From a virus (lineage: Duplodnaviria > Caudoviricetes), in the IMG/VR virus record IMGVR_UViG_3300037313_001414, positions 1 through 26,196 of that record: 26,196 nt of DNA; one strand, written 5' to 3'. The position numbers and the translations under genes were made by a program. Within the stretch, counting starts at the first letter, position 1. The number at the start of each line of letters is the position of its first letter. The notes beneath the pieces are model-generated. The model was not told where the DNA came from. It saw only the letters and a program-made list of their open reading frames with translations, and ran no database searches. Below are positions 1 to 26,196 of the stretch, piece by piece.

Positions 1-2
1 GC

Positions 3-335
3 TATCTGTTGGGACGCCTTGTGACGCGCGACATGCTACAGCCATTCAGAAGCGCACGCTTTGAGGAAGTCAAGACGGCCGGCCTTAACGACTGGGAGTT
101 GTTTCTACTTGAGGACTTCGTACCCAAGCATGCCGGCGGCACGCCGCTGCTTAAGGATGCCCAGGAGGCGATTGAAGAGGCGCGCCTGCTGAAGAAGGCA
201 CCGGGCTGGCGGAAGTTCGCTGACTTGTCAAAGAAGTTCCCTGACATGTTCCGAGTCATGCAGCGGAAGAACGGTGGGGCGCGCATTCTAGTGGTTCCAA
301 GAGAGCCGAAGGGGTTTGGCGGTCATGAGGGGTGA
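3..335 (+). CDS. C-terminal part of probable phage primase/SF3 (D5-like) helicase, 5'-truncated by window edge
   Basis: Frame is open from position 3 (YLLGRLVTRDMLQPFRSARFEEVK...WELFLLE). The pattern resembles the post-ATPase C-terminal region of phage primase-helicases, and it is immediately followed by an iteron/AT-rich origin-like element. Family call is inference. Confidence 0.45.
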   Translation, partial: YLLGRLVTRDMLQPFRSARFEEVKTAGLNDWELFLLEDFVPKHAGGTPLLKDAQEAIEEARLLKKAPGWRKFADLSKKFPDMFRVMQRKNGGARILVVPREPKGFGGHEG

Positions 336-368
336 TTTTAAATTGGAACAGTTTAAGTTCATGGACGC

Positions 369-701
369 GGAAACCGCCTCCGAATCCAAAGTAACCGGAC
401 GGAAACCAGTTAGGAAACCACTATATCTTGTTGAATTTGTTGATGGAAACCGGAAACCACCCAAAATGGCACTTTACCGCCAGTAATACAGTATATCTTT
501 CTATTTCTGATTTCTCTTTTACTGGTTTCCTAAGAAAAATAAGAAAATAGAGAAATATAAGTAATCGTTATTAAAGAGAAAAAATGAAAATTAAAGGTAA
601 CCAGTTTAACTGGTTTCCGGGTGGTTTCCTAATTAAAAAGCGGTTTCCATCAATGATTTCAAGGGGGTAAAGTGGTTTCCAATAATAAAATCAATAGCTT
701 A
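369..701. repeat. Inverted iteron array around an AT-rich core; putative replication origin
   Basis: GGAAACC at 369, 401, 413, 445, 452; reverse complement GGTTTCC at 524, 612, 623, 642, 674; variant GGTAACC at 596. Perfect longer inverted pairs at 440-452/641-653 and 410-421/621-632. AT-rich pyrimidine/purine tracts at about 490-595. IHF-consensus AATCAAtagcTTA at 689-701. Confidence 0.7.
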
Positions 702-751
702 GGTTTTAAGGGTCAAACTCTAGCTTTGGGCTCAACCACTAGATTGAGGGG

Positions 752-1288
752 TCAGGCGCTCTCGTTCTGGCGGGCAACTGCCATTAGCGCGGCAGAAATG
801 GCTTGTACGAGCTTTGTGTCGAAGTTAGCTGGTAGACCATTAACTGTCACAACTGTCTCGCCTATGGGCAAAACAACCGAGTTATAGCCCATTTTAGAAG
901 GCGCCCCTCGGGCCGGTTTCTGGGGCTCGGATACAGCATCGATGTCGCGAAAGCGCAGCGCCTCGGTTGTCTCCTGGCTAGGCAACTTTGTACCAAGGAC
1001 AGCGTGGGCCACATCCTTCATGGAATACTTCCACTCGAAGGTTGAATGGAGGGGTTGAGCGCGGATGACGAGCTTTCCGGCGCCCGCGCGCTGTAGCAAG
1101 TCGAATCGCTTCATCATGTCGGCATCGGTGAAAAAGATGCCGCCTTTGCCCAAGGCGAGTTTCAAGCGATAGATATCGGTGACGTCGCGCGAGTTGCGCA
1201 GGAGTAGTTCCTTGAAGATAGGTTTGCCAGCGACGTCATCGCCTAATAAGCCTTGCAACTTCTGCACAACTGCACTTGGTAATGCCAT
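752..1288 (-). CDS. Hypothetical protein (possible winged-helix-like DNA-binding protein)
   Basis: ORF 752..1339; preferred start is ATG 1288 (MALPSAVVQK), preceded by SD-like GAGAGGG and a sigma70-like promoter upstream. Confidence 0.7.
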   Translation of the reverse strand: MALPSAVVQKLQGLLGDDVAGKPIFKELLLRNSRDVTDIYRLKLALGKGGIFFTDADMMKRFDLLQRAGAGKLVIRAQPLHSTFEWKYSMKDVAHAVLGTKLPSQETTEALRFRDIDAVSEPQKPARGAPSKMGYNSVVLPIGETVVTVNGLPANFDTKLVQAISAALMAVARQNESA

Positions 1289-1337
1289 TGAATATACCCT
1301 CTCACTTTGACGGTTTAAGGCCAACAGTATTAGGGTC

Positions 1338-1366
1338 AATCTAAGTTGGAAGACTTAAATTGTCAA
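1338..1366 (-). promoter_or_regulatory. sigma70-type promoter TTGACA-N17-TAGATT
   Basis: On the minus strand, -35 TTGACA (1366-1361), 17-nt spacer, -10 TAGATT (1343-1338), upstream of the 1288 start. Confidence 0.6.
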
Positions 1367-1431
1367 TTGTGTCTTTTAACTGTCAAACGATTTAGCTGTT
1401 TGGCTAATTGGCGGCAGCTAATTGACAACAA

Positions 1432-1698
1432 TCAATAGTTTTTATTTAACGTGTGACTGGCAAGATAGTCACGGCCGAGCGCCGTTACGCTGAAGGTCTC
1501 AAGACTGAAGTAGCCCATGTGTTCAAGTTCGTCCGCAAGATGCTGCTCGATGAAGGAGAAAAACGAAGGATGTTGAAGGAGCCCATCAAGCAGTTCGATT
1601 ATCGTTTGGTTGTCTAGCATACGCCCCTCTTTATTACATCCATCATAAAAATCGTTGCGCGATGTGTCAAGGGACTTACTTAACTGCTTTGAATTCAT
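1432..1698 (-). CDS. Small hypothetical protein, winged-helix-like C-terminus
   Basis: SD GGAG before ATG 1698; alternative start 1620 with GAGGGG. The C-terminal ELEHMGYF...SVTALGRDYL matches the typical wHTH wing motif (T..G..YL). Confidence 0.6.
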   Translation of the reverse strand: MNSKQLSKSLDTSRNDFYDGCNKEGRMLDNQTIIELLDGLLQHPSFFSFIEQHLADELEHMGYFSLETFSVTALGRDYLASHTLNKNY

Positions 1699-1825
1699 GG
1701 ACTACTCCAATCGATTACGGACCACTGAGAGTAGTTTAAAAAAGAATCTGACAAGTGTCATCAAAAAACACACTCGTTAAGTATATCGGTGTAGTACACC
1801 ATTTAAGTACACCTTGAAAGTGTAG

Positions 1826-1854
1826 TAGACACACGAAGTTAGTACACTTAGCAT
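1826..1854 (+). promoter_or_regulatory. Putative sigma70 promoter TAGACA-N17-TAGCAT embedded in AGTACAC repeats/inverted repeats (operator)
   Basis: TAGACA at 1826-1831 and TAGCAT at 1849-1854. AGTACAC at 1793, 1806, 1841 and AGTAGAC at 1824. Palindrome GGTGTA-G-TACACC at 1788-1800; inverted repeat at 1818-1824/1843-1849. Confidence 0.5.
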
Positions 1855-1862
1855 GTGAATAA

Positions 1863-2087
1863 ATGGTGAAGAAGCCGCCCGCTAAAGAGCTATCAATAGA
1901 AGAGATGAAAGCCGCGCTTCAACAAGCAGGTTATGACGTCAAGCGCCGGGTCACTTACGTCAGACACACATTCGTTGTTGAAGAGGGTGTTTATCGTGCG
2001 TTCCGCGAGCTGGTTGAAAAGCAGGGAGTCGCGCTCCAAGACGCTGTTACCGAAGCTTTCTTGTTGTGGGTTGAACGTCAACGTTAG
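1863..2087 (+). CDS. Ribbon-helix-helix (CopG/Arc-like) DNA-binding protein, paralog 1
   Basis: Beta strand VRHTFVV followed by two amphipathic helices (YRAFRELVEKQG / LQDAVTEAFLLW); colinear with 5651..5854. Confidence 0.7.
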   Translation: MVKKPPAKELSIEEMKAALQQAGYDVKRRVTYVRHTFVVEEGVYRAFRELVEKQGVALQDAVTEAFLLWVERQR

Positions 2088-2182
2088 TTGTGGGTTGAAC
2101 GTCAACGTTAGTTGCGGGTGGAACGTCAACGTTAGTTGCGGGTGGAACGTCAACGTTAGTTGCGGGTGGAACGTCAACGCTA
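2063..2182 (+). repeat. Tandem repeat, 5 x 24 bp (GTTGYGGGTKGAACGTCAACGYTA)
   Basis: Units start at 2063, 2087, 2111, 2135, 2159 with no spacers; read directly from the sequence. Confidence 0.95.
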
Positions 2183-2247
2183 ACTGATGTCCAAGTGTCA
2201 ATCGTGACACAGTTGAATTACGCGCCCAATCAACCGACAATATTCCA

Positions 2248-2466
2248 ATGAGAAACCTCATTCTGTTTTCATTCGCAGTCGTTTCAACAAGCTGTTCGAC
2301 GCTCACACCCGACCAATGGCGCACGATGGGCGACGGCATGCAAGATACAAGCAGGCAGATTTCGTCACAGAGTCAGCCGCCCCAAAGGCAGCTCCAAAAC
2401 AGCACGCCTCAACAGTGCGTCTATCGCCCTGATGGGTACGGCAACGTAACGCGAACTTGTTACTAG
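2248..2466 (+). CDS. Small lipoprotein (possible superinfection-exclusion or envelope protein)
   Basis: MRNLILFSFAVVSTSC has a basic N-terminus, hydrophobic stretch and lipobox-like Cys16; Q-rich linker; C-terminal CxYRPDGYGNVTRTCY. Confidence 0.65.
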   Translation: MRNLILFSFAVVSTSCSTLTPDQWRTMGDGMQDTSRQISSQSQPPQRQLQNSTPQQCVYRPDGYGNVTRTCY

Positions 2467-2781
2467 GATAGGGGGGTCGGAAACGCGTTTTTTCTGGCCC
2501 TGAATCCGAATTCGAAATTTTGTCCCAATTGGAACCTCTGAGTTTCGGAGATTTTTTGCTCGATTGGAATTCCCTTTAATTTCGGTTTTCAGACTGGGCG
2601 CATGTCGTTTGCGACACAGTTTTACAGTTGGCACGATTATCCAGCGCGCGTAACTGTCAATCGATGACGGGTATGCACGACCGGGCAAGAAGCCGTTACA
2701 AGTCGAAAGCGGCCCGCTTATAGCCTGTTATTCTTACCACTAGGTAAGCAACTCTCGTTCATTCCCTCCGTTCAAGTGCGT

Positions 2782-2982
2782 CTATCTGTCTCCTTCATAG
2801 AATGCTTCGGCCCGCATAATAGCGCGCTCGAATGCCTCCAATTCCAATCGGTCCGCATATTCCAATTGCATCCAATCTAACTCGCTATCAGGCACCTCAT
2901 TATCGGTATCCGTATAGCGGCCGCATTCCAGGTATGCCGAGCCGTCGCGATTGAATGCAACTTCGCATTCACACTCACGCAT
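2782..2982 (-). CDS. Small acidic hypothetical early protein
   Basis: ORF 2782..3012; SD GAGGG before ATG 2982 (alternative 3003); D/E-rich. Confidence 0.65.
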   Translation of the reverse strand: MRECECEVAFNRDGSAYLECGRYTDTDNEVPDSELDWMQLEYADRLELEAFERAIMRAEAFYEGDR

Positions 2983-3110
2983 GTTTCTATCCCTCAAAAG
3001 CATAGAATTCACTTCCTTTCAATGCCGCAACCCCATGCCGCATTGACGGCATAGGGGAACAGCAAATTGATTTTAATCGGCCGATATCAATAGATACCGA
3101 AACTCAACAG

Positions 3111-3335
3111 CTAGCCGGATATCAATCCCATCTTAATAGTCGTTTCACATACGTCCCTATCGGTCACGACTTGACCGGCAAAATCATGCTGGGAAACGTA
3201 TCTAATCTGAACTAGTTCGCCTTTGCAGTTATACGTTTTTAAAATATCGACAACCGTACACACACGCGGATATTTCCCGCGCGTTTTATATTTAGTACCA
3301 ATAGAAAATAAAGCTTCTCGATTTTCGTTACTCAT
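3111..3335 (-). CDS. Small hypothetical early protein
   Basis: Strong SD GGAGGT before ATG 3335 (MSNENREALFSIGTKYKTRGK...). Confidence 0.75.
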   Translation of the reverse strand: MSNENREALFSIGTKYKTRGKYPRVCTVVDILKTYNCKGELVQIRYVSQHDFAGQVVTDRDVCETTIKMGLISG

Positions 3336-3461
3336 AACAGACACCTCCAATTCAATCCGAACCAATGCCCATTAAGCCCAGGCGCCGCATTGCAAGCAAC
3401 TCACGCATGCGATGACGACGGCCATGCATTCCGAAACAAATCATTAGGCGCAACATATGCT

Positions 3462-3629
3462 TCACTCCGCCTGTTCTTCACGTTTCCCAATAGCAACCAA
3501 TTCAGCATACGAGTTGTCTCTAAGCGCCCACCCGTGAATTTCGATTGCACGCATGGCAAAATAGTCGTCACTATCCTGTTCAAAATCGTCCGAGTCACCT
3601 TGATATAAAAACAATTCTTTTTTAGTCAT
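3462..3629 (-). CDS. 55-aa acidic hypothetical protein (not in ORF track)
   Basis: Translated by hand: MTKKELFLYQGDSDDFEQDSDDYFAMRAIEIHGWALRDNSYAELVAIGKREEQAE*; SD GAAGGT; same orientation as its neighbours. Confidence 0.65.
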   Translation of the reverse strand: MTKKELFLYQGDSDDFEQDSDDYFAMRAIEIHGWALRDNSYAELVAIGKREEQAE

Positions 3630-3716
3630 AAGACACCTTCTTTCAACGCCCCAAGCCCGCCGTCGTCCGTAGACAACAGAAGGCGTGAAGCTTTCGAATT
3701 TTTCGAGCGCAATTGA

Positions 3717-4106
3717 TTAGGCGAACAGTTTCAGCTGTTGCGCCTGTTCTCGTATATTCCGTGCAAGTTCAGTCAAGGCGTTCTCCACCATCGAATAATC
3801 GCGAACAGTTTCATTGACGCTGTTCTCGAACGGTTGATGATTGAACGCATTATTGGAACAAAGGTGGCAACCGCCGAGAATATCTAACCCTTCAATTCCA
3901 TATGCGCGCGCCGTGACGGAAATAATTCCGATGAACAGTTCGCCGCGTTCGAAACGACGGACGTACACTTCTTCAAGTTCTTTATTGTCGAACGAAATAT
4001 CGTCTCGAACGTTCGTTTCACCATCCTCTTCAACTTCAATCGTCACTTCCGCCGAGATTTTAATTCCGTTAACTTCAAGGTCACGTTTTTCAGTTTTAAA
4101 AATCAT
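3717..4106 (-). CDS. Acidic hypothetical early phage protein
   Basis: 129-aa ORF with SD GGAGG upstream; globular-looking sequence. Confidence 0.8.
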   Translation of the reverse strand: MIFKTEKRDLEVNGIKISAEVTIEVEEDGETNVRDDISFDNKELEEVYVRRFERGELFIGIISVTARAYGIEGLDILGGCHLCSNNAFNHQPFENSVNETVRDYSMVENALTELARNIREQAQQLKLFA

Positions 4107-4161
4107 AAATTCAATCCTCCAATGCGTTTTAACTGTCTATACTGTCAATTTGCGACCGCGA

Positions 4162-4251
4162 CTATTCCCATACCGGAATCAAAGCCAGCACGGCGGCAGT
4201 TGCGATTCCAAAACAATTCAACATATCAGGCGTAAATATTAGGTGACTCAT
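4162..4251 (-). CDS. 29-aa hydrophobic peptide (not in ORF track)
   Basis: MSHLIFTPDMLNCFGIATAAVLALIPVWE*; SD GAGGT; directly downstream of the promoter at 4276-4304. Confidence 0.5.
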   Translation of the reverse strand: MSHLIFTPDMLNCFGIATAAVLALIPVWE

Positions 4252-4275
4252 ATTTCTAACCTCATTTCTAAATAC

Positions 4276-4304
4276 AGAATACAGCTAAGTGTCATAAGTG
4301 TCAA
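4276..4304 (-). promoter_or_regulatory. sigma70-type promoter TTGACA-N17-TATTCT overlapping tandem TGACACTTA repeats
   Basis: Minus strand -35 TTGACA (4304-4299), 17 nt, -10 TATTCT (4281-4276). Confidence 0.7.
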
Positions 4305-4329
4305 TGTATTTGTATAAAAAATAACCTAT

Positions 4330-4455
4330 TTAATTCCAATCAGTTACGTAAACATATGGCTTTGTCGGCATTATATTCGCTGAATTCACCACGTAATAAG
4401 ACCAGCTAGAATTCAATACAGCGTCCCAAAAATCACTTGAATAACTCATAGGCAT
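4330..4455 (-). CDS. 41-aa hypothetical peptide (not in ORF track)
   Basis: MPMSYSSDFWDAVLNSSWSYYVVNSANIMPTKPYVYVTDWN*; SD GGAGGT. Confidence 0.5.
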   Translation of the reverse strand: MPMSYSSDFWDAVLNSSWSYYVVNSANIMPTKPYVYVTDWN

Positions 4456-4466
4456 AACCTCCGTGT

Positions 4467-4700
4467 TTAGCATCCGTATAAATAGATAAGAGCGGCGCCG
4501 ACTGCGGTGAATAGAACCGAGTCAATCGAAATGAAGCCCGCTTCTCTTGTTTCGCCTGATTTAAGGCCATACCGGCATTCCAATTCGCCGTTTATAAAAC
4601 ACGCTATAATTTCGCCGTTTTCGCTGATTAGATATTCAGTTCCAATACCAGTGAGTTTTTGAATATCAGTAGACACGACTATTACATTTTTACGTTCCAT
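4467..4700 (-). CDS. Hypothetical protein with C-terminal membrane anchor
   Basis: SD GAGGT before ATG 4700; hydrophobic C-terminus VLFTAVGAALIYLYG. Confidence 0.7.
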   Translation of the reverse strand: MERKNVIVVSTDIQKLTGIGTEYLISENGEIIACFINGELECRYGLKSGETREAGFISIDSVLFTAVGAALIYLYGC

Positions 4701-4742
4701 ATACGTACCTCTTTTCGAACGCGATAGTTATTACCGAGCGAA

Positions 4743-4829
4743 CTATCGAATGATTACAGTGAAGCCAAGGTCCTGTAACATTCGAAGGTCCTTAAGACTG
4801 ATTTTCGAAACAATAATTACGTTGTTCAT
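4743..4829 (-). CDS. 28-aa peptide, first gene of leftward cassette (not in ORF track)
   Basis: MNNVIIVSKISLKDLRMLQDLGFTVIIR*; no SD; a promoter-like AAGACA-N17-GACACT lies 6 nt before the ATG. Confidence 0.45.
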   Translation of the reverse strand: MNNVIIVSKISLKDLRMLQDLGFTVIIR

Positions 4830-4903
4830 GTCTTAAGTGTCTCGCAAACGGTCATAACTGTCTTGTAAAGATGTCTTGACCTCTGTTAACGTGATACAAT
4901 TCG

Positions 4904-4920
4904 TTGGCATGATTCTTGCG
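4904..4920 (+). promoter_or_regulatory. sigma54 (-24/-12) consensus site
   Basis: TTGGCATGATTCTTGCG: GG (4906-4907) and GC (4918-4919) at canonical spacing. Confidence 0.4.
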
Positions 4921-5029
4921 TTATGCTACCGCTTTTTTCACGCGATGGAATAAACCCAATAGCTGAAAAGTGGCTTTTGAATGCCGGACCTGATGTCAAT
5001 GTATTGAAGTACATTATTAAACGTAATGA

Positions 5030-5042
5030 TATCAATAAGTTA
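5030..5042 (+). promoter_or_regulatory. IHF-consensus site WATCAANNNNTTR
   Basis: TATCAAtaagTTA is a perfect match, in a non-coding AT-rich stretch. Confidence 0.4.
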
Positions 5043-5387
5043 AGGCAATTTACTTCCCATAGACCGACTGGAATGCATGCCGCATTGTTTGCAACCTCAA
5101 TCCCCAAATCATTCCTAAGTACCGGAAACCCCAAGTCTTTTCCTTAAAGCGCCCAATCTTAACAGCTTTGGTACCATTAAATCGATTGATGGTGATAAAA
5201 AAGCCAATGATTTCAAGCACGAGAGTCTAAGTCCGCGTTTTTTAAGGGGGCGCGTGGGAGCCCGCTCGCCGCTCACGTTCAAGTGGTTGTCGCCTAAATG
5301 CGGGGTCCATTTTTAGAGAGACCCCCGCTCCTCGTTACAGGAAGGGTAGGGGCGCGTCCGCTTACCGCCGGGCGCCCAGACCGTCGT

Positions 5388-5417
5388 TTGACAGTTAGCC
5401 GGCCGGGCGGTTACAGT
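5388..5417 (+). promoter_or_regulatory. sigma70-type promoter TTGACA-N18-TACAGT
   Basis: TTGACA at 5388-5393, TACAGT at 5412-5417, ATG 6 nt downstream. Confidence 0.6.
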
Positions 5418-5423
5418 CGGGTT

Positions 5424-5654
5424 ATGAAGCTTCTCGACAGTATGGCGTTCGACGCCGCCGACTCGTACTGCGACTGTAAAGAGGACGAACCGTGCGTCGC
5501 TAATGCATACATGGAAGGCTACAAGGCAGGCTTCCGCAAGGCGCGGGAAATGGCAGCCAACCTCGTCTATAACTACGACACCGATTCAAACGACCATGTT
5601 CGCGTGAACTGCTCGAACGCCATCGAGGAAATGGGCGAGGAAGAAGTCGGATGA
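5424..5654 (+). CDS. Small acidic hypothetical protein
   Basis: Preferred start ATG 5424 (MKLLDSMAFDAA...AYMEGYKAGF); stop overlaps the next start (ATGA). Confidence 0.7.
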   Translation: MKLLDSMAFDAADSYCDCKEDEPCVANAYMEGYKAGFRKAREMAANLVYNYDTDSNDHVRVNCSNAIEEMGEEEVG

Positions 5655-5854
5655 AAAAATCTACCGACAAACTAATCGAATTACTCAAATCCCAAGGATA
5701 CGTAGTTAAAAAGAAAACCGAATACGTTAAGAAGACAATGGATATTGACCCGGAGTTATTGAAAAGGTTAAGCGCCCAATTACATAAAGAGAATCTGACT
5801 CTGCGCGAAGCAATTAACGGAGCCATTAAACAATGGTTGGAGAATCGAAAATGA
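5651..5854 (+). CDS. Ribbon-helix-helix (CopG/Arc-like) DNA-binding protein, paralog 2
   Basis: VKKTMDIDPELLKRL...LTLREAINGAIKQWL is a classic RHH pattern; ATGA-coupled on both sides. Confidence 0.75.
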   Translation: MKKSTDKLIELLKSQGYVVKKKTEYVKKTMDIDPELLKRLSAQLHKENLTLREAINGAIKQWLENRK

Positions 5855-6198
5855 CCCCAATCGACACAACCAAGCCAGGCCGCGAACTCGACGCACTCGT
5901 TGCTGAGAAGGTGATGGGTTGGTCCGATTGTCGCTTTAAAGACGGGCGCGTTGTTGATGGGCTCGGAAGAGACCAATACAATAAGACCGCCCAATCAATT
6001 CCACATTACAGCACCGACATCGCCGCCGCTTGGTTGGTTGTTGACGGGTTAATGGCTCAAGGCCTTTCATTCCTCTTAGGTAAGGAATCGGTTGTGTGGC
6101 GAGCGCGATTTTATAAAGGTGATGGGGGCGTGACAATGCCGGGAGACACCGCGCCACACGCCATCTGCCTTGCTGCATTGAAAGCATGTGGTATGTAA
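5851..6198 (+). CDS. Phage ABA-sandwich (BC1872-like) domain protein
   Basis: Recognised motifs GRELDALVAEKVMGW, PHYSTDIAAAWLVV, TAPHAICLAALKA; start ATG 5851 overlaps the upstream stop. Confidence 0.8.
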   Translation: MTPIDTTKPGRELDALVAEKVMGWSDCRFKDGRVVDGLGRDQYNKTAQSIPHYSTDIAAAWLVVDGLMAQGLSFLLGKESVVWRARFYKGDGGVTMPGDTAPHAICLAALKACGM

Positions 6199-6203
6199 TT
6201 CAA

Positions 6204-6315
6204 TGGCGGCGACACGACGCGCGTGTTCTGGTCCACTAGCCCAACCGTCGAAAGACGTACCAGTAGGGAAGGCCCAGCCTAACTTCGGTTGGTAATGGCA
6301 TAATCCAACCCGCCA
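6204..6315 (+). ncRNA. Putative structured non-coding RNA (multibranch, GAAA and cUUCGg tetraloops)
   Basis: Closing helix TGGCGG/CCGCCA; hairpin GACACG/CGTGTT; helix CTGGT/ACCAG enclosing CGTC-GAAA-GACG; arm CCAGCCTAAC-TTCG-GTTGGTAATGG. Confidence 0.6.
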
Positions 6316-6390
6316 ATTTCTAAATCGTCAGAATGTTACAATTACCTGATGGCGTGCCATTGACGGCGCGCCCACCGAGGCTTGTAACAG

Positions 6391-6777
6391 ATGTCAAAAC
6401 GTCGCCCGAAATCAAACCGAGTCGAACACCGAATGGCAGCGTCGCTTGACGCGCTCGCCGAGTTCGAACGCTTTCAAGAAGAAATCCTTCCCATCCTTCA
6501 AACAGCCCTCAAAGAAGGCTGGACTGCTGAAAAGATTTACTCACATCCTAAGGCTCAGGCGCTGCTCGCTGCACGCCAACTCACAATCGGCATCATGAAC
6601 CCGGACCCAGGCAAAGCTCTAGCTGCCATTCAGGACGTGATGAATAGAACGATTGGCAAACCAACTGACAAGGTCGAAGTCAAAGGCAAGCTCGAGAAGA
6701 TGTCCGACGACGAATTGGACGCATTGCTCGCTGCCAAGTTGGCCGATGGGGCGCCCGCCGACGACCAATTGAATTGA
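6391..6777 (+). CDS. Terminase small subunit (putative)
   Basis: Helical 128-aa protein upstream of terL with a C-terminal GKPTDKVEVKGKLEKMSDDELDALL tail typical of TerS; SD GAGG. Confidence 0.65.
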   Translation: MSKRRPKSNRVEHRMAASLDALAEFERFQEEILPILQTALKEGWTAEKIYSHPKAQALLAARQLTIGIMNPDPGKALAAIQDVMNRTIGKPTDKVEVKGKLEKMSDDELDALLAAKLADGAPADDQLN

Positions 6778-6785
6778 GGTCGTTT

Positions 6786-6989
6786 GTGAGTCGTAGTTTT
6801 CGCAAACCCATCTACACAGAAGGCTACAAAGGGAAGGCGCGCAAGCATTCCAAGCGTCTCGCGTCGCGCGCAGTCCGCGCCTCCGACGACATTGCAGACG
6901 GTAAAGCATACAGAAAGCAATTTAACAGTTGGGACATCTGCGATTGGAAGATTCCGGCTCCAAACGATTGGAAGGCGCGCCGCAAATGA
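6786..6989 (+). CDS. Small highly basic conserved-type phage protein (SRSFRK...SWDICDW)
   Basis: GTG 6786 after SD GAGG; K/R-rich; stop overlaps the terL ATG. Confidence 0.6.
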   Translation: MSRSFRKPIYTEGYKGKARKHSKRLASRAVRASDDIADGKAYRKQFNSWDICDWKIPAPNDWKARRK

Positions 6990-8518
6990 GTGGTTTAAGT
7001 CGTGCCGAAAAAATCGAACTCCTTGCCGCGCTTGCAGAAAAGGAGCGCCGCGAAAAGGAAAAGCGCCCAGTATTCAAAGATAGGGCATCAGCAGAGCAGC
7101 TCGAAATTCTGGGCTGCGATGCCATGGAACGGTTTGTGTTTGCAGGCAACGGATTTGGTAAAACAGCATTGGGCGCTGAAGATGTTCGTTGCGCCATCAC
7201 GGGCGCGAATCCCTACAACGGAAAACGCTACCAACCGAACTGCCGCGCCTACATCATCTTGGACAAGCCCGAAAAAATTGACCGCATCATCATCCCAGAA
7301 CTTCGCAAATGGATGAATATACCGCCCGAATGGTGTCACAAGAAGGGTAAGCCATATGTTGCGGAGATATCGGACCCAAACTCTGGCTGGTCGATAACAT
7401 TTCTCTTTTGGGACCAGGACCCGATGACCGCCGAAGGTATCGAAGGCGATTACTTTTGGTTCGATGAGCCGCCGCCGCGCGCCCTCTATATTTCGCTTCG
7501 TCGTGGTGGCCGTACTAAGGGGCGCCGTGCTCGTTACCTGGTTACTGGGACCCCGCTCGCGGCCCCGTGGCTGCGAACCGAAGTCTATGAGCCATGGCTT
7601 AAGGGCGAACGCAAGGACTGTATGTGTTTCAGGGGGCATACAGAGGCAAACAAACACAACCTCGCTGACGGCTACATTGAATCATTCGCCTCTACGCTGT
7701 CAGAAAAGGAGCAGGGAATTCGTTTGCGCGGAGAATTCTTTGACTTGGACGGCCTCGCTTTCAGCCATTTGTTTCGTCGCGAAACCCATGTCATTCAGGA
7801 AAAAGATTGGCATTGGGAGCGCGATAACCCATGTGTTTTGGTTTTTGACCCACACCCAAGCAAGGCTCACCATGCGGTCCTGCTTGGCGTTGACCGCGAA
7901 AACCAGTTCTACATCGTCGAAGAGTTCAAAGAGAAAGCCATTGCGCGCAAGTTCGCGAACAGCCTTGTCGATAAGGGTTGGTTTGACCGCTACCGCATTG
8001 TCGATATTGTTTCCGACTCACTAGGTAGCGCCCAAACTACATCAGGCGAGGGCTTTAGGCCATTCATCGAAGTCGTTTCTGAAGTCCTAAGCCAGCGAGT
8101 CGGCATGCGTTGTCGAGCGACGACCTACGCAGAGAAGGACGAAGAGGATTTCGTTGAGCGTTTCCGCGAAGTCCTCGCTGTACCCGATGAACCGAACAAT
8201 TTCGGGCAACGGATACCAAAACTAAGGGTAAGGGCGCGATGTATTGGCTCCATTGGTGACATTGAAAACTGTCAATGGCAGCGCGATAAGCGGTTGGACG
8301 AAAATAAACCGAAACTCGACATCGCTCACCGCGATTTCTTAAGCTGCATCAAATACGGGCTCGCAACGAACCTTTTCTACAATAAACCGATAAAAACGCG
8401 CCCCCATTACGTCAGCAAACCAGTCTACGGCTTGCCGCCACGCAAAAATGCTAAAATGAGACTTCGAAGCGTTAACCGAAAACAGCCCGCTGTCGTCGAC
8501 GACGATGACGACTGGTAG
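6986..8518 (+). CDS. terL: Terminase large subunit
   Basis: Walker A AGNGFGKT, Walker B YFWFDEPP, motif III TGTP, RNase H-like VFDPHP; start ATG 6986 overlaps the upstream TGA. Confidence 0.92.
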   Translation: MSGLSRAEKIELLAALAEKERREKEKRPVFKDRASAEQLEILGCDAMERFVFAGNGFGKTALGAEDVRCAITGANPYNGKRYQPNCRAYIILDKPEKIDRIIIPELRKWMNIPPEWCHKKGKPYVAEISDPNSGWSITFLFWDQDPMTAEGIEGDYFWFDEPPPRALYISLRRGGRTKGRRARYLVTGTPLAAPWLRTEVYEPWLKGERKDCMCFRGHTEANKHNLADGYIESFASTLSEKEQGIRLRGEFFDLDGLAFSHLFRRETHVIQEKDWHWERDNPCVLVFDPHPSKAHHAVLLGVDRENQFYIVEEFKEKAIARKFANSLVDKGWFDRYRIVDIVSDSLGSAQTTSGEGFRPFIEVVSEVLSQRVGMRCRATTYAEKDEEDFVERFREVLAVPDEPNNFGQRIPKLRVRARCIGSIGDIENCQWQRDKRLDENKPKLDIAHRDFLSCIKYGLATNLFYNKPIKTRPHYVSKPVYGLPPRKNAKMRLRSVNRKQPAVVDDDDDW

Positions 8519-8579
8519 CCGACGACGCGCCACACGTGCGCCCTGAATTTGACAATAAAGACGATTACGGAGTTAACAG

Positions 8580-10811
8580 GTGTCAATCATTAACAAAGAC
8601 CAAGATGTCGTTTCGAATGGCCGCAAGGGCGCCCTCAAGGACGTTGATGCGAGCCTTCGCGACCAAGTCGTTGTAAAGCTTCGCAACCAACTCATCGAGA
8701 AAGAAATCGGAGTGAAGGTTTCAGAACTCTGGACCGCAGGCAATGCGAACCGCGTTGCGTGGGCCGAGAAGATGAAGGTCTACCTTCAATCGATTGATGA
8801 CCACTCGGTTTCAGATACAAGCGGTCCGTTTGCAGGCTCGTCGCGTCTTCATCTCCCAATTCCCTTGATTGTCTGTAAAACGTTCCACTCTCGCATGTAT
8901 CAGGCGCTTATGGGCGTCGATACGCCTTTCTATACGAAAGCGCGCAATCAAGCGTCAAACGAGCGCGTGCAAACCGTCTCCGATACCATGCGCTACTACG
9001 TCTATGACGGTAGCAATTATGGGCGCGGCATCGACCAAGTCGTTGACCTTTGGCTTTGGGACTGGATTACCACGGGAGTCGGCATCAAAAAATGGCGCTG
9101 GGACTGTCGATACGAACGCTTCGTCGATGTCGTTGAAGAGACGGAACCCGGAGTCGCCCGCATCGTTGTGAAGGATGGTGTCGAGCAAGCCGTTCCGACG
9201 ATGCAAGCGGTTGAGAAGGAAGTCACTGTTACCAAGAAGACGTTTGAAGGTCCGGTCTGCGACCTCGTTTCACCGGAAGACATTCGTATCGTTGGGGGCG
9301 GCGGCGACCCGGACTTAGCCGACGCCGTCGTTCATCGTCAATTCCTGACAGCATCTGAACTTTGGACCCTTGCGGACAGGAAAATCTTTGACCTCGATGC
9401 CGTTAAAAAAACCATCGGGGCAGGGAAGGATTACGAGGACGGCGCCCTCGGTAACGAAATCAAACTTCAACGCAAAGAAAATGCCGGCCAAGCCAAGATA
9501 TCAGGCGAAGAAGACTTGGACCGATATGAGATTCTCGAAGCTTACTTATCAATGGATGTCGATGGCAGCGGCATCAATACCAACGTTGTCGTTTGGGTCC
9601 ATAATCGCACCCGAGAATTGCTCCGCGCCACTTACTTGCGCCGTATTTCGCCATCAGGTGAGCGCCCCTTCGTTAAAGCAGACTTTCAGCCGCGCAAAGA
9701 CCAAGAATACGCCGCAGGGATGATTGAACTCATTCACCCACTTGCGCGCGAGATGGATGCTGTCCACAACATGCGCCTTGATTTCGGTCTTCTTTCAACG
9801 ATGCCTTTTGGTTTCTACCGGGCATCGTCAGGAATTGACCCTGCAACGATTCAGCTCGAACCAGGCGCCCTGATTCCAGTTGATAATCCTCAGACCGATG
9901 TCTTCTTTCCAAACTTAGGTAACCGCACTGTATTCGGCATGCAGGAAGAGGCAGCCATTCAGCAGATGATTGAGCGTGTGACTAACATCAATGACATCAA
10001 TCTCGGCATGTTGTCAGGTCAGGGCGCGACCCGCACTGCAACCGGAAGCCGTCTGATTTCGGGCGAAATGTCCTCCAACTTGGACGTCTATCTTCGCCGC
10101 CTAAACAGGGCATGGAAGAAATCACTTCGTTGCTTGCTTCACATGCTTCAGCACCGGATTCCAGAAGGCATGTCGTTCCGCCTGACAGGCGAGGACGGCA
10201 AAGACTATTGGAGAACTATCCAGTCTGCAAAAGAGCTTGAGGGCGATTTTGACATAGAAGTCCTACCGAATTCGCAGTCGTCAAATCAGCAGATACAAAT
10301 CGAGCAAGCCCAGCAGATTATCCAAGTCACTAGTAATCCGCTCTATATTCAGATGGGTCTCGTAGGCGCTCCCGAAATTTACGAATCGCTCAAGAATTTC
10401 TTCACGGCTGTCGGCGTGCGCGACTTCGGCCGCTACCTAACGAAGATGGACCCGAACATGGCTTACGCAAAACTTACGCCTGAGCAAGAAGCTAACTTGG
10501 TCCTTCATGGCATTGACGTGCCAGTTATGCCGCAAATGGACCATGAGGGATTCATCGCTTGGTTTGAGATGGCGCACGATAACGACGAGATTCTGGGCCA
10601 ATTCAACGAAGAACAAACGATTCGCCTTTCACGTCAAGCAAAGCAGCACGCCCAGATGCAAGACGCGCTTAAACAAATGGCTGCACAGCAAGCCAACAGT
10701 CAACAGATGCGTATGAACGCGGCTCTGTCGGCACAACAGGCTCCGATTGCAGCCCCAGGACAGAGTGCAGTTGTCGGCGCAAGTGGCCCGATGCCAGGCG
10801 CGCTTCAGTAG
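8580..10811 (+). CDS. Portal protein (P22-like, long Q-rich C-terminal barrel)
   Basis: 743 aa directly after terL; RPFV, IERVTNI..INLG, TRTATG..LI motifs; Q/A-rich C-terminus; SD GGAG. Confidence 0.88.
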   Translation: MSIINKDQDVVSNGRKGALKDVDASLRDQVVVKLRNQLIEKEIGVKVSELWTAGNANRVAWAEKMKVYLQSIDDHSVSDTSGPFAGSSRLHLPIPLIVCKTFHSRMYQALMGVDTPFYTKARNQASNERVQTVSDTMRYYVYDGSNYGRGIDQVVDLWLWDWITTGVGIKKWRWDCRYERFVDVVEETEPGVARIVVKDGVEQAVPTMQAVEKEVTVTKKTFEGPVCDLVSPEDIRIVGGGGDPDLADAVVHRQFLTASELWTLADRKIFDLDAVKKTIGAGKDYEDGALGNEIKLQRKENAGQAKISGEEDLDRYEILEAYLSMDVDGSGINTNVVVWVHNRTRELLRATYLRRISPSGERPFVKADFQPRKDQEYAAGMIELIHPLAREMDAVHNMRLDFGLLSTMPFGFYRASSGIDPATIQLEPGALIPVDNPQTDVFFPNLGNRTVFGMQEEAAIQQMIERVTNINDINLGMLSGQGATRTATGSRLISGEMSSNLDVYLRRLNRAWKKSLRCLLHMLQHRIPEGMSFRLTGEDGKDYWRTIQSAKELEGDFDIEVLPNSQSSNQQIQIEQAQQIIQVTSNPLYIQMGLVGAPEIYESLKNFFTAVGVRDFGRYLTKMDPNMAYAKLTPEQEANLVLHGIDVPVMPQMDHEGFIAWFEMAHDNDEILGQFNEEQTIRLSRQAKQHAQMQDALKQMAAQQANSQQMRMNAALSAQQAPIAAPGQSAVVGASGPMPGALQ

Positions 10812-10839
10812 TCATTAAAAAGAAAGGCAGGATGCCGCC

Positions 10840-11079
10840 ATGCAATTGACCGATAAAGAGGACCTGCTCGACTTGCTCGAAATGGATGGTTACAAGCTTC
10901 TACTCCAAGAGATGGAAGCCCTCGTCCGCGCTCAAGAACTAAAAGTGCTACAATATTCGTTAACAGACACCAATTCCATACAAGAACTCGCTTTAGAGAA
11001 GGCTCGCGCAGAAGGCGCGAACCGTTTGTTCGACGCATTCAAGCGACGAATGAACACAATCCGGCCTACTAAGAAGTAA
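10840..11079 (+). CDS. Small hypothetical protein between portal and scaffold
   Basis: Helical 79-aa ORF with SD; conserved position in P22-like head modules. Confidence 0.75.
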   Translation: MQLTDKEDLLDLLEMDGYKLLLQEMEALVRAQELKVLQYSLTDTNSIQELALEKARAEGANRLFDAFKRRMNTIRPTKK

Positions 11080-11145
11080 GCCAACTGCAACTTTTTAACC
11101 GAAATTTGCAGCAATCGAGTGACGACGTAATCGTTGGAGTCCAGT

Positions 11146-11835
11146 ATGGAAGACAATCAAAATGTTGGCGAAAACACGTCAACTGAATCTCAAGTCGAAG
11201 CTACTGCAAGCAATCAGGCAGAAGACCCAATTAAAAACCTCAAAGCTGAAATGAACCGCAAGTTGGAAAACACCAACGCGCAGCTACAAGCTTTGTTGGC
11301 AGCAATCAATACACAAAATAAACCAGCCCCAAGTGAGCCCGCCAAGAAAGTCAGCGTGTTCGAAGATGAGGAGGCCTACGCCGCCCGAGTCGTCGCTGAA
11401 GCCGAAGCGAGAATCGAAAAGAAGCTCGCTAAAGAAAGAGAACAACAAACCAAACAGGCTCAAACCATCAATCAACTCGTGATGGAATTCCCAGAACTCG
11501 CACAGCAGGACCACTCGCTCACGAAGCGCGCTGTCGAAATCTACAATTCGTTATCTGATGACGAGAAAAATTCTCCAATCGCTTACAAGGCAGCAGTCAA
11601 AGAGGCAGCCCTTGAACTCGACATCAAACCGAAGGCAAAGCGCAGTCAGCAACGCAAGGAAGACGATTCCTTTAGCCTCGGCGGTTCAAGCCAAGGCAGC
11701 AAGCGCCCGGCACCCGCAAGCGAAGTCGATAAGGTTCGCGAATCCCTTGCTGAAGCGTTTGGAATTAAACTCACACCTGAAGTGAAAGAGCGCCTTAAGT
11801 CGAATGCCAAAAAAGATTTCAAACGATTTTCTTAA
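11146..11835 (+). CDS. Scaffolding protein (putative)
   Basis: Acidic, coiled-coil, low-complexity N-terminus; located between portal and MCP; SD GGAG before ATG 11146. Confidence 0.75.
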   Translation: MEDNQNVGENTSTESQVEATASNQAEDPIKNLKAEMNRKLENTNAQLQALLAAINTQNKPAPSEPAKKVSVFEDEEAYAARVVAEAEARIEKKLAKEREQQTKQAQTINQLVMEFPELAQQDHSLTKRAVEIYNSLSDDEKNSPIAYKAAVKEAALELDIKPKAKRSQQRKEDDSFSLGGSSQGSKRPAPASEVDKVRESLAEAFGIKLTPEVKERLKSNAKKDFKRFS

Positions 11836-11866
11836 AACTGCAACTATCTAAAAAAGGAACAAAACC

Positions 11867-12337
11867 ATGGAAATCAAAAACGGTAAAAAACCAATTGCTT
11901 CTAAACCTAAAACTATGTCGCCCACATCACTCGATGACATCTTCGGTAACACGCTGGCAGTTTCTCCGGAAATCGCTCGTGCTATTGCATCCAAAGGTAA
12001 TGAATACCGTTGGATTAGCTTCACGAAATACACCCAAATGGGTAACAGTCACGAGCGCGCATGGCGTCCCGTTAAACGTAGCGAATGTGGTATGATTGAC
12101 CCTACCTCCCTCCAAAATGGCTCAGACGTCGATGGTTACATCCGTCGTGGTGACTTGGTTCTCGCGGTTCGCCCGAAAGAACTGGGTGACAAGCATCGTT
12201 CTATTCTGAAGGCTGATGCCAACAGGGCTAAGAACGTGCAGAAAAACCACGCTGATGAGTTACGTCAGTTCGTCAGGCAAGCAGGAATCAATGCGAAGAT
12301 TTCTGAAGGCTATGAAAACGACGGTGAAGAATCATAA
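11867..12337 (+). CDS. Head-module hypothetical protein (GNEYRWI...DLVLA type)
   Basis: 156-aa ORF with SD AAGGA; proteins of this pattern commonly precede gpT-like capsid genes (from memory). Confidence 0.75.
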   Translation: MEIKNGKKPIASKPKTMSPTSLDDIFGNTLAVSPEIARAIASKGNEYRWISFTKYTQMGNSHERAWRPVKRSECGMIDPTSLQNGSDVDGYIRRGDLVLAVRPKELGDKHRSILKADANRAKNVQKNHADELRQFVRQAGINAKISEGYENDGEES

Positions 12338-12521
12338 TCGGCGAAAGCCGAGTAACAATTGCTTTTCTCGCCCGCGGGTAGAGCAAAAAATAAATGGATT
12401 GGATGTTTGTTGAATTGCTTGAGGCGATAGGCGTTTCAAGCAATTCCGTAAGCGGCCAATCTTCAACAAATGAACGCCTGGCGGCAGGTTACCTGAAAGG
12501 GATAACGACTAAGCCGGGCGT
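12338..12521 (+). ncRNA. Putative structured RNA / cis-regulatory leader of major capsid gene
   Basis: At least six helices with G-U pairs, two GAAA tetraloops and a pseudoknot-order pairing, filling the entire 200-nt intergenic gap. Confidence 0.65.
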
Positions 12522-12539
12522 AAAAAAGGAGATACGGAA

Positions 12540-13472
12540 ATGGCCGCACCTGATGCCCTCCGTTCTGGTTATGCCGATTTTGTCGGCTCTGCAATGCTTC
12601 CGGTCCTCGAAGAGACCTTCAGAAGCGAATACAATCAAGCTGCTGGTAAGCGTGAAATGCTTGCTAAAGTTGTGTCGACCGACACCAACATTTGGCAGTA
12701 CACCGAAATGCACGATATGCCGCTCTTCAGCTCCGTTAACGAAGGCGCTGACTATGGCACCGGCCGCATTAAACAGGGTTCGGATAAAACCATCACCGTC
12801 GTTAAATACGGCTTGATGGCGAACTTCTCGGAAGAACTCATCGAAGACTCGAAGTACGGCCACATCGCCGACACTTTGAAAAAGATGGCGAAGTCCGCTC
12901 GCGAGTCCCAGGAAGTCTCTTTCTTTGACTTGCTCAATAACGGCTTTACCTCTACGACGACCGCCGACGGCCAATACTTGTTCGATACGGACCACACGAC
13001 TCCTACCGGAACCGTGACCGTTCGCAATAAGCTTTCGTCCGACTCTGACCTCTCTGTCACCTCTCTCAAGACGATGATTAAAGACTTCCGCACCCAGTTC
13101 AAGGGTGACAGCGGAATCATCTATGATATCAAGCCAAAATACTTGGTTGTGCCAGAAGACCTTCGTATGGACGCTATCGAAATCGTGAAGTCAGAACTTC
13201 TTTCGGGAACGGCTGACAACAACGTTAACTCGATTAAGGACGAAGGTCTCATCGTCGTTGCTTCTCCGCATCTGTCCGACGCTGATGCTTGGTTCCTGCT
13301 TTCCGACAAGGCTGATAACGGCCTCCGTATCGTGTCCCGTAAGGGCCTCGAAACGAAAGCTGCTGGAAGCGACATTGGCTTCGTGAACGACAGCATTTAC
13401 TTCAAGGCTCGTTACCGTGAAGCCGTTGCTGCTGTTCATCACTACGGTGCTTTCGGTACCCCTGGCGCCTGA
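12540..13472 (+). CDS. Major capsid protein (Mu gpT-like, HK97 fold)
   Basis: 310 aa; VNEGADY, KYGLMANFSEELIED, ADGQYLFDTDH, PKYLVVP, SPHLSDADAWFL, G.FGTPGA end; strong SD AAGGAG and biased codons. Confidence 0.9.
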   Translation: MAAPDALRSGYADFVGSAMLPVLEETFRSEYNQAAGKREMLAKVVSTDTNIWQYTEMHDMPLFSSVNEGADYGTGRIKQGSDKTITVVKYGLMANFSEELIEDSKYGHIADTLKKMAKSARESQEVSFFDLLNNGFTSTTTADGQYLFDTDHTTPTGTVTVRNKLSSDSDLSVTSLKTMIKDFRTQFKGDSGIIYDIKPKYLVVPEDLRMDAIEIVKSELLSGTADNNVNSIKDEGLIVVASPHLSDADAWFLLSDKADNGLRIVSRKGLETKAAGSDIGFVNDSIYFKARYREAVAAVHHYGAFGTPGA

Positions 13473-13476
13473 TTGA

Positions 13477-13526
13477 TTTGTTGGTGTGCGGGGGTTGGCT
13501 AGGCCGACTTCCCGCGCCCCGACGAA
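13477..13526 (+). other. Long G-U-rich RNA hairpin between MCP and next gene
   Basis: TTTGTTGG/CCGACGAA, GTGCGGG/CCCGCGC and GGTTGGC/GCCGACT nested; no U-tract; abuts SD AAGGAG. Confidence 0.6.
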
Positions 13527-13538
13527 AGGAGTATTCAA

Positions 13539-13853
13539 ATGGCAACTCATTTTTCTAGTTTGAACGTCGGTTCAGGTAACGACATCTCCAAGATTCTTAT
13601 CGGCACCGTGAGTGTTAACCCAGCATCGCTGGCAAATGGCGCGGAAGCAGATACGTCTGTTACGATTACGGGCGCAGTTACGGGCGCAGTCGTTGTGATG
13701 AACCCGCCGGCCGCAGGTCTCACCGCAGGCATCGATTGCTGCGGCGCTTGGGTTTCGGCTGCTAACACTGTCAAGATTCGCCTCCGCAACGCGAGCGGCG
13801 GAACCGTTGACGAAGCCGCTGGCACTTGGTCCTATATCATCTTCTGTCCGTAA
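13539..13853 (+). CDS. Capsid decoration / minor virion protein (putative)
   Basis: Beta-rich 104 aa (SVTITGAVTG...AWVSAANTVKIRLRN), co-transcribed with MCP before the terminator. Confidence 0.7.
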   Translation: MATHFSSLNVGSGNDISKILIGTVSVNPASLANGAEADTSVTITGAVTGAVVVMNPPAAGLTAGIDCCGAWVSAANTVKIRLRNASGGTVDEAAGTWSYIIFCP

Positions 13854-13884
13854 AGATTTACGCATCAATAGTGTAAAATATGTT

Positions 13885-13919
13885 GAGGGGTCGCTCTAAC
13901 GGGTGACCCTTTTTCATTT
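13885..13919 (+). terminator. Rho-independent terminator after capsid genes
   Basis: GAGGGGTCGCTC-TAAC-GGGTGACCCT followed by TTTTCATTT. Confidence 0.8.
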
Positions 13920-13938
13920 CAGCCTTTAGGGGTCTCAC

Positions 13939-14247
13939 TTGGCTAACGTTCTTAACGGAAATACATGGTACGTCGACACCGCGCACGCGAGCGCGTCCGA
14001 CGACCTCGCTTTGAAGGACGTCCGCGTATCCTACGTTGTTGTTACAGCGACGGGCGCGAACGCGGTTGTCGTGCTCGGCGACCCGGATACAAACGACACC
14101 AAGCTTGATTTGCGGGTTGCAACATCTGGCTCCTGCGAAGTGTTTGAATTCGACTCCCTCCCGATTCGTTTCCCCAATGGCGTGAAAGTGAAAACCCTTA
14201 CTAACGCGGTCGCCACACTCGTAGGCGTTCAATCGAAAGGTTCATAA
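13939..14247 (+). CDS. Small beta-rich virion protein (hypothetical)
   Basis: TTG start with SD AGGGG; PIRFPNGV motif; stop overlaps the next ATG. Confidence 0.7.
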   Translation: MANVLNGNTWYVDTAHASASDDLALKDVRVSYVVVTATGANAVVVLGDPDTNDTKLDLRVATSGSCEVFEFDSLPIRFPNGVKVKTLTNAVATLVGVQSKGS

Positions 14248-17200
14248 TGTCGACGTATCAACTTCGCACTTTTGGCGACTTGGTTAATGCCATTCGAGAA
14301 GAAATTCAGATTCAAGCTTCTGATACGACGGCACTGAATCGTATTCGCCGCGACTTGAACATCATTTATCAGGAAGTCGTCGGACGCAAGAATTGGTGGT
14401 GGCTGCAGGGCCATACTACCGTACAGCTTCCAGTTTATTCGTCAACAGGGACGGCATCTGTTGCGGTTGGCAGCGCTTCCATCACTCTCACATCCGCGCC
14501 CCTTGGGATTTCTCGCAAAGGCTATAAGTTCGCGATAGATGGTTTTGACGAAATCTACACAATTGAATCTCATACCGCAGGCGCGACCTCCCTGAAGCTT
14601 GACCGCGAATTCACGGGCGCAACAAACACAACTGCAACTTATAAGATTTGGACCGATAGGGTGCCGCTCCCTGTTGATTGTAAGGAAACAATTCGTGCAT
14701 GGCATGATTACCACTCGAATCCGTTGGAGTGCGTCGGGCTTAATGAGTTTCGCCGCATCAGTGGTCAAGGCCCACGCTCACAAGGCAAGCCCCTCTACTA
14801 CGCAACGGCCGATTTCATCGATGCGGCCCAAACCTCAAGTATCGAAAGCCTTCCCGCTCTCAGTACGCGCGCCTCTTCTGGCGTCGTGAAGACGCTCGTT
14901 TTTGCTTCAACCCTTCCTTCAAGCGTAACGGACGCTGTTGATGCGGGTGCGCCCTATCGCATTCGCATCAGCGACGCAGGCGAGCCGTCTTATAACGGCG
15001 ACTTTTTAATCAATACGGCATCGGGAACAACGATTACATACATCAGCCCGATTGCGACTCAAGAGTCGGCAACGGCAGACACATCACTTACGGTCGAAAG
15101 TCTAAATCAGGAAAGCGCAACGAGTCGTTATCGTGAATTGTTTCTCTTTCCAGCAATCGATACCGGCCGCACATCCATTCATGTTGACTATCTGAAGCGG
15201 GCGCTCGACCTTACAAACGACAGCGACGAGCCCGCTATGCCGGTTGAAGACCGCTCGGTTCTTCTTTATGGCGCCCTTGAGCGCGCCTGGCGTCGTCACA
15301 GGAATAAAGAAGAGTCAGACACCAACGGCGCCCTCTATCGGGACAAGCTTGCGCAGATGGCAAGTAAGCTTCAAGACACCTTTGAAAAGCCACGCCTCAA
15401 ACCATCCACCGCATACCTGTCCACAAAGCGTTCAATTCCAAACAGCCGCAGGCTCGACGCAACGATTCCGGGCCTTAACGGTGGGGGAGCAAGCGGCGCA
15501 ATCGTTAAAGGAACGCCAAACTCAGTTACAATTTTCAACAGTTTGGGTGAAACGGAAGGCAGTTCCGTCACAACGACCCAACTGAATACACTTCTCGGCA
15601 TAGATTCAAACGTCCAAGACCAATTGGATGATAAGGCAGACCTTGGCGCCACACTCTCCGCCAGCAAAGCAGTCGTTACTGACAGCAGCGGAAATTTGGT
15701 TACTGCGACAGCAACAACGACTGAAATCAATTATTTGGCCGGAGTGACGAGCGCAATCCAAACCCAGCTCGATTCCAAACTTACATCAGTGGGCGCGCTT
15801 ACACCAGACACAGCACTTCAAGCCAATGGCGCGGGCGCGATTGCATCGTCGTCTGTAACAGCGACTGAGTTGGGTTATGTCAGTGGTGTAACGAGTGCAA
15901 TCCAAACACAACTTGATGCTAAGGCTCTTGATTCGGACCTCGATGCACACACGGGCGCAAGTTCTGGCGCGCACGCAGCATCAGCTATCAGCAATACGCC
16001 TTCTGGGAACCTTGCATCGACTGATGTTCAAGCTGCATTGAATGAGTTGCAGACTGATATCGATACGCGCGCAACTTCCGCTGCATTGACGGCTCATACG
16101 GGCGCAAGTTCTGGCGCGCACGCAGCAAGTGCTATTAGCAACACGCCATCAGGTAACCTTGCTGCATCTGACGTACAAACTGCACTGAACGAACTTCAAA
16201 CCGATGTTGATACTCGCGCTACTAGCTCAGCGCTAACAACGCATACAAGCGCATCAAGCGGCGTTCATGGTGTTACAGGCTCAGTCGTTGGGACTTCTGA
16301 CGCCCAGACTTTGACAAATAAAACACTTGCGGTCACGTCTAACAGTATAACGGCAACAACTGGCAAAGCAGCCCAATTTAACGCAAGTACGGGCGCGCTT
16401 GAAGCCGCATCAGTTACGACAACGGAGCTTGGTTATGTTGCGGGTGTAACGAGCGCGATTCAAACACAAATTGATTCCAAGCCGACAAAAGGCACCATCA
16501 ACGCGAGCAAAGCGCTCGTTTCCGATGCTTCAAGTAATGTTGTTTCTTCATCAGTTACTTCAACGGAACTTGGATACGTTTCTGGTGTAACGAGCGCGAT
16601 TCAAACACAGATTAACACCAAGGCGGACTCGTCAACTCTTACGACACATACAAGTGCAAGCAGCGGCGTTCATGGTGTCACGGGTTCTGTTGTCGGAACG
16701 ACTGATACGCAAACGCTGTCAAACAAGACGTTAAGCGATGCGCTCACGGTTGCACAGGTTTCAACGCCATCAAACCCGTCGTCTGGTTACAACAAGTTTT
16801 ACGCGAAGTCAGACGGCAAGCTTTACACCTTAACGAGTGCTGGTGCTGAAAGCGCAGTCGGTTCGGGCGGCCAGGGCGGAATCAACCTCATCGCTCTTGA
16901 TACAAGTTGGGGCATCACGAAAACGACAAACAGTGACGCTGAAACATCAGTAGGTGATTGGGTTGCTTACGCTGATGCTGCTGGAACTTCACCGGTTGAC
17001 ATGACCGGCGGAAGCCCAAATACGACGATTGCGCGCGATACTTCAAGCCCGCTCAATGGCGCAGCCCATTTCACAATGACTGTATCGAGTGGCGCTACAA
17101 GACAGGGCGAAGGCGTATCGTGTACGGCAAATGTCCCGCCTGCTTACCGTGGCAAGACAGTTTCGTTTCAGTTTCCATTCACGGCGACTGGCACCATCGT

Positions 17201-18854
17201 TGATGGAGATTTCTCTCTTTTTGCCTACGATGTAACAAACTCTACGGTCATCACGCCATATGCGGCTGGAAAGATTCTCGGTTCAAGCGGCACTGCAATC
17301 GCTACATTTCCAATTCCAACGACTTGCACGCAGCTTCGCGTCGGTATCCATATCGCCCGCGCAAGCAACACTGGCGCTGTCACACTGAAATTCGATGACG
17401 TTAAACTGACAGTTGATACCCCTGCGCTTGGGCTTGCTGGGAGCGATTGGGCGGATTATTCCTTGACGATTGGCGGCTCAACAACGGCACCCACGCAGGG
17501 GTCCGGCGCAACAAAAAACGCGCGTTGGCGCAGAGTCGGCGATTCGATTGAAATCGACTTTGAGTACATTCAGACCGCTGCCGGTAGCGCCGGTTCAGGC
17601 ACTTACCTGTTTCCATTACCTTCCGGTCTAACGGCTGACACAACCAAGGTTCGGATAGCGACTGTCGCCAATGGTGCAGATGGAAGCAATCTTGGTCCGG
17701 CTAAAATCTCCGATACCGGAACGAATGCAGCAAGTGGTGTCAATGGACACGTCACTCTCTACAATTCGACGAATTTAATGATTTCTTATGTGAACGGTTC
17801 CACGAATGCGAACGGCGTCGTTGGGAGCGGCTTCACCCTTGGAAATACGACAATTTATTACAGCTTCCGCGCAGTCATTCCAATCTCGGGATGGTCCTCA
17901 AACGTCACCATGTCCCAAAGCTCGACGTTTAAAATTTCGAGTTACTTGGCGAATGGAACGCGTGTCACGACGACGCCCGCCAATCTCGGCGAGTATCGCA
18001 CGCAATACAGGGCTAGCTCGTCGTCGGCAACGTTGACTGATGTTGCTCCGACAGCCGCTCCTAACGCTACAGACGGGATGCGTATTTATGGCAACGTGCC
18101 GTGGAATGCAGCAGGAACGTCGGGACAGATTGCGGTTTACAATATCTTTATCGGTAAAAATAAAAATTATCGATTGGAATTTTATTCTAGCGCCGGACGT
18201 ACAGGAACGGTCGCTGTTGGTGGAATGGTTAGCGGGGTCACAGAATACGGCGCACAGACATCATATGACCCGACTACTGGAGTTCTAACGGTCAACGCTG
18301 GATATATTGTCAGCGGCTCAAATACGACGCGCTTCTTGGGTGTACAAACCGGGACAATTAACTCAAGCGTAACGGATGGATATTTTGACATCATCGTTTC
18401 CGAAAACGCCCTTGCTGTCGGGGCTCAGGCGCCGAGAAGTGAAGTATGGCTTACCGGGGCAAATGGTTACGGTTCAACAAACACTAAGATTCGCAGGTTT
18501 TCAACAACTCAGCGAAACATTGGTCAGGACATTACTTATTCAGACAGCGCGACAGCAGGGGCGAGTTTCATTATTAATTCTGATGGGCTTTATAGCATTA
18601 CATACGTCGACAGCTTCACTGGCGGTTCCTTCGTCGGTATTTCTCGAAATTCGAGTCAGCTAACCACAAACGTCGAAAGCATCAATCAGGGTGATGTTGT
18701 AGCCATTCAACAGACCAGCGGGGTAAATGCGATTGGAAGCGCACCGGCTACGCTTATTTTGTACGCAGGCGACGTAATTCGCCCACATACCGAAGGAACT
18801 GCGGTTGGAACTGGTAGTCCTCAGATGTTCCGCATCACAAAGGTCTCAAACTAA
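14247..18854 (+). CDS. Head-tail adaptor-like N-terminus fused to tail-fibre repeats and C-terminal receptor-binding-like domains
   Basis: N-terminal TFGDLVNAIREEI...RIRRDLN...WWWL and DLTNDSDEPAMP...VLLYGAL resemble podophage adaptor proteins; aa ~430-830 carry S/T/A-rich fibre repeats; the C-terminal half has beta-rich domains. Confidence 0.75.
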   Translation: MSTYQLRTFGDLVNAIREEIQIQASDTTALNRIRRDLNIIYQEVVGRKNWWWLQGHTTVQLPVYSSTGTASVAVGSASITLTSAPLGISRKGYKFAIDGFDEIYTIESHTAGATSLKLDREFTGATNTTATYKIWTDRVPLPVDCKETIRAWHDYHSNPLECVGLNEFRRISGQGPRSQGKPLYYATADFIDAAQTSSIESLPALSTRASSGVVKTLVFASTLPSSVTDAVDAGAPYRIRISDAGEPSYNGDFLINTASGTTITYISPIATQESATADTSLTVESLNQESATSRYRELFLFPAIDTGRTSIHVDYLKRALDLTNDSDEPAMPVEDRSVLLYGALERAWRRHRNKEESDTNGALYRDKLAQMASKLQDTFEKPRLKPSTAYLSTKRSIPNSRRLDATIPGLNGGGASGAIVKGTPNSVTIFNSLGETEGSSVTTTQLNTLLGIDSNVQDQLDDKADLGATLSASKAVVTDSSGNLVTATATTTEINYLAGVTSAIQTQLDSKLTSVGALTPDTALQANGAGAIASSSVTATELGYVSGVTSAIQTQLDAKALDSDLDAHTGASSGAHAASAISNTPSGNLASTDVQAALNELQTDIDTRATSAALTAHTGASSGAHAASAISNTPSGNLAASDVQTALNELQTDVDTRATSSALTTHTSASSGVHGVTGSVVGTSDAQTLTNKTLAVTSNSITATTGKAAQFNASTGALEAASVTTTELGYVAGVTSAIQTQIDSKPTKGTINASKALVSDASSNVVSSSVTSTELGYVSGVTSAIQTQINTKADSSTLTTHTSASSGVHGVTGSVVGTTDTQTLSNKTLSDALTVAQVSTPSNPSSGYNKFYAKSDGKLYTLTSAGAESAVGSGGQGGINLIALDTSWGITKTTNSDAETSVGDWVAYADAAGTSPVDMTGGSPNTTIARDTSSPLNGAAHFTMTVSSGATRQGEGVSCTANVPPAYRGKTVSFQFPFTATGTIVDGDFSLFAYDVTNSTVITPYAAGKILGSSGTAIATFPIPTTCTQLRVGIHIARASNTGAVTLKFDDVKLTVDTPALGLAGSDWADYSLTIGGSTTAPTQGSGATKNARWRRVGDSIEIDFEYIQTAAGSAGSGTYLFPLPSGLTADTTKVRIATVANGADGSNLGPAKISDTGTNAASGVNGHVTLYNSTNLMISYVNGSTNANGVVGSGFTLGNTTIYYSFRAVIPISGWSSNVTMSQSSTFKISSYLANGTRVTTTPANLGEYRTQYRASSSSATLTDVAPTAAPNATDGMRIYGNVPWNAAGTSGQIAVYNIFIGKNKNYRLEFYSSAGRTGTVAVGGMVSGVTEYGAQTSYDPTTGVLTVNAGYIVSGSNTTRFLGVQTGTINSSVTDGYFDIIVSENALAVGAQAPRSEVWLTGANGYGSTNTKIRRFSTTQRNIGQDITYSDSATAGASFIINSDGLYSITYVDSFTGGSFVGISRNSSQLTTNVESINQGDVVAIQQTSGVNAIGSAPATLILYAGDVIRPHTEGTAVGTGSPQMFRITKVSN
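15560..16740 (+). repeat. Intragenic fibre repeats
   Basis: Five copies of a VTxTELGYVxGVTSAIQTQ(L/I)D-like unit; two tandem 49-aa (147-bp) units (ACGGGCGCAAGTTCTGGCGCGCACGCAGCA at 15951 and 16098); two copies of HTSASSGVHGVTGSVVGTxDxQTLxNKTL. Confidence 0.9.
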
Positions 18855-20452
18855 TGGCTAGCCGCACACAACTTTTCCAACTCCTACCGTGGTCAGGCGG
18901 CCTTAACTCGGCCCTGGACGAGTCGTTGATACCCACCAATCAATTGACCATTGCAGACAATATTACGTTTGATACGCGCGGCTCGCGCAAGATGCGTGAC
19001 GGTGTCAACCATAACTGGGATTCGTTGGCTTCGGGTTCTGATAGCGTAATCGGTGAGCATGACTATTGGTTCGGGTCCTCGACCCGCAGCCAACGCCTTC
19101 TCAGCGTGCGAGCGAGCGGCGCTATTTACAGCAAGAACGCGGGCACCGCTAGCTTGCTGACCGATGCAGGTACGGCATGGACTGGAACCCTAGATAATTG
19201 CTCGATAGTTACATTCAACAACAAGGCAATCATTGCTGTCCCAGGTTCGACCAACGTCATAAAGTATTGGGATGGCTCTAGTGACATCGCCGACCTGCCG
19301 GGAAGTCCGCCAACAGGTTCGATACTTCGTACACACCTCGGTCGGTTGTGGACGAATGATAACGCACGCCCCGACAGGCTTTATTACAGTCAGACATCAG
19401 ACCACACCATTTGGGGCGGGACAGGAGACAGCGGCGCAATTGACATCGGGGTAGGGGACGGCGACCCAGTCGGCATCACCGCCATCTTTCCGACGTTTAA
19501 AGGCGACTTGTTTGTCGCTAAAAAGACAAAACTATATCGATTGGTCGGCCAGACGCCGGAAGAATTCCAAGTCATTAAAGTCTCAGATGGCATTGGTTGC
19601 GTGTCACACAACAGCGTCGTTGCAGTAGGACAAGACGATATCTTTTGGGTTTCTGAAAAGGGCGTGCACTCGCTTCAAGCGGTCGCAAGCTATGGCGACT
19701 TCACCTCAAACGATGTCAGCGTCGACATCCAGCGAACATTCAACGAAGACATCGACCGAACGCGCCTCCCTTACGTTTGGGGCGCATACCTTGAGAACAT
19801 TAATTCAGTCGCTTTCACGTTTACCGAAGAAAGCGGCCTGAATCGTTCGTTGACAACCAGCGCTGTCAATAACGCCCTCTATCTCTTCAACGTCCCACAA
19901 AAAGCCTGGTATCGCTGGTCTGATATGCCCTGTCAGACGCTTATTGTTGCGAATGACAGCGACCGCAAACGCTTCTATCTTGGCACACATACGGGCCGCA
20001 CGATTAAAACGTTTAATGGCACCAATTACGACGTAACGAGCGCAGGTGCCCAGTCGGCAATACGTCTGAGAGTAGCTACGGGACAAATCCTTCTCGATTC
20101 GAACCCTTACACCATGAAAGCCCTCAAGCGCTTCGGGCTCGTTTACAGGCCGCGTGGCACGCATAACATTTCTGTTACAATAAAGGTAGATAACTACAAC
20201 GTAGACCCAGAAAATACCCTCTCATTCAATGAAGTGAATTCGACCGCACTTCTCGGCTCGACGTTCACTTTAGGCACTTCGATTCTCGGTTACGACTCCG
20301 TCCTGTCCGCATACACAAGGACAATTGATGGAATCGGCCGAAGCGTCAAAGTCACAATCGAGCAATCACAAATCGATTCTGAAGTGGAAATCCAAGGGTT
20401 CTTTATTGAGTTTGAACCTGCGGGCGCCATCTCTGAAGTTTTCTTGAGATAA
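18854..20452 (+). CDS. Tail nozzle / DNA stabilisation protein (P22 gp10 / T7 gp12-like beta-propeller)
   Basis: WSGGLN start, RLYYS..DHTIW, GIGCVSHNSV, IFWVSEKGV motifs; follows the adaptor gene. Confidence 0.8.
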   Translation: MASRTQLFQLLPWSGGLNSALDESLIPTNQLTIADNITFDTRGSRKMRDGVNHNWDSLASGSDSVIGEHDYWFGSSTRSQRLLSVRASGAIYSKNAGTASLLTDAGTAWTGTLDNCSIVTFNNKAIIAVPGSTNVIKYWDGSSDIADLPGSPPTGSILRTHLGRLWTNDNARPDRLYYSQTSDHTIWGGTGDSGAIDIGVGDGDPVGITAIFPTFKGDLFVAKKTKLYRLVGQTPEEFQVIKVSDGIGCVSHNSVVAVGQDDIFWVSEKGVHSLQAVASYGDFTSNDVSVDIQRTFNEDIDRTRLPYVWGAYLENINSVAFTFTEESGLNRSLTTSAVNNALYLFNVPQKAWYRWSDMPCQTLIVANDSDRKRFYLGTHTGRTIKTFNGTNYDVTSAGAQSAIRLRVATGQILLDSNPYTMKALKRFGLVYRPRGTHNISVTIKVDNYNVDPENTLSFNEVNSTALLGSTFTLGTSILGYDSVLSAYTRTIDGIGRSVKVTIEQSQIDSEVEIQGFFIEFEPAGAISEVFLR

Positions 20453-20463
20453 ACGGGGTCTGA

Positions 20464-21222
20464 ATGCCAAATTTAACGATTACAAAGAACTACGCTGATG
20501 GGTCAACCTTAACCAAGGCCCATCTCGACTCTGCCCTTGATTCCGTCTCAACGTTCCTTAATTCGACCAAAATAGATTCAACAAACATTCAAAGTGGCGG
20601 AATTGCTGAGACAAATCTAGCGTCGAGTGCGGTTGTTGAGGCAAAGATTGCAAGCGGCGCCGTAACGACTGCCAAAATCGCGGACTCAGCGATTACGACC
20701 GTTAAAGTCGCGGACGCAAACGTTACGCGCGCTAAACTTGAATCAGACCTTCAATACGCCTTTTGTCCGGCAGGCACCATGTTCGCTTTCGGAGGGTCTT
20801 CGGCGCCCACGGGATTCCTGCTTTGCGACGGCTCTACAGTTAGCCGCACTACGTATGCGGCGCTTTTTGCGGTTATCGGAACCAATTTCGGTAATGGCGA
20901 CGGCTCAACCACCTTCACATTACCTGACACTCGCGGCTACTTCCTTCGCGGCGTCGATGGTTCAGCTGGACGCGACCCGGACAAAGCAAGCCGTACTGCG
21001 GCCGCAACCGGCGGCAATACAGGCAACAACATCGGTTCCGTTCAGGACGATGCTTTCGAAAGCCATCTACACACAACAAATGCGGTGTCTTATAGCGGCG
21101 GCTTAAACTCGACAGCATCGGGCGGCAACTACGGTTTTAGCGTACCTGAAAATACAGGCTCAACTGGTGGAAACGAAACCCGTCCTAAAAACTTGTACGT
21201 CCAATACATCATCAAGACATGA
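20464..21222 (+). CDS. Tail collar domain-containing fibre/needle protein
   Basis: PAGTMFAFGGSSAPTGFLLCDGSTVSRTTYAALFAVIGT...GDGSTTFTLPDTRGYFLRG; (A/V)TTAKIAD repeats; ETRPKN..VQYIIK end. Confidence 0.9.
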   Translation: MPNLTITKNYADGSTLTKAHLDSALDSVSTFLNSTKIDSTNIQSGGIAETNLASSAVVEAKIASGAVTTAKIADSAITTVKVADANVTRAKLESDLQYAFCPAGTMFAFGGSSAPTGFLLCDGSTVSRTTYAALFAVIGTNFGNGDGSTTFTLPDTRGYFLRGVDGSAGRDPDKASRTAAATGGNTGNNIGSVQDDAFESHLHTTNAVSYSGGLNSTASGGNYGFSVPENTGSTGGNETRPKNLYVQYIIKT

Positions 21223-21226
21223 TAAA

Positions 21227-21625
21227 ATGATTATCAGGACTTACAAACCATCAGATTTCGAACCAATCGCCCAATGGTGGGAGGCCGCAAACGAGCCGGT
21301 CCCACCGCCCGCATGCATGCCTACGGATTCAACATTCGTTGTAGAACATGCTGGGCGCCCAGTTATGGCACTTACGGTCCTGTTAACCAATACTCGCGAA
21401 ATCAGTTATTTGGAATTCTTCGTTGCAGACCCAAACTTTCGTGGACTGGAACGTAAACAAGCCGCGCCCATGCTGGTTGAACATTGTTGCCAGTATGCAC
21501 GCGAACTTGGTTACAAACGAGTAATTTGTTTTGCTGACTGTGAACCATTAAAGAGTCGGTACCAACAGCTTGGAATGCGTAAAACAACCGACGGACTCGC
21601 TTCATTTGTCAGAGAATTAAGGTAG
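21227..21625 (+). CDS. GNAT-family acetyltransferase-like protein
   Basis: MIIRTYKPSDF start; VADPNFRG, YARELGY and YQQLGM are GNAT motifs A/B. Confidence 0.75.
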   Translation: MIIRTYKPSDFEPIAQWWEAANEPVPPPACMPTDSTFVVEHAGRPVMALTVLLTNTREISYLEFFVADPNFRGLERKQAAPMLVEHCCQYARELGYKRVICFADCEPLKSRYQQLGMRKTTDGLASFVRELR

Positions 21626-21630
21626 GAATC

Positions 21631-22548
21631 ATGCCATCGACAATTTTAGGAACAATTGCAGGTTCACAGAAAGACAAGGTAACACAATCGAGTTCAAGCG
21701 GCGTCGACGCAGGCGCGGCAACAGGCCAGGAATTAAACGCTCAGAATACGATGATGGACCAGTTCGATTGGCTTAAGGGAGCCATTGCCAATGGTCCTGG
21801 CCAATCTGACGTAAAGAACGCATACAGCAGCCAGCAAGACTTAGCATCGATGCTCGACCAATTCAGCAAGGGTGGCTACAATCCAACAGAGTCCGACATT
21901 CAGGGCGCCAATAGCCTTTATGCGAAGCTTTTCGCGCCCCAAAACGAAGCGTTGAAACAATCGTTTGAAGACCAAAACCAAAACTACGCCCGCCAAGCCG
22001 CGCTCATGGGCCGCGACATCAATGACCCCGTGTTCCGCGCAAAGTTAGCATATCAGCAGACGCGCGACCAACAGATGCTCGATGCTCAACGTAATTCGGC
22101 CGCGATGGCTTATGCTCAACAGCAGCCCTTTCAACGATTGAATTTTGCTCAAGCTAAAAGTGGAATCCTATCAGGACTTGCAACGCAAGCAATGGCAAAC
22201 CGTCAAGCCTTGGCTGCTATGGGCGAAGGCATCATGAACAACGAGCGCAACTTCCGCCTCGCTACCGCAACCCGTTGGGGCAACTCGACACAGGAATCTG
22301 GCGGCGGCCTCAAGGGCGCATTGATGGGCGCGATGGCTGGAATGGGACAGGATATGAAGCTTGCTTCGTCCTTTATGGGCGTGCCTAGTATGGGCGGAGC
22401 TCCGACAGCGGGCGCGACAATGGGGCCGAACCAGGGACCGCAACTCCCGGCAGGTTACGGCTCAACGTACACGATGGGTCCGAACATGGGTCCACAGCAA
22501 CCGATGTTTGCTGGCGCTAACACCGGCATGAGTCGGTCATTCATGTAA
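21631..22548 (+). CDS. Internal virion / DNA ejection protein 1 (putative)
   Basis: G/A/Q/M-rich; first of three helical ORFs after the tail genes, matching podophage ejectosome order. Confidence 0.65.
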   Translation: MPSTILGTIAGSQKDKVTQSSSSGVDAGAATGQELNAQNTMMDQFDWLKGAIANGPGQSDVKNAYSSQQDLASMLDQFSKGGYNPTESDIQGANSLYAKLFAPQNEALKQSFEDQNQNYARQAALMGRDINDPVFRAKLAYQQTRDQQMLDAQRNSAAMAYAQQQPFQRLNFAQAKSGILSGLATQAMANRQALAAMGEGIMNNERNFRLATATRWGNSTQESGGGLKGALMGAMAGMGQDMKLASSFMGVPSMGGAPTAGATMGPNQGPQLPAGYGSTYTMGPNMGPQQPMFAGANTGMSRSFM

Positions 22549-22561
22549 GGCGATAATCTAT

Positions 22562-23725
22562 ATGGCAATGCAAGACTTGTATACAGCACTGCAAATGTTC
22601 GGAGACGGAGTGAACCAACTCCAAACCCAGCGCGCAATCACGGGCGCCAATGAGCAGGTTCAGCAAATTCGTGCCAGCGAAGCAAGCGAGCAAGAAAAGC
22701 GCGCAGCCATGCAACAAATCTCAAACAACCTCGTTTCTCATCTTGCTGGTATGGGAACCCCCGCAACGACCCTTCAGGCTGTTGCGGGCGCAATTGGACC
22801 AAAGCAATTTGCAAATGCGAATCAGATGAATGAAGAGGCGTTGCTCACTGGTAACAGCGTGCTTGGTGGGTTAGCAAAGCAGCAGCAGGATTTTGAAAAC
22901 AACAAGGCATTTGAACTCGCTCGTATTAAAGCGTCTCGCTCGCCAGCTGACAACATGTTAGCGCAGATGAAATTCGAAGAGGCGAAAGACCAATTTAATA
23001 CCAAGGAATTCGCGAAGCTTAGTAAGACCCTTGACCCTTCTGCCGAAGTCCGCTCATCGTTTGGTCGCGGCGCCCAAGGCTTACAGCAAGCGGGCAAAAT
23101 TCAAGGCATCATTGGAAACGCAGCATCCGACCCGTCTAAGCTGGACAAACTCAGCCCGGTTGAAATCACCGAACTTGCCGCCGGCATTAGCCAAATGGTT
23201 AAAAACGGCGTCGCTACTGAGGGCGAACTCAAAGCCTTTATTCCACACACTTCAGGCGATGTGATGGCATCCGTGAAGCAATATCTAACGAACGCGCCCG
23301 CCGCTGCTAACAAAGCCGGATTCGTTCAGCTCTATCAGAAGTTCCTTGACCGTGAGCGCGCCGAACTCACCACGCAACAAGAAGATGCAATTCTGAATCG
23401 CGCTCAAGGTAACTTCAAGCTCTACAAGCGCGACCCTGAACTGTTTAAGCAGACTGTAGCTCAGCGTCTTGGTGTCAATGCCGACGACATCGTTGTTGAT
23501 GATAAGAAACGCACCATCACAACGAAAGACTTGCAGCAGAAAACCCAAGACAGCGAAATGGCTATCTCCAACCTCAAACAAGCCTATGCTGCGATGAAGT
23601 CCGGCGACCCAAGCAAGCAGCAACAAGCAATGCAAGTCTTCAAAGCACTCAAAGTCGATGCCAAGATGCCCTACAACGTTAATGCTGAGAAGGTGAAATA
23701 CTTCATCCGACGCGGACAGCTGTAA
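22562..23725 (+). CDS. Internal virion / DNA ejection protein 2 (putative)
   Basis: Q/A-rich helical 387 aa; GVATEGE motif; position. Confidence 0.65.
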   Translation: MAMQDLYTALQMFGDGVNQLQTQRAITGANEQVQQIRASEASEQEKRAAMQQISNNLVSHLAGMGTPATTLQAVAGAIGPKQFANANQMNEEALLTGNSVLGGLAKQQQDFENNKAFELARIKASRSPADNMLAQMKFEEAKDQFNTKEFAKLSKTLDPSAEVRSSFGRGAQGLQQAGKIQGIIGNAASDPSKLDKLSPVEITELAAGISQMVKNGVATEGELKAFIPHTSGDVMASVKQYLTNAPAAANKAGFVQLYQKFLDRERAELTTQQEDAILNRAQGNFKLYKRDPELFKQTVAQRLGVNADDIVVDDKKRTITTKDLQQKTQDSEMAISNLKQAYAAMKSGDPSKQQQAMQVFKALKVDAKMPYNVNAEKVKYFIRRGQL

Positions 23726-23737
23726 AAGGAGTTTACA

Positions 23738-25807
23738 ATGAACGAGGCATTTTTTAAACGATTCGGTGGGGGCGCTGAACAACAAGCCGCACCGGCTGCG
23801 CAACAATCCGCCCCAGCTGAACAACAAGCTGCGCCAGCATCAAATGATTTCATGTCTCGTTTCGGTAAAAATCTTGACCCCGCCCAATCGGCCCCATCCA
23901 TCTACGATTCAAGCGAAGAGGGCGCAAGCCCTGAAACCGCACTCAACGTATCGCCTGTTGGAGTTGCCGACCGCGCCGCCATTGGTATCGGTAACCAAGC
24001 AGGCGCGCTTCAATACCTAAAGACGAAATTCGACGATGCACAAGTAACGAAAGAGGGTGCCATTGTCGTTAAGAAAGGTAACACTTGGCATCAGGTTGAC
24101 CCATCGGGTCTCGGCGGCGGCTCGTTACTCGATAAGGCAAAAGAGTTTGGCAAAGACGTCTCCGACCTAGGCGACGTTGCCGCAAACGCAATCGGTTCTA
24201 GTGTGGGCGCCGCCGTTGGTTTATTTGCAGGAGGAGCAGGAGCAATTCCCGGCGCAGGTATTGGCGGTGGACTTGCAGCAACTGCTCGTATCCAAGCCGC
24301 AAAGTATCTCGGCACTTACTCAGCAACCCCTGAAGACGAATTGAAAGACATTGGGCTTGAAGCGATTCTGAGTGCAGGAGGCGAGGGCATTGCACGTGGA
24401 ATCAAAGCAGTAGCTACCTCAAAACCAGTCGTTGATAAGGTTGGGCTCGCGCTCGATTGGATTAAAAACAACGCTAGCCCTGCTGCAAAGGAAGCTGTTG
24501 CTACGATGATTTCTGCCGTTAACCCAGAGATAAAGAAGGATAGTGCGAAAGCCCTTGTTGAGAACGGTAAAGCTGTCATGTCCAAACTCGATTCGGCCAT
24601 CAGTGCTGTGAAGGAAAGCGATGCTGCTGTGCCCCTGAATGTTCAAGAAACTCTCAAAAAACGAGCAGGGGATGCTGTCGGTGCTCTATTCGATAAGCCA
24701 CGCCGCGCGCTAAGCGCCGTCTTTGACCGCGAAGAAAAAGAATTGCTTGCAAACGTTCCGGCAGGATTTCAAGCGGAAGTTGCGCCCGCTATTAATAAAG
24801 CCATGGGCGGACTCGCTGAACGAGGATTTGTAAAACCAATCGTTAAAAGCGAATCGGGCGAAATCGTTGGCTACAAGCTTGGTGACATGAATGCTATCAA
24901 CGAGCAGTTGAAGCACGCCTACAGTAACGGCGCCGATGGCATGAAAGTTATGCGGGACTTGAAACAGTTTGTGGACCTGGCAAACGAGCGGCTGCAAAAG
25001 GACGGTTTAAAGGGCGCCGACGCTGCTGAATCAATCATTCAAACCCGCAGAGCTTTTGACAAGTTCTATTACACAACCGTTAGAGCTAATGAAGCAATGC
25101 GTGAAGCATTGATGCCTATTAGCGGCGCCTTGCGCGACGACTTGGTGTCGACCTTGGGTAAGGCCGGGACAGATGTCGCTAACAAGTATGCTGCAATGAA
25201 CAGCAAATACGCAACGATGCTGCCGCATGTGGCCGAAGCCGACCGCGTAATGCGCCTCTATAACGGCAAAAACGCCTTCGTTAATAAGCTTATGGGCGAC
25301 GATGCAAGCAATGCAAAGAATCTTGTTAGCGTAATGGAGCAATTAAAAGGTAAGGCCGGAACGAACCTCGCAACTGATTTGAATCAAACTGTTGCCGCAC
25401 AAGACTTTGTTAAAGCCTTCCCTCACTTGTCATTCAAGAAAATCGGTGTTGCATCGGCAATCGGTTACGGCGCAAGCCATGGTGTCCTTGGACCGCTGGC
25501 ACTTGCAGGCACCATCCCAGCCGCAGCAATGCAGTCGGGCCGTCTTGTTGGAAGGACCGTTGCTGGCGCGCAGGGCGCAGTCCAGGCTGCATCAAGCGCA
25601 GCCGCCGCCTCGCTTCCATATGCACGCCAGTTCGGCACTCTAATGAAGTCCCTTTCAACCGAACAAATGCGCGAGCTAATGATGCATCCTGATGCCTTTC
25701 CGAAGTTGCTACAAGGAACAGCACTCGCTTCCCAGCGTGAAGAACAAATGAAACAACAACTCCTTGAAAACCACGGCGTCATCCCACAGCAAGGAGGTGA
25801 CCAATGA
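23738..25807 (+). CDS. Internal virion / DNA ejection protein 3 (putative)
   Basis: 689 aa, Ala-rich, glycine-zipper segment GSSVGAAVGLFAGGAGAIPGAGIGGG; SD AAGGAG. Confidence 0.7.
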   Translation: MNEAFFKRFGGGAEQQAAPAAQQSAPAEQQAAPASNDFMSRFGKNLDPAQSAPSIYDSSEEGASPETALNVSPVGVADRAAIGIGNQAGALQYLKTKFDDAQVTKEGAIVVKKGNTWHQVDPSGLGGGSLLDKAKEFGKDVSDLGDVAANAIGSSVGAAVGLFAGGAGAIPGAGIGGGLAATARIQAAKYLGTYSATPEDELKDIGLEAILSAGGEGIARGIKAVATSKPVVDKVGLALDWIKNNASPAAKEAVATMISAVNPEIKKDSAKALVENGKAVMSKLDSAISAVKESDAAVPLNVQETLKKRAGDAVGALFDKPRRALSAVFDREEKELLANVPAGFQAEVAPAINKAMGGLAERGFVKPIVKSESGEIVGYKLGDMNAINEQLKHAYSNGADGMKVMRDLKQFVDLANERLQKDGLKGADAAESIIQTRRAFDKFYYTTVRANEAMREALMPISGALRDDLVSTLGKAGTDVANKYAAMNSKYATMLPHVAEADRVMRLYNGKNAFVNKLMGDDASNAKNLVSVMEQLKGKAGTNLATDLNQTVAAQDFVKAFPHLSFKKIGVASAIGYGASHGVLGPLALAGTIPAAAMQSGRLVGRTVAGAQGAVQAASSAAAASLPYARQFGTLMKSLSTEQMRELMMHPDAFPKLLQGTALASQREEQMKQQLLENHGVIPQQGGDQ

Positions 25808-25998
25808 GCTGCGAAAAGCTAATTTGCTATCTGAGTAACGATGCACGCATTGCTTACGAGAAGCTGCTGAAAGCAGGCATCGACCGCGAACTCGCTTTTA
25901 CAATGGTTGAAAGTCTGGGCGGCGAGGAAGTTTATTGCTTGGATGATGACTCGATAGAAGTGGGGGGTGCCAGCAATGAGCAGCAACCAGTTTCATGA
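25804..25998 (+). CDS. Small acidic hypothetical protein
   Basis: SD GGAGGT; ATGA overlap with the upstream gene. Confidence 0.65.
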   Translation: MSCEKLICYLSNDARIAYEKLLKAGIDRELAFTMVESLGGEEVYCLDDDSIEVGGASNEQQPVS

Positions 25999-26196
25999 CA
26001 TGATTGTTGGCACTCTAGAGCGTCATGCTGAGAAGCTTGACGTTTACAATGCCAACTTGGAACGACTGACGGTGACAGTTGAAGAACATGTTCGCCGAAC
26101 GAACCTGCTTGAAAGCCAGCTGAAACCCATTAAAGCACATGTCGATTTCATCAATACGCTTGCTAAATTGGTAACAGTTGGGGCTGCATTTCTTGT
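25976..26196 (+). CDS. Coiled-coil protein with C-terminal hydrophobic segment (holin/XhlA-like), 3'-truncated
   Basis: Hand translation MSSNQFHDMIVGTLERHAEKLDVYNANLERLTVTVEEHVRRTNLLESQLKPIKAHVDFINTLAKLVTVGAAFL..; SD GGGGGTG; frame is open to the window end. Confidence 0.55.
   Translation, partial: MSSNQFHDMIVGTLERHAEKLDVYNANLERLTVTVEEHVRRTNLLESQLKPIKAHVDFINTLAKLVTVGAAFL

Follow-up and report, generated by a model that had tools for sequence, protein, structure and literature searches.

Among described phage RNAs, the species 1 and species 2 stable RNAs of phage T4 provide a close tRNA-like comparison for the element considered here, the order and spacing of their helices being alike. Control of the C4 type has parallels in the CI RNA of phage P4 and in the immI arc/ant/sar locus of phage P22, and the arc parallel extends to the operon described below, which contains a gene for a putative Arc-like repressor. 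RNase P liberates the C4 RNA of phages P1 and P7, which then masks ribosome-binding sites (PMC5320573). The element described here resembles C4 in that it would be a small RNA with paired ends within a longer early transcript, in its tRNA-like shape, in belonging to a temperate phage (an integrase is encoded on a sister contig), and in a candidate pairing over the translation start of one of the phage's own genes. It differs from C4 in its length (112 nt versus ~77), in having no Rfam match (E<=10), and in offering one candidate site on first codons, where C4 uses two loops that cover the ribosome-binding site and an upstream box. Our leading reading, which we hold tentatively, is that of a tRNA-shaped small RNA acting in trans as a C4-like antisense on a tRNA chassis.

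The element lies in an uncultured soil phage record that is 55% complete; by the window we mean the whole 26,196-nt stretch of DNA that was analysed. The late block of the window is podovirus-like, with genes for terS (a weak match), terL, portal, capsid and tail fibre. Three small genes (the 76-aa gene, the weakly Arc-like gene and the PF18066 gene) stand behind a TTGACA-type promoter motif at 5388-5417. The ABA-sandwich gene (PF18066) is the last of these, and the 112-base element starts 6 nt past its stop codon and lies 75 nt upstream of terS. The features of this region, together with the candidate target gene, are as follows.

5384..5417, plus strand: predicted promoter of the small-gene operon whose last element is the RNA (TTGACA, 18 nt, TACAGT)
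5424..5654, plus strand: 76-aa gene (19 relatives at E<=0.001)
5651..5854, plus strand: putative Arc-like repressor gene (weak match to phrog_582, E 2.9e-4)
5851..6198, plus strand: phage ABA-sandwich domain gene (PF18066)
6204..6315, plus strand: candidate tRNA-shaped small RNA, whole element (stem descriptor; top full-length family-model hit in the window)
6334..6342, plus strand: predicted extended -10 promoter of terS, 3' of the RNA (TGTTACAAT)
6391..6777, plus strand: terminase small subunit gene terS (weak PHROG match, E 0.0094; position; 22 homologs)
6986..8518, plus strand: terminase large subunit gene terL (PF03237)
752..1288, minus strand: 178-aa early-region gene, candidate antisense target (no Pfam family)
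1377..1390, minus strand: promoter-like 14-mer with TTGACA before the candidate target gene, identical to 5384-5397 on the plus strand

We found no terminator-like site 3' of the RNA, and no terminator or ribosome site overlapping it. For the ABA-sandwich gene 19 relatives are listed; the gene is absent from the fetched loci, except for one identical copy, and from cultured phage records. Two classes of promoter can be recognized in the window: TTGACAGTTA-like sites, which stand before early leftward genes (849, 1386, 2660, 4148, 4304 and 4864, minus strand) and before the small operon (5388, plus strand), and extended -10 sites, which are scattered through the late block (8449, 10946, 12088, 13658 and 20173, plus strand). 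Elsewhere in the window, a gene-free, origin-like stretch just past the primase-like gene (393-680) holds nested long inverted repeats and repeated GGAAACC words, and a 24-nt tandem repeat of ~5 copies lies within a leftward ORF (2063-2182).

The original prediction had drawn the 112 nt as a closed multibranch fold of four stems, P1 to P4, with two tetraloops, a tetraloop receptor and a 7-bp alternative pairing proposed to act as a switch. The complementary strings of P1, P2, P3, the GAAA hairpin, P4 and the 7-bp alternative are all present at the positions claimed for them, and the elements of the RNA, all on the plus strand, are given here with their computed pair probabilities.

6204-6209/6310-6315: P1, terminal (acceptor-position) stem; 0.53-0.98
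6211-6216/6222-6227: P2, the D-arm-position hairpin, 6 bp with loop ACGCG; 0.71-0.98
6228..6263 (6228-6232/6259-6263): P3, the anticodon-position arm, 5 bp, with a 13-nt bulge and a GAAA-capped hairpin; 0.05 for P3
6246-6257: GAAA hairpin; 0.90-0.99
6264..6287: variable-position region with the receptor-like strand 6278-6283 and UUCG at 6284-6287, assigned from sequence and pair probabilities
6274-6298, with C6283-UUCG-G6288: P4 as originally drawn, an alternative fold; <=0.08 in any form
6241-6247/6286-6292: 7-bp alternative 'switch' helix; <=0.05
6288-6292/6305-6309: T-arm-position helix closing a 12-nt loop and stacking on the terminal stem; 0.30-0.31

The last of these is a fifth helix that had been overlooked. 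It stacks directly on P1, and it is mutually exclusive with the cUUCGg hairpin, since both need the same five bases; the tetraloop counts given below make that hairpin a strong signal in its own right, which speaks against the T-position stem. Under an energy model without tertiary contacts, P1, P2 and the GAAA hairpin are well populated, whereas P3, P4 and the proposed switch helix each reach a probability of at most 0.08; the switch pairing is also without covariation support. The overall stability of the RNA is ordinary: the minimum free energy (MFE) of -35.7 kcal/mol corresponds to a z-score of -0.55, with 60 of 200 shuffles equally good, and sliding z-scores across the region range from -0.3 to -0.7. 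The fold as drawn comes to -24.5 kcal/mol, which is 11 kcal/mol above the MFE, with P3 and P4 rarely paired.

Both the GNRA and the cUUCGg tetraloop hairpins that had been reported are present, and their co-occurrence is far above chance in shuffles. By criteria written after the sequence had been seen, a GNRA stem and a cUNCGg stem, each of at least 4 bp, occur together in 26 of 100,000 dinucleotide shuffles, and the strict pair of GAAA and cUUCGg in 0 of 100,000. In natural phage DNA (852,080 bases, made up of the window plus 76 relatives' loci on both strands), the loose GNRA/cUNCGg pair is found at four sites, of which the window RNA is one. The element is probably a real structured RNA outside Rfam. 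The adjoining terS leader (6334-6389) can also fold, by helices 6334-6341/6382-6389 and 6351-6358/6365-6372 of 8 bp each, and its sliding z-score of about -2.5 is the lowest between 5130 and 6530. The 6334-6341 helix overlaps the promoter motif and so may represent a DNA palindrome (operator).

The novelty proposed for the RNA is borne out against Rfam, in which we found no match at E<=10 over two short stretches and none at gathering scores over the window. ARAGORN makes no tRNA call at the element. It is nevertheless like a tRNA (RF00005) in the order and spacing of its helices, with an acceptor-position stem, a 2-nt linker, a D arm, a 5-bp anticodon-position stem, a variable region and a 5-bp T-position stem, and unlike a tRNA in having no 7-nt anticodon loop, no D-loop GG, no T-loop consensus, and a terminal stem of 6 bp rather than 7 bp. 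The stems fit a tRNA shape at least as well as the fold originally drawn, and the element is probably a loop-rewired tRNA-scaffold RNA. A literature search outside subscription journals found no paper on the window RNA or on the motifs of the family described below. Three short motifs are absent from three of the six supplements listed for a set of candidate viral RNAs (PMC10690425); the window RNA or the family may be among the candidates of that study, of which these supplements are a part.

Collection of homologs upstream of terS yielded none that differs from the window RNA among the loci searched; the sole copy, in the sister contig G034, is identical, and for this reason the window RNA offers no covariation. 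The protein-guided scans used terS and terL in viral contigs, and terL alone in contigs from metagenomes (25 loci) and from genomes (1 locus). With the identical contig set aside, identity over terL ranges from 34 to 54%; closer TerL relatives (57-87%) entered the comparison as proteins. Four DNA-pattern scans of viral contigs returned 1, 2, at least 119 (44 of 64 parts covered) and 110 loci, and inspection of the four locus sets gave no new homolog. Likewise, a single-sequence model of the RNA (R1) found no homolog in 70 sources, in 95 of the 119 loci or in 100 of the 110 loci, its best match among the 95 loci scoring 12.8 bits (E 0.26) with no stable fold, and on 34 records it matched only G034. 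A blastn search against cultured phages and plasmids gave short chance-level pieces only, and the reads of three DNA sequencing runs, each possibly the source, contain no variant in the RNA; no RNA run is among the runs listed. In two of these runs (X2 and X3), a loose end behind window position 6185 carries another ABA-sandwich-like gene end, closely followed by 9 nt shared with 6240-6248 of the RNA, a match that, within the 30 letters visible, is probably due to chance.

Over 12,129 nt the sequence of G034 is that of the window without a difference (100% identity), and the contig extends 6.7 kb further left, into an integrase gene, a primase-like gene and a cluster of odd tRNAs behind a TTGACAGTTA motif that is also found in the window. 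The first RNA of this cluster (4788-4891, minus strand) shows both a D-arm and a T-arm and matches no Rfam family. The ends of the window RNA, 6203-6211 and 6309-6317, are identical to the ends of this cluster RNA over 9 nt each. A pattern made from these ends occurs in 2 of 34 records, at just the window RNA and the G034 cluster RNA, and its reversed control gave 0 hits. The cluster as a whole (locus L327, 4285-4892, minus strand) is an unusual tRNA-like array between the primase-like gene and the integrase. It includes a tRNA with a short GAAA-capped hairpin as its anticodon arm (27.9 bits), another with a degenerate T-loop (41.5 bits), and a third beside the integrase (38.1 bits) that is a possible attachment site. 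G034 has three Rfam tRNA hits, one of them below the cut-off, and ARAGORN calls none.

The G034 cluster RNA belongs to a family of six members, found in G034, in the contig G006 and in phages AP1, phiKX1, DMCA and Pan3 (OM049504.1, LC644975.1, PQ480021.1 and ON968454.1); a further hit, in phiKX2, stands outside the six-member alignment. The four members from cultured phages (Caulobacter, Komagataeibacter, Acidovorax and Pseudanabaena) are unannotated there. Across the three aligned stems (terminal, D-position and T-position), 96.1% of the cells are paired, a level that 0 of 500 shuffles reach, and both sides change in 8 of 17 pairs, the structure having been derived from the same six sequences that were counted. 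Rfam gave no match over the family RNAs at the AP1, phiKX1 and DMCA loci, the three cultured-phage loci scanned, and a family model run on 53 records and 49 loci gave no further member. The six members carry unrelated inserts; that of Pseudanabaena phage Pan3 (L335, 398-558) resembles, to the eye, a complete tRNA inserted at the anticodon position. In G006, a terL relative at 46% identity, the family member lies directly before the terS extended -10 motif, which is the slot that the RNA occupies in the window. This is the one region known to hold a family member among the 37 other terS-upstream regions.

The window RNA shares with this family a terminal stem ending in GG/CC, a 2-nt (C-R) linker, a D-position stem (5 bp as the family defines it), a variable insert and a GYYGG/CCRRC stem on the terminal stem, and it has its ends in common with the G034 member and its slot with the G006 member. 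It departs from the family in lacking the D-loop GA[AU]GGA and the 8-nt T-loop [UA]AUCAAGY, the T-position loop being 12 nt rather than 8, and in carrying the GAAA and UUCG hairpins. Compared with the G006 member, four of the six pairs of the D-position stem are the same and two are changed on both sides. We searched 1,454,076 bases (338 redundant sources) with a stems-only descriptor, whose loop ranges had been widened (T-loop 7-14 nt, D-loop 4-8 nt) so as to let in the window RNA. It picked out the window RNA and the six family members alone, and a single hit came from 60 Markov copies of the window. The family model, for which the window RNA was not used in training, places 6203-6316 on the plus strand first of 12 hits in the window with the three stems aligned, at a score that is not significant (11.1 bits, E 0.78; the next hit has 10.9 bits), and genome-level searches with the model did not report the RNA. 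Two training members rescored by the same model reach 74.1 and 102.6 bits. The low score of the window RNA stems from the difference of both conserved loops, and since it is not significant we do not file the RNA as a family member. We nevertheless consider it quite likely, judging from the sequence comparisons, that the window RNA arose by descent from the family scaffold or by convergence on it. RNase P normally reads the D/T elbow of its substrates, and the corresponding loops are missing in the window RNA.

We also compared the RNA with the gene leaders of the window. Positions 6281-6301 pair at 18 of 21 positions (17 Watson-Crick and one G-U) with +1 to +21 of the leftward gene at 1288, in a duplex of -21.4 kcal/mol. 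This pairing is the best among 44 leaders and starts at the AUG of the gene. At a comparison length of 21 nt, which was chosen after the match was seen, a match this good is reached by 3 of 400 shuffles (likewise at 24 nt) and by 10 of 462 natural tiles; at 12-18 nt it is reached by 30-62 of the 462 tiles. An exact-seed test gave no excess, with 2 of the 44 leaders against 1.87 expected. The family members of G034, G006 and DMCA have no such leader match when compared with dinucleotide shuffles, and an excess seen for DMCA against mononucleotide shuffles (25 of 113 leaders versus 10.5) disappeared against dinucleotide shuffles. The operon ending in the RNA and the 1288 gene share one identical 14-nt promoter-like site. 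The 178-aa product resembles three unnamed Atlas clusters (scores 0.93-0.94). The complementarity of 6281-6301 to the start of the 1288 gene is no more than suggestive.

Together, the shared ends, the slot in G006, the specificity of the descriptor, the rank in the family-model search, the pairing to the 1288 gene and the precedent of C4 lead us to the reading of an antisense RNA on a tRNA chassis. Under this reading, host tRNA-processing enzymes would cut the RNA from the 3' end of the early small-gene transcript. The released RNA would act in trans: by base-pairing across the AUG of the 178-aa early gene of the same phage, it would damp translation of that gene, as the C4 RNA of phage P1 does on its targets. 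The GAAA and UUCG hairpins would then be cargo, together with an alternative fold of the 3' half, rather than a ligand pocket. We regard the chances that the RNA is transcribed and released by RNase P as evenly balanced, and use of the complementarity to the 1288 gene as a possibility to be held with some doubt.

A tRNA-shaped scaffold without a partner RNA would account for all of the scaffold evidence. Such an RNA might serve as a signal for processing the early transcript or protecting its 3' end, just ahead of the late terS promoter, or it might be a second copy of the tRNA-cluster RNA in the course of decay. The position of the element, immediately past the final stop codon of the operon and with no terminator-like site after it, fits a 3'-end signal, and the absence of leader pairing by the family members agrees with a scaffold that has no target. 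Decay would explain the loss of both conserved loops, but the stems are intact, with the two double-sided changes relative to G006, and decay would not be expected to build two canonical tetraloops of a kind found together in so few shuffles. We consider this account possible, while somewhat doubting it.

Another reading that draws on C4 invokes two states, the RNA being a conformationally gated lysis/lysogeny regulator on a reusable tRNA chassis. In one state, a contact between the GAAA loop and its receptor, together with the cUUCGg hairpin, would stand in for the missing D/T elbow and conceal the antisense strand. In the other, formation of the T-position stem would expose a 12-nt loop with an anti-start-codon CAU, which would seed pairing to the first codons of the early regulator. 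We judge this more elaborate scheme improbable.

The GAAA arm and P4 do resemble, by eye, the consensus P2 and P3 of the c-di-GMP-I (GEMM) riboswitch, as had been pointed out, and could suggest that the fold originally drawn, with the GAAA loop docked in the P4 receptor, forms a GEMM-like aptamer that serves as a cyclic-dinucleotide sponge in trans. The GAAA arm matches the c-di-GMP-I apex; ~20 nt further on comes an arm that has both a receptor-like CUAA/UGG loop and a bulge of two purines, so that P4 follows the P3 layout (spacing of 23 versus ~20 nt). A GAAA hairpin plus a GEMM-P3-like arm, in a pattern adapted to the window RNA, occurs in 0 of 100,000 shuffles and only here in the 852,080 bases. 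Against this, neither RF01051 nor the GGC/UAU variants RF03167 and RF03168 match the RNA at E<=10, while a genuine viral c-di-GMP-I member scores 57.5 bits. The GCAAA junction is missing by the same by-eye comparison with the consensus, as the original prediction had itself stated, and the RNA has an extra hairpin, no expression platform, and a location upstream of the next gene's predicted promoter rather than in the terS 5' leader, unlike c-di-GMP-I leaders. The strings CCUAAC/GUUGG of the proposed GAAA-tetraloop receptor are present, and the arm that carries them follows the GNRA arm in the sequence, but our own mapping onto the 11-nt receptor places a U at position A8, the receptor arm has a probability of at most 0.08, and docking is without covariation support. 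A change at A8 of the 11-nt receptor is highly deleterious according to PMC11571812. We judge such a sponge unlikely. A true c-di-GMP-I riboswitch (57.5 bits) occurs at 390-477 of loci L109, L140 and L157, which come from large viral contigs.

The hairpins might also be a functionless chance assembly in an intergenic gap. The unremarkable MFE and sliding z-scores, the single natural sequence and the non-significant family score would all be expected of such an assembly; the tetraloop statistics, the ends shared with the paralog and the specificity of the descriptor would not, and we give this explanation little weight.

It is very unlikely that the element is a self-cleaving ribozyme of a new kind, acting to trim the early transcript, although it is compact, has several helices and follows a small-gene operon. 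The segment 6266-6306 is, by eye, like a peripheral part of a viral group I intron (L160), a likeness partly forced by the search pattern. Twister-P3, twister-sister and group I intron models do not match the RNA at E<=10, nor does any other Rfam model, and the twister-sister L1 strand G59-C60-U61-C62-A63 (PMC5660989) is missing. The accessible part of PMC11620745 adds nothing to the comparison beyond the twister-sister loop. Hairpin, pistol and hatchet ribozymes and tRNA were compared from general knowledge of their structures, and the Rfam scans for them were empty. The intron of L160 (304-562; 29.3 bits) lies in a 210-kb contig and has a receptor-like peripheral insert.

The original prediction had the RNA gating the packaging operon. 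Of 38 distinct terS-upstream regions (collapsed from 59 loci and counting that of the window), 19 carry an extended -10 motif of the type TGTTACAAT no more than 120 nt before the gene, against an expectation of 1.8 by shuffling; the motif was defined after the upstream regions had been viewed. In the window the motif lies downstream of the RNA, and transcription of terS from this predicted promoter would start past the RNA and leave it out of the message. We found no RNA similar to the window RNA near terS or terL, or anywhere in the 33 other records searched. The RNA is therefore unlikely to be a switch of the DNA-packaging genes. A cis-acting switch that gates the terminase operon could still be imagined from the proximity of the RNA to terS, from read-through out of the early promoter that could carry it into the terS message, and from its alternative pairings, but the intervening promoter motif, the lack of an overlapping terminator or ribosome site, the absence of the RNA near terS in relatives and the rarely formed switch helix make this highly improbable.

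A separate DNA motif of the GGGGCGCGT type occurs upstream of terS in 12 of the 38 distinct regions, the window's included (11 by another count; there was no chance control). Sites of this type are found at 5244-5270 of the window and in L010, L014, L024, L025, L028, L030, L036, L038, L041, L047 and L050. In most regions the motif is 190-500 nt from terS; in the window the distance is 1,146 nt, a span that takes in the RNA and all three small genes. It could mark the start of packaging or a boundary between early and late genes.

The RNA is apparently not a new riboswitch controlling the packaging genes. It is a single sequence from an uncultured phage, and its value is limited until homologs are found. 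If the reading of an antisense RNA on a tRNA chassis is true, one tRNA-like chassis would be reused by phages for different cargo, and the phage of the window would carry two versions of that chassis with the same ends. Since the family is present in cultured phages, its processing and function are testable now.

Follow-up and report, generated by a model that had tools for sequence, protein, structure and literature searches.

The DNA analysed here, hereafter the window, is a 26,196 nt stretch of an IMG/VR virus record (IMGVR_UViG_3300037313_001414; Duplodnaviria, Caudoviricetes) and represents a 26 kb phage fragment which, taken over its whole length, is estimated to be ~55% complete. Its genes include a terminase, a portal, a 233 a.a. 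ORF, a 156 a.a. ORF, and, after a gap of 202 nt (nt. 12338–12539), a gpT-like major capsid gene (nt. 12540–13472, + strand; PF25209, PF10124, and PHROG 371 major head protein). The 233 a.a. ORF, which displayed no family match, was named scaffold from its position alone. The 156 a.a. ORF (nt. 11867–12337, + strand; an ORF call with 26 homologs) encodes a conserved phage protein with no family match at E ≤ 0.001. The structural model of this protein (pLDDT 73.6) displayed no recognisable fold and no Foldseek match at E ≤ 0.001, the best VIA comparison (Z 4.8) involving a coiled helix only, and the fold search speaks neither for nor against RNA binding. Between the capsid gene and a downstream 104 a.a. 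gene, we noted a 22 bp hairpin (nt. 13477–13526, + strand; −33.8 kcal/mol), and after the 104 a.a. gene an intrinsic-terminator-like site (nt. 13885–13920, + strand), recognised by consensus match only. The window is present in three DNA sequencing runs from soil or rhizosphere, two of which may be its source, and no RNA run is listed among its holders. Within the gap, no variant letters occur in the three DNA runs.

A preliminary description of this DNA had listed a series of helices in the gap, all of which are present with the positions and pairs it gave: H1 (5 bp), H2 (7 + 4 bp), A:A′ (7 bp), B:B′ (10 bp, or 11 bp when lengthened by one pair), a 15 bp hairpin, a 3 bp mini-hairpin, and a terminal stem. 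Its statement that the structure fills the entire gap is a fair one, with the terminal stem ending just 5′ of the A-run and GGAG that precede the capsid gene. Folding of nt. 12320–12545 gave −81.5 kcal/mol on the plus strand (z −5.17), a value that 0 of 200 shuffles equalled, compared with z −2.63 and 2 of 200 shuffles as good on the minus strand, which supports the proposed signal at the level of the plus-strand RNA. When the window was scanned for folding (218 segments of 120 nt, 12 shuffles each), the gap ranked among the strongest segments, although a few coding stretches equalled or surpassed it. Strong 120 nt folders inside coding genes were noted at nt. 14881–15000 (+ strand), nt. 25081–25200 (− strand), and nt. 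13321–13440 (− strand), with z of −4 to −7, and nt. 1321–1440 fold strongly on both strands (120 nt; z −4 to −7, 12 shuffles).

The predicted fold is nested, comprising H1, H2, one rod, a linker, and the terminal stem. H1 (nt. 12338–12351, + strand) is a GAAA-loop hairpin positioned directly after the stop codon, with a pair probability of 0.74–0.84, and H2 (nt. 12359–12386, + strand), identified from sequence and fold, is a 7 + 4 bp hairpin containing two G-U pairs. These are followed by an A/U-rich linker (nt. 12387–12395, + strand), which is single-stranded in the fold and may be a candidate endonuclease entry site. The long irregular rod (nt. 12396–12462, + strand; −34.3 kcal/mol, about 28–30 bp) is built from A:A′ (7 bp), a 1 × 1 loop, a 6 bp G-U-rich stem, a 2 × 2 loop, and the 15 bp hairpin. 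The terminal stem (nt. 12474–12521, + strand), the most conserved part of the RNA, is folded as 8–9 bp, a 5 × 6 internal loop in which G and A residues are conserved, and an upper stem with a 3′ bulge. The A-run and GGAG Shine–Dalgarno then occupy nt. 12522–12531 (+ strand).

A second copy of this leader was found on the metagenome contig L057, the capsid protein of which is 72% identical to that of the window. The contig holds 179 nt upstream of the capsid gene before it ends, and the comparison covers the A-rich linker onward, the H1/H2 region lying beyond the contig end. The L057 leader is laid out as an A-rich linker at the place matching that of the window, a 9 + 14 bp rod, a short hairpin, a terminal stem with an internal loop, an A-run, and the same GGAG, and its strand bias in folding is sharper than that of the window (z −6.3 to −6.4 on the plus strand, −0.6 on the minus strand). 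This retention of layout and terminal stem supports the proposal, made in the preliminary description, of a capsid-leader RNA placed in cis on the plus strand. The two terminal stems align without gaps across 14 pairs, with 27 of 28 cells paired (8 pairs invariant, 2 with a change on one side, 3 with double changes, and 1 broken). Slid alignments reached 25–43% pairing, versus 96% observed, and a shuffle control on the pair count (59/500) was not significant with two rows. At the level of sequence, 18 of 36 independent columns of the terminal stem are identical (P = 0.003), and the end of the stem lies 18 nt from the AUG in the window and 17 nt in L057. A position 17–18 nt before the AUG is roughly where the 5′ border of an initiating ribosome falls. 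The rods, which differ in sequence, are not alignable beyond their ends. Among the loci collected (~980 kb), a strong stem directly 5′ of A4 plus GGAG at a capsid start was seen in the window and L057 only (of 4 distinct matches overall). A frameshift at the A-run was also considered, in which a 140-codon ORF (nt. 12394–12816, + strand) would slip by −1 into the capsid frame at A_AAA_AAG, and was rejected, as every one of the three frames is interrupted by stops in L057 and the phase there differs.

The order A-B-A′-B′ had been read in the preliminary description as a pseudoknot, a reading that the analysis does not support. The alternative helix of B (nt. 12404–12414) with B′ (nt. 12462–12472; together nt. 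12404–12472, + strand) is present but disfavoured, and is not kept in the single homolog. In the nested ensemble its probability is ~0, with nt. 12404–12409 pairing instead with nt. 12449–12454, and the mini-hairpin likewise has a probability of ~0; this inner stem uses bases that had been given to B and the mini-hairpin, in a model which cannot form pseudoknots and which shows competing pairing only. Nested folds using B:B′ instead reach −21.8 to −25.1 kcal/mol, versus −34.3 kcal/mol for the rod, while three pseudoknot variants were estimated by hand, using a Dirks–Pierce-type penalty, at −27.4 to −29.2 kcal/mol versus the same nested rod. It appears improbable that A:A′ and B:B′ together make up the functional structure, with tertiary contacts or a ligand stabilising it. 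The helix is sizeable (11 bp, −9.6 kcal/mol) and was matched by 35 of 3000 shuffles of the 12 nt linker (a test chosen after the fact), and the estimated difference between pseudoknot and nested fold is only about 5–7 kcal/mol. However, when the whole gap was shuffled, 104 of 300 sequences contained a helix of ≥10 bp with −9 kcal/mol or better, linkers of 0–2 nt on both sides of the pseudoknot would force the helices side by side (as reasoned from sequence), and L057, a single homolog, keeps an A:A′-like helix and shows a local hairpin at the matching place with no crossing helix. We regard the pseudoknot as possible, not favoured.

The capsid protein has 641 homologs at E ≤ 1e-20, and ~35 closer capsid proteins, 59–84% identical, exist. 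Capsid scans of viral contigs returned no relative above 59% identity over the full gene, the metagenome contigs provided L057 (72%) and L058 (60%), and the genome contigs provided one locus. No third copy of the RNA was obtained from two pattern scans of viral contigs for the terminal stem (0 matches), from a two-sequence covariance model run against 99 + 80 sources (best other E 0.11), or from blastn against annotated phages (chance matches only), and a leader like that of L057 was not found in the three DNA runs holding the window. In L057 and L058, the capsid gene is followed directly by a short gene, with no hairpin in between; by eye, nt. 1107–1732 of L057 apparently encode two tandem paralogs resembling the 104 a.a. 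gene, of which the window has one.

The RNA had been proposed to be undescribed, and no Rfam 15 family matched within the window at the gathering threshold, the best score in the gap being that of HrrF (20.3 bits versus a threshold of 77, E 0.27); the L057 leader likewise has no Rfam match. The Mu-gpT-DE motif is associated with gpT-like capsid genes and lies downstream of the capsid gene. Its model (RF03012) gave 0 matches in the window at E ≤ 10, including at the 13477–13526 hairpin. Closer in arrangement are GP20-a (RF02991), GP20-b (RF03003), and the candidates in the compared portions of PMC10690425 (passages and one supplementary table), which are candidate cis-regulatory structured phage RNAs ending ≤25 nt from the start of a head gene, as here; the class set out in those passages, a covarying structure ending ≤25 nt from the start codon, takes in the present RNA on the strength of two sequences only. 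GP20-a lies upstream of the GP20 scaffold gene, whereas the gene downstream here is a gpT-like capsid gene, and its model had 0 matches. No row of the table from PMC10690425 names a gpT capsid, and identity with one of the candidates of that study is possible. The main text of PMC5737381 mentions neither gpT nor GP20, PMC12371167 cites the T7 gene 10 leader only, and the literature search returned no description of the present element. We conclude that the gap holds a real, selected, and uncatalogued capsid-leader RNA with a predicted nested fold, of which two copies are known.

The setting of this RNA was examined across relatives, using loci drawn from three kinds of contig (viral, metagenome, and genome). 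The upstream ORF is in view at 67 of 72 distinct capsid starts, and the gap is ≤33 nt in 64 of these 67. A gene of ~162 a.a. lies between the 156 a.a. homolog and the capsid gene in 57 of 61 distinct loci, and the model of its product (pLDDT 90.2) matches the HFTV1 capsid stabilisation protein (Foldseek E 4e-5) and, more weakly, other cement proteins. On the basis of this model, we have assigned it as a putative capsid cement gene; no homolog was found in the window, which covers ~55% of a genome. The four loci without the putative cement gene at this place have gaps of 202 nt (window), 71 nt (L058), 24 nt (L095), and 16 nt (L070). In a capsid tree (FastTree, midpoint-rooted, and read without support values; L095 was left out as truncated), L070, L058, L057, and the window form one branch in which L070 and L058 split first. 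Given that these two early-splitting loci have neither the putative cement gene at this place nor the RNA, the RNA likely arose after cement-gene loss and was not a direct replacement. The 156 a.a. protein, which was considered as a regulator, is found in relatives both with and without the RNA. A further locus with the layout of L070, L096, is a head module in an archaeal genome bin and is probably a misbinned phage contig.

An extended −10 motif lies inside the 156 a.a. gene (nt. 12088–12096, + strand), with 13 of 61 distinct loci carrying it in the same place. Judged by its sequence, this is the likely capsid promoter, with a start at ~nt. 12103, and the transcript is predicted to end at the terminator-like site beginning at nt. 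13885, near nt. 13900. With such a start, the gap RNA would be the 3′ part of a predicted leader of ~437 nt, and the 3′ half of the 156 a.a. gene is predicted to double as the untranslated 5′ part of that leader; within the gap itself, no plus-strand promoter or terminator was found. This 3′ half (nt. 12127–12343, + strand) forms a multi-hairpin domain of its own in the predicted fold (z −3.35), and structure right after the in-gene promoter is not special, with a mean z of −1.2 in the 13 loci versus −0.6 in 48. Relatives with a gap of 50–240 nt after the 156 a.a. gene show an extended −10 in 23 of 41 long gaps, where 6.3 are expected, and in 29 of 29 cases these gap-promoter relatives have a GC-rich hairpin that lies 3′ of the predicted start and 5′ of the ribosome site (counted without a shuffle control, with L033 and L050 dropped). 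Short-gap relatives often carry the motif inside the 156 a.a. gene, 49–64 nt before a conserved arginine codon.

Over the 61 loci, the motif is placed in the gene only in 13, in the gap only in 31, in both in 0, and in neither in 17 (Fisher p 2e-5, a value overstated by in-gene cases falling in two branches of the capsid tree and by patterns chosen post hoc). The in-gene motif is spelled by different amino acids across relatives, and an in-gene −10 is encodable at this place in 19 of 26 close proteins, versus 9 of 1229 background positions. Besides the window, the carriers are L012, L015, L016, L017, L027, L034, L042, L043, L047, L058, L065, and L074. Two loci, L050 (nt. 3715–4190) and L022 (nt. 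6259–6496), have long inserts (475 and 236 nt, respectively) between the 156 a.a. homolog and the putative cement gene, upstream of the promoter motif.

The explanation of the leader we favour, tentatively, is that it may be a cis-acting element which shields the capsid mRNA and keeps its ribosome site insulated. The capsid operon would be transcribed from the in-gene extended −10, giving the ~437 nt leader and an end near nt. 13900, and host endonucleases would probably trim this leader in the A/U linker or in the rod, the length of which is sufficient for RNase III. A paired 5′ end after trimming would slow 5′-dependent decay, H1 and H2 would cap the upstream message, and the terminal stem would prevent upstream RNA from reaching the A-run and GGAG, with the outcome that capsid subunits would be numerous compared with scaffold and portal. 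The leader could then be viewed as an expanded counterpart of the lone GC-rich hairpin found in relatives between the capsid-operon promoter and the ribosome site. Passages of PMC3997798 describe hairpins at the 5′ end as slowing mRNA decay and processing as uncoupling the genes of an operon, and those of PMC6121014 describe RNase III as needing ~11 bp and as cutting a T7 hairpin that lies between genes and contains an internal loop. The window, with 15 bp in a rod of 28 pairs, and L057, with 14 bp in 23 pairs, both exceed this length, and by analogy the rod is a candidate RNase III processing site. It resembles T7 R1.1, as presented in the same passages (PMC6121014), in being a long intergenic hairpin with internal loops and above the ~11 bp minimum, and is unlike it in having several extra hairpins and a cleavage that is predicted only.

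Against a protective role stands the finding of two copies only, and against the need for a 200 nt structure the relatives lacking the putative cement gene, which manage with gaps of 16, 24, and 71 nt. The cost of opening the ribosome site, at 5.6 kcal/mol, is ordinary and not low (6.0–12.0 kcal/mol for nine other genes of the window, and 10.7 kcal/mol for L057). In the terminal stem, the conservation of loop letters hints at a bound partner, of which a purely protective role would have no need. The main rival builds on such a partner: a protein of the phage or the host would attach to the internal loop, next to the ribosome site, and/or an anti-Shine–Dalgarno segment (nt. 12452–12464, + strand) would toggle between A (on) and the Shine–Dalgarno and start codon (off), with which it can pair at nt. 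12528–12533 and nt. 12541–12547, so timing capsid synthesis. We hold this to be possible, if on the unlikely side. In both copies, the unpaired G and A of the terminal stem are conserved with identical spacing; for transcripts ending at nt. 12550–12560, the off state and A:A′ have about the same energy, and removal of A brings the opening cost to 13–14 kcal/mol. However, the anti-ribosome-site pairing of the window was matched by 109 of 1000 shuffles, the matching pairing in L057 is 10 kcal/mol worse and not kept, and no candidate binder covaries with the RNA. Beyond nt. 12570, moreover, the off state is negligible (P ≤ 0.003 once the coding sequence folds) and A:A′ is dominant (P ~0.99). A hairpin lying this close to the ribosome site could serve as an operator, as in T4 gene 43, and the possible pairing of an upstream strand with the Shine–Dalgarno across a stem recalls the leader of the MS2 maturation gene (PMC4615214). 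Unlike MS2, this is a DNA phage in which the on state comes first and wins at full length, and the pairing is at chance level and unconserved.

In 12 of 28 gap-promoter relatives at p ≤ 0.05, and in 7 at p ≤ 0.01, the first ribosome site of the operon pairs with sequence lying 5′ of the predicted start, a count which leaves out L033, L050, and one locus with <15 nt and which is drawn from loci sharing ancestry. The lock-bearing loci include L010, L035, L064, L032, L019, L071, and L094, in the gap from the 156 a.a. homolog to the putative cement gene. The arrangement resembles the locks of T4 gene e, soc, and I-TevI described in passages of PMC3014915, in that sequence upstream of the promoter pairs with the ribosome site; by analogy with gene e, read-through messages would be locked in these relatives and promoter-started ones open. 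The capsid-locus family thus appears to gate its ribosome site, whereas no such lock is seen in the window 5′ of the predicted start (p 0.89). A combined reading, in which the terminal stem would be a protein operator and the rod a switch, arisen after cement-gene loss and the move of the promoter into the upstream gene and replacing the lock of relatives, seems to us doubtful. We give still less credence to an independent non-coding RNA or a self-cleaving ribozyme, options also raised in the preliminary description, perhaps standing in for the cement protein. Its size, stability, and position in the slot of the putative cement gene would suit such an RNA, and A:A′, with 7 bp and a G-U first pair, is like P1 of HDV. 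Arguing against it, L070 and L058, which branch earlier, have neither that gene at this place nor the RNA, and the structure has no plus-strand promoter or terminator of its own and leads directly into the ribosome site in the window and L057 alike. A ribozyme finds no HDV-like or hammerhead core here. HDV-like ribozymes are described in passages of PMC10879173 as a nested double pseudoknot with P1, P2, P3/L3, and a catalytic C first in J4/2; an HDV-like or theta ribozyme is not supported, there being no RF02682 match and neither a second, nested pseudoknot nor an L3-type loop ahead of A′. The only L3-like hexamer lies inside H2, with none in L057, and A′ runs directly into B′. The conserved hammerhead core motif has no match in either leader. 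The least credible reading, that these are unselected or DNA-level palindromes left after cement-gene loss, would fit the unalignable rods of the two copies and the other strong folders in the coding DNA of the window, but is opposed by the strand bias, the compensatory changes, and the conserved distance to the AUG.

The preliminary description had also joined this leader to a terS-proximal RNA in an RNA-based layer of control, a proposal that finds little support here. The terS-proximal region (nt. 6198–6392, + strand) folds weakly (z −2.0) and shares no sequence with the gap RNA; it contains an extended −10 motif at nt. 6334, and has no Rfam match and no blastn relative among the loci.

To our knowledge, the means by which capsid protein is made in excess over scaffold and portal from adjacent genes have rarely been mapped outside model phages. 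At the present locus, one spot appears to have received several solutions, namely a gap promoter with a 5′ hairpin, a T4-like lock, and a promoter hidden in the upstream gene, with the branch of the window carrying a 200 nt structured leader where the putative cement gene used to be. The context (the cement slot, the likely in-gene promoter, and the apparent lock of relatives) is more interesting than the RNA itself, and together they offer a compact, testable case of leader evolution.
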